From Psychrobium sp. (GTDB lineage Bacteria; Pseudomonadota; Gammaproteobacteria; Enterobacterales; Psychrobiaceae), in contig JBMYWG010000005.1 of NCBI GenBank assembly GCA_049607155.1, positions 6,157 to 70,156 on the forward strand: a stretch of DNA of 64,000 nt, written 5' to 3'. The position numbers were made by a program, and so were the translations under genes. Under the pieces are notes generated by a model. That model made no database searches, was not told the DNA's origin, and worked only from the letters and a program-made list of their open reading frames with translations. Below are positions 1-64,000 of the stretch, in pieces (positions within the stretch are counted from its first letter, which is position 1; the number at the start of each line of letters is the position of its first letter).

Positions 1-25
1 TTACGGTAATTATTGGTTTTTCTTT

Positions 26-985
26 ATGGCTACTTCTCACATTTCTAGCCCAATTACATCCAAACTTTCAACCACTTCTCCTTTTGATAAACTCGAACAC
101 ATCGTCGCTATTGGCGGCGGTCATGGTTTAGGTCGCGTGTTATCGTCACTATCTCACTTAGAAGATAAGCTCACTGGCGTAGTGACAACTACTGACAACG
201 GCGGCTCGACAGGTCGCTTGAGAGAAGCTGAAAACTGTATTGCGTGGGGTGATTTGCGCAACTGTATTAATCAGCTCACCACCCGCCCTACTATCGCACG
301 GCAGCTGTTTGAATATCGCTTTAAAGGTAACGGCGAACTAGCGGAACACAATCTTGGCAACCTAATGCTGCTAGCGATGGATCAAATGAGTGTTAGACCT
401 CTCGATGCTATTAATCTCATTCGAGAAATGCTCGATGTAAAAAGCCACATTATTCCAATGTCTGAGCAGCCTACGCACCTAGTGGCTGTTAGCCAAACCA
501 GACAACGCGTATTTGGTGAAACGCATATCGATGAAATGGCAGCCATGCCACAAAGTCTATTGCTAGAGCCTAAGGTAAACGCAACGACAGAAGCCATAGA
601 AGCGATCAAAAAAGCTCAGCTGTTGATTATCGGCCCAGGCAGCCTACTCACAAGTATTATGCCGCCGCTTATCATGCCTGAGATCCAACAAGCGATCGCG
701 CAAAGCAAAGCGAAAAAGATATTTATTACTAATTTAATTGCAGAGAATAGTCCTGCCGGCCATATTTCTAAAAGCGCCTTACTCAAATGGTCTACGGATA
801 TCACGCAACAGGCAGCACCAGATGCTATTTTAATTAATTCGGCGTGCTCTAAAGTTAAGGGAGAATACTACTATCGCGATATCGCTAGTAAAACCTCGCC
901 TTATCACGACAGAGAAAAGTTAAAAGCTGCGCTTATAGATGTTTATAACGAATTATCACTAGCGCAAATGTCGGCGGTTAATTGA
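26..985 (+). CDS. YvcK/CofD-family protein (UPF0052, gluconeogenesis-factor-like)
   Basis: 319-aa ORF with the N-terminal glycine loop IGGGHGLGRVL and the TTTDNGGSTGRLR motif typical of the YvcK/CofD fold. Confidence 0.8.
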   Translation: MATSHISSPITSKLSTTSPFDKLEHIVAIGGGHGLGRVLSSLSHLEDKLTGVVTTTDNGGSTGRLREAENCIAWGDLRNCINQLTTRPTIARQLFEYRFKGNGELAEHNLGNLMLLAMDQMSVRPLDAINLIREMLDVKSHIIPMSEQPTHLVAVSQTRQRVFGETHIDEMAAMPQSLLLEPKVNATTEAIEAIKKAQLLIIGPGSLLTSIMPPLIMPEIQQAIAQSKAKKIFITNLIAENSPAGHISKSALLKWSTDITQQAAPDAILINSACSKVKGEYYYRDIASKTSPYHDREKLKAALIDVYNELSLAQMSAVN

Positions 986-1836
986 TCGACGGCCTGTTGA
1001 TATTTACACAGTGCCGCAGTTAATTGCGGCATTTTTGTTTTAGAGCCCTGCATACAGCCGAGACACCACAACCAGCTTACCAGCGCATAATAGAGCTTAA
1101 AGTACGTTAATCGTTCACTATCAATAACAGTATTTCCTGTTTCTTGTAATGCAGTAATTATCGCTGGTTCAAGGTGATATGGCGCCTCAATCATCAGCGT
1201 TGCATAGTCAAAATAAGCATCGCCCACACTGGCATATTCCCAATCAAGCCAGATAATATTATCCCTACTAATAATCAAATTGCTTAAATTAAGATCGCCA
1301 TGAATTAGCACGTCATTATCAAAGGTAAGGCTATCTACAAGTGCTACCGCACTATTAAAGCGGGTTACGTCCTGTCGCGAAGGTTGTACTATTAGCTGCC
1401 AATAATCATCGATTAAGCTAAGCTTATTCACTGACGGGCGTTTAATGGGACATAACGGTAAGCTTTGATGCAAATGGGTTAATTGAATGGCGATTGTTGT
1501 CAATTGTAAGGAGCTGAGTTCACAGTCTTTGGCGAGGTTACCTTCAATAAAGTCCATCACAATAATTGAAAATGCCCCGTCATCAGTATCAACATTCTCA
1601 ATAGCTATTAGCCTTGGCGCTAAATCCATTGCATGTTGCATGAGCTCGTACTCCTGGCGAGCTAATTGCGCGTCTTGGATACAACGAACCACAGCGCATT
1701 TAAGCACATCATTATCACGATATTGAACCTGATAAAGACGCTGGCTCAACCCACCGTGTAAAGGCGCAACACTAATGACAGAAAAGCCGCTAAAATAGCG
1801 GCTATTACAAAGTAATTGCATACTTAACTCAGGCAT
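943..1836 (-). CDS. APH/choline-kinase-fold phosphotransferase, ThiK-like (putative thiamine/vitamin kinase)
   Basis: Has the HGDLNLSNLI catalytic loop and the LDWEYASVGD motif of the aminoglycoside/choline/thiamine kinase family. Its start (1836) directly abuts the stop of the PnuC-like gene (1837). Confidence 0.7.
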   Translation of the reverse strand: MPELSMQLLCNSRYFSGFSVISVAPLHGGLSQRLYQVQYRDNDVLKCAVVRCIQDAQLARQEYELMQHAMDLAPRLIAIENVDTDDGAFSIIVMDFIEGNLAKDCELSSLQLTTIAIQLTHLHQSLPLCPIKRPSVNKLSLIDDYWQLIVQPSRQDVTRFNSAVALVDSLTFDNDVLIHGDLNLSNLIISRDNIIWLDWEYASVGDAYFDYATLMIEAPYHLEPAIITALQETGNTVIDSERLTYFKLYYALVSWLWCLGCMQGSKTKMPQLTAALCKYQQAVDQLTADICASDNSL

Positions 1837-2469
1837 TTAAGCGCCCTGCGGCTGAGTGACGATGCATTGCTTTTGATATTCCCCGCGCCACTTCATGTAG
1901 CCAAAAACAACCATCAAGCAATAGAACATATAGAGTAATGCAGTTGGATCAAAGCCTTTCGCTATATAGAGATATATAGAGGCAGCATCTATTACCAACC
2001 AATAAACCCAGTTCTCGAGGACTTTTTGGGTAACCATCCAAGTCGTAAATATCGCAAATACCGTGGTAAATGTATCTAAATACGCATAATCTTGACGCGT
2101 ATAATTATCCATTACATAGGCCAAACCAACGCTAAGCACAGACAAGCCGATAATTACCTTTATATGTAACATCACTGACCATGAAGTAATGGTCGGCTCA
2201 TTACCAGCACTATCCTTTTTATGCCACGACCACCAGCCGTACACTGCCATAATAAGATAATAGGCGCTAAGAATAGATTCCATCAATAACGCACTTTCCC
2301 AAAATAGTACGGTATAAATTGTTGTCGAGACAAAAGCCGCAGGCCAACACCATTGGCTCTGTCTCATTGCCAACAGCAAATATGCTACAGCCAAAACTAC
2401 TGCCACTAACTCCCACTTAGAATAAGTGAGTAAGCCTTCAACGGCACCAGACAGAAAATCAATCATCAT
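1837..2469 (-). CDS. PnuC-family vitamin transporter (nicotinamide riboside / thiamine PnuT-like)
   Basis: 210-aa polytopic membrane protein. The Trp/Tyr-rich helices (AVYGWWSW, WVYWLVIDAASIYLY, VVFGYMKW) resemble PnuC. The gene is packed between the YkoF-like and kinase genes. Confidence 0.8.
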   Translation of the reverse strand: MMIDFLSGAVEGLLTYSKWELVAVVLAVAYLLLAMRQSQWCWPAAFVSTTIYTVLFWESALLMESILSAYYLIMAVYGWWSWHKKDSAGNEPTITSWSVMLHIKVIIGLSVLSVGLAYVMDNYTRQDYAYLDTFTTVFAIFTTWMVTQKVLENWVYWLVIDAASIYLYIAKGFDPTALLYMFYCLMVVFGYMKWRGEYQKQCIVTQPQGA

Positions 2470-2728
2470 GAGGCTTTAAGGCAGGATCTAAATCGCTGTT
2501 AATGAACTTACACACGAAAATCATCTTGCCAAAACGCTCGAATGAATCTTTCATTTCTGCGCTAAGCACCTGCATCACCTCATCATGCTCACCAAAGATT
2601 TGTGTGCTCATGGTATTGCAGCTAACTCGCAATTTATCATTAGCTAACAATCGATTAATAAAATCTTTAATCGGCGCAATATATTCTTCGTTGAGGGGGT
2701 AATTGCTAATTTCTACCGATAACATCAT
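2459..2728 (-). CDS. MTH1187/YkoF-like small thiamine-binding-fold protein
   Basis: 89 aa. The pattern SVEIS.YPL..EYIAPIKDFI....MSTQIFGEHDEVMQVL matches my recollection of the MTH1187/YkoF family layout. It overlaps its neighbours by 1 nt and 11 nt, which suggests an operon. Confidence 0.55.
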   Translation of the reverse strand: MMLSVEISNYPLNEEYIAPIKDFINRLLANDKLRVSCNTMSTQIFGEHDEVMQVLSAEMKDSFERFGKMIFVCKFINSDLDPALKPHDD

Positions 2729-4863
2729 TACCAGTTGATCTCCAAGCTAAGATTGACGGTTGCCGGATTGCCCAGTTGTACGTAGTTGTGCTTTTCTGCG
2801 TACAAATCACGAGGATCGTTTTCGAAATAAAAACCGCGGACAGCGTATTCGCGATCAAATACATTATTTGCTGCTAGGTTGAGCTTCCACCCTTGTGCTT
2901 GATAGCCAATTGCAAGATTGGTTACCGCGTAAAAATCAGATTGCTGATTGTGGCCATCTGAATAGTAGAACGAGTCTTTACCCTGCACTTCGACACTGGC
3001 GTAGAAGCCATTATCTGCGTGGTATTTACCGCCAGCGCTAAATTGATATTCTGGCGCGTGGGCAAAATTACGGTTGTGCATATCAAGATTACTACCGTGC
3101 TTATTTACCACCACATAGTCTTTGATGCGGGTGATCAAATAACCAACGTTGTAATACAAATCTAGATTATCGTTGTAGCTATAACGCGTTTCTAATTCAA
3201 TACCATAACCACGACCTGAGCCTGCGTTATCGTTAAAGCCAATAAAAGTTTCCGCACTGTCATCGCCAATTTTGTCTGTTACCCAGCCTTTAAGCTGAGG
3301 ATCTTTACGGTAGTTATAAAACGCCGCTAAACGTACGTTTAGTGCATTGTCAAGGCTACGTCCTTTAACACCAAATTCTGCGCTGTAGAGTGTTTCTGGA
3401 TCGAAAGTCGCGTTATCAGCTAACTGCGATTTTAAAATTGGATCTGTTAAATCACCAGCTTTAGCTAGTGCATCGCCATTTACACCACCCGCTTTATCAC
3501 TGCGCGATAGCGATACATAAGTCATTGCTTGCTCATTAACTTGATTCGTCACATTAAAGTGCAGACCATATAAATTGTCATCGACTTTGCGAGCAACGCC
3601 ATTATTATCCGTATAATCAATGTCATATTGACCAATGCGAGCGCCAAAAGTCATGCTCGTTTTCTCAGATAGCGCGTACTTTAACTCACCATACACCGCT
3701 ACATCACTGTGCTCATTGTCACTACTAAAATCGCTATCAGCATAGGTATAGGTACGTGTTAAACCACTGTCACGCTCGCTTGCATAAACACCGGCAACCC
3801 ATGACGTCGTGTTGTTAAATAAAGATTGTCCTTTAGATAGGAAACGTACATCTAGGTTCGATTGCTTGCGACTGCGTGCATATGCATCAAACGAGCTGTA
3901 TTCCCAATCATGGATCCCTTTGTATGACCAATCTTCGTCATAGCTATAGAGCAAATCACTATCTAGGCTAGATGCTAATACTTGCAATTCAACCGACTCA
4001 AATCCAGTGTAATAAGCGCTCACACCAATCGCTTTAGTGCGCTGTTTATCTTCGCCAGGTTCATCAGATAGCGTCCGGCCATTTTCATCAAGCGACCATG
4101 CGTCATAACCGTTATCCACATCGATATAATGCAACGTCGAGTTAATCACCAAATCGTCAGTCACCTGCCAATTGGTTTTTAGTTTAACGTTACTCTCGTC
4201 TATATCATTAGTGTCTTCACGCTTTAGGTGATCATTGGTTACATAACCATCGCTCTTTTGACTTTGCGCAGAAAGTCTCGCGTTAAAGCTATCGGTCACA
4301 GCGCCACCAACAGCTACGCCTGCGCCAAAAGTGCCGTAATTACCACCCGTTAGCATTACGCGGTTGGTTTGCTCGCTTGTTGCGGCTGTCGAATCAATCG
4401 TAATAATTCCCGCCATCGCATCGTTGCCAAATTGCGTGCCTTGTGGACCGCGATATAAGTTGATTGATTCAACATCGAATAACGCGCCCGCACCACCAAG
4501 ACCAGAATAGTTAATACCGTCGATTAATAAACCGACAGACGGATTGATAGGATCAACAAATTGACTGCGTAAGCCAATACCACGAATTTGAACGAAGTTA
4601 CCGCGACTAGCGCCGCTTGAAAAATTAACGTTAGCGAAATTACCTAACAAATCTTGAGTGTGCATCGCACTGTTTTCAAGAATTTTGTCGGCATCAACAA
4701 CAGAAATGCTGCCAGATGTTTTCATCAGGTTAGCCTGACGGAAGTTAGATGTCACCTCGATCACTTCCATCGCTTTGTCGGTTTGATTACCATTGGCTTG
4801 CGTGTTGGCAAAAGCAGGCGATGAAATAATGGCGAGGCTAATTAGCGATAATGCTGTTTTCAT
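2728..4863 (-). CDS. TonB-dependent outer-membrane receptor
   Basis: Signal peptide MKTALSLISLAIISSPAFA. A plug region (ISVVDADKI, NLYRGPQG) is followed by a long beta-barrel that ends in an aromatic residue (..LSLEINW). The ORF track starts at 4893 (GTG), but ATG 4863 with the signal peptide is more likely. Confidence 0.9.
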   Translation of the reverse strand: MKTALSLISLAIISSPAFANTQANGNQTDKAMEVIEVTSNFRQANLMKTSGSISVVDADKILENSAMHTQDLLGNFANVNFSSGASRGNFVQIRGIGLRSQFVDPINPSVGLLIDGINYSGLGGAGALFDVESINLYRGPQGTQFGNDAMAGIITIDSTAATSEQTNRVMLTGGNYGTFGAGVAVGGAVTDSFNARLSAQSQKSDGYVTNDHLKREDTNDIDESNVKLKTNWQVTDDLVINSTLHYIDVDNGYDAWSLDENGRTLSDEPGEDKQRTKAIGVSAYYTGFESVELQVLASSLDSDLLYSYDEDWSYKGIHDWEYSSFDAYARSRKQSNLDVRFLSKGQSLFNNTTSWVAGVYASERDSGLTRTYTYADSDFSSDNEHSDVAVYGELKYALSEKTSMTFGARIGQYDIDYTDNNGVARKVDDNLYGLHFNVTNQVNEQAMTYVSLSRSDKAGGVNGDALAKAGDLTDPILKSQLADNATFDPETLYSAEFGVKGRSLDNALNVRLAAFYNYRKDPQLKGWVTDKIGDDSAETFIGFNDNAGSGRGYGIELETRYSYNDNLDLYYNVGYLITRIKDYVVVNKHGSNLDMHNRNFAHAPEYQFSAGGKYHADNGFYASVEVQGKDSFYYSDGHNQQSDFYAVTNLAIGYQAQGWKLNLAANNVFDREYAVRGFYFENDPRDLYAEKHNYVQLGNPATVNLSLEINW

Positions 4864-4976
4864 TGATTTTCCAGTTAAAAATAAAGAGTTCACCTTGCAT
4901 GGCGAACGATAAATTAAAGTAACGCGACTATATCTGTCATTGTTATTTAAGCGCTGTGCTACCTTCTTAGGTGTAT

Positions 4977-5945
4977 TTAGCTTTTACTTTTGCGCTTCTT
5001 TTTATAAATTGATTCCAGACCCTCTGGACGAGTCTTTAATATACGCAATATCCACATGTATTGCGTTAAATCTCGCATAATTAAATCTTCTAACAAATGA
5101 TTTAAAAATTGGGCTTCTGATTCCTTACATTCTTCACCGCCAGAACAATCAAACGGCTCTTCAATAGTGAGGTTAAAACGGTGGTACTCCACATCATAAG
5201 CAATATGAATCGGTATAATACGGCCTTTGGTGGCTTTACATAGACGGCTTAGGATTGGGAGAGAGGCTTTTTCAGTGTCAAAAAATGGCGCAAATTCACA
5301 TTTGTCAGCGCCATGGTCTTGATCAGGCAAAAAGAATAAATGCTTGCCTTCTTTCATGCCCTTAAGCATCACGCGAATGCCACCCTCTCGGACATAAACG
5401 CTGTCACAAAAGCGGGTACGCTGTTTTACCGACAGCCAATTATAGATAGGGTTTTTGTGTTGATTGATGAACGTCACCATCGGCATGCCACCAGCCATAA
5501 AATACGTGCCCGCGTATTCTAGGCCCCAGGTATGCCCCGCCACAAAAATGGCCTGTTCACCGTTATCAACCAACTTTTTAAAATGCTCTAAACCTTGAAC
5601 ATTGTAGCGGCTCATGATGTGGCATTTAGAGCGAAACGCCAATTCAGCTTGGCCGAGAACAGACAATAAAAACATCTCAATATTTTTGTAAATCAGCTGC
5701 TTGCGATCTTGCTCTGTCATATCGCTAAAACAGGCTTTGAGATTACAATCAATAACATGAACTGGCTTCTTGGCAATGCGGTAAACAAGCGGCGTTAAAC
5801 GAATGGCAATCCAATCGCGGACCCTGACGGGGGTATAGGCGCAAATCACCAAAAACAAGATCATCAACCAAGTTCCCCAATATTTCGGATGTAAAAAACT
5901 CCACTGGAAAGGAACGTGATAGAGGTATTTGTCCAAACTGCTCAT
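4977..5945 (-). CDS. Lipid A biosynthesis lauroyl/myristoyl acyltransferase (LpxL/LpxM family)
   Basis: The N-terminal FLHPKYWGTWL membrane anchor and the C-terminal QYMWILRILKTRPEG closely parallel E. coli LpxL (..PEQYMWLHRRFKTRPEG). Confidence 0.85.
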   Translation of the reverse strand: MSSLDKYLYHVPFQWSFLHPKYWGTWLMILFLVICAYTPVRVRDWIAIRLTPLVYRIAKKPVHVIDCNLKACFSDMTEQDRKQLIYKNIEMFLLSVLGQAELAFRSKCHIMSRYNVQGLEHFKKLVDNGEQAIFVAGHTWGLEYAGTYFMAGGMPMVTFINQHKNPIYNWLSVKQRTRFCDSVYVREGGIRVMLKGMKEGKHLFFLPDQDHGADKCEFAPFFDTEKASLPILSRLCKATKGRIIPIHIAYDVEYHRFNLTIEEPFDCSGGEECKESEAQFLNHLLEDLIMRDLTQYMWILRILKTRPEGLESIYKKKRKSKS

Positions 5946-6763
5946 TAAAAATCCATTAATTCTTTATTATTTTTACGCTTTGCTCGAAAATAGAGCTGAT
6001 TATCATAAAACTCAGCATTTTCGTTTGCTGGCCACCATCCCGGCACACCTAAAATAGGTAACGGATATAAATTGCTATTATCTTGTAGCAATAAAGCCAA
6101 ATTTTGGGCCAATAGTGTATCTAAATATTGATAACGATCCCAGAACTGCAACTCAAAAAAATCTTCACTAACTTTCAGATACAGCGCTTTGCCCGTAAAG
6201 CCAATATAAGGATCAAGCGCCTTTTCATAGTTGGCATGACCGATCATCGTCGCACTGACCGATTTTTGCCAGCAATCACGATTCTCAACAAAACCCTGAT
6301 GCCACTGATGATTACTCAGCTGCTGCATTATTTCATCATTGGTGTAAGCAATGATCACACCGCATTCATCGAACAGAGTTATGGCATCTCGACAGGGCGA
6401 ACGCTTTTGACTGCCATATTGCGCCATATGTTCCACATGCAAGCGATTCATTTCCCGTTTTGTCTGTGGAAATAGCAAAAAAATAAGTGCATTAAAGAAA
6501 TCATGCCAATTAGCACTGCGCGTTGGAACTAATCCCTGCTGATAAATTCGTTGCTCGTAATAGATACCATCACTAAGCAGCTCATCGGTTTGTTCAACCA
6601 GGGTTAAGGATTGGCCTTGATAATTGACCAAATCATTGGGGAGGAGTTTGTTAAGTTCGTCGCAACTTGGCCACTGTTGCCAGTCCATGTGACCTAAAAG
6701 ACGATCTAAATCATTAAAAAGAGGCGAATTCTTAAAAAAATCAGCTTGCCACTGTTGCATCAC
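5945..6763 (-). CDS. Conserved hypothetical protein (possibly DUF3025-like; family name from memory, unverified)
   Basis: 272-aa ORF with no competing frame. Its stop overlaps the lpxL-type start in a TAATG junction. Confidence 0.6.
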   Translation of the reverse strand: MMQQWQADFFKNSPLFNDLDRLLGHMDWQQWPSCDELNKLLPNDLVNYQGQSLTLVEQTDELLSDGIYYEQRIYQQGLVPTRSANWHDFFNALIFLLFPQTKREMNRLHVEHMAQYGSQKRSPCRDAITLFDECGVIIAYTNDEIMQQLSNHQWHQGFVENRDCWQKSVSATMIGHANYEKALDPYIGFTGKALYLKVSEDFFELQFWDRYQYLDTLLAQNLALLLQDNSNLYPLPILGVPGWWPANENAEFYDNQLYFRAKRKNNKELMDF

Positions 6764-6846
6764 TAATACAAACCATTATACCTTTACTAGATATCGGTAT
6801 TGTAACGCTTTTATATTGCATACCGCCAATTAGGAACAACAAATTT

Positions 6847-7575
6847 ATGATAAAAATAATAAAACGCTCAGCATTTTTAGCGACCTTTATATTTTCGCTG
6901 CCAACATTTGCCGTCACACAAGACATGAATATTCCTGAGAAAGCAGATGCCCTAGCACCTTATCAAGCAAGCTATGCTCTATTTCGCAAAGGTAGTGAGC
7001 TTGGTAAAGGTCACCGCAAACTCAGCAAAGGCGATGTAGGGTACGAACTGTCATCTAGTAGTGCTATCAAATGGCTACTATTATCGGATACTCGTAAAGA
7101 AAATAGTCAATTCTCAATTAAGGAGGGTATCTTTACACCACAAACCTATCGTTATGAACGCACTGGCACAGGCCGAGACCGCCAAGAATCAATTGACTTT
7201 GCTAAAGAAACAGTGACATCTGTTTACAAAAACAACGAAAAGACTTTCCGCCCTATTCAATTGACTTTCGATCCATTAATTTATCAATTAGCATTGCGCA
7301 AAGACTTAATTGATAACAAAAAAGTCCTTTCTTATCACATGGTAAGACGTGGTAAAGAAACCAATTATGTTTTCGAACGCGTTGGCAAAGAAACGGTAAA
7401 AACACCTATTGGTCGTTTTGAAGCAATAAAACTACGCCGTGTTCGTGAAAATTCTAGCCGGAATACGCTAATTTGGGTTGCACCTTCGCTAAATTACAGT
7501 GTCGTAAAGATGACCCAATTTAAAGACGGTCAAGAGCAAGCAGATCTGCAATTAAGCTGGTTGCATTTTGACTAA
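6847..7575 (+). CDS. Secreted hypothetical protein (possibly DUF3108-like; unverified)
   Basis: 242 aa with signal peptide MIKIIKRSAFLATFIFSLPTFA. It is followed by a strong hairpin terminator. Confidence 0.6.
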   Translation: MIKIIKRSAFLATFIFSLPTFAVTQDMNIPEKADALAPYQASYALFRKGSELGKGHRKLSKGDVGYELSSSSAIKWLLLSDTRKENSQFSIKEGIFTPQTYRYERTGTGRDRQESIDFAKETVTSVYKNNEKTFRPIQLTFDPLIYQLALRKDLIDNKKVLSYHMVRRGKETNYVFERVGKETVKTPIGRFEAIKLRRVRENSSRNTLIWVAPSLNYSVVKMTQFKDGQEQADLQLSWLHFD

Positions 7576-7594
7576 GTTGTTATTTTCTCATAAT

Positions 7595-7624
7595 AAAAAT
7601 GCCGCATTATCTGCGGCATTTTTT
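7595..7624. terminator. Bidirectional intrinsic terminator
   Basis: aaaaATGCCGCAttatcTGCGGCATttttt: an 8-bp GC-rich stem flanked by A and T runs, lying between convergent genes. Confidence 0.85.
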
Positions 7625-7628
7625 ATGT

Positions 7629-7973
7629 CTAACGCTTTATCCACCCAATACTCAACAAATACCGAGAACCTTCTTCAACTTTAGTTACGCTGTGCTCACA
7701 AACATCAGGTCTAAATAGCTTAATGCAGCTAATTTCAAATATTGGCGATGCACAAATAAATTCTCCACCACGCGCAGCCTGCTTTAACACAATATTTAAA
7801 CGATAATGTTTACCGCTAGATACCTTATCCACATGAGGGGGGATTTCACTGCCCTCTGGAAATTTAAGCAGGTACATATCAAACTTAATTGGCCAAGTAG
7901 CGCCTGCTAGTAACATCTTGTCATAGCCTGATAATTGACGCCCGCGTTGCCAACGAAATAATTGTTTTAACAA
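7629..7973 (-). CDS. Small 2OG-Fe(II)-oxygenase/cupin-like protein
   Basis: 114 aa with an H-x-D (PPHVD) ... H (CEHSV) arrangement and an RxS-like tail (GSRYLLSIGW), suggesting a minimal double-stranded beta-helix. Confidence 0.45.
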   Translation of the reverse strand: MLKQLFRWQRGRQLSGYDKMLLAGATWPIKFDMYLLKFPEGSEIPPHVDKVSSGKHYRLNIVLKQAARGGEFICASPIFEISCIKLFRPDVCEHSVTKVEEGSRYLLSIGWIKR

Positions 7974-8045
7974 TTGCCCTACCTATGTTTAGCCTAATAA
8001 AAAAGCCAGCACAACGCCGGCTTTGATTTCTGACATAACGTCAGT

Positions 8046-8879
8046 TTACGCTGATTTCATATGCACATCGCGTTGTGGGTAAGGAATAGTAATGCCTTGC
8101 TCATCGAACGCTAGTTTCACTTGCTCGTGCATATCAAAGTAGACGCCCCAGTAATCTGGCGAGTTACACCATACGCGAACAAGCAGGTTTACCGAGCTAT
8201 CGGCATGTTCACTGACATAAATCTCATGGCCGTATTCTTCTTCCAACAGTCGTTTGTCAGCAAGAATGAGATTGCGAATAACCTCTTTCGCTGCCTGAAC
8301 ATTATCTTCATAGCTAATGCCATACGTCATATCCACACGACGAGTTGGCTCAGCAAATAAATTCTTAATTGGACCGTTAGACAACACACCATTTGGAATA
8401 ATCACGCGCTCGTTATCAAGAGTAGTCACAATAGTATTAAAAATTTGAATTTCTTTGATGACACCAACGTACCCCTGAGCATCAACAACATCTCCAACTT
8501 TGAATGGTTTAAAGAATAGAATGAGCACGCCACCAGCAAAATTAGACAACGACCCCTGCAATGCTAAACCAATCGCTAAACCAGCTGCACCAAGAACGGC
8601 CACAAATGACGTTGTTTCAATGCCCACCATAGAGGCGACACTAATAATTAGCATCACTTTTAAACCAACACTAATTAAGCTAGATAAAAAGCGCTCTAAG
8701 GTCGCTTCTACTTTTCGAGCTTGTAGTACTTTTTCTGTACCTTTGACGATTTTTCCAATGATCCAAAAGCCAACTATTAACGTCAAAATTGCCAGCAGCA
8801 ATTTAGGTAAATACAGCATTGCTAATTCGAGGCCTTGATTCATTAACGCCTGTAAATTTTCAGTAGATAAGTTATCCAT
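8046..8879 (-). CDS. Small-conductance mechanosensitive channel (MscS family)
   Basis: 277 aa. It has three N-terminal TM helices, the pore-like helix GAAGLAIGLALQGSLSNFAGGVLIL and the FKVGD beta-domain signature. Confidence 0.9.
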   Translation of the reverse strand: MDNLSTENLQALMNQGLELAMLYLPKLLLAILTLIVGFWIIGKIVKGTEKVLQARKVEATLERFLSSLISVGLKVMLIISVASMVGIETTSFVAVLGAAGLAIGLALQGSLSNFAGGVLILFFKPFKVGDVVDAQGYVGVIKEIQIFNTIVTTLDNERVIIPNGVLSNGPIKNLFAEPTRRVDMTYGISYEDNVQAAKEVIRNLILADKRLLEEEYGHEIYVSEHADSSVNLLVRVWCNSPDYWGVYFDMHEQVKLAFDEQGITIPYPQRDVHMKSA

Positions 8880-9178
8880 AATGGTTCCTTAATAGTTATA
8901 TGAACGGCAGCTATACTCGAACGATTAAACTTAACGAAATATTAACAAATCGCTATTGTTGTCTAATATATTCAAATAGCTACAACACATCTAATAGTAA
9001 ATAATTACGTATAGATTACTAGCAAGAAATTACAATTAGGTGATACATGTATAGTCAACTTAGCTATAAAAAAGATTAAAACAGTTAAATTTAATCAAAT
9101 AATTAGTGGCATATTTTATGAAAGAATGAAAAGTGATAATTAATAGCCTTTTGTCTAATAAATAAATCAAATTAAGCA

Positions 9179-9207
9179 TTGCAATTAGCCACCTGCTCCC
9201 CTAATGT
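9179..9207 (+). promoter_or_regulatory. Candidate sigma70 promoter of the his operon
   Basis: TTGCAA (9179-9184), a 17-nt spacer, then TAATGT (9202-9207). It lies about 35 nt upstream of the leader ORF. Confidence 0.35.
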
Positions 9208-9240
9208 TAAAGCCATCTTAACAAGACAAAATTTAACGAT

Positions 9241-9288
9241 TAATTTACTTATGACCAATCTGCTGAATCTTCATCGCCACCATCATAT
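9241..9288 (+). CDS. hisL: his operon leader peptide (MTNLLNLHRHHHIIR)
   Basis: 15-codon ORF with 4 His among 5 consecutive codons (H-R-H-H-H). It sits about 100 nt upstream of hisG and is followed by alternative pairing segments and a terminator. Confidence 0.55.
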
Positions 9289-9360
9289 TATCCGGTAACT
9301 TTTCAGGAGATTTTCTGCTGGAAAGATGATGATTCTGCCAGCGGTTATAACGTTAAGAAA

Positions 9361-9390
9361 AAACCTCTGGCTCACCAGAGGTTTTTTTAT
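9361..9390 (+). terminator. his attenuator (leader terminator)
   Basis: AAACCTCTGG-ctca-CCAGAGGTTT followed by TTTTAT, ending 3 nt before the hisG ATG. The upstream TGCCAG (about 9337) could pair with CTGGC of the left arm as an antiterminator. Confidence 0.75.
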
Positions 9391-9392
9391 TT

Positions 9393-10304
9393 ATGGAGCA
9401 ACAAAATATGCCAACGAGCAACAGATTACGCATCGCGATTCAAAAGAAAGGCCGCTTATCAGACGAAGCGAAAAAACTGCTTAAGGGCAGCGGAATTAAA
9501 TTTAATACCAATTCACAGCGCCTGATTGCTCACTGTACTAACGAGCCAATTGATTTATTGCTTGTTCGCGATGATGACATTCCGACATTAGTCATGGATG
9601 GCGTGGTTGATCTGGGGATCATTGGCGAAAACGAGCTGGAAGAAACAGAGTTAGAGCGTATCGCCGCTAATGCGCCAAGTGAGTACGACGTTCTCAAACG
9701 TCTCGATTTTGGTGGTTGTCGTTTATCCCTCGCTATTCCAACAGAAATTGAATATAGCGGCGTACAATCGTTTGAAGGCCAGCGTATTGCTACTTCATAC
9801 CCTCACCTGTTAAAGCGCTACCTTGATAGCCAAAACGTTAGCTTCACACCAGTCGCCTTAAAAGGATCCGTTGAAGTTGCGCCGCGCGCTGGTATCGCCG
9901 ATGCAATCTGTGACTTAGTATCAACGGGTGCGACACTTGAGGCTAACGGCCTTAAAGAAGCACAAATATTCTTTGAAAGCCAAGCAGTACTTATAAAATC
10001 AAAAACCGTGTTATGCGACGAGAAACAAGCGCTGCTGGATAAGCTAATGACCCGTTTTAACGGTGTCATTCAAGCGCGCGAATCAAAATATATTATGCTG
10101 CACGCACCAAAAGACAATATCGATAAGATTGTTTCCTTGCTCCCTTGCGCCGAAAACCCAACGATTTTACCTACCAGTGATGACAGCATGGTTGCCGTGC
10201 ACGCCGTAAGTAGTGAAACGCTATTTTGGGAAACCATGGAACAGCTCAAATCATTAGGCGCAAGCTCTATTCTAGTGATGCCAATCGAGAAGATGTTGGG
10301 ATAG
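9393..10304 (+). CDS. hisG: ATP phosphoribosyltransferase, long form
   Basis: 303 aa beginning ..[13 protein letters not shown]. It is the first gene of the colinear his operon. Confidence 0.95.
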
Positions 10305-10307
10305 ATT

Positions 10308-11594
10308 ATGCAGATTTTAAACTGGGGATCGTTATCGAATGACGAGCAAGCAAGGCAGCTATCGCGCCCTGCCCTTGAAGACTCGGCGATGCTGCAAACT
10401 CAAGTCAGTAATATTATCGACAATGTGCGCCTCAATGGCGATGACGCACTTCGCGAGTACGCTGCGCGCTTTGATAATATTGAACTTGAAGCCATGGCTA
10501 TTACACAGGAGCAACTAACCGCCGCAACAGCCAATATTGACGATGAGCTTAAGCAAGCCATTGAGCTTGCCAAAAACAACATCGAAACCTTCCACACGGC
10601 GCAAAAGCAAAGTGATGTTAGCCTAGAAACTATGCCCGGCGTGCAATGTGAACTTCGCACGCAGCCACTACGCAGCGTTGGCCTTTACGCCCCCGGCGGC
10701 ACGGCACCATTACCGTCAACAGTGTTAATGACTGCCGTCCCAGCTAAAATCGCTGGTTGTCAGCAGATTGTATTGTGTAGCCCGCCGCCAATATCTGATG
10801 TCATCTTATATACAGCGCAGCTGTGTGGCGTCGATACCATTTATCAAATTGGCGGCGCACAAGCTGTCGCAGCAATGGCCTTTGGCACCCAAACCGTGCC
10901 AAGCGTCGATAAAATTTATGGCCCCGGCAATAAGTTTGTTACCGAAGCTAAGAAGCAGGTATCTAATGCCGTCGGCGGTGCTGGCATTGATATGCCAGCA
11001 GGCCCATCGGAAGTGCTAGTCATTGCTGATAACAACGCCAATGCCGATTTTGTTGCAGCAGATTTATTATCACAAGCTGAGCACGGTATTGATTCGCAAA
11101 CTATTTTACTCACCGAAAGTGAAAATTTAGCAAAACGTGTTGCTATCGCTATAGACGAGCAATTGGCGAAATTGTCGCGTAATGACATTGCCACAGCAGC
11201 ATTAGCGCACAGCAAAATCATTGTTTGTGAATCTATTGCACAAACCATTGAAGTCTCAAATAGCTACGCGCCAGAACACTTGATTATTCAAACGGAAAAT
11301 CCACGTGATGTGCTCGCCAATATTTACGCTGCTGGCTCAGTATTCTTAGGCAAGTGGAGCCCAGAGTCAGCGGGTGATTACGCCAGCGGCACCAACCACG
11401 TACTACCGACTTATGGCATGTGTAGCAGTTATTCAAGCTTAAGTTTGGCAGATTTTTCACGCCGATTTACGGTGCAAGAGCTAAGTTTCGACGGACTAAA
11501 ATCACTAGAGCGCTCAATAGTGCCACTGGCGATGGCCGAAGGCTTAGACGCCCACGCCAATGCTGTGACTATACGTTTGCAACAAGGAGCCTAA
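10308..11594 (+). CDS. hisD: Histidinol dehydrogenase
   Basis: 428 aa containing the SQAEHG and GDYASGTNHVLPT motifs. Confidence 0.96.
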   Translation: MQILNWGSLSNDEQARQLSRPALEDSAMLQTQVSNIIDNVRLNGDDALREYAARFDNIELEAMAITQEQLTAATANIDDELKQAIELAKNNIETFHTAQKQSDVSLETMPGVQCELRTQPLRSVGLYAPGGTAPLPSTVLMTAVPAKIAGCQQIVLCSPPPISDVILYTAQLCGVDTIYQIGGAQAVAAMAFGTQTVPSVDKIYGPGNKFVTEAKKQVSNAVGGAGIDMPAGPSEVLVIADNNANADFVAADLLSQAEHGIDSQTILLTESENLAKRVAIAIDEQLAKLSRNDIATAALAHSKIIVCESIAQTIEVSNSYAPEHLIIQTENPRDVLANIYAAGSVFLGKWSPESAGDYASGTNHVLPTYGMCSSYSSLSLADFSRRFTVQELSFDGLKSLERSIVPLAMAEGLDAHANAVTIRLQQGA

Positions 11595-11595
11595 G

Positions 11596-12663
11596 ATGTA
11601 TTCACTGATTAATCGACTGGCTCGCCCAGAATTATTAACCATGACGCCTTATCAATCGGCGCGCCGCATTGGTGGTAGTGGTGATATTTGGCTTAATGCC
11701 AATGAATCACCGTTTTGTAATGCCGAGCCTGCGTATAATCGCTACCCAGAATTTCAGCCACAAGCGCTCATTGACAATTACGCGGCATATAGCCAATTAG
11801 ATGCAGCCCAAGTGTTAGCGTCTCGAGGCGCTGACGAGGCAATTGAGCTGCTTATTCGTACCTTCTGTGTGCCGGGTAAAGATAAAATCACCATTTGTAC
11901 GCCAACTTATGGCATGTACGCCATTAGCGCCGCGACCTGCAATGTCGCCGTCAATGAAGTGCCGCTTACCAGTGATTGGCAATTAGACGATAACTTAGTC
12001 GATAAACTCGATGACTCATCGCTGTTGTTTATCTGTAATCCTAATAATCCAACAGGCTCGACAATTAGCGTTGATACCATTGAAGCGATTATTCAAGCCT
12101 GTAGCGAAAAATGCATCGTGGTGGTAGATGAAGCTTATATTGAGTTTTCGCCACAGCTCACCAGTGCCAAACTCATTAATCAATACAGCAACCTTGTGGT
12201 ATTGCGTACCTTGTCAAAAGCCTTTGGTTTAGCAGGTTTGCGCTGTGGTTTTATGCTCAGTAACGAGTATCTCATTAACCTTGTGAAAAAGGTGATTGCT
12301 CCTTATCCAATTCCTGGGCCTGTTGGAGATATTGCCGCCAAAGCACTCTCGCCTGATGGCGTCAGCCTGATGCGCAATCAAGTTGCAACGCTAAATACCT
12401 TAGCCAACGAGTTTACGCAGAATGTTGAGAAGTTAGAGGGCGTAGAAGCTGTTTATCCATCTGGCGCCAACTTCGTATTAGTGCGTTTTAATGACGATAG
12501 TTGGTTTGATGTATTAGCTAAACAAGGCATCGTGGTGCGCAACCAATCAAAAGTGCCAACATTGGAGCGCTGTTTGCGTTTTAGCATTGGCGACACCGAA
12601 GAAATGAAGCGCCTTACTCAAGTATTAACCGAGACGGCACAGCAATTAGCGCCGCAGATATAA
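11596..12663 (+). CDS. hisC: Histidinol-phosphate aminotransferase
   Basis: 355 aa. The class-II aminotransferase PLP-lysine context is LRTLSKAFGLAGLRCG. Confidence 0.95.
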   Translation: MYSLINRLARPELLTMTPYQSARRIGGSGDIWLNANESPFCNAEPAYNRYPEFQPQALIDNYAAYSQLDAAQVLASRGADEAIELLIRTFCVPGKDKITICTPTYGMYAISAATCNVAVNEVPLTSDWQLDDNLVDKLDDSSLLFICNPNNPTGSTISVDTIEAIIQACSEKCIVVVDEAYIEFSPQLTSAKLINQYSNLVVLRTLSKAFGLAGLRCGFMLSNEYLINLVKKVIAPYPIPGPVGDIAAKALSPDGVSLMRNQVATLNTLANEFTQNVEKLEGVEAVYPSGANFVLVRFNDDSWFDVLAKQGIVVRNQSKVPTLERCLRFSIGDTEEMKRLTQVLTETAQQLAPQI

Positions 12664-12678
12664 CAAAGAGAATAGTCA

Positions 12679-13745
12679 ATGAGAAGCAAGATTTTATTTA
12701 TCGATCGCGACGGTACCCTCGTTGAAGAGCCGCCAATTGATAAGCAGTTAGACACCCTAGAAAAGCTGGTCTTTGAGCCTAATGTCATGCCGGTGTTGCT
12801 CCAATTACAAGCCGCTGGTTATGAGCTGATTATGGTATCGAATCAAGATGGCTTAGGGACAGATAGTTTCCCACAAGCTGATTTTGATCTGCCCCACGAT
12901 AAAATGATGGATATCTTTAGCTCACAAGGTATTACCTTTAGTGAAGTATTGATTTGCCCACACTTTGATCACGAAGATTGTAGTTGCCGTAAACCGCGTT
13001 TGGGGCTGGTTAAAGATTTACTGCAACAGGGCCGTGTCGATTTTGAAAACAGCTATGTCATTGGCGATCGCGACACCGACGTTGAGCTTGCCAATAACAT
13101 GGGTATTCAATCATTTAAATACGATCGTCAAACCCTCAATTGGGACATGATTGCCCGCGCCCTTACCGTCAAAGAGCGCACAGCACAGGTGGTACGCAAC
13201 ACTAATGAAACGCAAATTAGCGTTGGCGTAAATCTTGATAAACAAGGCGGCAGCCAAATTAGCACTGGTATTGGCTTTTTCGATCACATGCTCGATCAAA
13301 TTGCCACTCACGGCGGCTTTGAGTTAAACGCGCAAGTGACAGGCGATTTGCACATCGACGATCACCACACCGTTGAAGATACGGCCATTGCGCTAGGCAA
13401 TGCGCTAGCTAAGGCCCTTGGCGATAAACGTGGTATTGGCCGCTTTGGCTTTACCCTGCCAATGGATGAGTGTTTGTGTACTTGTGCCCTTGATTTATCG
13501 GGTCGCGGCTGGCTTGAATTTGACGCCAATTTTGCCAACGAGCGCGTTGGTGAACTCGCCACTGAAATGGTGCCACATTTCTTCCACTCGCTATCGAGTG
13601 CCATGGCAGCAACGCTACACATCAAAGGTGAAGGTAAAAATACCCACCACCTTGTGGAAGGGATTTTTAAAGCCTTTGGCCGCACGTTGCGCCAAGCGAT
13701 AAAGATTGAAGGTAACGAACTACCAAGCAGTAAGGGTGTGTTGTA

Positions 13746-13746
<1 letters not shown>
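12679..13746 (+). CDS. hisB: Bifunctional histidinol-phosphatase / imidazoleglycerol-phosphate dehydratase
   Basis: N-terminal HAD motif FIDRDGTL, with C-terminal IGPD His-rich motifs ([14 protein letters not shown]). Confidence 0.96.
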
Positions 13747-15842
<2,096 letters not shown>

Positions 15843-15849
<7 letters not shown>

Positions 15850-16451
15850 ATAACATCGAGCAATTAGATTGGGATAAAGTCGATGGCATGATGCCTGCCA
15901 TCATACAAGATAGTTTTAGCGGTGTTGTTTTGATGCTCGGGTATATGAATCAAGATGCCTTAGCCAAAACACTTGAAACTGAAAAAGTGACCTTTTTCTC
16001 ACGCACTAAAAACCGCTTGTGGACCAAAGGCGAAACCTCCAACGACTATTTACACGTCAAAGACATTAGTGTTGATTGTGACAACGACACACTATTGATT
16101 ATGGCAGCGCCGGCTGGGCCAACCTGTCATTTAGGCAATCAAAGCTGCTTTAACGATAGCAAAGGCTTTGATCTTGATTTCATTAGCCAACTGAACAGTG
16201 TAATCGGCGCGCGTTATGACGATCGCGACGAGTCGAGTTACACCGCTTCGCTATTTAATCGCGGGGTTAAGCGCATGGCGCAAAAAGTGGGTGAAGAAGG
16301 TGTTGAGGTAGCGCTGGCTGCAGCAACCGATGATCGCGAAGAGCTGATTAACGAATCATCTGATCTACTTTACCACCTACTCGTATTACTGCGCGGTAAG
16401 GATGTTTCTCTTACTAAGATAATGGACAATCTACGTAGCCGCCATAAATAA
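15843..16451 (+). CDS. hisI: Bifunctional phosphoribosyl-AMP cyclohydrolase / phosphoribosyl-ATP pyrophosphatase
   Basis: 202 aa with an N-terminal HisI part (..[16 protein letters not shown]) and a C-terminal HisE part ([19 protein letters not shown]). Confidence 0.94.
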
Positions 16452-16475
16452 GCCAACTAAAATCTCATTGACAAT

Positions 16476-16507
16476 TCAGCGTCGAAAATAACGACGCTGA
16501 ACTTTTC
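16476..16507 (+). terminator. Candidate his operon terminator
   Basis: TCAGCGTCG-aaaataa-CGACGCTGA followed by ACTTTTC. Confidence 0.6.
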
Positions 16508-16564
16508 AGACTAAGATCTCCAAAACTTAACATTCCACTACCAATATGGGCTGTTAGTGATATT

Positions 16565-18376
16565 ATGCGAATGTTTAGTCATTTTCGCGCAATAATCATA
16601 ATAACAATGCTCGTCAGATCCTTACTCACATTTTGCCTATTATCCTTGTTGTTCTTGGCTAATATTGTTGTGGCTGGCGCAAGTGGTAATTCAAATGCTG
16701 TAGTTAAATACAAGCAACTCATCGACATCGTTCATCTCAACGACAACGCCAATAGCCAATTTGTGAATAACCTATTCAATGAATTAGAGTCAGCTAACTA
16801 CAAAGGTATTCGCGCGCCGATGTACGGCCTAATTGCCAAGCTTGAGACAAATAACGGTAATGTCGATAAAGCAAAAATAGCGTTAGAGCGGGCAATTTCA
16901 GCCCTCAATAAAACCGCTAGTCACAGTTATCAAATCGATGCTCTAAATCATATCAGCTGGGTCTATATCAACGGTGGTGATTACGCTTCAGCTATATACT
17001 ACTTGCAACGAATGGTCGATTACGCCTACGAGCACAAACACATGCGTGGCCAAGCAATAGCACTTAATCGCCTTGGCCAGTGTTATATTGAGCTAGGTCT
17101 TAGCTCGTTGGCGTTCCCGCCACTAGAAACAGCACTTAGCATTTCCAAACAATACGAATTTGAAAATACTGAGCTGCTCGCCCTGCTCTATCTAGCTAAT
17201 GCAGCGCTCACTAGCGATAAAATGACACCACAAGAAATTCTTGCAATAGTTGACCAAGCGACCTTAATCACTAAGCGCATGAACTATGGCGAAGGTTATA
17301 TCGATCGTTTACGCGGCCTCACCTATCAAAATGTGCCACAGCACGATATTGCTCAACAATGGCTGCAAAAATCACTCGCTTTTGCCACCAGTGAACATGA
17401 CGTAAGACTCTTGCGTTTAATTAACTATGACTTAGCGCAGTTTTACTTCATGCAACATCAAGAAGAGCTTGCATTAAGTCACGCGCAAAGCAGCTTGATG
17501 TATGCCAAACGCCTCAATCATCAGGCAGGCATTGCCAAACTGCACTATCTGCTTAGCCAAATTTATCACCGACAACAAGATAGCTCTCAAGCGTATGCAA
17601 ACTTGTCAGCCTACACCGAGTTTCTCCGCTCTGACAGCAACCGCAATGCCATAAGCCTACTTACGTTAATGGACAAACGCATAAACGGTCTGCGTCAGCA
17701 AAACAAGATGGTTGAATTAGAAAATAACCTACTGTCTACAGATCTCGCGGCACAAAAAGCCTATAACGAACGCCATACAACGGTTATCTGGTTAATGGCA
17801 GCATTATTTGTGTTTATTAGCCTGTCTGTTTCGCTGTTTATTCGCCATCGCATGATGTCGATGAAAGTAGCGATATCAATGAAAGACGCTTTAACTGGTG
17901 CGTATGCCAGAAGCTACCTTAAACACTTTTTACCCTTGGTAAAAAACACCTTGGCCAAAGAACGTGATTTCAATAATTCATTTGGCATTATGCTCATCGA
18001 TTGTGACGACTTTAAACTCATTAATGATCAGTTCGGCCATGGCGGTGGCGATGTTGCGCTTAAAGCTATAGTAACAACCATTAACCAGGAAATTCGCAGT
18101 CAGGACACCTTGTTTAGATGGGGTGGCGATGAGTTTGTCTTAATGTGTCAATCGGTTTCAAAATCACAACTTAAAGAAATATCCACCCGCATCAATAAAG
18201 CGGTAAGCAGTTTAGCTGTCGATTATGGCAATAGTGAAATTCGTCCGACGATTTCCATTGGTTATGCGCTGCACTCTCATGATGAAAGTTTCAACCTCGA
18301 CGAATTATTAAAAATTGCTGATGATTACCTTTACCAAAGTAAGCGTGCAGGCAAGAATGCCGCATTCGGTATCTAA
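16565..18376 (+). CDS. Membrane-anchored TPR-repeat diguanylate cyclase (GGDEF)
   Basis: 603 aa. An N-terminal hydrophobic segment is followed by a long TPR-like helical-repeat region, a TM helix (VIWLMAALFVFISLSVSLFI) and a GGDEF domain. The domain has an intact active site (RWGGDEF) and an RxxD I-site (RSQD) 5 residues upstream. Confidence 0.85.
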   Translation: MRMFSHFRAIIIITMLVRSLLTFCLLSLLFLANIVVAGASGNSNAVVKYKQLIDIVHLNDNANSQFVNNLFNELESANYKGIRAPMYGLIAKLETNNGNVDKAKIALERAISALNKTASHSYQIDALNHISWVYINGGDYASAIYYLQRMVDYAYEHKHMRGQAIALNRLGQCYIELGLSSLAFPPLETALSISKQYEFENTELLALLYLANAALTSDKMTPQEILAIVDQATLITKRMNYGEGYIDRLRGLTYQNVPQHDIAQQWLQKSLAFATSEHDVRLLRLINYDLAQFYFMQHQEELALSHAQSSLMYAKRLNHQAGIAKLHYLLSQIYHRQQDSSQAYANLSAYTEFLRSDSNRNAISLLTLMDKRINGLRQQNKMVELENNLLSTDLAAQKAYNERHTTVIWLMAALFVFISLSVSLFIRHRMMSMKVAISMKDALTGAYARSYLKHFLPLVKNTLAKERDFNNSFGIMLIDCDDFKLINDQFGHGGGDVALKAIVTTINQEIRSQDTLFRWGGDEFVLMCQSVSKSQLKEISTRINKAVSSLAVDYGNSEIRPTISIGYALHSHDESFNLDELLKIADDYLYQSKRAGKNAAFGI

Positions 18377-18475
18377 CCCATTGTTAATCTATAAAGTGCT
18401 ACACAATTTGTTGCGTATTAACGCTTTTCACCCATCCAACTTTCAATAATAATATCCTCTTTTTATTGATGAGTT

Positions 18476-20296
18476 TTGATTATGCGATCTTCGCTGCAAT
18501 GGCCTTACCGTGCACTATGTCTTAGCCTATTAACTTCTAGCGCAGTGTTCTCAGCGCAGATAGCCTCTGCTAAAGAATTCGTTATTAATGAGCCAGCTAC
18601 TCTTTTGCCACCCACTCTGCCTTGGCATGGTGCCAGCGAAGCACTAGTCAACAATGATCCCAAATGGCAAACGCCCGCAGAGCGCAATGATTTTGTCAAC
18701 ACGCCATCTTATGGCGAAACCATCGACTATTTAGAAAAGCTAGCTGAAAAGTCCGATTTAATTAAACTGTCTTACTTTGGCAAAAGCACGCTGGGTAAGC
18801 CGCTAATGCTAGTACATGTTTCATCTGACTTTAACGCTAAATCGCGTCCTAAAGTGTTAGCGCAGGCGGGCATACACTCTGGCGAAATCGACGGTAAAGA
18901 CGCAGGTTTAATGCTGGTGCGTGACATTGTATTGGGTAAACAAGCTAATTTAGTTGAGGATGTCGACTTACTCTTCGTGCCGATTTTCAACGCCGACGGT
19001 CACGAAAATAAATCCAAATATCATCGCGTGAATCAACGTGGTCCGAGCAATATGGGCTGGCGCGCAACCTCACAAAACCTTAATCTGAACCGCGATTACG
19101 CCAAAATAAAAAGCGTCGAAATGGCGGCAATGATCAAACTATTAAATAAGTATCAGCCAAGTCTCTACCTTGATTTACACGTTACTGACGGCGTAGATTA
19201 CCAGTACGATATTACCTACGGAACCATTAAGAGTCATAGCTATTCACCTGAAATCGCTAAATGGTTTGATAATTTCTACCGCCCAACAGTAGACACGGCT
19301 TTATCAACCATGGGGCATATTCCCGGTGATTTAGTTTTTGCAATGGATAACCGTAATATCGAAAAAGGTATCGCCGGCTGGAGTCCTGGCCAACGCTACA
19401 GTGACGGCTATGGCGCTACCCGCCATATTCCAACCGTATTAGTCGAAAATCACTCGTTAAAGCCTTATAAACAGCGTGTTCTAGGAACATATGTATTAAT
19501 TGAGTCATCGTTAAAAGCTGTTGCAGCTCATCAAAAACATTTGTCCAAAGCCATCGCTAGCGATAAAAGCTCAAGACCAGATGAGTTACCTCTGACTTGG
19601 GGCTACAACAAACCAAGAACCGTAGCCTTTAAAGGCATAACCTACCAACATTTTGACGATGAAATTTCAGGCACGCAGCAAGTCAAATGGACGGGTAAAG
19701 CGAAAACATATCAAATGCCGTGGTTTGATCGTAATGTACCGAAGCTGGTCACTAAGTTACCAAAATCCTATTGGATTTTGCCGCAGTATACCAATGCTAT
19801 CTCGAGGCTTAAGCAACATAGCATTAAAACAAACACCTTAACTGCGCCGCGCACGATTATGTTAGAAAGCTTAAGTGTTGCAAACTCAGAGTTTGCCAAA
19901 GCCCCTTATGAAGGTGAAATGCGTGTTAAAGCGACCTTTAACAGTCATAAAAGTGATATTGAACTTCCCGCTGGCAGTGTTGAAGTATCTCTCGATCAGC
20001 CTTTAGGTAAGTTAGCATTCGCTTTATTAGAGCCACAATCACCTGATTCTCTGTTTCATTGGGGATTTTTTAACACCATTTTTCAACGCACGGAATATAT
20101 TGAAGGTTATGCCGTGGTGCCTATGGCTCAACAAATGTTGGCGCAATCACCAGCACTTAAAAAGGCATTTGAAGAGAAACTGAAAACCGATAAGGAATTT
20201 GCAGACAATCCACGGGCTCGTCTTGCATGGATTTATCGTCAGTCACCATTCTATGATAAGGCCCATGGCCGCTATCCTGTATATCGTCAATGGTAG
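18476..20296 (+). CDS. Secreted M14-family zinc carboxypeptidase
   Basis: 606 aa with a signal peptide (..SSAVFSAQIASA). Zinc-ligand contexts are GIHSGEIDG (HxxE) and NADGHEN. The start may be TTG 18476 or ATG 18482. Confidence 0.8.
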   Translation: MIMRSSLQWPYRALCLSLLTSSAVFSAQIASAKEFVINEPATLLPPTLPWHGASEALVNNDPKWQTPAERNDFVNTPSYGETIDYLEKLAEKSDLIKLSYFGKSTLGKPLMLVHVSSDFNAKSRPKVLAQAGIHSGEIDGKDAGLMLVRDIVLGKQANLVEDVDLLFVPIFNADGHENKSKYHRVNQRGPSNMGWRATSQNLNLNRDYAKIKSVEMAAMIKLLNKYQPSLYLDLHVTDGVDYQYDITYGTIKSHSYSPEIAKWFDNFYRPTVDTALSTMGHIPGDLVFAMDNRNIEKGIAGWSPGQRYSDGYGATRHIPTVLVENHSLKPYKQRVLGTYVLIESSLKAVAAHQKHLSKAIASDKSSRPDELPLTWGYNKPRTVAFKGITYQHFDDEISGTQQVKWTGKAKTYQMPWFDRNVPKLVTKLPKSYWILPQYTNAISRLKQHSIKTNTLTAPRTIMLESLSVANSEFAKAPYEGEMRVKATFNSHKSDIELPAGSVEVSLDQPLGKLAFALLEPQSPDSLFHWGFFNTIFQRTEYIEGYAVVPMAQQMLAQSPALKKAFEEKLKTDKEFADNPRARLAWIYRQSPFYDKAHGRYPVYRQW

Positions 20297-20322
20297 CTAA
20301 TCGAAATGGCATATAAGCCAAG

Positions 20323-21162
20323 TTAAGGGACATATTTGGCAATAATCTTTTCTAAGGCATTTTCTCGTTTAACCGCAGCTAATGCCTTATCGAATCGCTT
20401 CACGAAATCTTTTTTGTATTTGAAACGACCATGCTCATCACTGCTATAACCAATATGAGCAGATTGCACCATCACTTCTATGGTTTGATGAATATGATTA
20501 AAATTCACCGAGTCATCTTGCGCGCTTAATTGTTTTAACACCCACTTCGTTGATAAAGGATCATTGAGATAACAGTCGATGCGCTGATTAATCAACTTCA
20601 TCACATTTGCTTTGGTGCTGCGGTTTTCCCAAATTCGGATCAGCCCTTGTCCTTGTGCCTGACTCAAGCGCTCATTAAGAATTAAGTATCCTGCATTAAT
20701 ACCGACATTTAGCGGTGTGTCACGCGCATCGTCATTACCTACTAAATGAGATCTAATGTCGACAGAATCGTGACAATGAGCAACAACCCGCTCATAAGCT
20801 AAGGCAGCAGAGTACGGCCAAATATAATCTCGTTTATGGGTGTGAATATAAGGAGGAATAATCGCAAACGCTTTGCCAAGTTTCACTTCTTGTAACGCAC
20901 GCTTCCATGGCATCGCAACGAAATTCACTTGGTAATCTTTGGCTAACCGCTGTGCCGCTAAGGATATTAAATCGACGTAAATACCTTTAACTTGGCCGTC
21001 TTCAAGATAGGAATAAGGTGGATAGCTATCGTCCGCCACTATGGTAACAAGCTGCTGTTTGGCATGACTAACATTTATGAACAGTGAACAACCAATAAAC
21101 ACCAGCGCTTTTAGCGTTATGTTCGAATATGCGTTATTCATTACATTGGCTCTCACTGTCAC
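20323..21162 (-). CDS. Orphan periplasmic solute-binding protein (family 3-like)
   Basis: 279 aa with a signal peptide. The opening DDSYPPYSYLEDGQVKGIYVDL is typical of SBP_bac_3 proteins. No adjacent permease or ATPase gene is present. Confidence 0.6.
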   Translation of the reverse strand: MTVRANVMNNAYSNITLKALVFIGCSLFINVSHAKQQLVTIVADDSYPPYSYLEDGQVKGIYVDLISLAAQRLAKDYQVNFVAMPWKRALQEVKLGKAFAIIPPYIHTHKRDYIWPYSAALAYERVVAHCHDSVDIRSHLVGNDDARDTPLNVGINAGYLILNERLSQAQGQGLIRIWENRSTKANVMKLINQRIDCYLNDPLSTKWVLKQLSAQDDSVNFNHIHQTIEVMVQSAHIGYSSDEHGRFKYKKDFVKRFDKALAAVKRENALEKIIAKYVP

Positions 21163-21222
21163 TGACTATATATTCAGCGTAGCGCTAATTAGTCCTTGCG
21201 CCAAGTAATATAATGCACTAAC

Positions 21223-21759
21223 TCATGAATTTTTCTTATTTTTTGCCTTTAGCGCTTTTTTCTCAGCTCGGCGGCGACTGAAAAAGTCGCTAATAATAGT
21301 GCCGCACTCTGATGCCATTACCCCTGAGGTCACTTCCACCTGATGGTTATGCTTAGCATCATTAATCAGCGCGAATGCAGAGCCTGCCGCACCAGTTTTT
21401 AAATCGTCAGCACCGTACACTACGCGTTTGATACGACTGTGCACTATAGCACCAGAACACATACAACAGGGCTCTAAGGTCACATATAAGGTCGCGTCTA
21501 GCAGACGATAGTTCTCTATTTTCTCGCCACCAGTGCGTAGCGCCATCACTTCGGCGTGTGCACAAGGATCGTTATTATTAATCACTAGATTATAACCTTC
21601 GCCAATCACCTGATTATCTAGCACCAATACAGCGCCAACCGGTACTTCATTGACCTGCTGCGCCTTATCAGCCAATGCAAGCGCATAGCTCATCCAATAC
21701 TGATCGCAGTCTTCAACGGACAGTTGACTAAGCTCATCGCTAGTTAATGGTAAGTTCAT
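21223..21759 (-). CDS. tadA: tRNA adenosine(34) deaminase
   Basis: 178 aa with the CMP/dCMP deaminase zinc motifs CAHAE and PCCMCSGA. Confidence 0.9.
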   Translation of the reverse strand: MNLPLTSDELSQLSVEDCDQYWMSYALALADKAQQVNEVPVGAVLVLDNQVIGEGYNLVINNNDPCAHAEVMALRTGGEKIENYRLLDATLYVTLEPCCMCSGAIVHSRIKRVVYGADDLKTGAAGSAFALINDAKHNHQVEVTSGVMASECGTIISDFFSRRRAEKKALKAKNKKNS

Positions 21760-21783
21760 AGTTGGTTATCACTGACTAAAAAT

Positions 21784-21820
21784 AAAAAACGCCGAACATT
21801 ATCGCTATGTTCGGCGTTTT
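21784..21820 (-). terminator. Intrinsic terminator downstream of guaA
   Basis: ACGCCGAACA...TGTTCGGCGT hairpin flanked by A and T runs. The minus-strand read gives the stem followed by UUUUUUAUU. Confidence 0.75.
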
Positions 21821-21873
21821 ATCAACAGTTAACTGCTTTTTTCAAAGTAAAAGCAATTATTTTTAAGCAGGGA

Positions 21874-23445
21874 TTATTCCCACTCGATAGTCGCTGGCGG
21901 TTTACCTGAAATATCGTAAACCACGCGTGAAATACCATCGACTTCATTAATGATGCGGTTTGATACCTTACCTAGTAACTCATATGGCAGTTGCGACCAA
22001 ATCGCCGTCATAAAGTCGATTGTTTCAACACAGCGCAGCGAAACAACCCAGTCGTATTTACGACCATCGCCCATCACGCCTACTGATTTAACTGGCAAGA
22101 ACACCGTAAAGGCTTGGCTCACTTTATGGTAAAGATCGGCGTTGTGTAGCTCTTCGATAAAGATAGCGTCAGCGCGACGTAGTAAATCACAGTACTCTTT
22201 CTTCACTTCGCCAAGTACACGCACACCTAATCCCGGTCCAGGGAACGGATGGCGGTATAACATGTCATACGGCAAACCTAACTCTAAACCAACGCGGCGC
22301 ACTTCATCTTTAAATAGCTCGCGTAGTGGCTCAACTAAGCCCATTTCCATATCATCTGGCAATCCGCCCACGTTGTGGTGTGATTTGATCACATGCGCTT
22401 TACCCGTGCCAGCTGCTGCAGACTCGATAACATCAGGATAAATAGTACCCTGACCTAACCAACGCGCATTAACACACTTTTTAGACTCTTCATCGAAGAT
22501 TTCAACGAATACGTGACCAATTTTCTTACGCTTGGCTTCTGGCTCATCAATACCAGCAAGTGCATCTAAGAAACGATTTTCCGCATCAACATGAACAATG
22601 TTTAAACCAAAGTGGTCACCAAACATTTCCATTACTTGTTCTGCTTCGTTTAAGCGCAGTAAACCGTTATCAACAAAGACACAAGTTAACTTATCACCAA
22701 TCGCCTTTTGAATAAGTAGCGCAGCAACAGAGCTATCTACACCGCCAGATAACCCAAGGATAACTTCATCATCACCCACTTGCTCTTTAATGCGTGCAAC
22801 AGCGTCATCGATGATAGACGCTGAGGTCCAGTTTTTATCACACTGACAAATATCAACCACGAAACGCTCTAAGATGCGACCACCTTGGCGAGTGTGAGTA
22901 ACTTCTGGGTGGAATTGTACGCCGTAGAACTGACGTTCTTCATCAGCCATCGCTGCATAAGGACAGCTATCTGTTTTTGCAACTGTTTTAAATGATGACG
23001 GAATAGTAGCAACTTTGTCACCGTGACTCATCCACACATCTAAAAATGCATTGCCATCTTTGATTTCATCTTCGATGTTATCAAACAGCTTACAATCGCC
23101 AACGCGCTCAACTTTGGCATAACCAAATTCACGTTCCATTGATACTTCAACGCTACCTCCAAGTTGTGCCGACATGGTTTGCATGCCGTAACAAACGCCT
23201 AATACTGGTACGCCAGCTTTAAACACGTAATCAGGTGCCACAGGTGAGTCTTCTTCAGTAACAGACTCTGGACCACCTGATAAAATGATGCCGTTTGGAT
23301 TAAATTCGCGGATTTTCTCTTCTGAAACGTCCCAACCCCAAAGTTCACAATAAACACCAATTTCACGGATACGGCGTGCGATTAACTGTGTGTATTGCGA
23401 GCCGAAATCTAAAATTAGAATGCGATGATCATGTATGTTGCTCAT
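21874..23445 (-). CDS. guaA: GMP synthase (glutamine-hydrolysing)
   Basis: 523 aa. The GATase part has LGVCYGMQ, the ATP-PPase P-loop is SGGVDSSV and the C-terminus is ATIEWE. Confidence 0.97.
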
Positions 23446-23514
23446 GAATAACCCTTTATAAAATGATTGTAGAAAGGCGCCCTTTAGGCGCCCTGTCTTA
23501 AATGAGGATGGGGA

Positions 23515-24984
23515 TTAACCCATGCGGTAGTTTGGTGCTTCTTTAGTGATGGTTACATCGTGTACGTGAGACTCGCCCATACCAGCTGATGTAATTTTCA
23601 CAAATTGTGCTTTGCTGCCTAATTCTTCGATTGTGCCACAACCTGTTAAGCCCATTGCACTGCGAATGCCACCTAATTGCTGATGAATGATGTTAGCAAT
23701 TGGGCCTTTGTAAGCCACGCGACCTTCGATACCTTCTGGCACTAATTTCGATGCTTCTTTACTCGTTTGGAAATAACGATCAGATGAACCATCGCGCTGA
23801 TCCATCGCACCAATAGAACCCATACCGCGGTATGATTTGTAGTAACGACCTTGGTAAAGCTCAACTTCACCCGGTGCTTCTTCAGTACCTGCGAACATTG
23901 AGCCCATCATTACACAGCTTGCACCAGCGACTAATGCTTTAGCAATATCACCAGAGAAACGAATGCCACCGTCAGCGATAACTGGAATGCCGCGCTCGGC
24001 AAGTGCGTCTGCCGCATCAGATACCGCAGTAATTTGCGGAACACCAACACCAGTTACAATACGTGTTGTACAAATAGAGCCTGGGCCGATACCTACTTTA
24101 ACCGCGTTAGCGCCAGCGTCAGCAATGGCTAATGCACCAGCAGCAGTAGCAACGTTACCGCCGATGATTTGTAAATCTGGGTATTCTTGACGCGTTTGCT
24201 TGATGCGATCTAATACGCCTTGTGAATGACCGTGTGATGTATCGATAAGTAATACGTCAACGCCAGCTTCTACTAGTGCCTTAATACGCTCATCAGTACC
24301 AGCGCCACAACCAACAGCAGCGCCTACGCGCAAGCGACCCATTTCGTCTTTACAAGCGTTTGGCTTTTCTTCGGCTTTTTGGAAATCTTTAACGGTAATC
24401 ATACCTTGTAGCTTAAATGCCGCATCTACAACAACGATTTTCTCGATGCGGTTTTCGTGCATTAAGTGCAATACATTTTCAGAGTCAGTCGCATTGGTAA
24501 CGGTAATTAGCTTTTCTTTCGGCGTCATTAACGCGCTACAAGGCTTATCGAGATTTGTTGCAAAACGTACATCACGTGACGTAATGATGCCCAATACGTT
24601 ATTTTGCTCATCAACCACAGGAAATCCTGAAAAACCTAAACGATCGCGCATCTCGTTAATTTCACGAATAGTGACATCTGGACCAACGGTTACAGGTTTA
24701 GTGACCACACCTGACTCGTACTTTTTAACAAGCTCTACTTCGTGGGCTTGCTCTTCAACCGTCATGTTTTTGTGGATAAAGCCAATACCGCCTTCTTGCG
24801 CTAAAGCAATCGCCAAACGCGCTTCCGTTACAGTGTCCATAGACGCTGACAGCATTGGAATATTAAGGTGAATTTTTTCGGTTAGTTTTGTGCGAAGGTC
24901 TGCCGTGTGCGGCAGTACAGTAGAATGTCCTGGAACAAGTAGAACATCGTCGAAAGTTAAAGCTTCTTGAGCGATTCTTAGCAT
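23515..24984 (-). CDS. guaB: IMP dehydrogenase
   Basis: 489 aa beginning [18 protein letters not shown], with a CBS pair and the catalytic loop [11 protein letters not shown]. Confidence 0.97.
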
Positions 24985-25240
24985 TGCAACATCTCACCTA
25001 AATGAATATAAAAGGGATTAAATATTGCCGACGTATTATAGGGAATTATCCCTTAGGCTACAATCAATATTTGCGATTAATTTTAGTTTTAACCACAATA
25101 TCTCGTTATAAAATTGTAAAAAACAGCCTTTTTGTTGTCATTCGCGCCAAGAATTGACAAAAATCTAATTTTTCTCGTTTAGCTTTGCTATACTTTCCTC
25201 CCAATATGGCGATGTTGCTATCACCCTACTGGAAAACACC

Positions 25241-25807
25241 ATGACAAAAAAATATATAGACGCCCAAACCCTACTAGACGATTCATACAAATTAGGCCTA
25301 AAAGTACTCGATAGTGGTTGTAAGCCCAACTACATTATCGGCGTATGGCGTGGCGGTACCCCAGTGGGCATTGCAGTACAAGAACTACTGGATTTCTTTG
25401 GTGTAAAATCAGATCACATCTCAATTCGCACCTCTTCTTATACTGGAATTGAAGAGCGTGTATCTAATGTACGTGTACACGGTTTGGACTACATTATTCG
25501 CAACGTGAACAGTGAAGATACGCTGCTTATTGTTGACGATGTATATGACACGGGTTTAAGCGTTGCGCAAATCATCGAAGATTTAACGAAGAAATGTCGT
25601 AAAAATACGCCTGATATGAAGATTGCAACGCCTTATTTTAAGCCACAAAATAACAAAACAGATCGAACGCCTGATTTTTACCTCTATGAAACTGATGAAT
25701 GGTTAGTATTCCCACATGAGTTATCAGGTTTAACGAAAAAAGAGTTGTTAAACGATAAACCAGGCATGGACTTCCTACGCGATCGAATCGCACAAATGGA
25801 CGACTAA
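25241..25807 (+). CDS. Type I phosphoribosyltransferase, Gpt-like (purine salvage candidate)
   Basis: 188 aa with the PRPP-binding motif LLIVDDVYDTGLS. The overall layout parallels E. coli Gpt (GVWRGG.., DEWLVFPHE). Confidence 0.7.
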   Translation: MTKKYIDAQTLLDDSYKLGLKVLDSGCKPNYIIGVWRGGTPVGIAVQELLDFFGVKSDHISIRTSSYTGIEERVSNVRVHGLDYIIRNVNSEDTLLIVDDVYDTGLSVAQIIEDLTKKCRKNTPDMKIATPYFKPQNNKTDRTPDFYLYETDEWLVFPHELSGLTKKELLNDKPGMDFLRDRIAQMDD

Positions 25808-25818
25808 TTCGCCTTTCC

Positions 25819-25871
25819 CTATGCGCTACTAATAAAATATTCTTCTCTAGGTTAGTAGCGCATAGTTTCTC
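25819..25871 (+). terminator. Long hairpin downstream of the PRT gene
   Basis: 14-bp perfect stem CTATGCGCTACTAA / TTAGTAGCGCATAG with a 19-nt loop, followed by TTTCTC. Confidence 0.45.
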
Positions 25872-25962
25872 ACCATTGCAGCGCTCTGTTTGCATAAATA
25901 GGCTTGTTTAAGCACAAAACCCACTATACACTTGAGGCCAACTCACATATTGCCATTGCCTC

Positions 25963-27303
25963 ATGTACAACACGCCAAGCGATAACATCTACAACATCTC
26001 ACGCCTTAACAGCGAAATAAAACGTTTACTCGAAGGAAACTTTGGCCGTGTTTGGGTTAACGCCGAGATTTCAAACTTCGTCGCAGCTTCTTCAGGACAT
26101 TGGTATTTCACCCTCAAAGACGCGCGCTCACAAATAAAATGCGCCATGTTTAAAGGACGTAACCGCGCTGTGCGCTTCAGACCGCAAAACGGTCAACAAG
26201 TGATGGTAAAAGCCAACATTAGCGTATATGAGCTGCGAGGTGATTATCAGTTATTAGTTGATGTAATGGATCAAGCTGGCGATGGTTTACTACAACAACA
26301 ATTTGAGCAATTAAAATGTGATTTAGCTGCACAAGGACTTTTTAGTAGCGAGCACAAAAAGCCACTGCCAGAATCAATTCAAAAAATAGGTATTATAACC
26401 AGTCCAACTGGCGCGGCGGTGCACGATGTACTGACGGTTTTAAAGCGTCGTAACCCTTTGTTAGAAGTCGTAATATACCCTGCGCAAGTTCAGGGGCAAC
26501 AGGCTGCTAGCGAACTGTGTCATGCCATTAACCTAGCCAATATGCGTAATGAAGTGGATGTGCTATTACTTACCCGAGGCGGTGGTTCGATGGAAGATTT
26601 ATGGTGTTTTAATGATCCACAACTCGCCTACGCCATATTTAATTCGCAGCTACCAATCGTTAGCGCTGTTGGCCATGAAGTCGATGTCACCATTAGTGAC
26701 TTCGTCAGTGATTTTCGCGCGCCAACACCTTCGGCAGCCGCAGAAATTGCCAGTGTCAGTAACGAAGAGCAACGTCAAAAAAATGCGATGCTAACTCAGC
26801 GTTTATCTCATGCTATGAGCGCCAAGGTACACCAATATTATCAAGTACTAACTGAGCTAAGCTCCCGTTTAAAGGCCCAAGATCCTAAGTTTAAATTGGC
26901 GCAACAAGCTCAATATATTGATGAATTAAATCATCAGATGACGTCTGCTATTAGGCACCGTCTACACCACAACGAACAGCGTTTATCTAACTTATTTCAA
27001 CGCTTATTACGCCAATCGCCAGCGTATAAAATTAAGGAGCACAATAATGATAACCAGCAGCTGACAGCGCGCTTGAAACAAGCAATGAATCAACAGCTCG
27101 CAAGTCAACAAGCACGTTATGAAGGGTTAATTAGAGAGTTAAACTCGGTAAGCCCGCTGGCAACGTTAGCAAGGGGCTACAGCATCGCGTTAGATGAGAG
27201 TGAAAGCGTGATAACGGATGCATCACAGGTGAGTGTTGGCGACACCCTAGTCACCAAGTTACACCACGGTGAAATAGTATCGACGGTGTCTGAAAAACGC
27301 TAA
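25963..27303 (+). CDS. xseA: Exodeoxyribonuclease VII large subunit
   Basis: 446 aa with an N-terminal OB-fold (VWVNAEISNF..SGHWYFTLKD), the core RGGGSMEDLW and a coiled-coil C-terminus. Confidence 0.93.
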   Translation: MYNTPSDNIYNISRLNSEIKRLLEGNFGRVWVNAEISNFVAASSGHWYFTLKDARSQIKCAMFKGRNRAVRFRPQNGQQVMVKANISVYELRGDYQLLVDVMDQAGDGLLQQQFEQLKCDLAAQGLFSSEHKKPLPESIQKIGIITSPTGAAVHDVLTVLKRRNPLLEVVIYPAQVQGQQAASELCHAINLANMRNEVDVLLLTRGGGSMEDLWCFNDPQLAYAIFNSQLPIVSAVGHEVDVTISDFVSDFRAPTPSAAAEIASVSNEEQRQKNAMLTQRLSHAMSAKVHQYYQVLTELSSRLKAQDPKFKLAQQAQYIDELNHQMTSAIRHRLHHNEQRLSNLFQRLLRQSPAYKIKEHNNDNQQLTARLKQAMNQQLASQQARYEGLIRELNSVSPLATLARGYSIALDESESVITDASQVSVGDTLVTKLHHGEIVSTVSEKR

Positions 27304-27344
27304 AGCGCAGCAAGTGGTACTGCGCTTTAACCTAAAGAAAAGCG

Positions 27345-28898
27345 CTATTTAAAGGTGGCACTGAGTTTGTGAATATCTTTGCTGCAAGATTTGACCGCTT
27401 CTGATTGCACCTGAACTTGTTCGCTCATTTGCGTATTTTCTTGTGCGATAGAATCAACATGAATAATGTTGTTGGAAATTTCTTGCGCCACAGTGCTTTG
27501 CTCTTCGGCTGCCGCCGCAATTTTCTCACCTAATTGATTGACTTGATGCATCGCACTAACCACACTGCGCATGACCTCAAGCGCTTGTTCACTCTTATCG
27601 TTGCACTCACCAGCAGTTTGCTGGCTACTGAGCATCGACGCTCCCCAATCGCTTAGTGTTTGCTGAAGCGCTTCTACTGATTTTTGAATTTGCTCCGCCG
27701 CAACCTGCGTTCTACTTGCTAGCGTTCGTACTTCATCAGCCACAACAGCAAAACCTCGCCCTTGTTCACCAGCGCGGGCAGCTTCAATTGCCGCGTTCAG
27801 TGCTAATAGATTGGTTTGATCGGCAATGCCTTGAATTTCAGACATAATAGTCGCAATTTCATCGGCATCTTGAATTAACTCGGTGGCAGTGTGTGCAGAT
27901 TCACCAATTGCACTGCCAAGTACACTTATGCGCTCTTGCGAACGCTCTAACGCACCGATAGCATCATCACACTGAGCATTAACGCTATCAACGCGATCGC
28001 GAGAGTCCACGGTATTATGACTCACTTCGCTAATTGCCCCACTCATTTGTGTAATAGCCGTAGCGAGCTGTGATAACTCATCTTTTTGCGACAACAATCC
28101 TTTTAAACTGGTGCTTGAAGCACTATCGAGTTTAGATGACACATCAACGAGATTGCTCCCTAAGTCGCGACTACGTCCTAAGATAGTTCTTATTTTCGCC
28201 TGCGCTAATTGGTTGGGATAGTCTAAGACGCCAATTGGGCCGCCACCAGAAAAAATATGACGTGACGGCGAATCGATATCCGCTTTAACACGCTTGATAT
28301 AATTAGGAACGACAAAGAGCTCTTGATTGAGCGCTGCAATAGCAACACCTAGCAGACCGCCAACGGTAAATAATGTTGCAATCGGTGATTCAATCATTAC
28401 ACTGGCTGCCATAATGCCAATGGCTGAAGCGCCGCAAATAAGCATTTTCATCAACGGTGATAATAATCCACGCGCCGGATTTTTACCATTGTTGATCGCC
28501 TTATATAATGCAGCTGCCTTGTTAACGTGAGCTTGTTGCGGCTTCACTCGCACCGATTGATAAGCAACAACATTATTGCCTTCATACAGCGGTGTTACAT
28601 AAGCATCTACCCAATAATAATCGCCATTTTTACAACGATTTTTAACGATGCCTCGCCAAGAACGGCCATTTTTAAGTTTTTGCCACAAATCGGCAAAGGC
28701 CGCCTTTGGCATATCATCATGCCGAACAATGTTATGATGTTGCCCTGTTAATTCCTCAAGAGAATAGCCTGCGATATCGCAAAATGCCGGATTGGCATAA
28801 AGTATCACACCACGCGGATCAGTAACTGACACCAATTGCTGGTCCGCTGAAAAAGAACGTTCGTTTCCGCCTGACGAAGTATTCATGATAGATCCCAA
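27345..28898 (-). CDS. PAS-domain methyl-accepting chemotaxis protein (Aer-like architecture)
   Basis: 517 aa. The N-terminal PAS resembles that of Aer-type sensors (ITDPRG-like ..[21 protein letters not shown]..). It is followed by a hydrophobic hairpin and the highly conserved MCP signalling region ([33 protein letters not shown]). Confidence 0.9.
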
Positions 28899-28978
28899 AG
28901 CGCATCTCGGCGCCTACAAACTAAGATTGGATTGAGAAACTATCATAGCACTAATACAAATCAAGTAATAAAATATTA

Positions 28979-30277
28979 TTAATAGTTTGCTCGTAACAAC
29001 AATTCTGCGGTAAAGAAGATGCTTAATACGATAACCAATGCGTTCAATTGCTTATAACGTCCAGCGGCAAGTTTAATTAAGGTATAGCTAATAAAACCAA
29101 GGGCAATTCCATTAGCTATCGACATTGTAAGCGGCATAACAATCGCGGTAATAACGACGGGAATAGCTTCGGTTAAGTCTTCCCATTCCACGCTAATGAG
29201 ACCAGCGAGCATCAAGGTAGCAACATAAAAAATCACTGGTGAAGCTGCCGCTAACGGCACAGCGTCAATCAGCGGATAGAAAAATATGGCTACTAAAAAT
29301 AGCAGACCAACGACAACAGAAGTCAGTCCTGTGCGACCACCAGCAGCCACACCAGCCGTACTTTCAACGTAGGTTGTCACGGTCGACGTCCCCAAACTCG
29401 CGCCAAATAATGTTGCTGACGCATCAGCAAATAACGCCTTGCCGAATCGCGCAAAACGACCAGCAGTGTTTAATAACCCGCCTCGCTGCGCCACCGCGAC
29501 TAAACTGGTGGCTGAATCAAAGAGATCGACAAAAAGAAATGCAAAGACAACTGCTAATAAACCAATATCTAACGCGCCACTAATATCCATCGCCATATAA
29601 GTAGCGGCGGCCTCAGGCGGCGCGCTAATAATGCCATCAACGTCACTTTTGCCGTACAACAGACTAATAATTGTAATTACTGCAATGGCCACCAACATGC
29701 CACCACGCCAACTTCGTGCAGCAAACCCAATCATCACTAACAGGCCTATAACCCACATAGCAGCTTCAAACGAAAACACATTGCCCAGTGTAAGTTGCGT
29801 ATTGTCGTCAACTACAACTATTCCAGCGATTTTTAACGAGATAAGTGTTAAAAACAAACCGATCCCTGTGGCTATTCCTTGGCGTAACGATAGTGGGATT
29901 TTTTCGACAATGAGCTCACGGATCCGAAACAAACTAATGACGAGAAAAGCAACCCCAGAGAGAAAAACAGCGCCAAGAGCAACTTGCCAGCTATGTCCAA
30001 GCTGTATAACAACGCCGTAAGTAAAAAATACGTTGAGCCCCATGCTCGGGGCTAATGCGATAGGATAATTGGCAATAAGCCCCATTAAAATACAGCCAAA
30101 ACTCGCTGCTAAACAAGTCGCTACGAACACAGCGCCTTTATCCATGCCAGCCTGTGAGAGAATCAACGGATTGATACACAGGATATAAGCCATGGTTAAA
30201 AAACTAGCTAAGCCACCGGTGACTTCTTTTTTGACATCGGTTTGGTGCTGCGCTAATTGAAATAATCGTTCGAGCAT
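28979..30277 (-). CDS. NCS2/AzgA-family purine (adenine/guanine/hypoxanthine) permease
   Basis: 432-aa polytopic membrane protein. The opening MLERLFQL..HQTDVKKEVTGGLASFLTMAYI is typical of AzgA-type permeases. Confidence 0.85.
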   Translation of the reverse strand: MLERLFQLAQHQTDVKKEVTGGLASFLTMAYILCINPLILSQAGMDKGAVFVATCLAASFGCILMGLIANYPIALAPSMGLNVFFTYGVVIQLGHSWQVALGAVFLSGVAFLVISLFRIRELIVEKIPLSLRQGIATGIGLFLTLISLKIAGIVVVDDNTQLTLGNVFSFEAAMWVIGLLVMIGFAARSWRGGMLVAIAVITIISLLYGKSDVDGIISAPPEAAATYMAMDISGALDIGLLAVVFAFLFVDLFDSATSLVAVAQRGGLLNTAGRFARFGKALFADASATLFGASLGTSTVTTYVESTAGVAAGGRTGLTSVVVGLLFLVAIFFYPLIDAVPLAAASPVIFYVATLMLAGLISVEWEDLTEAIPVVITAIVMPLTMSIANGIALGFISYTLIKLAAGRYKQLNALVIVLSIFFTAELLLRANY

Positions 30278-30457
30278 TGCGTTATTTGTTGAGCCATTAC
30301 AATTTGATAACCGCCGATTATGGGACTAAGGCGCTTGATTATCAATGTTATTTCGTCTAATGCGAGCAGATAATCATCCACTAAAGTCGTAGTTGATAAT
30401 TATTCCTAATAAACCTGTGCTATGATACGCCGCGATTTTAAGTTTAGGATTTATAAC

Positions 30458-31918
30458 ATGCCTCTATCTACATTAACGCCACAGCCGTTATGGCAGTGGT
30501 TTTCTCAGTTGTGTGCCATTCCTCACCCATCAAAACACGAAGAAGCAATCGCTCAACACATTGTCGATTGGGCGACAAGCAAAGGTCTTAGTGTAACCCG
30601 TGATAATGTTGGCAACGTAATCATTAAAAAAGATGCCACGCCGGGCTATGAAGATCGTAAAGGCGTAGTGATGCAAGCACACCTTGATATGGTGCCGCAA
30701 AAAAACAATGACACTGACCATGATTTTATTACGGATCCAATAAAACCATACATCGATGGTGATTGGGTGACTGCCGAAGGTACTACACTGGGTGCTGACA
30801 ATGGCATTGGTTTATGTGCAATTCTGGCTGTATTTGACGACGACACTATTGAACACGGTCCACTCGAAGCACTGCTAACGGTTGATGAAGAAGCCGGTAT
30901 GACAGGTGCATTTGGCCTAGAAGCGGGTTACTTAGACGGTGAAATCCTACTTAATACCGATTCAGAAGATGAAGGCGAAGTTTACATGGGTTGTGCCGGC
31001 GGCGTTGATGCCAATGCAACTTTTGCCCTAGACACTGAAGCTGCACCAGCAGACCATACAGCGCTAAGTATTGTCATCGAAGGCCTAAAGGGTGGCCATT
31101 CAGGTGTTGATATTCACCTAGGGCGCGGTAATGCCAATAAGGTATTAACTCGCGTGTTATTTGAGTTAGCTGACAAATACCAAGTGCGCTTAGCGAGTAT
31201 TGAAGGCGGTAGTTTACGTAACGCCCTGCCGCGCGAAGCTGTGGCTGAAGTTTTAGTGCCAACGAATAATGTTACTGACTTTAAAGCTGACATTGCGACA
31301 TTAACTGAAACATTTAAACAAGAACTTGCCGCAGTAGAGCCTGATCTAGCCATTTTCGTCGACCCAGGTGAAGACAGCGATACAGTGTTAGCACTAGATT
31401 TACAACGCCGATTATTGGCGGCCCTTTACAGCATTCCACACGGTGTATTCCGTATGAGTGATGAGATTGAAGGCGTGGTAGAAACCTCAAACAATTTGGG
31501 TGTTATTAAAACCCGTGGAAATAAAATTCACGTACAATGTTTGATCCGCTCACTAATGGATTCGCGTCGCATTGATGCGCAGAATACTATTGGAAGTATC
31601 TTTTCACTTGCTGGTGCTACAGTAGAATTCACTGGCGCATATCCTGGCTGGAAACCAGATACGTCTTCTCAAATTATGAGTGTGGTACGTGATACCTACA
31701 ATGATCTATTTGGTGAAATTCCAAAGATTATGGTGATCCACGCTGGCTTAGAATGTGGTTTATTTAAAGATGCCTATCCACATTGGGATATGGTGTCTTA
31801 TGGACCAACAATTCGCTTCCCGCACTCGCCAGACGAAAAAGTACTCATCGACACCGTTGAGCGCTTCTGGCAATTAACATTAGCGATTTTAAAGAATATT
31901 CCTAAAAAATCAGCTTAG
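30458..31918 (+). CDS. pepD: Aminoacyl-histidine (Xaa-His) dipeptidase, M20 family
   Basis: The opening LTPQPLWQWFSQLCAIPHPSKHEE is the typical PepD start. Metal-site contexts are HLDMV and VDEEAGMTGA. The ORF track starts at 30422, but ATG 30458 is the likelier start. Confidence 0.9.
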   Translation: MPLSTLTPQPLWQWFSQLCAIPHPSKHEEAIAQHIVDWATSKGLSVTRDNVGNVIIKKDATPGYEDRKGVVMQAHLDMVPQKNNDTDHDFITDPIKPYIDGDWVTAEGTTLGADNGIGLCAILAVFDDDTIEHGPLEALLTVDEEAGMTGAFGLEAGYLDGEILLNTDSEDEGEVYMGCAGGVDANATFALDTEAAPADHTALSIVIEGLKGGHSGVDIHLGRGNANKVLTRVLFELADKYQVRLASIEGGSLRNALPREAVAEVLVPTNNVTDFKADIATLTETFKQELAAVEPDLAIFVDPGEDSDTVLALDLQRRLLAALYSIPHGVFRMSDEIEGVVETSNNLGVIKTRGNKIHVQCLIRSLMDSRRIDAQNTIGSIFSLAGATVEFTGAYPGWKPDTSSQIMSVVRDTYNDLFGEIPKIMVIHAGLECGLFKDAYPHWDMVSYGPTIRFPHSPDEKVLIDTVERFWQLTLAILKNIPKKSA

Positions 31919-31947
31919 TCATTGTCCAAACCAGATATAGAAAATGA

Positions 31948-31987
31948 AAAGCGCTGTCGGTAAAAATACTGACAGCGCTTTTTTTTA
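31948..31987 (+). terminator. Intrinsic terminator after pepD
   Basis: AAAGCGCTGTC...GACAGCGCTTT followed by a T7 run. Confidence 0.85.
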
Positions 31988-32040
31988 TTGATAGGTTAAT
32001 ACTAATTCAAAGATATATAACAGTTACTTACACGCCATCT

Positions 32041-32877
32041 ATGTTAAAACCTTACGCCGCTCTTTTCGCTATGACTATTGCACTGCTGCTCAGTGCGCCA
32101 GTATGGGCAAAAGACACCATTTACTATAAGCGTGTTCGCAAAGAAAATTTCAATGCCGCAGAGTACGAACGTCGCTCTTATTCTTTAGGGCTACTGCGGT
32201 TAGCACTAGAGGCGAGTAAAGCAGAATACGGCGACTATTTATTACTACCGAAAAAAGTTCCATCGCGCGGAAAACGACTTCATTGGGCGCTAGCAAATAA
32301 AGCGGGTCTCGATGTAATGTGGGCCACCCCTATGGCACAATTTAGACAACAAACTAAAACCATCCCTATCGACTTACTGCGAGGCCGTGGTGGGATCATG
32401 GTACTTATTACCAAAAAACACAGGTTGAGTGAATTTAGCGAACTAACAACACTTGGCAAACTCGCCCCCTATAAATTAGGGATCGGCTACAAATCAAATA
32501 AAAAGCATCAATTTGAAGGTCTAGGCCTAACACTGCTTTTTAGCAAGAGTCGAAAAAGTGCATTGATTAATCTCAACAAAGGTTATTATGATTTTGTGCC
32601 AGCAGAGCTCTCTGGAACAGAATCTATTCTGCGGCAAAACCCCAATTTAGCCGTGCTACCACACCGTGTTTTTTTACGGGATAAAACGTCAAACTTTCAC
32701 GTCCATAAAGATAATATCAAGCTGTATAACCGTATAAAAAAAGGGCTAGAAATTCTCGAAGAAACGGGGAAATTCGAGCAATACTTTATCAATCATCCGA
32801 TGATGCAGGCCTATTTTACCTACGATGCCGACAACGCGCTTGTTCTGCACGATTTCAGTCAAAATACCAAATTCTGA
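32041..32877 (+). CDS. Periplasmic hypothetical protein (possibly a divergent solute-binding fold)
   Basis: 278 aa with signal peptide ..LLLSAPVWA. I recognised no catalytic motifs. Confidence 0.5.
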   Translation: MLKPYAALFAMTIALLLSAPVWAKDTIYYKRVRKENFNAAEYERRSYSLGLLRLALEASKAEYGDYLLLPKKVPSRGKRLHWALANKAGLDVMWATPMAQFRQQTKTIPIDLLRGRGGIMVLITKKHRLSEFSELTTLGKLAPYKLGIGYKSNKKHQFEGLGLTLLFSKSRKSALINLNKGYYDFVPAELSGTESILRQNPNLAVLPHRVFLRDKTSNFHVHKDNIKLYNRIKKGLEILEETGKFEQYFINHPMMQAYFTYDADNALVLHDFSQNTKF

Positions 32878-32893
32878 TGGCGCTTGTTTAATG

Positions 32894-33976
32894 CTAGTTG
32901 TCAAACAAAGCTAGTTGGGGTATCCCCATTAAGACATCTGTAACTGGCTCCTGCTCTTCCCTTACGCCTACGTTGATACCCACTAATCGAATTGCTCTGC
33001 CGTCACTGCGCTCAAATGCTTCTTTGAGCAAGCTCCGATAAAGGGATTCGTCATATTCATCGACAGACTGTTCTACAGTCGTGGACTGGAAGTCATTAAA
33101 TTTAATTTTGACACCTTGTTTGTGAATTGGCATTTGTTTAGTGCGTTGATATCGCTCTGTGAGCATCAATAGCAAACGCTCAAGCTCGCCTAAACATTGC
33201 TCGAAGGTCGTTATGTCATGTGGCAAGGTGCGCTCAACACCAACTGACTTTCTAATACGGTTGTTTTTCACGGGACTATCGTCAAGGCCATAACATCGCC
33301 GCAAAAGCACATCAGCCAATTTACCAAAATGGCGGTGTAAAAACTCAGGATCTGCTCTACGCACATCCTCACCGTAGATCAGGCCGTAATTCTCTAATTT
33401 ATTTGCTGTTACTTTGCCAATACCACTGATTTTTTTCAGTGCTAATTGACGGCTAAAGTCATCAACATCACTTGGCGGAATGACATATTGACCATTAGGT
33501 TTATTAAGATCAGATGCTATTTTAGCTAAGAATTTATTAGGAGCGACGCCGGCAGAGGCTGTGAGCCCCGTCGTATCGAAAATTTCCCGACGAATCCGCT
33601 CGGCAATTAAGCTCGCGCTGCCTTGAAGAGCTTTGCACTCAGAGACATCGAGATAGGCCTCATCTAGTGATAAAGGCTCAACCAACTCGGTATACCGATG
33701 AAATATGGCTTTAATTTGCTGGGAAATTTCAACATAAACATTCATTCTACTGGGCATTAGCACTAGAGCGGGACAAAGTTTGAGTGCCATCGCCGTCGAC
33801 ATTGCGCTTCTCACGCCGAACTCGCGAGCCTTATAATTACAGGTTGAAATCACGCCTCGGCGATCACGAGAACCACCTACAGCCACCGCCTGATTGGCAA
33901 GCGCTGGGTTATCTCGCATTTCGACCGCCGCATAGAAACAATCCATATCGACGTGAATAATTTTTCGCTGGGCCAT
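32894..33976 (-). CDS. dinB: DNA polymerase IV (Y-family)
   Basis: 360 aa beginning RKIIHVDMDCFYAAVEMRD, with SLDEAYLDV. An SOS box lies 20 nt upstream. Confidence 0.94.
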   Translation of the reverse strand: MAQRKIIHVDMDCFYAAVEMRDNPALANQAVAVGGSRDRRGVISTCNYKAREFGVRSAMSTAMALKLCPALVLMPSRMNVYVEISQQIKAIFHRYTELVEPLSLDEAYLDVSECKALQGSASLIAERIRREIFDTTGLTASAGVAPNKFLAKIASDLNKPNGQYVIPPSDVDDFSRQLALKKISGIGKVTANKLENYGLIYGEDVRRADPEFLHRHFGKLADVLLRRCYGLDDSPVKNNRIRKSVGVERTLPHDITTFEQCLGELERLLLMLTERYQRTKQMPIHKQGVKIKFNDFQSTTVEQSVDEYDESLYRSLLKEAFERSDGRAIRLVGINVGVREEQEPVTDVLMGIPQLALFDN

Positions 33977-33994
33977 AATCTATAAGCACAAATA

Positions 33995-34014
33995 AACTGT
34001 ATATAAAAACAGTG
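33995..34014. promoter_or_regulatory. LexA (SOS) box upstream of dinB
   Basis: aaCTGTATATAAAAACAGtg is a perfect CTGT-N8-ACAG match with an AT-rich core. It lies 21-36 nt upstream of the dinB ATG. Confidence 0.85.
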
Positions 34015-34053
34015 TCACATAATACCCTAGATTACCCTAACGGGACAACTGTA

Positions 34054-35700
34054 TTATCCTTGCCCTTTTTGAGATAAATAATGAGACATTAAGCCCCTTG
34101 TCGAGCTGTCGAAACTCTCGTTGATTTGAGCGTCATGCAGTTCAGCTTCTATTTCAGCTGCAAGCCCCTTGCCCAATTCAACTCCCCACTGATCAAATGA
34201 GCAAATCCCCAAAACAATACCTTGCACGAAAATCTTGTGCTCATAAAGCGCAATTAAACTGCCTAAGGTATGGGCGTCTAAACGTTGCAACAAGATTGAA
34301 TTAGTCGGGCGATTGCCTTCGTGAATTTTATGCGGTACTAGCTTATTAATATAATCTTTACTGCGACCTTTAGCCGCTAAATCTGCGCGCACTTGTTCTT
34401 CATTCACACCAGTCATCAAAGCGCGTGTTTGCGCAAAAAAGTTAGCCATTAGCGTTTCGTGATGACCTTGTACAGGTGTCACACTTTCAATTGAACCAAT
34501 AAAGTCTGCGGGCACAATATTGTTACTTTGATGCAGATACTGATAAAAAGCGTGTTGACCATTAATTCCGACGCCACCCCAAATTGTTGGCACGGTTGGA
34601 TAACTTACTTTATGGCCATCAGTAGAAACCGATTTACCGTTAGATTCCATTTCTGCTTGCTGCAGATATGCCGCCAACATATGTAGCGTTTGATCGTAAG
34701 GCAAAATAGCTTGTGACTGGTGACCTAAGAATGTGGTATTCCAAACACTAAGCAGCGCCATGATTGCTGGCATGTTAGATTCGAGGGGTGCCGTTTGGAA
34801 ATGATGATCCATGGCCTTAGCACCAGCGAGCAGCTGCTCAAATTTATCAAAACCTAAATCTAACGCGATTGGTAAACCAATGGCAGACCATAACGAAAAG
34901 CGGCCACCAACCCAATCCCACATCTTAAAAATATTGTCTTCGCTAATGCCAAAATTAAGTGCATTAACACGGTTTGCCGTTACAGCTACAAAGTGTTTCT
35001 TTACTGCTTTTTCATCAAAACTGGCCGACGTTAACCATTTCATTGCCGTTTGCGCGTTGGTCATGGTTTCGGTGGTGGTGAACGTTTTAGATGACACAAT
35101 AAACAGAACTTTTTCGGGATTTAATGGGCGCAGAACCTCAGCAATTTGGGCACCATCGACGTTAGAAACGTAGTGAACACGAACCGTATCGTCACTATCG
35201 TGTTTTAGTGCCTCTGTCACCATCTGCGGGCCAAGATTAGAGCCACCAACACCAATATTTACAATATCGGTAATGCGCTTACCCGAATATCCGAGCCACT
35301 CACCACGATGGAATTCCTCTACAAATACTTTCATACGAGCGAGCTCATCGGCAACCTGTGCAGAAACATCAACCCCATCTACCAGCAAAGGTGTTGAATT
35401 ACCACTGCGCAGTGCAGTGTGTAGCACGGCGCGATTTTCTGTGCTGTTGATTTTTGCCCCAGCGAACATTTTATCGCGCCACTGTGTCACTTCAGTTTGC
35501 TGTGCCAATTCAAAGAGCTTGGCCATGATGTCTTGGGTAACTAAGTTTTTCGAATAATCGAGCAAAATCGACGGCATCTGAATACTAAAGCGTTCAAACC
35601 GCTGGGCATCTTGTTCAAAAAGCGTATTGAGTTGTTGTGTTTTAACGTCACTAGCCAAATTAACTAATTGCTGCCAAACAGATAATTGTGAATGAGTCAT
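34054..35700 (-). CDS. pgi: Glucose-6-phosphate isomerase
   Basis: 548 aa with DYSKN, IGIGGSNLGP-like (NIGVGGSNLGP) and GVNGQHAFYQ-type signatures. Confidence 0.96.
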   Translation of the reverse strand: MTHSQLSVWQQLVNLASDVKTQQLNTLFEQDAQRFERFSIQMPSILLDYSKNLVTQDIMAKLFELAQQTEVTQWRDKMFAGAKINSTENRAVLHTALRSGNSTPLLVDGVDVSAQVADELARMKVFVEEFHRGEWLGYSGKRITDIVNIGVGGSNLGPQMVTEALKHDSDDTVRVHYVSNVDGAQIAEVLRPLNPEKVLFIVSSKTFTTTETMTNAQTAMKWLTSASFDEKAVKKHFVAVTANRVNALNFGISEDNIFKMWDWVGGRFSLWSAIGLPIALDLGFDKFEQLLAGAKAMDHHFQTAPLESNMPAIMALLSVWNTTFLGHQSQAILPYDQTLHMLAAYLQQAEMESNGKSVSTDGHKVSYPTVPTIWGGVGINGQHAFYQYLHQSNNIVPADFIGSIESVTPVQGHHETLMANFFAQTRALMTGVNEEQVRADLAAKGRSKDYINKLVPHKIHEGNRPTNSILLQRLDAHTLGSLIALYEHKIFVQGIVLGICSFDQWGVELGKGLAAEIEAELHDAQINESFDSSTRGLMSHYLSQKGQG

Positions 35701-35874
35701 CTTATTGTTCTATCGTGGATTGTCTAAACTTGTCAGCTACTTTACACAAAACAAATCAAAATGACAACGCTGTCAATTGTAGTAAGATAGTGAAATAAAC
35801 GCTTTGTTTCAATAATCAGTCCGACATCGTTATAAATAGATGCATCATTTCCGATATGAGGTGATAATTAGGCG

Positions 35875-37758
35875 ATGCCCATGCTACTTGAAAATGTAGG
35901 TTTCAGAGTGGCGTGGGTATATATGGAACAACGGCTGCAATTTGTGGTCGTTATAGCACTAGCAGCAGTGTATCGCTGTAATGGAATTAACTTAGGTAGG
36001 TTGAGATTGAGAGCTTTTTATTGCGCTTTATTCGTGGGATTCGGAATTCTGTACCACACAGTAGCTCACGCGCAAACAGTAAAATACAACATAATCTCAA
36101 GTGACGACTCACTGCGCAGCGAAGTTAAGAAAAACGTTGCGCTTTACCTTGAAGATTTTTCATCGCCAAATCGCGACAATCTAGCCTACTGGAAAAAACA
36201 ATTACATCGCCAAGTGAATCAAGCGGTGCAGGCATTAGGTTATTACAATAGTAAAGTCAATTTAACTATCGACAAAAATGGCGACTCGCCAACCATCACC
36301 GTCGATATTGCAATGGGCTATCCAGTCGTCATCACCCATTCTAATTATCGCGTTATTGGCAGTGGCGCAAGTTTTGAGTCCTTTGTCGCGCAGCGAAATA
36401 GCTACCCACTAGTTGTTGGCTCTAAACTCGATCACGGCAGTTATCAAACGACTAAATCTTCCATGATGGACATCGCTCGCGCTTATGGTTTTTTCGATGC
36501 CAAATGGATCAAGCACAGCGTCAAGGTTGATATAAAAACGCAAACGGCATCAATTGATTTAGTATTTGATACTGGTGAGCGTTATCACTTTGGTGCTATT
36601 GTCATTGATGGAAGCCATGCCAGCAATGATATCGTTCGCGCGATGGCATCATTTAAACAAGGCGATGCCTATACCAACGCAGCCGTTGCCAACTATAATA
36701 TTTCATTAAATCAAAGCCGTTACTTTACTAGTGTTCAGGCTATCCCTGCCCTACCAAATGGTTTGGATAAGTCGATCGATATCAAAGTAACCGCCGTGCA
36801 TCGACCGCGCAATATTGTCGAAGTGAGTGCGGGTGTCACTTCTGAACTTGGTGAGCGTGGTCGATTGAAATGGGTAAAGCCTTGGATAAATCGTTACGGG
36901 CATAGCTTAGAAAGCGAAATCAAGCTCAATCAACAAGAGCAATCTGTCACCAACAATTATAAAGTGCCCCATGGTGATCCCAATTTAGACTATACCAATT
37001 ACGTGCTAGGTTGGCGCCATACCAGTAATTTTAACGACACCAATAATCGCTATCGCAAATATTCACTGCAATGGCAGCGACATCAGCAAATCAATGAAGA
37101 TTGGAAGCGCATCTTGCTGTTAAAATATGAGCGTGAGAAAGATAATACGCAAACCCAAACACGCAGCCATCTAATCCCCGGCATCAGTTACGTTCGTGAG
37201 CGTCGTGAAGGTGGGATCACGCCGCATTGGGGCGATCGTCAATTTGTATCCGTTGAAGTTTCAGATAAAACATGGGGCTCACAGTCGAGTTTTTACAAAC
37301 TGTCGTTGCGTTCGAACTGGCTTAGACAATACAACGAAACCCACCAGCTCCTACTAAAAATCGAAGCGGGTTACATTAACGCCGATGATATTAGTGAAGT
37401 GCCCATTTCGATGCGCTACTTCGCCGGTGGCGATAACAATCTGCGGGCGTATAAATTTAACAGTGTGTCGCCACTAGATAGTGACGATAAAGCTCGTGGT
37501 GCCCTCACTCAACTATTAAGTACTATAGAATACAGTTATCCCATTAAGGACAAATGGCGCCTGGCTGTATTTCACGATGCCGGTACCATTGGTGATAAAT
37601 TCTTTGAAGAAAACTATAGCGACGCAGGCATAGGTGTTCGTTGGGAAACTCCCGTAGGATTGGTTCGTTTGGATTTTGCTAAAGGATTACAAGGCAGTGA
37701 CATTAAACGATTCGACCGCCCATTCAACATTAGCTTTGCAATAGGTCTGGATTTGTAA
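35875..37758 (+). CDS. tamA: Omp85-family outer-membrane protein, TamA-like (translocation and assembly module)
   Basis: POTRA-like N-terminal region plus a C-terminal Bac_surface_Ag barrel (..GIGVRWETPVGLVRLDFA..). It abuts the tamB-like gene (TAATG junction at 37756-37760). The true start is probably internal: ATG 35923, or TTG 36001 just before the signal-like segment LRAFYCALFVGFGILYHTVAHA. Confidence 0.8.
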   Translation: MPMLLENVGFRVAWVYMEQRLQFVVVIALAAVYRCNGINLGRLRLRAFYCALFVGFGILYHTVAHAQTVKYNIISSDDSLRSEVKKNVALYLEDFSSPNRDNLAYWKKQLHRQVNQAVQALGYYNSKVNLTIDKNGDSPTITVDIAMGYPVVITHSNYRVIGSGASFESFVAQRNSYPLVVGSKLDHGSYQTTKSSMMDIARAYGFFDAKWIKHSVKVDIKTQTASIDLVFDTGERYHFGAIVIDGSHASNDIVRAMASFKQGDAYTNAAVANYNISLNQSRYFTSVQAIPALPNGLDKSIDIKVTAVHRPRNIVEVSAGVTSELGERGRLKWVKPWINRYGHSLESEIKLNQQEQSVTNNYKVPHGDPNLDYTNYVLGWRHTSNFNDTNNRYRKYSLQWQRHQQINEDWKRILLLKYEREKDNTQTQTRSHLIPGISYVRERREGGITPHWGDRQFVSVEVSDKTWGSQSSFYKLSLRSNWLRQYNETHQLLLKIEAGYINADDISEVPISMRYFAGGDNNLRAYKFNSVSPLDSDDKARGALTQLLSTIEYSYPIKDKWRLAVFHDAGTIGDKFFEENYSDAGIGVRWETPVGLVRLDFAKGLQGSDIKRFDRPFNISFAIGLDL

Positions 37759-40700
37759 TGAAAAGCCTGAAGTCATCCTCCATCACCAAAAAATCATCGT
37801 TTGGATTAGTCGTTGCAATTTTGTTAGTGCTATTTGTTCTATTGACGCCGTGGGGAAATCGCGTCGCGTTGCAAATCACGCAGCAGCTAATGCCAAATTT
37901 GAAAGTAGAATTAAGCTCGGGCAGTTTACTACTTTCGCCTCGTATAGAACGCCTGTCATTCGAGAATGCTCAAATTAGCCTAACAGCAGATAACTTAGCG
38001 ATTGATTGGCAATGGCGCTGTGTTTGGCATTCAGAGTTATGCGTGACTAACGCCAATATTGCCAAGCTCACATTGGACATAAAAGATGAGAGTAATGATG
38101 ACGCAACAGCACTTAAGAGCGCCAGCAAAAAATCCATCACCATTGATACCCATACTCCCTGGCCACTCATCATTGAGGAATTTACGGCTCAGCAGCTCAT
38201 CGTTTCTTCAAAACAAGCAACAGTCGAGGTGCAACAGACAAAGTTTAGCGGCAGTTGGCGGGCTAGAGACATTGCAATAAATCATCTCGCCGTAGCTGAT
38301 GCTAAGATAGTGCTTAGTTCAGATGCACAGACTGCTAATCATCAAGTTCAAAACAATGAAGAGCAATATTTCTCAGCTGATTCTATAGCTAAGCTACAGA
38401 CCGCGTGGCGCAACATATCATGGCCAATAATTCTTAGCCAAACACAAATAAAATCCTTTGCTGTGGCCACTGCAGAACTGCGCTCACAAGATGGTAAACT
38501 AGCCCATAACGCGAAAGATATCCTTGTTAGCGCTAGCCTTAACAATCAAGCGATAAATAACCTCACTGTCTCAGCGCTTATCGATAATTTCCCGGTTGAG
38601 CTTGCAATGAAAGGCCAATTAACGCCACAATTTCCTATCGATTTATCCCTTAGCGGTGCTCACAACTTTTCGCCACTAGGCGCTCAACGGACAGCTCTTA
38701 CTTTAAGAGGTGACAGCAGTTCGATCGCACTAAAGTTAACAACGCAAGGTAAGCTTAACGCGACATTATCAGGTAGCGCCTCACCACTTAATGACAATCT
38801 ACCTATCAGTCTCGGTTTGACGTGGCAGCCGATTGATATTTATCAGCAAGAAATTGCAGAGGGATCACTTAAGTTTGACGGCACGCTAAGTGACTATCAA
38901 CTGACCTTAGATACCCAACTTAAAAATGAGCATTTACCATTATCAAGCATCGACCTAGCAGCACATGGTAATTTAAATGCGTTTTCTGACATCGATTTGG
39001 TGCTAAAAAACGATCTAGGAAAAGTGCACAGCTCTGGCGACTTTCGCTGGCGAGATCCAAACGGGACTCGCATTCAAAGCAGCGGTAAATTGACATTTGA
39101 TTCACTAAAACTTTCATCGATAATCGAAAAATTGCCTGCAACTATCAATGGTGACATCAGTTATGGTGTTGCGCTAAAAGATGAACAATGGCTGCTTACT
39201 ATTTCACAACTCGGATTAAACGGTAATGCGCTAGAGAGACCTTTCAATCTTCAAGGCGTTGTAGACGCTAGATACAACGCAAAAGATCAAAGCAATCCAT
39301 TTGGGCAGTGGTCCATAGAGATGTTGTCGCTGCGACACGGAATAAATGAGCTGACATTAAATGGTCAAATCAATACTAAATCAGCACTTGATGCCAAAAT
39401 TGCCATTGCAGATCTTGGGCAATCTTTGCCATTTATGCGCGGAGCCAAACCCACCAGTATCACTGGAACTATAAATGCTACTGGTCCTATTGATGCTATA
39501 GGTGTCATCGCTAATTTATCCGGTAATCACATTAGCTACCCCGAATATGCCATAGATTTAGGCGCAATATCTGTAAATGCTAAGACCAAGATTTCACCGC
39601 AGGGCATTAGTGAAAGTGCCAATTCACACATTGACGTGAGCATTAACCAAGCAAGTTACAGCGATGTATTAACCGATGCAGCGGTGTCGTTATCACTCGT
39701 GGGTGATGCAAAACAACACCAACTCAGCGCAAACATAACATCCAATCTCATCTCAGGAACACTGGGATTATCGGGAAGTCTTGAAAACACAAACTGGACC
39801 AGCGAGCTAACCTCAACAGTACTCAACTACCAGCAATCAACCATTGCCTTAGCCTCACCAGCCAAAGTTGCAATTGATCTAAAAAACAAAGACATTGACT
39901 TAAGTAAGCACTGCTGGCGCACAAAACTAAATCATAATCAAATGCGATTTAGCGAACTTTGCTTGGCATCGCCTTTTGAAATCAATACCACGAGCATGCG
40001 CTCAAACCTCGCGACGGTGAATGTGACGGGCTTAGATATGCAAGATTTTCAGGCATACCTGCCAAAGCAGCATCAAGTTACAGGACCTATTACTGGCAAC
40101 CTGACCTTTCAATCTTTTAACCCCCAAGCACTTAGTTTGGCAACTCAGCTAGTCTGGCAAGATGGCACTGTAACAAGTGACGTCAATAACAACTTAGTCA
40201 CCCACCACATTGACTCTTTGCATATTAACAGTGCGGTTAACCGTACCTTAGCCAACGTTATTTTACGGTTGTCTTCGCCAACCTTAGGTAAAGTCGACGC
40301 CAGTATGCTAAGTAACGTTTTTGAGGAATCCCCTTTTATCAGTGGCCACTTAAATAGCCAAGGCTTACAACTCGCTCCCTACAAACCTTTTTTACGCTAT
40401 GTGTCAGAATTAGAAGGTGAATTAAGCGTTAGTGCTGGTTTCACCATAGATAGCAAAGCACAGCAAATTTTCGGTAGCCTCTCGTCTAATGACATTAAAA
40501 TTGCCAGTGACAAATTGCCAAACACCATCGATGATTTAAATACCAATGTAGTTTTTAATGGCACTAAAGCCTCGCTAACCAGTCAATTTAAACTGGTGCA
40601 AGGTCATGGCGATATTAGCGGCTTGTTAGATTGGAGCCAAACACCTAAAGCAGATCTCACAATAAAAGGTCAAGCACTTAACGTGATGCCACAAAATGGC

Positions 40701-41594
40701 GTTGATATAACCTTTAGCCCCTCGATTAATGTTGAACTGACACCGACACTCGCCAAAATTCGTGGTGTTCTTGCCATCGATGAAGCGAACATAGTGCTGG
40801 AATCACTGCCAGAATCAGCGGTTGCCATTTCACCAGATGTCACAGTGATCTCGCAAGAAAAAGAAAGTTCAGCGATGCTGATTGACCTAGATGTAAAAAC
40901 CCAATTGGGCGATAAATTACATCTTAACGCCTTTGGTCTCGATTCTTTGGTTGGCGGAGAGCTCACTCTAAAACAAGACGCTCAACTTCCCTTGAGTGCC
41001 TATGGAGAGCTTGGCTTGTCGGAAGCGACCTACCAAGCATTTGGCCAGCGGCTGTTAATTGAGCAAGGGCAAATTATATTTACTGGCTCAGTCAACAATC
41101 CAGTTATCAATATTAAAGCCATCCGCGATCCCGTTGATACGAATGATGGGGTTATTGCAGGAGTCTATGTTAACGGTGATGTTAATCAGCCAGCATTAAC
41201 CATCTTTTCAGAGCCTGCCCTAGAGCAACAACAGGCGATTTCCTATTTATTACGTGGATATGGCCTCGGAAGTGATAGCAATTATGGTCAGAATTTAGCA
41301 ATCGCCATGCTAGTAAATAGTGGACTAGGTGGCGCTAGTAAAGCGGTCAATGCCATCGGTGATGCTGTGGGCATCGATAACCTCAATGTCACCACCTCAG
41401 GCAGCGGCGATCAAACAAGGTTAGAATTTAGTGGCTATATCGGCCCCAAGCTACAACTGCGCTATGGTGTCGGTGTATTCGATGCCCTGCCAGAAGTCGG
41501 CCTGCGTTATCAAGTTAATCGCAGGCTGTTCGTTGAATTTATCAATAACACTGACCAAGCACTGGATTTACTCTATCAATTTTCATTTGATTAG
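37758..41594 (+). CDS. tamB: TamB-like inner-membrane-anchored translocation and assembly module protein
   Basis: 1278 aa with a single N-terminal TM anchor and a long beta-rich repetitive body. The C-terminal DUF490-like end is (..LQLRYGVGVFD..LRYQVNRRLFVEF..LLYQFSFD). Confidence 0.8.
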   Translation: MKSLKSSSITKKSSFGLVVAILLVLFVLLTPWGNRVALQITQQLMPNLKVELSSGSLLLSPRIERLSFENAQISLTADNLAIDWQWRCVWHSELCVTNANIAKLTLDIKDESNDDATALKSASKKSITIDTHTPWPLIIEEFTAQQLIVSSKQATVEVQQTKFSGSWRARDIAINHLAVADAKIVLSSDAQTANHQVQNNEEQYFSADSIAKLQTAWRNISWPIILSQTQIKSFAVATAELRSQDGKLAHNAKDILVSASLNNQAINNLTVSALIDNFPVELAMKGQLTPQFPIDLSLSGAHNFSPLGAQRTALTLRGDSSSIALKLTTQGKLNATLSGSASPLNDNLPISLGLTWQPIDIYQQEIAEGSLKFDGTLSDYQLTLDTQLKNEHLPLSSIDLAAHGNLNAFSDIDLVLKNDLGKVHSSGDFRWRDPNGTRIQSSGKLTFDSLKLSSIIEKLPATINGDISYGVALKDEQWLLTISQLGLNGNALERPFNLQGVVDARYNAKDQSNPFGQWSIEMLSLRHGINELTLNGQINTKSALDAKIAIADLGQSLPFMRGAKPTSITGTINATGPIDAIGVIANLSGNHISYPEYAIDLGAISVNAKTKISPQGISESANSHIDVSINQASYSDVLTDAAVSLSLVGDAKQHQLSANITSNLISGTLGLSGSLENTNWTSELTSTVLNYQQSTIALASPAKVAIDLKNKDIDLSKHCWRTKLNHNQMRFSELCLASPFEINTTSMRSNLATVNVTGLDMQDFQAYLPKQHQVTGPITGNLTFQSFNPQALSLATQLVWQDGTVTSDVNNNLVTHHIDSLHINSAVNRTLANVILRLSSPTLGKVDASMLSNVFEESPFISGHLNSQGLQLAPYKPFLRYVSELEGELSVSAGFTIDSKAQQIFGSLSSNDIKIASDKLPNTIDDLNTNVVFNGTKASLTSQFKLVQGHGDISGLLDWSQTPKADLTIKGQALNVMPQNGVDITFSPSINVELTPTLAKIRGVLAIDEANIVLESLPESAVAISPDVTVISQEKESSAMLIDLDVKTQLGDKLHLNAFGLDSLVGGELTLKQDAQLPLSAYGELGLSEATYQAFGQRLLIEQGQIIFTGSVNNPVINIKAIRDPVDTNDGVIAGVYVNGDVNQPALTIFSEPALEQQQAISYLLRGYGLGSDSNYGQNLAIAMLVNSGLGGASKAVNAIGDAVGIDNLNVTTSGSGDQTRLEFSGYIGPKLQLRYGVGVFDALPEVGLRYQVNRRLFVEFINNTDQALDLLYQFSFD

Positions 41595-43540
41595 CGCTTT
41601 GGTGATGTAGTTTTTCGTACGCTTGCTTTACGGGTATTTGAGTTTTTACCTCGGTAACTGCGCCGTTTCTTAAACTGTTTGGCCGGTTTACCTTTATCTA
41701 AGCCCAAAAAAGCATCAAGCGGCGTATGCTTGGCTTGGTTCATTAACTGCTCTAAGTCCGCCAAAAGTGGCTGCATAAACCCGTTATAACCAAGCTGCTT
41801 TTGGGAGATATCATTGAGTTTAGCTTCCCATAACGCCGTCATATCAGGAGTTGTTGCAGATTGCGGCAAAGCTTTAATTAACGCTTTGCCATTATTCGTA
41901 GCGTGAATTGATTTATTATTACGCGTTAGAAATCCGCGTTTAAATAACAATTCAATAATACTGGCTCTTGTGGCTTCAGTGCCTAAACCATCCGTTTCTT
42001 TAAGTACTTTTTTAATCGCAGAATCTTTGACGTATCGCGCAATCCCCGTCATAGCAGCCAATAGGGTTGCATCAGAGAAAGGCTTAGGCGGTTGGGTCAT
42101 TTTATCGATGACTTGCGACGATTGACAATTAAGCGGCTGTCCAACGTTTAACGGAGGCAAGATTACATCTTCACTCTTGTGTTTAAAAAGTGCCTTCCAG
42201 CCCATGGTATCAATCAATTTAGCTTTTGCACTAAATTCACCACCCGCGATGTCAATAACTACCTTCATTTCACTATAATGATGAACAGGGTAAAACTGCG
42301 CTAAATATTGGCGCGCGATCAAAGAATATACGTTGGCCTCTGTGCCCGATAAGCTCGCTGACTTTAATTGCTTCATTGTTGGAATAATCGCGTGGTGAGC
42401 ATCAACTTTACTATCATCCCACGCTTTAGACTTTATCGATGTATCACAACCGTTGGCAGCTATCGCTAATGAACTATCGTTATTCGCGATAGCGGCGATT
42501 ACCTTAGCACCTTCACGAAAGTGCTCCTTTGGAAGGTATCGATTATCAGATCGCGGATAGGTAATTAACTTGTGCTTTTCATACAGCGCCTGACAACAAT
42601 CTAACACCTGTTTCGCTGACAAATTAAAACGCTTAGCGGCGTCAATTTGTAACGCCGATAAATTATAGGGCAGCGGCTGATTTAAACGTTTGTTCTGCTT
42701 ATCGACACTCTTCACAACCGCAGGCTGACCGTTTGTTCGCGCCACTACATTTTCCGCGAGCTTGCGATAAATAACTCGCCCCTCATCATCCTGATACTTT
42801 TCACAAGCGTCGCTGGGGATCCATTTGGCATCAAAAGATTCAGTAGCTTGTGTCGTTAGCGTTGCCACTACCTCATAGAAAGGCTTAGCGACAAAATGCT
42901 CAATTTCTTCATCCCGTGCCACCACCAGACCAAGCACAGGTGTTTGCACGCGACCAACCGATAATACGCCCTGATAGCCAGCGCGCTGACCAAGTACCGT
43001 ATAAGCACGGGTCATATTCATGCCATATAACCAATCTGCTCTTGAGCGTGCTAATGCCGAAGCCGATAAGGGCTTAAATTCTTCGTTTGCTCGTAAGTTG
43101 GCTAGAGATTTCCTAACGGCTGTTAAGTTGAGATCACTGACTAACAATCGTTTGGTCTGTGCTAGCTTTGTGCCCTGTACACCGCAATAGTGAATAACTT
43201 CATCCACTAATAACTGCCCTTCGCGATCAGGATCCCCGGCATTAACCAACACGCTAGCTTGCTTTATTAACTTGCGCAGTACGCCAATTTGTTTTTTGGT
43301 TTTAGGCTTAGGAATAAGCTGCCACTGCTGTGGCGAAATAGGTAAATACTCTAACGACCACTTTTTATAACGCTCGTCATAATATTCAGGTGTCGCTTGC
43401 TCTAACAAATGGCCTATACACCACGACACGACATCACCGTTAGGCAAACTGATATAACCATCGTGTTTTGTTTGTGAAGAAGAAAGCCCATTAGCAATGG
43501 CACGAGCAAGACTCGGTTTTTCGGCGATGTACAGATGCAT
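41591..43540 (-). CDS. topB: DNA topoisomerase III
   Basis: 649 aa, near-colinear with E. coli TopB: MHLYIAEKPSLARAIA, CIGHLLEQA, GDPDREGQLLVDEV, GVLSVGRVQTPVLGLVV. It also has a basic C-terminal tail. Confidence 0.92.
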   Translation of the reverse strand: MHLYIAEKPSLARAIANGLSSSQTKHDGYISLPNGDVVSWCIGHLLEQATPEYYDERYKKWSLEYLPISPQQWQLIPKPKTKKQIGVLRKLIKQASVLVNAGDPDREGQLLVDEVIHYCGVQGTKLAQTKRLLVSDLNLTAVRKSLANLRANEEFKPLSASALARSRADWLYGMNMTRAYTVLGQRAGYQGVLSVGRVQTPVLGLVVARDEEIEHFVAKPFYEVVATLTTQATESFDAKWIPSDACEKYQDDEGRVIYRKLAENVVARTNGQPAVVKSVDKQNKRLNQPLPYNLSALQIDAAKRFNLSAKQVLDCCQALYEKHKLITYPRSDNRYLPKEHFREGAKVIAAIANNDSSLAIAANGCDTSIKSKAWDDSKVDAHHAIIPTMKQLKSASLSGTEANVYSLIARQYLAQFYPVHHYSEMKVVIDIAGGEFSAKAKLIDTMGWKALFKHKSEDVILPPLNVGQPLNCQSSQVIDKMTQPPKPFSDATLLAAMTGIARYVKDSAIKKVLKETDGLGTEATRASIIELLFKRGFLTRNNKSIHATNNGKALIKALPQSATTPDMTALWEAKLNDISQKQLGYNGFMQPLLADLEQLMNQAKHTPLDAFLGLDKGKPAKQFKKRRSYRGKNSNTRKASVRKTTSPKR

Positions 43541-43616
43541 TTATAGATAGATCACACCAATTGAAGCGATGCCATGATATTACACTGGATATAACCTCAG
43601 TACAATTAACAGTTAC

Positions 43617-43632
43617 TTGACATATGTGTCAA
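43617..43632. promoter_or_regulatory. Palindrome TTGACA-TATG-TGTCAA (TGAC-N6-GTCA class)
   Basis: Perfect 6-bp inverted arms in the topB / TonB-receptor intergenic region. Confidence 0.3.
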
Positions 43633-43901
43633 TTTTAAATGTTGCATTTTTGTTTCAAAATGATGAATTGTTACGCGAAACACACGATTTAATGAGATAT
43701 AAACGACATTAAAGCTAGTCGCATTGTGACTTAATTCACATAAATCAATTTAGGAATTTGTAACAAGTGTTTAAGAAAATGACTATTTTAAGTACCTATT
43801 GTGCATAACAAAATTTCAACAAATAGCCATTAAAACCTTGTTATTGCTCACAATGGGAAAATTCTAAGCACTAACACTTTAGTATAAAAAGCGTAAAAAT
43901 T

Positions 43902-43915
43902 TGACTAATTAGTCA
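43902..43915. promoter_or_regulatory. Perfect 14-bp palindrome TGACTAATTAGTCA (TGAC-N6-GTCA class)
   Basis: Lies about 115 nt upstream of the receptor ATG. A related TGACA-N6-TGTCA sits 10 nt downstream at 43925-43940. Confidence 0.3.
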
Positions 43916-44030
43916 TTTATTCGGTGACATTAAAGTGTCATAAAAGTTCGATATTTTGTACGAAATATTTATAATTCACCCTAGAAAAACAAACTCGTTA
44001 TTAAATTTAACGTCAAGGAACTATTCTATA

Positions 44031-47000
44031 ATGAATAACTTACTAAGAAAAACCGCCGCAGCTAGTGCTGTAGCAATTGCTTTAGGCATGACTGCACCAG
44101 CGTTTGCAGCTGACACTTCTTCAGCGCTTCGTGGTAAAGTTGTTACTGCTTCAGGCCAACCTGCTGCAAACACTAAAATCACCATTACTCACGTTCCTAC
44201 AGGCACCAAGCGTGTTTTAGAAACAAACGCAGAAGGTAACTACTCTGCAAATGGTTTAAAAGTTGGCGGTCCATACACGATCGAGATTGATTCACCAACC
44301 CTACAAGATCGCAAAATCAACGATCTTTTCCTACAACTAGGCGAAGTTAGACGTTTAACGACAGAACTTTCTTCCGCAAATGTTGAGCGTATTGCAATCA
44401 CTGGTTCGGTTATCGCTGAAACAGCACCTGGAAGTTCAAGCTACTTCGGTGAAGACGCTATCGCCGGTGCTTCAAGCCTTACGCGTGACATCAAAGACGT
44501 TATTCGTGCAAACCCATTAGTAACTATTCTTCCTGGTTCAGACCGTCAAATGACGATTGCAGGTATGAACCCTAAGTTCAATTCGATTACCGTTGATGGT
44601 ATCAGCCAAAACGATGATTTTGGTCTAAACGGTGGTGGTTACCCAACACAGCGTTCACCAATCCCTTTTGATGCACTAGATCAAGTAACTGTTGACGTTG
44701 CACCATTTGACGCTAGTAAGTCTGGTTTCAGCGGCGCACTAATTAACTCAGTATTCAAATCAGGTACTAACGAGTTCAAAGGTGGTTTCTTTTACGAAAC
44801 ACTAAATGACAGCATGGCTGGAACTCCTACAACTCGTAACCGAGATGGTGAGCTTGAAGACATTCCATTAGATTATGACGAAAAAACTTGGGGTGTTAGC
44901 CTAGGTGGTCCATTAATCGAAGACAAATTATTCTTCTTCACATCATACGAGAAGTTCGATTCTCCACAAGGTGTTGAGTGGGGACCAGCTGGTTCTGGTG
45001 CAGCAAACGAAACAGATGCTTCATTAGAAGATATCGCTGAAGTTAAACGTATTGCTTCTGAAGTATACGGTATCAGTGATTTAGGTGATTGGAACACAAC
45101 ACCTGTAGAAGAAGATGAAAAATTAGTTGCTAAACTTGATTGGAATATCAATGATGAACACCGTTCTTCATTAACTTACCAATACAACAAAGGTAACCGT
45201 ACTCGTAACACTTCAACAAGCCCAAGTGAACTGCGCTTATCTTCACACTGGTACAATAAAACTGAAGAATTAAACAACATCGCAGCTAAATTGTACTCAG
45301 ATTGGTCAGATGATTTTTCTACTGAAATCAGCTTAACCCATAAGAAAGTAACAACTGGTCAAGATTCTTTTGATAAGAGCCTTGGTGACGTAACTATCCG
45401 CGGATTAAGTGACGGTGGGCGCATTGCATTCGGTTCTGATGAATACCGTCATGCAAACTCACTTGAAAATGAAACTTTAACTTTCAAGTTTGATGGTACT
45501 TACCTTTACGAAGATCATAGCATTAAGTTTGGTTTAGACTACACAAATATCGATATCTTAAACCTTTTTGTAAATGCTTCTAAAGGTGTAATGGAATTCG
45601 ACAGTCTTGCTGACTTCGAAGCGGGCAACGTTGGTAAATACACTTACCAAAACGGTATCGGCAACGATTCAAGCATCGCTGCTGCTGATTTCAACCGTGA
45701 AACTATTGCATTATACGTTCACGATACTTGGGAATTCAGTGACGACCTAACGTTAGACTTCGGTTTACGTTATGAAGTATTAGGTTCAGATGACAAACCA
45801 CTTTATAACAAAAACTCTGAAGCACGTACTGGTTACAACAATACTGAAAACCTAGACGGCATCAGCATTGTATTACCACGTTTTGGCTTTAACTACACTG
45901 TTAATGACGATCTAACTGTTCGCGGTGGCATCGGTCGCTTCTCTGGCGGTAATCCAAATGTTTGGATTTCTAACGCATACTCTAACAGTGGTGTTAACCT
46001 TGGTTACTACCGTGCAGAAGACTTCACGACAACTCCTACGCCAGGCAACAACGTAATTACTAGCATTTACGGTCCAGCTGCTGAAGCTATCAACAATGCT
46101 GACGCCGATGGTAACGTTAACTTAACAGATCCTAACTTCAAACTGCCTTCAGATTGGCGTTATCAGTTAGCTGCTGATTACAACCTTGATATCCCAGGCA
46201 TCGGTGAAGATTTCGCGGTATCTGTTGAAGCTATCTACGTACAAAAAATCGATCAGCAATGGTGGGTTGATGCGTCACTTCAAGAGTCAGACATCGCAGG
46301 TAAAACTGCTGATGGTGGCCTAACGTTATACAATGATGATGACCGTCGCTATGACCTAATGCTAACTAACTCAGATAAAGATGGTAAATCTATGATCTTA
46401 TCTGCGTCGATTGCTAAAACTTTCGATAACGGCATCAAATGGTCAACATCATATACTAACCAAGACATCACAGAGGGTCATGGTGGTACAAGCTCTACAG
46501 CACGTAGTAACTACCGTTACAATGTTGGTCTAGATCGCAGCAACCCAGTGGTTGGTACTGCTAACTACCAAATCGAACATCGTTTCGTTATGACACTTGG
46601 TTACGAAGCAGAATTCTTCGACGGTTATGCAACTAACTTCGACGTATTCTTCGAGCGCCGTTCAGGTAAGCCATTCTCTTACGTAACTAACTGGGACGAC
46701 TTTGGTGATTACGACGATCCATGGTCAATGCTAAGCCCTGGTTTCTACGCAGGTAACTACTTGCCATACATCCCTACAGCGGGTGACAGCAACGTGATTT
46801 ACACTGACAACACAAGCGAAGCTGAAGTATTAGCTCGTATTGAAGAAGCTGGTTTAAGCGGCTACGCGGGCGGTTACGGACCTAAGAATGAGTCTCGTAC
46901 TCCTTGGGTTAATACGCTTGATTTAACTATTCGTCAAGAAATCCCAGGTCTAATGGAAGGTCACAAAGGTTCTGTTTACCTGACAGTAGACAACCTTCTA

Positions 47001-47186
47001 AACCTAATCGATAGCTCACAAGGCAAGGTATACGTAAACGATTTCGGTACTTCACGTCTATATAAAGCGACAATCGATCCAGAAACTAAGAAATACGTAA
47101 TCAACGGTGTTAAAAACGATAGCAATACGTTTGACCCACAAGAGTCTACATGGCGCTTGAAAATTGGTGTTAGCTACAAGTTCTAA
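44031..47186 (+). CDS. Oar-like TonB-dependent receptor with N-terminal carboxypeptidase-regulatory-like domain
   Basis: Signal peptide MNNLLRKTAAASAVAIALGMTAPAFA, then the ALRGKVVTASGQPAANTKITITHVPTG.. beta-sandwich. A plug and a very large barrel follow, ending ..IGVSYKF. The ORF track starts at 43956, but ATG 44031 is preferred. Confidence 0.9.
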   Translation: MNNLLRKTAAASAVAIALGMTAPAFAADTSSALRGKVVTASGQPAANTKITITHVPTGTKRVLETNAEGNYSANGLKVGGPYTIEIDSPTLQDRKINDLFLQLGEVRRLTTELSSANVERIAITGSVIAETAPGSSSYFGEDAIAGASSLTRDIKDVIRANPLVTILPGSDRQMTIAGMNPKFNSITVDGISQNDDFGLNGGGYPTQRSPIPFDALDQVTVDVAPFDASKSGFSGALINSVFKSGTNEFKGGFFYETLNDSMAGTPTTRNRDGELEDIPLDYDEKTWGVSLGGPLIEDKLFFFTSYEKFDSPQGVEWGPAGSGAANETDASLEDIAEVKRIASEVYGISDLGDWNTTPVEEDEKLVAKLDWNINDEHRSSLTYQYNKGNRTRNTSTSPSELRLSSHWYNKTEELNNIAAKLYSDWSDDFSTEISLTHKKVTTGQDSFDKSLGDVTIRGLSDGGRIAFGSDEYRHANSLENETLTFKFDGTYLYEDHSIKFGLDYTNIDILNLFVNASKGVMEFDSLADFEAGNVGKYTYQNGIGNDSSIAAADFNRETIALYVHDTWEFSDDLTLDFGLRYEVLGSDDKPLYNKNSEARTGYNNTENLDGISIVLPRFGFNYTVNDDLTVRGGIGRFSGGNPNVWISNAYSNSGVNLGYYRAEDFTTTPTPGNNVITSIYGPAAEAINNADADGNVNLTDPNFKLPSDWRYQLAADYNLDIPGIGEDFAVSVEAIYVQKIDQQWWVDASLQESDIAGKTADGGLTLYNDDDRRYDLMLTNSDKDGKSMILSASIAKTFDNGIKWSTSYTNQDITEGHGGTSSTARSNYRYNVGLDRSNPVVGTANYQIEHRFVMTLGYEAEFFDGYATNFDVFFERRSGKPFSYVTNWDDFGDYDDPWSMLSPGFYAGNYLPYIPTAGDSNVIYTDNTSEAEVLARIEEAGLSGYAGGYGPKNESRTPWVNTLDLTIRQEIPGLMEGHKGSVYLTVDNLLNLIDSSQGKVYVNDFGTSRLYKATIDPETKKYVINGVKNDSNTFDPQESTWRLKIGVSYKF

Positions 47187-47220
47187 TCTGAACTTCAGTT
47201 AAAAAACCAATTTAAAACAA

Positions 47221-47251
47221 AATACCAACCTTCGGGTTGGTATTTTTTTGT
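47221..47251 (+). terminator. Intrinsic terminator after the Oar-like receptor
   Basis: AATACCAACC-ttcg-GGTTGGTATT followed by a T7 run. Confidence 0.9.
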
Positions 47252-47358
47252 CTATTGAAAAAACATTTGTTAAGGAAATCACACTCTAAGTGCACGATAA
47301 GTTTATCAAATCTTGCCACTGCCGTATGATAGTGTGACTTTCATCTATCGAGATAATT

Positions 47359-48558
47359 ATGCGCAAGATTCTCATTAGTTCAGCGATTGCTCTATCGCTT
47401 ATTGGCTGTAATAATCAGCCACAACTCCCACAAAACCAAGAACACTCAACAGTTAAAATAGCGTCGTTTAATGTTAGTATGGACGCTACCAATTACGTTG
47501 GCCGCGATGCAAAACAGACGACTAACAAAGTACTTTTAACTGAGCTTAAAAATGGTAACCAGCAAATTAAAAACATTGCTGAAATTATTCAGCGCACTCG
47601 CCCTGATATCATTTTGTTAAACGAATTTGATTACATCACCGATCCCAAACAAGGCGTTGAGCGTTTTATCAAAGAATACTTAAATGTTGCGCAACACAGC
47701 GATGTGAAAGCAATCGACTATCCGTATTACTACTACTCTACCGTTAACACAGGTAAGCCAAGTCCGTTTGATTTAACCGGCGATGGTAAAGCAACAGGCA
47801 CGCAAGGCGATGCTTGGGGTTTCGGTTTTTTTGAAGGCCAATACGGCATGGTATTGCTATCGAAATACCCTATTGATACCGCCAATGTTCGAACCTTCCA
47901 ACATTTTAAATGGAAAGACATGCCTGATGCGTTGCGCCCTATTGTGCCAAGTACAGGAAAATCATTTTATAGTGATGCAGCGTGGAATGAGTTTCCATTA
48001 TCATCTAAGTCCCATTGGGATGTACCAGTCACGGTCAATGGACAAACTATCCACGTGCTAGCATCACACCCAACACCACCAGTGTTCGATGGTCCAGAAG
48101 ATAGAAACGGCAAGAAGAATCACGATGAAGTGCGCTTTTGGCATGACTATGTGACGCCAGATAAGGCCAACTACATCTATGACGATAACGGTGTATTTGG
48201 CGGTATTGAATCAAACGCGCGCTTTGTGATCATGGGGGATCAAAACTCATCGTCTACTGAAGGTAATTCGCGTAAAGAAGCCATTGGAGCCCTACTTTCA
48301 AGCCCACTGACCAATGACGTATCAATACCTATGAGTCGTGGTGGTGATTTACATAAAATCGACAACAAGCTTTCTAAACATCATACCGCATATTGGGGAA
48401 TGCGCGCCGACTATGTGCTGCCATCAACCTATGGTTGGGATGTTATCGACAATGGGGTGTTCTGGCCTCACACCGATAGCGAATTATACCGTTTAGTAAA
48501 AGATCGCAATGCATCATCAGATCACCGCTTAGTTTGGTCGACACTTAAACTAAAATAA
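47359..48558 (+). CDS. Endonuclease/exonuclease/phosphatase (EEP)-family lipoprotein
   Basis: 399 aa with lipobox LSLIGC. EEP-like motifs are present (ASFNV.., LLNEFD, ..SDHRLVWSTL at the C-terminus). Confidence 0.75.
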   Translation: MRKILISSAIALSLIGCNNQPQLPQNQEHSTVKIASFNVSMDATNYVGRDAKQTTNKVLLTELKNGNQQIKNIAEIIQRTRPDIILLNEFDYITDPKQGVERFIKEYLNVAQHSDVKAIDYPYYYYSTVNTGKPSPFDLTGDGKATGTQGDAWGFGFFEGQYGMVLLSKYPIDTANVRTFQHFKWKDMPDALRPIVPSTGKSFYSDAAWNEFPLSSKSHWDVPVTVNGQTIHVLASHPTPPVFDGPEDRNGKKNHDEVRFWHDYVTPDKANYIYDDNGVFGGIESNARFVIMGDQNSSSTEGNSRKEAIGALLSSPLTNDVSIPMSRGGDLHKIDNKLSKHHTAYWGMRADYVLPSTYGWDVIDNGVFWPHTDSELYRLVKDRNASSDHRLVWSTLKLK

Positions 48559-48574
48559 GCGCTAACTTGAAAAC

Positions 48575-48604
48575 AAAAAAGCACAGCGTAAGCTGTGCTT
48601 TTTA
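48575..48604. terminator. Bidirectional intrinsic terminator
   Basis: aaaaaGCACAGC-gtaa-GCTGTGCttttt lies between convergent genes and overlaps the truC stop codon. Confidence 0.85.
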
Positions 48605-49375
48605 TTCCTCAAAATAGGCCAACGGTGACGTTGGAATATCGTTCCAGCCCACAGCGTCACAAATGTTTGTAAACGACTCAGGAATTGGTGCTAATAATTC
48701 AATTCCCTCACCTGAAACAGGATGATTAAATCGTAGCTGCGCTGCATGCAACATTAATCGCTGCTCACCTAAATGTGTTTTGAAATATTTATTTTGTTTG
48801 CCATCACCATGCGTAGTGTCGCCCATAATCGGATGGCGCAGATGCGATAGATGACGACGCAATTGGTGCTTACGTCCCGTTAATGGCTTTAGCGCCACTA
48901 AACTAAATCTAGCTTTATCATATTTACCAATTGGCGCATCATACTCTCCGCTTAATAAATGATACCAACGCGTGACAGCCTCCTGCGCCTCTTTATCTTG
49001 CTGAGCATCTTTGTCAGCGATTTTATCAAGCTCTTCTTTCAGCGGATAATCAAGCGTGTCATTACCCAATAAATAGCCGCGCACCATGGCAAGGTAGCCT
49101 TTTTCAACGGAGCGTTCACTAAATTGTTCGCTCAGCAGCCTCGCGACTTCACTCGATAGTGCAAACAGCAATACACCTGAGGTTGGTCTATCTAGACGGT
49201 GTATGGGATAAACATATTGGCCAAGCTGATCGCGCAGCATCGTCATCGCAAAATACGTTTCTTTGCGCGCCAAATACGATTTATGAACCAGTAAGCCTGC
49301 TGGTTTGTTTATGGCCACCATATACTCATCGTGATAGATGATTTCTAGTGGTTCAGAAAACTCCAAATTACTCAT
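48602..49375 (-). CDS. truC: tRNA pseudouridine(65) synthase
   Basis: 257 aa, closely parallel to E. coli TruC: HRLDRPTSGVLLF, TGRKHQLRRHLSHLRHPIMGD. Confidence 0.9.
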   Translation of the reverse strand: MSNLEFSEPLEIIYHDEYMVAINKPAGLLVHKSYLARKETYFAMTMLRDQLGQYVYPIHRLDRPTSGVLLFALSSEVARLLSEQFSERSVEKGYLAMVRGYLLGNDTLDYPLKEELDKIADKDAQQDKEAQEAVTRWYHLLSGEYDAPIGKYDKARFSLVALKPLTGRKHQLRRHLSHLRHPIMGDTTHGDGKQNKYFKTHLGEQRLMLHAAQLRFNHPVSGEGIELLAPIPESFTNICDAVGWNDIPTSPLAYFEE

Positions 49376-49692
49376 CAGTTAAATTGGTTATCTAGCTCTT
49401 TAATTAGCGTTAACAAATGACTCACATCCTTCACAGCGCCTTGCCATGATTCTTCAGCCATTGGGTAGATCTCGAATTCTTGAGGCAATGGTAGGCCAGA
49501 ATCAATAAGCATGGTCATTTTTGGCAGTAAAACAAATTCTAACCATTGGCAAAAAGTTAACGTATCACAACAAAACGGCTCTGTACTCGCTAATGCTTCT
49601 TCGCTCGGCAGTGTTGATTGCCATAGATCTAATCGCACCATCTCCTCGTTGATTTGCTCCAATAACGCTTTAACTTTGTCATTTTGTGCCAT
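49375..49692 (-). CDS. yqcC: YqcC-family protein (DUF446)
   Basis: 105 aa, colinear with E. coli YqcC (..EPFCCDTL.F.QWLEFVLLPKM..LP). It shares a 1-nt overlap with truC, as in the enterobacterial yqcC-truC pair. Confidence 0.8.
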   Translation of the reverse strand: MAQNDKVKALLEQINEEMVRLDLWQSTLPSEEALASTEPFCCDTLTFCQWLEFVLLPKMTMLIDSGLPLPQEFEIYPMAEESWQGAVKDVSHLLTLIKELDNQFN

Positions 49693-49817
49693 GATACTGC
49701 TCTCTTAATAATCTCTAAAAAACTGGCGCTATCATACGCGCAACTCTGCGCAATACCAATAGCGGTGCTTATTAATGATTGCTACAATAGCGCAAATTTT
49801 TTTAAAGGTAGTTTTTT

Positions 49818-50858
49818 GTGGATACCATCAACACGCTTAGTGAATTTTTACTCCAATCTGGCTCGCAATATCGCGTTTTTGATATGGGACGTCGCGTAAC
49901 AAAAATTAGCACCGATTTATTTAGTGATTTTGAACACGCAATAACCCCTTACCCTTATCCAATTCAGCAACATGCATTTGTCGCCATCGCATTTTGGAAT
50001 AAGCAACAAAGCAAAGAACACTACGTATGGTTTTTGAAACTGCCACTGGATGAGCGTGGCTTGCTAGAACAAGCTGCTCGCAGTCAGTTTCTAGAACTTG
50101 TCATCACAGCGCTAGGTAAAGCGTTAGACAAAACGCCGTCAAAAGAAGAGCAATCGGCTCTTGATCACAACCCGATTATCTTCAAGCCATCTGAGCAAAA
50201 GCTGGCGGCATTTACCAGCCACATGCGTCATCTCATGAAACTGCCACCAAGCCAATTTATGAGTCCAGCATTGTCTTATCTTCAAGATGAAAGCCAATTA
50301 GATAATTGGCAAAATGTAGGCTATCAAGGACTAGCTGATTTATCAGTAAGGCTTGATGACCCGATGATTGCCGGTGCAATTGAGCGAGTGCTAGACAAGC
50401 TACCACAAGAAAGTTTCTGCGCGCTATGTTGTGCGTTAGAAAATAGCAGTGTCAATACGGCCATGGCAGACAAATTATTGACTATCTTAGAGCAAGCACT
50501 AACAGAAAATAATGCCATCAGAGCCATACACGCGGCCCGCGCTTTATCAAATGCCAAAGGTGAAGGCTTTATTAAACAAGCCTATCAGCAATTAATACAA
50601 AGTGAGCTTGGCGATAACCAACTTGATTTACTTGCCACTATTAGCGGCCGATACTGGACGCAAATCAACGATGAGCAAAGCGCACTTGATTACCTGGAAA
50701 AAGTTGCCGCCGCCAATGTTAGCCAAGATATTTTTGGGCAACTATTTAGCGATCTAGTATTTATACCAAATTGTCGTATTGCGATGTTAAGTGCCCTTAG
50801 AAATCCAAATCGCACGAATCACTTGGCGAACTACATCGCTAAATTTATTGGCGCCTAG
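49818..50858 (+). CDS. Conserved hypothetical protein (possibly DUF3549-like; unverified)
   Basis: 346-aa ORF with a GTG start and no competing frame. Confidence 0.6.
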   Translation: MDTINTLSEFLLQSGSQYRVFDMGRRVTKISTDLFSDFEHAITPYPYPIQQHAFVAIAFWNKQQSKEHYVWFLKLPLDERGLLEQAARSQFLELVITALGKALDKTPSKEEQSALDHNPIIFKPSEQKLAAFTSHMRHLMKLPPSQFMSPALSYLQDESQLDNWQNVGYQGLADLSVRLDDPMIAGAIERVLDKLPQESFCALCCALENSSVNTAMADKLLTILEQALTENNAIRAIHAARALSNAKGEGFIKQAYQQLIQSELGDNQLDLLATISGRYWTQINDEQSALDYLEKVAAANVSQDIFGQLFSDLVFIPNCRIAMLSALRNPNRTNHLANYIAKFIGA

Positions 50859-50868
50859 GACTTACGAT

Positions 50869-51198
50869 ATGGAATTACTTAACATTATCGGCTTACTCAT
50901 TTTAGCGTGCGTCTTTTGGCTGTTTTGGCAAACGCGGGTAATGGCAGAGCTCGCTAAAAGCGAAACAGAGCGTTACGGCGAAAAACACGGCCTACAAATT
51001 CTAGCGCTTGCCCGTACGCAGCTAAAGCCTTCACGCAATGAACACGGTAGGTTTTGTTGGCGAGCAAGTTATCAATTTGAATTTAGTAGTGATGGTGAAA
51101 GCTATTATATCGGACACATTGTGATTAATGGCAACCGAGTCATATCAATTGAAACACCAGCCTATCGCCAGCCGACTGATAATCATGGTGGGTTGTAG
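50869..51198 (+). CDS. Small membrane-anchored hypothetical protein (possibly DUF3301-like; unverified)
   Basis: About 109 aa from ATG 50869, with N-terminal TM MELLNIIGLLILACVFWLFW. The ORF-track start at 50791 would overlap the upstream gene by 68 nt. Confidence 0.5.
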   Translation: MELLNIIGLLILACVFWLFWQTRVMAELAKSETERYGEKHGLQILALARTQLKPSRNEHGRFCWRASYQFEFSSDGESYYIGHIVINGNRVISIETPAYRQPTDNHGGL

Positions 51199-51244
51199 CT
51201 CAAGGTAAGTAATAACACTTTGCAGGTTACTTTTTTACAGGCAA

Positions 51245-51770
51245 AGAAAAAGGGTATAGCGCGATTAACGTTATACCCTTTTATGTGAACATGTTTTGCA
51301 CGTTCTCCTTCATAAGGTCACTCCCTAGAACCATCCCCTTACTCATCCTGAGCTATCCACTTGAGCTGTCCTACTCGTGTCCCTGCTACCGCTCTCGGTA
51401 GTGTCCTTTACTTCCCTGTTACTTCATCCATGTGAATAACCAATCCTGTTATCCTTCGCTGCAATCTAGCAGTGTCCTTGTAAATCCTTTGACCATCTTC
51501 CTTAACAGTCCACAATTAGTGTGTCCTTTCGTCATCCTAACGTGTTATTTCCTATAACTTCCATCCTTAGGCCACAATCCTTGTCAAATAGCTTCTTGCC
51601 ATTTTTAATCCATTGCGATTTTCCTAATCGGCTTGAACATCCTGTCTTTATATCACTTTAACTTGCTTTGGGGTCAATCAAATTATGTTAATTCATTCAT
51701 CCTGAATGACTGATATTTAAATGTATTAACAACCCACTTCCTGTGTTTTGTTATCAGCTCCATCCGATGA
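51245..51770 (-). ncRNA. csrB: CsrB/RsmB-class GGA-repeat small RNA (CsrA/RsmA sponge), boundaries approximate
   Basis: The region has no ORF. By manual count, about 25-29 GGA motifs occur on the minus strand in about 480 nt. Many sit in CsrA-type contexts (CAGGATG x3, AAGGAT, ACAGGATTG, AAAGGACAC x3). Short flanking inverted repeats would place GGA in loops, e.g. CGT-TAGGATG-ACG at 51530-51542. An intrinsic terminator closes the low-coordinate end. The region lies near yqcC-truC, as E. coli csrB does. Confidence 0.7.
51247..51285. terminator. Bidirectional intrinsic terminator (3' end of the GGA-repeat RNA on the minus strand)
   Basis: AGGGTATA-13 nt-TATACCCT. The minus-strand read is followed by UUUUUCUUU and the plus-strand read by TTTTAT. 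Confidence 0.8.
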
Positions 51771-51937
51771 GTTAATAGTAAATCAATATTCACCGAGCAC
51801 AAGGCACCCAAATGACAAAATTGTCTTGGTTATTTTATTGCCACAATCAGAGTTACACACTAAAACACAATATATCAACAACTTAAATCAACCAGTAAGA
51901 GATAGATGGTCAAATTTGCAATCGCCGCTTACATCTT

Positions 51938-51955
51938 TGTGAGAGATCTCGCACA
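51938..51955. promoter_or_regulatory. GacA/UvrY-box-like 18-bp palindrome upstream of the GGA-repeat RNA
   Basis: TGTGAG-AGATCT-CGCACA compared with the TGTAAG-N6-CTTACA consensus. It is a near-perfect palindrome about 170 nt upstream of the last GGA motif. Confidence 0.4.
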
Positions 51956-52127
51956 AGAGGTTTGAGATATTTCGCCGACCGCTCCATTAACCGTAACACA
52001 ATTATTATTCTTTTCTTGGCTAAGATGCCTTAAAAACAGGCGGTTTGCGACTAAAAGTGGCTTGCACTACACCTAACAAAACACTAGGATAACGCTATAA
52101 ATATTAATAAAAATTCTGAGATCCCCT

Positions 52128-52706
52128 ATGTCACCAATTAAACGCCTTTTTCTCGCTAGTAGCGTTGCTTTTTTCTCTGCATTTTCGTTTGCTCAAGAAG
52201 GCTATGTCTCTGACAGTGTTTATACCTACCTTCACACAGGCCCTAGTGCAAAATTTCGCATACTCGGCAGTATTAATGCGGGTTCCAAGATCACCATCGT
52301 AGAACAGTCTGAAGACAAGAAGTACACGAAAGTTGTTGATAGTAAAGGCCGTGAAGGGTGGATCATGTCGGAATTTGTATCGACTCAAGAAAGTCTCAAA
52401 CACCGCTATGATGCATTAGAGTCTCGCCTAAATTCACAGTTGGCCTCTAACGAAGATTTAAGCCGTGAATCTAGTTCCGTTAAAGAGCAAGTAAGCGCGC
52501 TGCAATCTCGTATCGATTCATTAACCGGTGAATTAGCGCAAGCTAAATCGGATGTTACGGCTGCGCAAGATAAACTCAAAGGTGAAGATGAAGAAATTAA
52601 AATTCAGTGGTTTACCCGAGGTGGTATTATGGTCTTTGCTAGCTTTTTAGTAGGTGTTATCGTCTGTTCATTATTCTCTAGAAAGAAAAAACGTTCTAGC
52701 TGGTAA
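52128..52706 (+). CDS. ygiM: YgiM-like SH3-domain membrane-anchored protein
   Basis: 192 aa. A signal peptide is followed by a bacterial SH3 segment (YVSDSVYTYLHTGPSAKFRILGSINAG..GREGWI), a coiled coil, a C-terminal TM helix and a basic tail. This is the same layout as E. coli YgiM. Confidence 0.8.
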   Translation: MSPIKRLFLASSVAFFSAFSFAQEGYVSDSVYTYLHTGPSAKFRILGSINAGSKITIVEQSEDKKYTKVVDSKGREGWIMSEFVSTQESLKHRYDALESRLNSQLASNEDLSRESSSVKEQVSALQSRIDSLTGELAQAKSDVTAAQDKLKGEDEEIKIQWFTRGGIMVFASFLVGVIVCSLFSRKKKRSSW

Positions 52707-52819
52707 TTTACACTTACTAACTGTCTATACCACTAAATATCCCTTGAAACTCTTATGATTTTCGATATGTTAATCATAAGAGTTTATTAAAAATCAACCT
52801 TCAATATCGACGAAATCAT

Positions 52820-53881
52820 ATGACAATTCCGGTTTTAATTTGTGATGATTCAAGCTTTGCTCGCAAGCAAATGACCCGCGCCCTCCCCGACAATTGGGAC
52901 GTGAGTATTTCGTATGCAGAAAATGGCGAACAGGCCATCGAAGCCATCAAAGCGGGATTAGGCGATGTGCTCTTTCTCGATTTAAACATGCCAGTTCTCG
53001 ACGGTTACGGCACCTTAGAAGTCATTCAAAAAGAAGACTTACCAACGCTTACTATTGTTGTATCGGGCGACATTCAGCCTTGTGCTCATGCCCGTGTAAA
53101 AGCTTTAGGCGCGCTAGATTTTATTAAGAAACCGACGGATAAAGACAAAGTTAGCGAGCTATTAACTAACTACGGTATTATGCGAGAAGAAGACTGTCTC
53201 GCTGCCGAACTTATTGCCGACAATCAAACTCAGCTGGCGTCAACAGCAAAAGAGCAAGACAAACATTCTATTACCGAATCAGGCATCAACTTAGATCCTT
53301 ATCAAGAAGTATCAAATGTCGCGATGGGACGCGCAGCAGATCTGTTAGCCCGAGTACTTGACGTAAAAGTTCGCTTGCCGATCCCTAAGGTAAACGCATT
53401 AGCATCAAGTGAATTACACATGATGCTAAAAGCCACCGACGAAGTCGATTCCATTTCAGCGGTATGTCAGGGCTATGTAGGCTCAGGTATCGCTGGTGAA
53501 GCGCTGATCTTATTCTACGACTCTTGTTATAAAGAGCTTGCTAAGCTGATGAACCACGATGGTGAAATCAGCGAAGCGGTAGAGCGAGAAATGCTAGTTG
53601 AGCTGTCTAACCTTCTTATTGGGGCCTTCTTGAAAGGCTTCTCAGATCAACTTGATTTGTCATTTAGTCAATCCCACCCTGAGCTATTAGGACTGCATCG
53701 CAATATTGATGAACTCATTAATTCCAACACCCGCAATTGGCAGGAAATCGTTGCGATTGAAATCAACTACGTGATTGAAGATTACAACATCGAGTGTGAT
53801 CTCATTATTTTGATTACCCAAGATTCCCTACCAATACTAAATAACAAGTTGATTTACTTGCTAGACGAGCAAACCGCATGA
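52820..53881 (+). CDS. Response-regulator receiver fused to a CheC-like phosphatase domain
   Basis: The REC domain has LICDDS, FLDLNMP and FIKKP. The C-terminal half carries two CheC-type motifs. DPYQEVSN is followed by Pro 23 residues after the Asn (D-x3-E-x2-N-x22-P). EMLVELSN is followed by Pro 23 residues after the Asn (E-x3-E-x2-N-x22-P). Confidence 0.8.
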   Translation: MTIPVLICDDSSFARKQMTRALPDNWDVSISYAENGEQAIEAIKAGLGDVLFLDLNMPVLDGYGTLEVIQKEDLPTLTIVVSGDIQPCAHARVKALGALDFIKKPTDKDKVSELLTNYGIMREEDCLAAELIADNQTQLASTAKEQDKHSITESGINLDPYQEVSNVAMGRAADLLARVLDVKVRLPIPKVNALASSELHMMLKATDEVDSISAVCQGYVGSGIAGEALILFYDSCYKELAKLMNHDGEISEAVEREMLVELSNLLIGAFLKGFSDQLDLSFSQSHPELLGLHRNIDELINSNTRNWQEIVAIEINYVIEDYNIECDLIILITQDSLPILNNKLIYLLDEQTA

Positions 53882-54837
53882 ACCAAATAGATTACAAAGA
53901 ATTTCATTGGATGGTGTCGATGATCAATAGCATCGACGCGGGTTTAGTCGTGCTGGATAACGATTATATGGTGGAGTCATGGAATGGCTTTATGTATCAC
54001 CATAGTAATATCGATGCGGTAGATGCTAAAGGCAGAAATATTTTTGAAATTTTCCCGAGCTTAGACAAATCGTGGTTTATGCGAAAAGTTGAAGCTGTTA
54101 AAACGATTCAAAATCAGTCGTTTATAACCTGGGAACAAAAACCTTACATATTCCCGTTTAAAAATTACCGCCCTATTACTGGTACGGTCGAGCACATGTA
54201 TCAAAACGTGACGATTTTGCCGCTACCGTCGCTTACTGGCAGCATCGACCAGATTTGCTTAATTATCTATGACGTTACTGATATCGCAGCAAACCGGATG
54301 GAATTACAAAAAGCAAATGCTCAGCTTGAAAAGCTCAATAAGACTGATCCGCTAACACAAATTGATAATCGCAGTGGTTTAGAAGTCAGTGTTAATCTCG
54401 CTAACAAGCACTACAAGCTACAACAAACTATTAGCTCTTTAGTGATGCTCGACATTGATCACTTTAAAAAGATCAATGATACCCACGGCCACCCTGCTGG
54501 CGACGCCATTTTAAAACAGTTGGCCAAGCTCATTAAAGAGACGATGCGCGAGAATGACAGCGTAGCCCGTTATGGCGGTGAAGAATTTGCAATCATTTTG
54601 CACAACACCAGTAGCGACAATGCGAGTCATTTTGTTGAGCGCCTGCGCAAGCTCGTCGAAAATACGCAATTTACCTTTGAAGACACTGTTATCAAAGTCA
54701 CCATCAGTTTCGGTATTGCGCAAATATCAACGAACAATGGCGATAATAAAGCCTGGATGGCCGCTGCTGACCAAGCGTTATATCAAGCAAAGAAACAAGG
54801 TCGTAATCAAGGCGTTGTCTTTGAATCTATGGGTTAA
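53878..54837 (+). CDS. PAS-domain diguanylate cyclase (GGDEF)
   Basis: 319 aa with an N-terminal PAS-like region. The GGDEF domain has an intact RYGGEEF and an RxxD I-site (REND). It shares an ATGA overlap with the upstream REC-CheC gene. Confidence 0.85.
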   Translation: MNQIDYKEFHWMVSMINSIDAGLVVLDNDYMVESWNGFMYHHSNIDAVDAKGRNIFEIFPSLDKSWFMRKVEAVKTIQNQSFITWEQKPYIFPFKNYRPITGTVEHMYQNVTILPLPSLTGSIDQICLIIYDVTDIAANRMELQKANAQLEKLNKTDPLTQIDNRSGLEVSVNLANKHYKLQQTISSLVMLDIDHFKKINDTHGHPAGDAILKQLAKLIKETMRENDSVARYGGEEFAIILHNTSSDNASHFVERLRKLVENTQFTFEDTVIKVTISFGIAQISTNNGDNKAWMAAADQALYQAKKQGRNQGVVFESMG

Positions 54838-55771
54838 TACCTTTTAACGCCCGCTGTTCAAAAATCAAATAAAGCTGCTCAATCACGCCAACGCGATTAC
54901 TAAATCGCGTTGGCGATATACTCACCGCAGTGTCTCGTGGCGTATGATAATCGGCGTGTTGCCCGCCCCCCACAAACACAAAATCAACACCTTGTTTCGC
55001 AAACGAATAGTGATCACTAGCCTTTTTATAATCGATAATTTTTGTATTTGAAAAACTGCGGTGCGTTCGGCGGCTTATTAAACAACTTTGCTCAATCATT
55101 TTAACCTGTTGATGCACAGGATCGCGTTTCGGCCAACTAGCAAGGTAATATAAGCGCTTAGCACGCCCCACCATATCAAGATTAATATTAAGTAACACCT
55201 TATCTGAGTCGACAGTGTTTGACGCTATCAATTGCTCGCTGCCCAATAAGCCTTTTTCTTCCGCATCAGTTGCGACGAATAACACGGTGACCAGCGGCTG
55301 GTGTTCCTTGAGATAGGTTGCTAGCGCTAGCATCATGGCGACACCAGAGGCATTATCGTCAGCGCCATGATAAGTATGATGCCCACGGCCACCTAAGTGA
55401 TCATAATGCGCCGTAACTACGATATATTGTTCGCTCTTAGATTGACCTTCAATCATCCCAAGCACATTGGTACCGAATCGTTTGCCAAGTTTAGGATGGG
55501 CGAAGCGTTGCGTATGACTTCCTCGCCATGGCAAGAGGCCAATGTCATTAAAGCGTTTGATGATGTATTGATAGCTTAGACGATGACCATCACTTCCTGT
55601 GCGCCGCCCTGCCATTTTTGGGGATGCCAACACCTGTAAATCAGTGATTAGTTGTTGGTTAACGCTGTTAGGAACTTGATATGACTTACAGGGACGAGTT
55701 TGATTCATCGATTGGCAACCGATTAGCAAAAATACAGTGCTTATGAACGTGACCGCTTTTGTCATATCCAC
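54827..55771 (-). CDS. M28-family aminopeptidase lipoprotein
   Basis: 314 aa with lipobox FLLIGC. M28 metal-site contexts are TAHYDH, GADDNASG and DAEEKGLLGS. Confidence 0.8.
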   Translation of the reverse strand: MDMTKAVTFISTVFLLIGCQSMNQTRPCKSYQVPNSVNQQLITDLQVLASPKMAGRRTGSDGHRLSYQYIIKRFNDIGLLPWRGSHTQRFAHPKLGKRFGTNVLGMIEGQSKSEQYIVVTAHYDHLGGRGHHTYHGADDNASGVAMMLALATYLKEHQPLVTVLFVATDAEEKGLLGSEQLIASNTVDSDKVLLNINLDMVGRAKRLYYLASWPKRDPVHQQVKMIEQSCLISRRTHRSFSNTKIIDYKKASDHYSFAKQGVDFVFVGGGQHADYHTPRDTAVSISPTRFSNRVGVIEQLYLIFEQRALKGINP

Positions 55772-55854
55772 TCCCTCTTAAACAATTCCATGTTATTCAT
55801 TGTTTTAATAAGTATAATACGCGTTTAATTACCTTATCTGTCAAACATTAAATT

Positions 55855-56211
55855 ATGAATTTTATTAATCGCATCTCACTGATTGTCACACCAAAATCAC
55901 CTATGCATCAATGGGTAATCTCAGTTGCAGAAGACGAGGCACCAACGTTAGAAGAAATGACAAGCGAGTCGAGCTGCTATTTATTAGATGAGCCAGAGTA
56001 CGAAACAGAGCTAAACGAGCTTACACAGGCCCTAATTCAAGCCAATTTCCAGAAAATTTGGCGTAATGAACTCGCTGTATGGGATGAATACCTCGATAAC
56101 GCGCCAAGCGATATGAGCCAAGCATCCTTTGAGCAATGGTTTGACGTTCGTCTTTCAGGGTTAACCTTTGACTTAGCCAAACAACCATTAATGGTTGCCA
56201 AAGTTGAGTAA
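55855..56211 (+). CDS. Acidic hypothetical protein
   Basis: 118-aa ORF in the only long open frame between flanking genes. I recognised no motifs. Confidence 0.45.
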   Translation: MNFINRISLIVTPKSPMHQWVISVAEDEAPTLEEMTSESSCYLLDEPEYETELNELTQALIQANFQKIWRNELAVWDEYLDNAPSDMSQASFEQWFDVRLSGLTFDLAKQPLMVAKVE

Positions 56212-56322
56212 TCCATCACCAACTTAGCGCCAATTCGCTCTATCTTATGAATAAAAACACCTTGCTCCAACCCTTGGAGCATGGCACATTAACACTCTTT
56301 ATCACTGCTTATTACAATAGAA

Positions 56323-57150
56323 ATGACCATAGCTTCACTTTGGGAAGATATTTTAAAAGAAGCCAAAGCCGCCGTTGCCCATGAGCCGCTTTTAACAAAT
56401 CTTTACCGCAGCCATATTATCGATCAACCTTCCTTACCTGCTGCCATGAGCAACATTCTGGCAAGCAAACTCTACGATACCTATATGCCTGCCTGTGAAC
56501 TAGAGCGCTTGTTTAACGATGCATTTGAACAGATGCCCTGCTTAGTCGACAACAGCATTTATGACATTAAAGCTGTACGCGAGCGTGATCCGGCAATCGA
56601 AACTTATCCCGATGTCATTTTATACCTCAAAGGGTTTCAAGCATTGCAAGCTTATCGCGTTGCCCATTGCTTGTGGAACCGCGATCGCAAAGCATTAGCG
56701 AGCTTTATTCAAAGTCGTATTTCAGCGACATTCGATGTTGATATTCACCCTGCTGCGACCGTCGGTAAAGGCGTGATGCTCGATCATGCTTGTGGCATTG
56801 TGGTCGGTGAGACTAGTGTCATTGAAGATAACGTTTCTATCCTGCAGGGCGTTACGCTCGGTGGTACGGGTAAAGATACTGGCGATCGTCATCCGAAAGT
56901 ACGTGCCGGTGTACTGATTGGTGCAGGGGCAAAAATCTTGGGGAATATTGAGATTGGCTCAGGCGCAAAAATTGGCGCTGGTAGTGTCGTATTAAAAGCG
57001 GTCAAACCTCATACCACAGTGGCTGGTGTTCCCGCTAAACAAATCGGCTCTCCAGAGAGTATTATGCCTGCACTAGATATGTGCCAGAACCTTGAAAAAG
57101 AATTGGCAGATTCTAAAAAGAATCCGCCAATGTTGGATTTTGATATCTAA
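56323..57150 (+). CDS. cysE: Serine O-acetyltransferase
   Basis: 275 aa with an N-terminal SATase helical domain and hexapeptide repeats. The core GDRHPKVRAGVLIGAGAKILGNIEIG is characteristic of CysE. Confidence 0.92.
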   Translation: MTIASLWEDILKEAKAAVAHEPLLTNLYRSHIIDQPSLPAAMSNILASKLYDTYMPACELERLFNDAFEQMPCLVDNSIYDIKAVRERDPAIETYPDVILYLKGFQALQAYRVAHCLWNRDRKALASFIQSRISATFDVDIHPAATVGKGVMLDHACGIVVGETSVIEDNVSILQGVTLGGTGKDTGDRHPKVRAGVLIGAGAKILGNIEIGSGAKIGAGSVVLKAVKPHTTVAGVPAKQIGSPESIMPALDMCQNLEKELADSKKNPPMLDFDI

Positions 57151-57162
57151 CCAAAGGCTTAG

Positions 57163-58539
57163 TTAGTCAACTAGGCCAAATAGTGGCGCTAATAAATCTG
57201 GTAAATCGTCTACCGATTTCTGTCGTGACAATCTATCGAGCGCCACGAAAATCTTCTTCTTATCATCGCTATTAAGCTTGTCTAATAGCGGCTCAAGCCC
57301 AATTTCATCTAACGCTATACCATCGCGCTGCGCATGATTACGCCCTTTGAGCTGACTAAACATAAACACGAAGCGCGCTAAGATTACGTAAGGAAAGTTC
57401 TTACTGGCCACAGGCCCCAAACGCGCTTCATAGCCTCCCATTGGTAATCCTTTGATTTTTGACGAAGCGAGCTTATCAGCGCCAAACCAAGCTGCGGTAG
57501 AGCCAACGACACCGCCGCCAACCGCACCCAACATAAACGAATGACCAGCGACAGCTAAATCTAAAGCGCCACCAGCAGCGGCTCCAGTAACAGCGGCAAC
57601 ACTGGTAAGTTGTTTCTTACTTAGTCCCCAGCCATACCATTTTTCGGTATCAAAGAGATCATCAGGTAAGGATAATTCACTATCACTGCGTTCTAAGCGT
57701 TGATGACGGTAAATAAGCTGTAATTCATCCAACGCATTTTTTTCACGGCGGCGCATCCAATCATAAAATTGTTTCTCAAGCACCGGTTTTAGCGTTTGTG
57801 CTTGAGCTTTCGACAGCGCTTTTTGCCGCGTTTTATACTGCGTCATTTCTTCAAGTAATTGCGCGGCAACAAAGCAGCTTTGAAACACTTGATGGGTTGT
57901 CTCATTTTCAAAGGCAGAGATAATAGCACTTAGCTGAGCCTGCCACGGCTGATGAATCGCGGCAAAGGCTTGCAGTAATTCTATATGCTGCTCAATATCG
58001 GCTTTAACCGCATCAAACACCCGCACCACGCTAAAATATTGCCCCAATGCTGCTTGCCAGTTGGCGACATAATCGTCATTTTGAATGGGATTAATCAGCG
58101 CCATAGTCGGCTGCCCTGTCCAGCGTAATATTTCCATTTCCGCTTCGTATTCAGGACTGTAAGGACGAGAACCATCCACAACATATAAGATTGCTGCGCC
58201 GTCGATTATGGGTTTAAGTAACTCAATTTCATCGACAAATTGTTGCTGACAGGTTTCATCGTTTAAAAAGGCAATCACACACTCACGGCGCTTATCGGCC
58301 GTCGGATTATGCGCTTTCAACCAAGCTAGTACTTTACGTGGACGCTGAAAGCCCGGCGTGTCCACCAAACGATAATGCGCCTGACCAATATTGATATCAA
58401 AGGTTTCCGAAACAACCGTGGTGCCACTTTGCATAGAGATAGCGATTTGATCATTGCGGGCTAATGTCGACACAACAGACGACTTGCCTTTATTGGGATG
58501 GCCGACAACTGCAAAACTAGGCACTATTGAGTTAGTCAT
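57163..58539 (-). CDS. P-loop GTPase with C-terminal glycine-zipper/hydrophobic segment (possibly DUF3482-type; unverified)
   Basis: G1 is GHPNKGKS, G3 is DTPG, and I saw no canonical NKxD G4. The C-terminal segment is AAVTGAAAGGALDLAVAGHSFMLGAVGGGVVGSTAAWFGA. The start overlaps the upstream gene's stop by 8 nt (ATGACTAA). Confidence 0.8.
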   Translation of the reverse strand: MTNSIVPSFAVVGHPNKGKSSVVSTLARNDQIAISMQSGTTVVSETFDINIGQAHYRLVDTPGFQRPRKVLAWLKAHNPTADKRRECVIAFLNDETCQQQFVDEIELLKPIIDGAAILYVVDGSRPYSPEYEAEMEILRWTGQPTMALINPIQNDDYVANWQAALGQYFSVVRVFDAVKADIEQHIELLQAFAAIHQPWQAQLSAIISAFENETTHQVFQSCFVAAQLLEEMTQYKTRQKALSKAQAQTLKPVLEKQFYDWMRRREKNALDELQLIYRHQRLERSDSELSLPDDLFDTEKWYGWGLSKKQLTSVAAVTGAAAGGALDLAVAGHSFMLGAVGGGVVGSTAAWFGADKLASSKIKGLPMGGYEARLGPVASKNFPYVILARFVFMFSQLKGRNHAQRDGIALDEIGLEPLLDKLNSDDKKKIFVALDRLSRQKSVDDLPDLLAPLFGLVD

Positions 58540-59746
58540 GTTGCGACTCCCTATTTATAAGCTCTTCATTAATAAATAAGCTCCAATCATCAAGAGTTAG
58601 GCAAAAACGTCTCCACTCATCGACATAGTGTGATGCAATAGGTTGCAGTTCACCTTCTTTATGATCAATCAATTCAATCACGCCATGGGACTGATTCAAA
58701 TAATCTTTAAGCTCCCCCATCGGCGGCTCCCACGCGGCAACGACTAAAATTTGCGATCGCTTATCGTCAAGCGCCACCTGCTCATCTTCGCCGTGAAAAC
58801 CCACTTGATAAACATTGGCAGGAAGCGTTTGATAAGACGTTTTAACTTTCTCCAATAATGCTGACGGCATAGCGAGCCAACAACACAAGTTATAGTCTTT
58901 AAGATCCGGGCGCTGATAATTGACCTTTGCAAGCGGCGTTTGCTCAGGTTGCGGATTAACAGGCGCTTTAGTTACAACCTCTGTTGGTTGATAGCTCGGC
59001 AAACGATTAAAGCGCCACGTGGCAAACATACTGCTGAGTATACGAGGCACAATCGCATAAACCAATTGCGCCATTAATAAATAGAGCCACCAAGCACCAA
59101 AATCTGTATTTGAAGAGGCGTTAAATTGGGTAAATCGATTTTCCTGCGTCGCTTCAATTAGCGCGATATTAGGTAATGCTGCATCAAAAAACTGCCATGG
59201 TAGTGCAATGAATCTAAGCACTGGCTCAATATGACTGGCCGAGAGCAACGTTGAGCGCCACACAAAGGAAACATCGCTAAATAGCAGCACCATTAAAAAA
59301 GACGCCAGACAGCCAAGACTAAAGGCCAATACCGATTGCTGCGAGCACATCATCAACCAAGGGGCGAAGCGTTGCTCGCGTTTGAGCTGTGTTAAAGCTG
59401 ATTTTTGACTAGCAGGAATCATGGGGAGTTTTAATAACAGCGGTAATATCTTTATTGACGGCGCTTTAGGGAGCACTTTTGAAGCAATAAGTAAGATACA
59501 AGAAACGAACGGCCACAGCACAAACAGTGCAATAAAGTGCAACAGATTGACTCGTCCCAGCTCATCACCAGACACGACGCCTGCGCTTAACATCAATCCG
59601 ACAATAAAAAATAATGAAATGAAACCAATTTTCAACTGGTTAACTTTACCAAGCTCTGACAAGAAATGAGATCCCAACAACAAAAGGCCTATATTGAACA
59701 ATTTGCCTCTAGGTTGCAATGAACAAGCGTAACAAATTGATTCCAT
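58532..59746 (-). CDS. Polytopic membrane protein of unknown function (possibly DUF2868-type; unverified)
   Basis: 404 aa with several hydrophobic helices in the first 240 aa or so and a soluble C-terminal domain. It is translationally coupled to the GTPase gene. The exact start is uncertain. Confidence 0.6.
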   Translation of the reverse strand: MESICYACSLQPRGKLFNIGLLLLGSHFLSELGKVNQLKIGFISLFFIVGLMLSAGVVSGDELGRVNLLHFIALFVLWPFVSCILLIASKVLPKAPSIKILPLLLKLPMIPASQKSALTQLKREQRFAPWLMMCSQQSVLAFSLGCLASFLMVLLFSDVSFVWRSTLLSASHIEPVLRFIALPWQFFDAALPNIALIEATQENRFTQFNASSNTDFGAWWLYLLMAQLVYAIVPRILSSMFATWRFNRLPSYQPTEVVTKAPVNPQPEQTPLAKVNYQRPDLKDYNLCCWLAMPSALLEKVKTSYQTLPANVYQVGFHGEDEQVALDDKRSQILVVAAWEPPMGELKDYLNQSHGVIELIDHKEGELQPIASHYVDEWRRFCLTLDDWSLFINEELINRESQHD

Positions 59747-59801
59747 TAGGCTGACGCACTAAACTGTCCTCAAAATCAAAAACAATATTCACGAGCAATT
59801 T

Positions 59802-60485
59802 ATGTCGCAATCAAAATTAGTATGGGATCTCCCACTACGACTATTCCACTGGAGCTTTGCCGCCACCATTATTGGCTGTTGGATTACCAACGAGCTAGGC
59901 AACGATTACATCGACTTGCACATGCAACTGGGTTACGTTGCATTAGGGTTAGTCATCTTCCGCGTTATCTGGGGCATTATCGGCACAAAGCATGCTCGGT
60001 TCGCCAGCTTTTTTCCAACGCCAAATAGCATTAAAGCCTATTTAAGCCAGCCTAAGGACGCGCCACCAGCAATTGGCCATAATCCGCTAGGCAGCTTAAT
60101 GGTATTTGCTATGCTGGCGCTAGTACTTGCTCAGGCAGTAAGCGGTTTGTTTGTTGATGACGATGTGTTCTCTAGCGGCCCTTACTACAATGCGCTAGGT
60201 GGGGACGTTGATAAAGTGATGGCCTTTATTCATCACAACCTGTTTGATTTCATTATTGCCGCTATCGCGCTCCATATTGCCGCCGTGCTGTTTTATCAGT
60301 TTGGTAAAAAACACAGCTTGGTACCGCCGATGATCCACGGTAAGAAACAGGGTGAACACCTTAATGACGGTAATACCATTACTAGCTCTAAGCTCATTCT
60401 GGCATTAATTATTGCAGCTGCCACCGCCGCCTTTGTTTACTGGCTGGTAGTGCTTAACGTGCCTGAACCTGAGATGTATTACTAA
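59802..60485 (+). CDS. Cytochrome b561-family / Ni-Fe-hydrogenase-type b cytochrome membrane protein
   Basis: 227 aa with four TM helices and conserved His positions (RLFHWSF, IGHNPLG, FIHHNLF, ALHIAAV). Confidence 0.8.
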   Translation: MSQSKLVWDLPLRLFHWSFAATIIGCWITNELGNDYIDLHMQLGYVALGLVIFRVIWGIIGTKHARFASFFPTPNSIKAYLSQPKDAPPAIGHNPLGSLMVFAMLALVLAQAVSGLFVDDDVFSSGPYYNALGGDVDKVMAFIHHNLFDFIIAAIALHIAAVLFYQFGKKHSLVPPMIHGKKQGEHLNDGNTITSSKLILALIIAAATAAFVYWLVVLNVPEPEMYY

Positions 60486-60513
60486 GCTTATACCTCACTA
60501 AATCTCGCCCATT

Positions 60514-60547
60514 AAAAAAGCCTTATTCACACGAATAAGGCTTTTTA
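60514..60547. terminator. Bidirectional intrinsic terminator
   Basis: aaaaAAGCCTTATTC-acac-GAATAAGGCTTttt lies between convergent cytochrome genes. Confidence 0.85.
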
Positions 60548-60578
60548 GTTTCAAGACTTCTTATGACTAATCAGTAAA

Positions 60579-61064
60579 TTAATCTTTCTTGAAATCATCG
60601 TGACAGCCACCACAAGTACGGCCGATTCCGCCGATAGCTTTCTTGATTGCTTTCTCATCACCAGATTTAACCACTTTCATTAAGTTAGCAGACGCCATAG
60701 TTAACGCGTTTGCTTTTTCTGCAAGTAGTTCTGGCTTAGTCCAGTTCGACGCTAGTGCTTCAGTCGATACGTTAAACTTACGGGTATCTGTTGCCATGTA
60801 ATCGGTAATCATCATTGATAATTGATTAATGCGCGTTGCATTTTTTTCAACTACCGCTTTATCCATTGGCATCTTGCCACGTGCCATTGCGCCCATAGGA
60901 CCGATATTGCTCGCTAATAGCTTGAATACCGACTGACGTAACTCAGTTGCTTGTTTAGCGTGTTTTTCAGAACGCGCTTCAGCAGCTGTTGCTGTGCTCA
61001 TTGCAGCCGTAGAGGTTAATAGTGCGGCAGTAACTCCTAACACAACTTTTTTCATTGCAGACAT
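60579..61064 (-). CDS. Class II c-type cytochrome (cytochrome c'-like)
   Basis: 161 aa with a signal peptide, a predicted helical bundle and a single C-terminal heme site CGGCH, 7 residues from the C-terminus. Confidence 0.8.
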   Translation of the reverse strand: MSAMKKVVLGVTAALLTSTAAMSTATAAEARSEKHAKQATELRQSVFKLLASNIGPMGAMARGKMPMDKAVVEKNATRINQLSMMITDYMATDTRKFNVSTEALASNWTKPELLAEKANALTMASANLMKVVKSGDEKAIKKAIGGIGRTCGGCHDDFKKD

Positions 61065-61146
61065 AAAACTTCCTTTATTCTTGTTTTAAATTCTTATCAT
61101 TTGAACTAGTTAATCTAGTTTCTCTATTACTTTTGGGCAGGTTAAA

Positions 61147-61184
61147 CCAAAAAAGGCCACTTTGGGAGAGCAAAGTGACCTTTT
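61147..61184 (-). terminator. Intrinsic terminator downstream of the TonB-dependent receptor
   Basis: The minus strand reads AAGGUCACUUU-loop-AAAGUGGCCUU (one G-U pair) followed by a U run. Confidence 0.7.
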
Positions 61185-61210
61185 GTTGATTATTTAACTA
61201 ATATTAATCG

Positions 61211-63883
61211 TTAAAATTTGTAACTCAACTGAATGCTGTACTTAGAACCAGGCTCTTTGGCGTATACCTCGATGCCTTGTTGCTCATAAGTCGTTTGTTC
61301 ATCGAGTAGGTTTTTCGCTTTAAATGAAATCGACATGTCCTCAACTGGATAATACTTGTAAGTAAAATCTAAACTGTGGAATGGCTGTTCGTAAACATCA
61401 TCTAGGCCACCACGACCACCGTAAGCGACGCGGTCCCCAAACACGTTGTATACCAAGGTAGCGTTATGCGCTTCGTCTTTCGAATCGAAACTAATTTGGA
61501 AGTTAGTTACCCATTCTGAGTGTCCTGTCATACGGCGCTTGGTATTGGTTGGGTCAATTTCACCACTTTGAGCAATTTCGATTTCCGAGTCACTTAACGT
61601 CACGTTCGCGGCAATAAAGAACTGCTGCCAAATACTCTTCGCATCACCTAGGAATGCTAGGCCTTGTAGTGCTTCTGCTTCAATACCATAGATAAAGCCA
61701 GAGTTAGCGTTGTAGAACTTAAGCTGACGCCCTGCTTCACTTATACGTTGGATAGGCTCGATTGGCGCATCAATGTCTTTATAGAAAGCACCGATAGAGT
61801 AGTTATCACCCGTCTCACTGTAGTATTCCCAGCGCGCATCTAAATTGTATATGGACGAACTTTTCAGTTCTGGATTACCAAAGAAGTCAAAACCTGTCAC
61901 CGGATCTTGGAAGCGCACTGGCGATACTTCACGTAAATCTGGACGCACCATGGTTTTGCTCAGTGCAACACGCCATTGGCTTAAATCGTCTTCTTTGTAT
62001 GTCATTGAAAGCGATGGGAAGAAACCGTCTTCTTGCACGATGTAATCGCTAATTTCATAACGACCGCCTTCATCCGAGATATTACCATCTGGCTCAAGTG
62101 GCAAGGTTACGCGGCGAAAATCTTCATAGCGCAGACCAGCGTAGAAAATTAGCTCGTCGTCAAAATCAAGCTCAGCAGAGATATAAACTGCATCGTTTTG
62201 TTCAGCAGCAATGTAATCTTCGGTGTCAGTTGACGCATCTTTTAACTCAACATCTAGCACGTTACTATTAATGTTCTCATCGCTAAAGATATCGCTAAAT
62301 TCCTTGCTTAGAATGTCACCATTGGCATCAGTCGGACGCAGACCAACATCTAAACCAAGACGCGTGGCGTAGCTAGTACGAGAGCGCTCAACGAATTGAT
62401 AACCCGCTTTAAAAGTAACGACCGTCGTATCAAATGCCACTGGCAATCCAAGATCAAAACCGAAGTTTTCCATGTCATCATCTAGCTGACTGTAGACATA
62501 TTTCGGCGCATCTTGGGTATTAAGATGACGACTAGTGATGGCATTCGCATCGTCAAGCACAACGTTATAAGTGTAAGAAAGCTCACTTGGCGCACGGCGC
62601 GATGATTTAGAATCGCTGTATTGCCATTTTAGCTCTAGCTCCCACCAATCTTCTAAATAGTGAGTCCCTTTAAGCTGGTTACTCAGCAATGTACGCTGCT
62701 GAAAATCAATATCGTAAACTTGCAGCGCATTTGGCTCGCCCAAGGTATCGATAGTTTCTTCGATTGCTACTGATACATCGTCTGAGCTATCGCTAAGGTA
62801 AGTAGTAAAGCTTTCAATCTTGTGGTTGTCATCAAGCTCAAAGCCCATGTTAAACATGGCTGAGAATTTAACTTTAGTATCTGTGCCTTTGACACGCTTG
62901 TCGTTTTCAACTTGAGTTTGGTTGGCATCGCCATCAAGCTCGATGTCCGTTTTTTCGTAATTGCTTTGCTCATTTTTATAGGCAAATGCCGCCACCACAC
63001 CTAATAAACCCTCGTCACCGATATCCCAGTTAGTACCAAAAGCAAGATTACCGTTTAGCGGTTGGTCGGTGCTTTCAGTTGTCACATTCATATCGCGATG
63101 TAAATCAAGTGCAAGATCGCGGTTAAGCTTTGCAGCATCGGCAAAATTAATACTGCCGTTACTACCTGTAATAATATCAATTGGGCTTAAACCGCCATAT
63201 TGACTAGTAGTGTTTGTGATAGCGCTGGCTAGTGCGCGCGTGCCATCGTCTTTACCTTTCCATTCATCACCGCCACCGTTGTAACTAAAGGCATCGTTGC
63301 TATCGTTGGTGTTAAATGACGTACCAATTGACAGTTTCACAAAAGGCTCTACTGGCGTTGATAAGGTTCGAATATCCACATGACCGCCACCGAAAGCTGC
63401 AGGTCTGTCTGCTGACGCACTTTTTTGTACCGATAACGATTCAATAATTGATGCTGGGAACATATCCAGCGGCACAACGTTACGGGTTGGATCTGGCGAT
63501 GGCACTACAGCGCTATTTAGCGAGGTGCTTGAGTAACGCTCACCTAAACCGCGCACGTAAATAAACTTGCCGTCTTTAAGCGTTAAACCAGTAACACGGC
63601 GTAGCGCTGCCGCAGCACTTGAATCGCCCGTGCGTGATAATTGTTCTAGACCTAAAATGTCCCCTACTTGCACTTGCTCACGGCGTTCTTCCGTCGCTGC
63701 AGAAGCCGAAGTACGCAAGCGTCCGGTAATTTGAATGCGCTCTACTGGGAAATATTCAGGGTCTTTTTCTTTTTGAGTGTTCGCCGTATTAACAGTGTTA
63801 GCGCTAGCAACGCCGCTGAGTAACACTGCACTAGCCACAGCTAAGCTAAGTTTGTTTAATGTAAATAATGGCGTGGTTTTCAT
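61211..63883 (-). CDS. TonB-dependent outer-membrane receptor
   Basis: 890 aa with a signal peptide (..LLSGVASA). A plug (ERIQITGR.., IYVRGLGERYS) is followed by a large barrel ending ..IQLSYKF. Confidence 0.9.
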   Translation of the reverse strand: MKTTPLFTLNKLSLAVASAVLLSGVASANTVNTANTQKEKDPEYFPVERIQITGRLRTSASAATEERREQVQVGDILGLEQLSRTGDSSAAAALRRVTGLTLKDGKFIYVRGLGERYSSTSLNSAVVPSPDPTRNVVPLDMFPASIIESLSVQKSASADRPAAFGGGHVDIRTLSTPVEPFVKLSIGTSFNTNDSNDAFSYNGGGDEWKGKDDGTRALASAITNTTSQYGGLSPIDIITGSNGSINFADAAKLNRDLALDLHRDMNVTTESTDQPLNGNLAFGTNWDIGDEGLLGVVAAFAYKNEQSNYEKTDIELDGDANQTQVENDKRVKGTDTKVKFSAMFNMGFELDDNHKIESFTTYLSDSSDDVSVAIEETIDTLGEPNALQVYDIDFQQRTLLSNQLKGTHYLEDWWELELKWQYSDSKSSRRAPSELSYTYNVVLDDANAITSRHLNTQDAPKYVYSQLDDDMENFGFDLGLPVAFDTTVVTFKAGYQFVERSRTSYATRLGLDVGLRPTDANGDILSKEFSDIFSDENINSNVLDVELKDASTDTEDYIAAEQNDAVYISAELDFDDELIFYAGLRYEDFRRVTLPLEPDGNISDEGGRYEISDYIVQEDGFFPSLSMTYKEDDLSQWRVALSKTMVRPDLREVSPVRFQDPVTGFDFFGNPELKSSSIYNLDARWEYYSETGDNYSIGAFYKDIDAPIEPIQRISEAGRQLKFYNANSGFIYGIEAEALQGLAFLGDAKSIWQQFFIAANVTLSDSEIEIAQSGEIDPTNTKRRMTGHSEWVTNFQISFDSKDEAHNATLVYNVFGDRVAYGGRGGLDDVYEQPFHSLDFTYKYYPVEDMSISFKAKNLLDEQTTYEQQGIEVYAKEPGSKYSIQLSYKF

Positions 63884-64000
63884 ACCTTGGTGTCCTGTCT
63901 TGAAAACACATTGAAAATAGAAATCGATTCAACAAAGCCGTGACTAGCACGGCATTGAAACGCCTTAGCACCGTGTAGGTGCTAAGGGCTTGTTTGGATT

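Follow-up and report, generated by a model that had tools for sequence, protein, structure and literature searches.

The 929-nt intergenic gap between the end of a DUF3301 gene (51198) and the start of an SH3_and_anchor gene (52128) very probably holds, on its minus strand, the csrB orthologue, a CsrA-sponge RNA, of an uncultured marine Psychrobiaceae bacterium related to Psychrobium (Alteromonadales, or Enterobacterales sensu GTDB). The gap lies in the 64-kb stretch of DNA analysed here, to which we refer as the window. The first-pass annotation of this stretch had already suggested a CsrA sponge of the CsrB/RsmB class, a reading that is now supported by the GGA array, a match to the Rfam CsrB family, the conserved locus and a control region resembling that of E. 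coli csrB.

The locus and its neighbours

The gap had been described as having no credible ORF, and this is indeed the case: the longest ORFs are 35-46 aa, none of them is conserved, and no conserved coding signal appeared in the region. Downstream of the RNA gene, on the same strand and 1.5 kb away, are truC and yqcC (48602-49692), which had been proposed as orthologues of the E. coli pair and could be assigned via NCBIfam and Pfam.

48602-49375, minus strand: truC (NCBIfam equivalog, 365 bits versus a cutoff of 328)
49375-49692, minus strand: yqcC/DUF446 (Pfam/NCBIfam assignment)
51243-51768, minus strand: csrB-like sRNA gene, predicted transcript of about 526 nt (promoter/+1 alignment, terminator and sub-threshold Rfam CsrB match)

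The window TruC and YqcC are 53% and 32.5% identical, respectively, to the E. coli proteins. According to the E. coli K-12 annotation, truC, yqcC, csrB and syd all lie on one strand, and the truC-yqcC-csrB order is kept here, again on a single strand but interrupted by a DUF3549-DUF3301 pair. Since this pair lies between the RNA gene and yqcC, the RNA does not directly adjoin yqcC, unlike in E. coli, and its upstream neighbour is the SH3_and_anchor gene in place of syd. What is found of the yqcC/syd neighbourhood of E. coli csrB is thus the yqcC-truC side, 1.5 kb downstream. A tblastn search of the 64-kb window with E. coli CsrA, UvrY and CsrD gave no match for csrA, uvrY or csrD.

The GGA array

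The minus strand of 51290-51770 contains 29 GGA and 0 UCC (that is, 29 TCC and 0 GGA on the plus strand), in agreement with the earlier count of about 29, and the motif positions quoted along with that count were exact (CATCCTG at 51344, 51638 and 51698; GTGTCCTT at 51401, 51472 and 51521; CGTCATCCTAACG at 51530). It had also been assumed that random sequence would yield well under ten such motifs. This is true against the genome background, as other 480-nt segments of the 64 kb average 3.3 GGA and have at most 9 on either strand, but not against local composition, where mononucleotide shuffles of the region gave 13.5 +/- 2.9 GGA (maximum 24) and dinucleotide shuffles 16.6 +/- 2.5 (maximum 25; n = 2000). 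There is an excess under both nulls, the observed 29 being higher than in all 2000 shuffles and in every other part of the window. AGGA/ARGGA contexts hold 21 of the 29 motifs, and the density is one GGA per 18.1 nt, compared with one per 16.8 nt in E. coli CsrB (22 in 369 nt). Most of the motifs fall in the following features.

51306-51645, minus strand: dense GGA array of 25 motifs, many in the loops of short hairpins (compensatory changes in the hairpins)
51312-51353, minus strand: strongly conserved 3' block GCUCAGGAUGAGUAAgGGGAUGGUUCUAGGGAGUGACCUUAU, hardly varying among six relatives
51316-51332, minus strand: hairpin GGUUCUAGGGAGUGACC inside the 3' block

The UCUAGGGAGUGAC of the 3' block is kept even in three distant loci (L006, L008 and L009). 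In the comparison with the 82% relative, identity is 0.84 at GGA nucleotides and 0.67 in the remainder of the RNA, and 12 GGA columns are invariant across six genomes; the GGA motifs thus appear to be under purifying selection, which is indirect evidence for CsrA binding. A direct-repeat search within the array found no repeat families, which argues that the array is not a recent tandem duplication.

Predicted RNA structure

The minimum free energy (MFE) of the predicted fold has a z of -3.8. Short inverted repeats had suggested that the GGA motifs would sit in loops, and in the MFE structure they are preferentially unpaired, with 15 of 29 (52%) fully unpaired vs 31% in shuffled sequences, of which 6 of 200 attain as much, and 8 of 29 in hairpin loops vs 11% (7 of 200); this shuffle comparison is MFE-based, with n = 200. 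In the consensus structure 23 of the 29 are unpaired, and 19 pairs show compensatory changes, vs 11.1 +/- 2.1 in shuffles (0 of 500 reach this number) and 1-6 in slid controls, in a test that involves six sequences, two of them nearly identical, and a structure derived from the same alignment. Within the array, the hairpins with compensatory changes correspond to columns 239-251, 282-301, 320-333, 338-358, 394-409 and 464-480 of alignment A4.

Control region and predicted transcript ends

The control region superimposes on that of E. coli K-12 csrB, for which functional data are available (PMC4682653). Its elements, together with the terminator at the other end of the gene, are as follows.

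51938-51955, minus strand (-187..-170): UvrY/GacA-type 18-bp palindrome TGTGCGAGATCTCTCACA, 16/18 identical to E. coli TGTGAGAGATCTCTTACA
51925-51933, minus strand (-165..-157): extra half-site TGTAAGCGG, 4 nt downstream of the palindrome
51873-51885, minus strand (-117..-105): IHF-consensus site, TATCAACAACTTA on the plus strand, a perfect match to WATCAANNNNTTR
51775-51802, minus strand: promoter P1, with -35 TTGTGC (51802-51797), a 16-nt spacer and -10 TACTAT (51780-51775), its spacing fixed in relatives
51243-51282, minus strand: intrinsic terminator AAAAGGGUAUA-ACGUUAAUCGCGC-UAUACCCUUUUUCUUU, an 11-bp stem and a 3-bp inner stem, then UUUUUCUUU

The palindrome is the sole match in the 64 kb, where 0.02 would be expected by chance (allowing <=3 mismatches), and its core is invariant in an alignment of six relatives. 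It lies nearly where the E. coli csrB box does, at -191..-174 and centred at about -183 (PMC4682653), and the half-site, which in E. coli is TGTAGGAGA at -168..-160 (PMC4682653), is similarly placed; it reads TGTAAG in the window, and TGT[AG][AG]G is kept in alignments with relatives and E. coli. Of six close relatives, four have an exact IHF-type site and two a site with a single mismatch; the window as a whole has 10 matches to the consensus. In E. coli csrB an IHF-like match occupies -105..-90, and activation requires IHF (PMC4682653).

P1 aligns with E. coli GCCTTGTAAG...TTCTAT, the two -35 regions having GCCTTGT in common and the -10 elements being TACTAT here vs TTCTAT in E. coli. CTTGT and TAnTAT occur at fixed spacing in relatives, and P1 as well as the stretch directly downstream (CTCATCGGATGGAGCTGATAA) is invariant in six of them. 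The annotated E. coli csrB +1 aligns with A51768, and it is this alignment, along with the conserved -10, that places the predicted 5' end there, whereas the 3' end is placed by the terminator. A consensus promoter/terminator scanner reported neither P1 nor the terminator, only irrelevant sites; P1 went unreported because its -35 is weak, as expected of an activator-dependent promoter, and the terminator because its loop is >8 nt.

A strong intrinsic terminator had been noted on the minus strand; its position is 51282-51243, and each of the nine family members examined retains it, with 13 of the 14 pairs of its helix (helix 16) invariant. Owing to the A-run on its other flank it can also terminate the plus-strand DUF3549-DUF3301 genes. 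We also considered whether the region encodes two tandem RNAs and rejected this, as there is a single box and a single terminator, and a hairpin at about 51384-51403 has no minus-strand U-run.

Conservation in relatives and Rfam scores

Within Psychrobiaceae the csrB-like gene is conserved at nine loci, six of them close and three more distant; Psychrobium sp. nBUS_13 (NZ_CP179210.1) carries the orthologous locus L003. Beyond the close relatives, a minus-strand GGA array with a box is kept in the same position, downstream of DUF3549-DUF3301, in Psychrobiaceae, Pseudoalteromonas, Shewanella, Colwellia, Thalassotalea, Bowmanella and Vibrio. In the other genera, 113-196 nt separate the first base of the box from the array's first GGA, the distance being 180-196 nt in 11 of the 15. 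When a six-sequence profile of the RNA was searched with nhmmer against all other loci, only Psychrobiaceae (L006, L008 and L009) matched, and the RNA body has no sequence-level similarity to Pseudoalteromonas, Shewanella, Vibrio or other genera outside the family. The case for homology is therefore made by the locus together with its control region. At loci L086 and L087, a 66-aa ORF on the minus strand had been called within the array.

It had been anticipated that the Rfam models might miss this element, and at their thresholds they do: nothing in the whole window reaches a gathering threshold, and CsrB (RF00018) is visible in permissive mode only, at 25.7 bits (E = 5.8e-5 on 1.1 kb, minus strand), far short of its gathering score, which is 71; a further piece scores 10.5 bits. 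CsrB is nevertheless the only plausible family on the array, the other listed matches having E > 2, and the only one reported (E <= 0.01) at the relatives' loci searched, with 23.5-33.3 bits. The syntenic arrays of Shewanella (33.3 bits), Psychrobiaceae (23.5-32.1 bits) and Pseudoalteromonas all stay below the gathering score, and the two tandem copies of Vibrio sp. Of7-15 both pass it (122.5 and 100.6 bits). Thus, the window RNA is not a member of RF00018 as built, and its orthology rests on locus and control region.

The element had been considered long for its family at roughly 520 nt. This does not hold at this locus, since about 526 nt is not unusual in Alteromonadales, where the Pseudoalteromonas arrays reach about 500 nt with 40 GGA. 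Part of the extra length is accounted for by a GGA-poor 5' domain.

The GGA-poor 5' domain and alternative readings

The first 128 nt of the predicted transcript contain only 4 GGA. This part of the gene has the following features, the last of which is a candidate.

51645-51768, minus strand: GGA-poor 5' domain with 4 GGA and three covarying or conserved hairpins (helices 3-6 of A4)
51658-51691, minus strand: family-specific hairpin with the invariant loop AUUGACCC (GATTGACCCC at 51679-51670)
51650-51677, minus strand: candidate promoter P2, with TTGACC (51677-51672), a 16-nt spacer and TGATAT (51655-51650), or TGaTATAAA as an extended -10

The hairpin has a 19-nt core that is invariant in six relatives, and helix 6, to which it corresponds, has one compensatory pair. 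Each of the nine Psychrobiaceae loci has the AUUGACCC motif, and in eight the distance to the box is 274-279 nt; neither E. coli csrB nor the arrays that the other surveyed genera have at this locus contain it. One idea, which we regard as possible but rather unlikely, is that the Psychrobiaceae CsrB has an added functional module, in which the GGA-poor 5' domain of about 125 nt with its invariant C-rich loop would be a docking site for a second partner or, alternatively, could be an internal promoter. Such a docking site might serve a turnover factor or a further RNA-binding protein, or might pair with a target that has a GGGU-type sequence, perhaps through GGGUCAAU-like complements in mRNA leaders; an internal promoter would give two isoforms differing in sponge capacity. 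If true, either option would add a regulatory input on the CsrA sponge.

A related explanation, unlikely in our judgement, is that the functional RNA is shorter, about 400 nt (approximately 51643 to 51243), and starts from P2, or that long and short isoforms are both made; in that case promoter or leader DNA would account for the conserved stretch upstream. The TTGACC and TGATAT of P2 are invariant at fixed spacing in six relatives, and TTGACC-N18-TAAAAT is kept in L009. The dense array begins about 40 nt beyond GATTGACCCC, there are few GGA on the upstream side of that sequence in L083, L084, L086 and L008, the paucity of GGA in the first 125 nt or so could itself mean a shorter RNA, and 400 nt with 25 GGA is a typical CsrB size. 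Nevertheless, a start at P2 would put the box at about -305, far from its E. coli position (PMC4682653) and at odds with the box-to-array distances in other genera, and it would leave aside P1 and the invariant CTCATCGGATGGAGCTGATAA, which align with the E. coli promoter and +1. Moreover, conservation spans the whole of GATTGACCCC, more than a -35 hexamer needs, and its flanks pair as a hairpin, with a compensatory pair and with different stems in distant members.

Two other readings concern the full-length gene. That it is a Csr/Rsm sponge of another subclass (csrC-type or RsmX/Y/Z-type) seems very improbable. GGA arrays and GacA/UvrY control are common to all these RNAs, which are grouped in Rfam clan CL00106, and one lower-scoring match of that clan overlapped the CsrB match in the window; the best clan member, however, is CsrB. 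RsmX, RsmY and RsmZ are short RNAs, of about 110-130 nt, with few GGA hairpins, whereas the window RNA has about 526 nt (or about 400 nt from P2) and 25-29 GGA. Genes of the csrC type have a weakly symmetric upstream site and adjoin yihA/yihI (PMC1488887, PMC4682653), in contrast to the near-perfect csrB-type palindrome found here and to neighbours that are yqcC-truC, DUF3549, DUF3301 and SH3 genes. That there is no RNA gene at all, the gap being a purine-rich skewed spacer, a decayed coding sequence or a small-protein gene, is extremely improbable. One may point to the 66-aa ORF calls in L086 and L087, and to the local composition, which alone lifts the expected GGA number to about 14-17. Yet no shuffle reached 29 GGA, GGA positions are conserved above background, the alignments contain 1- and 2-nt indels in a gap whose own ORFs are short (<=46 aa) and unconserved, the hairpins have compensatory base changes, and a promoter, an activator box and a terminator are conserved in the correct order.

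The csrB reading agrees with the in-silico criteria of Kulkarni et al. 2006 (PMC1488887), all five of which describe the window locus: it is intergenic, has a concentration of AGGA/ARGGA motifs (29 GGA and 0 UCC in 526 nt), places GGA in loops (with moderate support, in structures that are predicted), carries the 18-bp upstream site of csrB type and has a Rho-independent terminator at the RNA 3' end.

Proposed function and comparison with known systems

Transcription, regulator dependence and CsrA binding are proposed here by homology, starting from the sequence features, conservation and synteny observed. A weak sigma-70 promoter would give a transcript of about 526 nt that begins at approximately A51768 and runs to the terminator. 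Upstream of that promoter, with the palindrome at about -178, the half-site and the IHF-type site, a phosphorylated response regulator of the BarA/UvrY type together with IHF bending would activate transcription. The RNA, with many of its GGA motifs in hairpin loops or single-stranded spacers, would bind many CsrA dimers, titrating CsrA from mRNA leaders and thereby relieving CsrA-mediated translational control, as E. coli CsrB, Vibrio CsrB-D and Pseudoalteromonas Pf1-3 do.

The window RNA is an ordinary, previously unannotated csrB of a known class. It fills an annotation gap, as a predicted CsrA-antagonist RNA with a UvrY/IHF-type control region in an uncultured Psychrobiaceae lineage, and the annotation extends to Psychrobium sp. 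nBUS_13 and several MAGs; it also flags the 66-aa ORF calls over the array in L086 and L087 as false gene calls. From E. coli to Alteromonadales, conservation of the truC-yqcC-(DUF3549-DUF3301)-csrB locus and of its control region persists although the RNA body is unalignable, and synteny together with the box locates csrB where the Rfam model fails, namely in Shewanella, Pseudoalteromonas and Psychrobiaceae. Our understanding of the Csr system is unchanged, the family-specific 5' hairpin being the only possible new detail.

Among known systems, the CsrB of E. coli and Salmonella (RF00018), a CsrA sponge that UvrY and IHF activate and whose gene lies between syd and yqcC, shares with the window gene the palindrome (16/18), the half-site, the IHF-like site, the GCCTTGT -35 and the aligned +1, all at near-equal coordinates, as well as yqcC-truC downstream on the same strand, an intrinsic terminator and a similar GGA density. 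It differs in its size (369 nt with 22 GGA, vs about 526 nt with 29), in an RNA body that cannot be aligned with that of the window RNA (which scores 25.7 bits with RF00018, vs a gathering score of 71), in having neither the DUF3549-DUF3301 pair before yqcC nor the SH3_and_anchor gene in the place of syd, and in lacking the extra GGA-poor 5' domain with the AUUGACCC hairpin. The Vibrio family includes CsrB/C/D of V. cholerae and CsrB1/2 of V. fischeri (PMC1488887). In Vibrio sp. Of7-15 the csrB copies occupy the identical locus downstream of DUF3549-DUF3301, on the same strand and with the same box and box-to-array distance, but these copies are tandemly duplicated, are shorter (matched by Rfam over about 320-345 nt), pass the gathering score and are without GATTGACCCC.

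Closer to the window, csrB1/2 have been predicted in Shewanella oneidensis, Colwellia psychrerythraea and Pseudoalteromonas haloplanktis (PMC1488887), and Pf1, Pf2 and Pf3 of Pseudoalteromonas fuliginea are experimentally validated Csr sRNAs (PMC9927453, PMC11882849), a heterologous glycogen assay by iodine staining in E. coli having been applied to Pf1 (PMC9927453). Like the window RNA, these Alteromonadales sRNAs have long GGA arrays (21-25 GGA in Pf1), a GacA-type box (CGTGAGACATCTCTTACA in Pf1) and a terminator, and they are undetectable across genera by sequence; they belong to another family, and their RNA body is dissimilar to that of the window RNA. The syntenic Pseudoalteromonas arrays are denser than the window array (40 GGA in about 500 nt). 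The window RNA also differs from the other Alteromonadales Csr sRNAs in its 5' AUUGACCC domain, which is specific to Psychrobiaceae.

GGA content of the gap

Between positions 51290 and 51770 the minus strand contains 29 GGA and no UCC (29 TCC and no GGA on the plus strand), exactly the number that the first-pass annotation had given as an approximate count, and every motif coordinate quoted there proved exact. In the rest of the 64-kb window, the mean per 480 nt is 3.3 TCC or 2.7 GGA and the highest count is 9, whereas shuffling the region itself yields 13.5 +/- 2.9 GGA (mononucleotide) or 16.6 +/- 2.5 (dinucleotide, maximum 25 in 2000 shuffles). The expectation of "well under ten" in that annotation therefore fits the genome background but not the local purine-rich composition. 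The observed count exceeds the shuffle maximum and the GGA excess is real; 21 of the 29 motifs lie in an AGGA/ARGGA context. The surrounding gap (51199-52127) had been said to lack a credible ORF, and no ORF longer than 46 aa was found in it.

Locus and control region

The array is on the same strand as yqcC-truC, as in E. coli, which is the genome context expected of a csrB gene.

Features of the locus
48602-49375, minus: truC (NCBIfam equivalog, 365 bits)
49375-49692, minus: yqcC/DUF446
49818-50858, plus: DUF3549 gene
50869-51198, plus: DUF3301 gene
51199-52127: gap holding the GGA array
51955-51938, minus: 18-bp UvrY/GacA-type palindrome TGTGCGAGATCTCTCACA, the sole such site in the window
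4 nt downstream of the palindrome, minus: half-site TGTAAGCGG
51885-51873, minus: IHF-consensus site, perfect match
51780-51775, minus: -10 TACTAT of promoter P1, with -35 TTGTGC and a 16-nt spacer
downstream of P1, minus: GGA-poor stretch, ~125 nt
3' of that stretch, minus: dense GGA array, ~340 nt
upstream of the terminator, minus: highly conserved 3' block including hairpin GGUUCUAGGGAGUGACC
51282-51243, minus: intrinsic terminator
52128-52706, plus: SH3_and_anchor gene (TIGR04211, ygiM-like)
52820-53881, plus: response regulator gene
53878-54837, plus: GGDEF protein gene

By chance, 0.02 matches to the E. coli 18-mer at <=3 mismatches would be expected. When the same features were measured relative to the transcription start in the annotated E. 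coli K-12 csrB locus and in the window (predicted start A51768), the UvrY box fell at -191..-174 and -187..-170, the half-site at -168..-160 and -165..-157, and the IHF-like site at -105..-90 and -117..-105, respectively. In an alignment of 13 control regions drawn from six genera, A51768 falls opposite the +1 G of E. coli csrB, and both share GCCTTGT at -35. The E. coli palindrome (centre -183/-182) is the specific UvrY-P binding site, and csrB activation there needs IHF (Zere et al., PMC4682653). Judging from sequence, a putative activator-dependent promoter, equipped with the UvrY/GacA palindrome, the half-site and the IHF-type site, precedes a predicted non-coding transcript unit of ~526 nt with 29 GGA motifs and the terminator that the first-pass annotation had placed at the end of the array. 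Since this hairpin (51243-51282) lies between an A-run and a T-run, it can act as a bidirectional terminator, for the convergent minus-strand RNA as well as for the plus-strand DUF3549-DUF3301 genes.

No csrA, uvrY or csrD was found within the 64-kb window. Directly downstream of the csrB neighbourhood (52820-54837, plus), a response regulator whose C-terminal domain is CheX/CheC-like and an overlapping PAS-GGDEF diguanylate cyclase gene form a c-di-GMP module adjoining the Csr locus; the response regulator gene keeps its position in all relatives examined, and the GGDEF gene was seen there only in a contig identical to the window. At 52076-52096 (plus), ~35 nt upstream of the ygiM-like ATG (52128), the leader/promoter region of that gene contains a conserved block, ACAAAACACTAGGATAACGCT; it is kept in the window, L083, L003 and L004 (all Psychrobiaceae) and slightly altered in the metagenomic locus L086. 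The block has one GGA and may act either as a CsrA site in the ygiM-like mRNA or as a promoter element.

The same locus in other genera

The DUF3549 protein has its nearest named relatives in Psychrobium species (65% identity in a protein search), and the locus scan gave 77% identity with Psychrobium sp. nBUS_13. A contig identical to the window occurs in a public metagenome assembly, and the source is accordingly placed as an uncultured member of the Psychrobiaceae. Synteny is complete in three closer relatives fetched via DUF3549 proteins. A profile scan with DUF3549, one genome per species, returned 80 loci, and in several genera among them DUF3549(-DUF3301) is closely followed by a GGA array on the minus strand, so the array is kept in the syntenic gap both in Psychrobiaceae (23-33 GGA) and beyond: about 40 GGA in 500 nt in Pseudoalteromonas (72 in one locus), 57 over 850 nt in Shewanella, 15-26 in Bowmanella, Thalassotalea and Colwellia/Cognaticolwellia, and two arrays in Vibrio sp. 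Of7-15. A UvrY/GacA-type box begins 113-196 nt (180-196 nt in most) ahead of the first GGA. In Methylophaga and relatives (L011-L046) DUF3549 is present with no GGA array nearby; among the genomes sampled, only those of Alteromonadales/Vibrionales type therefore show the csrB-DUF3549 linkage.

Array copy number varies at the locus. In Vibrio sp. Of7-15, csrB is present as two tandem Rfam-positive copies with one box each (L063:6439-6758 and 7179-7522), the Shewanella and Pseudoalteromonas luteoviolacea arrays of 57 and 72 GGA are double-length (L077:6569-7422; L072:6395-7336), and a second array of 14 GGA lies beside an N-run in one Psychrobiaceae locus (L006:7171-7466). In two metagenomic loci (L086:4569-4769 and L087:3971-4171, minus) a 66-aa gene without a Pfam match is called inside the array, most likely a spurious ORF prediction on top of the sRNA gene.

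RNA structure and the 5' domain

The six alignable Psychrobiaceae sequences hold 23-30 GGA and 0-1 UCC each, and twelve GGA columns show no variation across the set; against the relative at 82% identity, GGA nucleotides are conserved at 0.84 vs 0.67 for the others. RNAalifold predicted 16 helices with 19 pairs changed on both sides, as against 11.1 +/- 2.1 in column shuffles (0/500 reach 19) and 1-6 in slid controls, from six sequences of which two are nearly identical, and with the structure derived from the same alignment. The window RNA alone has an MFE of -126.3 kcal/mol vs -106.6 +/- 5.2 in shuffles (z = -3.8). The suggestion that GGA would sit in loops was borne out in the predicted folds, with 52% of GGA fully unpaired vs 31% in shuffles and 23/29 unpaired in the consensus, and the proposed hairpin CGU-UAGGAUG-ACG keeps its stem pairing in Psychrobium sp. 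nBUS_13 as AGU-CAGGAUG-ACU. These numbers support a folded RNA, short of proof.

The first ~125 nt of the predicted RNA, with 4 GGA, comprise an invariant stretch, CATAATTTGATTGACCCCA, and then a conserved GTTA...TGATAT. In the predicted fold of CATAATTTGATTGACCCCA, helix 6, with one compensatory pair, presents AUUGACCC as its hairpin loop; this motif occurs in 9/9 Psychrobiaceae loci, 274-279 nt from the box in 8/9, and was not found in arrays of the other genera surveyed. A family-specific 5' hairpin is possibly a new detail. An alternative reading of this DNA is an internal promoter, TTGACC-N16-TGATAT, that would start a 400-nt isoform just ahead of the dense array, but P1 is colinear with the E. 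coli csrB promoter, which favours the long transcript.

Class membership and comparison with known systems

Both Vibrio sp. Of7-15 arrays exceed the Rfam CsrB gathering score (122.5 and 100.6 bits), linking the locus to genuine CsrB. Matches in the window, Shewanella and other Psychrobiaceae are sub-threshold (25.7, 33.3, 32.1 and 23.5 bits vs 71), and CsrB is the sole Rfam family matching these arrays, chance-level window matches (E > 2) aside. At 25.7 bits the window array falls outside RF00018 as currently modelled, a miss that the first-pass annotation had anticipated, and nhmmer with the RNA body found no similarity outside Psychrobiaceae. A csrC-type reading was rejected, the upstream site and neighbours both being wrong for csrC, as was an RsmX/Y/Z-type reading on size (~526 nt). 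The element agrees with five of the five in-silico csrB-type criteria of Kulkarni et al. (PMC1488887). Together with locus and control region, this supports the proposed CsrB/RsmB-class CsrA sponge, and specifically a csrB orthologue by locus and control-region homology rather than RNA-body similarity. The value of the identification is annotation: synteny and control region locate csrB where the covariance model fails.

By analogy with E. coli CsrB, Vibrio CsrB-D and Pseudoalteromonas Pf1-3 (PMC4682653, PMC1488887, PMC9927453, PMC11882849), a BarA/UvrY-type phosphorelay would activate transcription of the RNA, which would sequester CsrA dimers and so free target mRNAs from CsrA control. Predictions of the csrB class in Alteromonadales date back to 2006 (PMC1488887), and Csr sRNAs have been validated in Pseudoalteromonas (PMC9927453, PMC11882849). 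E. coli CsrB has 369 nt with 22 GGA, whereas the window RNA has a predicted ~526 nt with 29 GGA, a length that had seemed long for the family but is usual at this locus among Alteromonadales.
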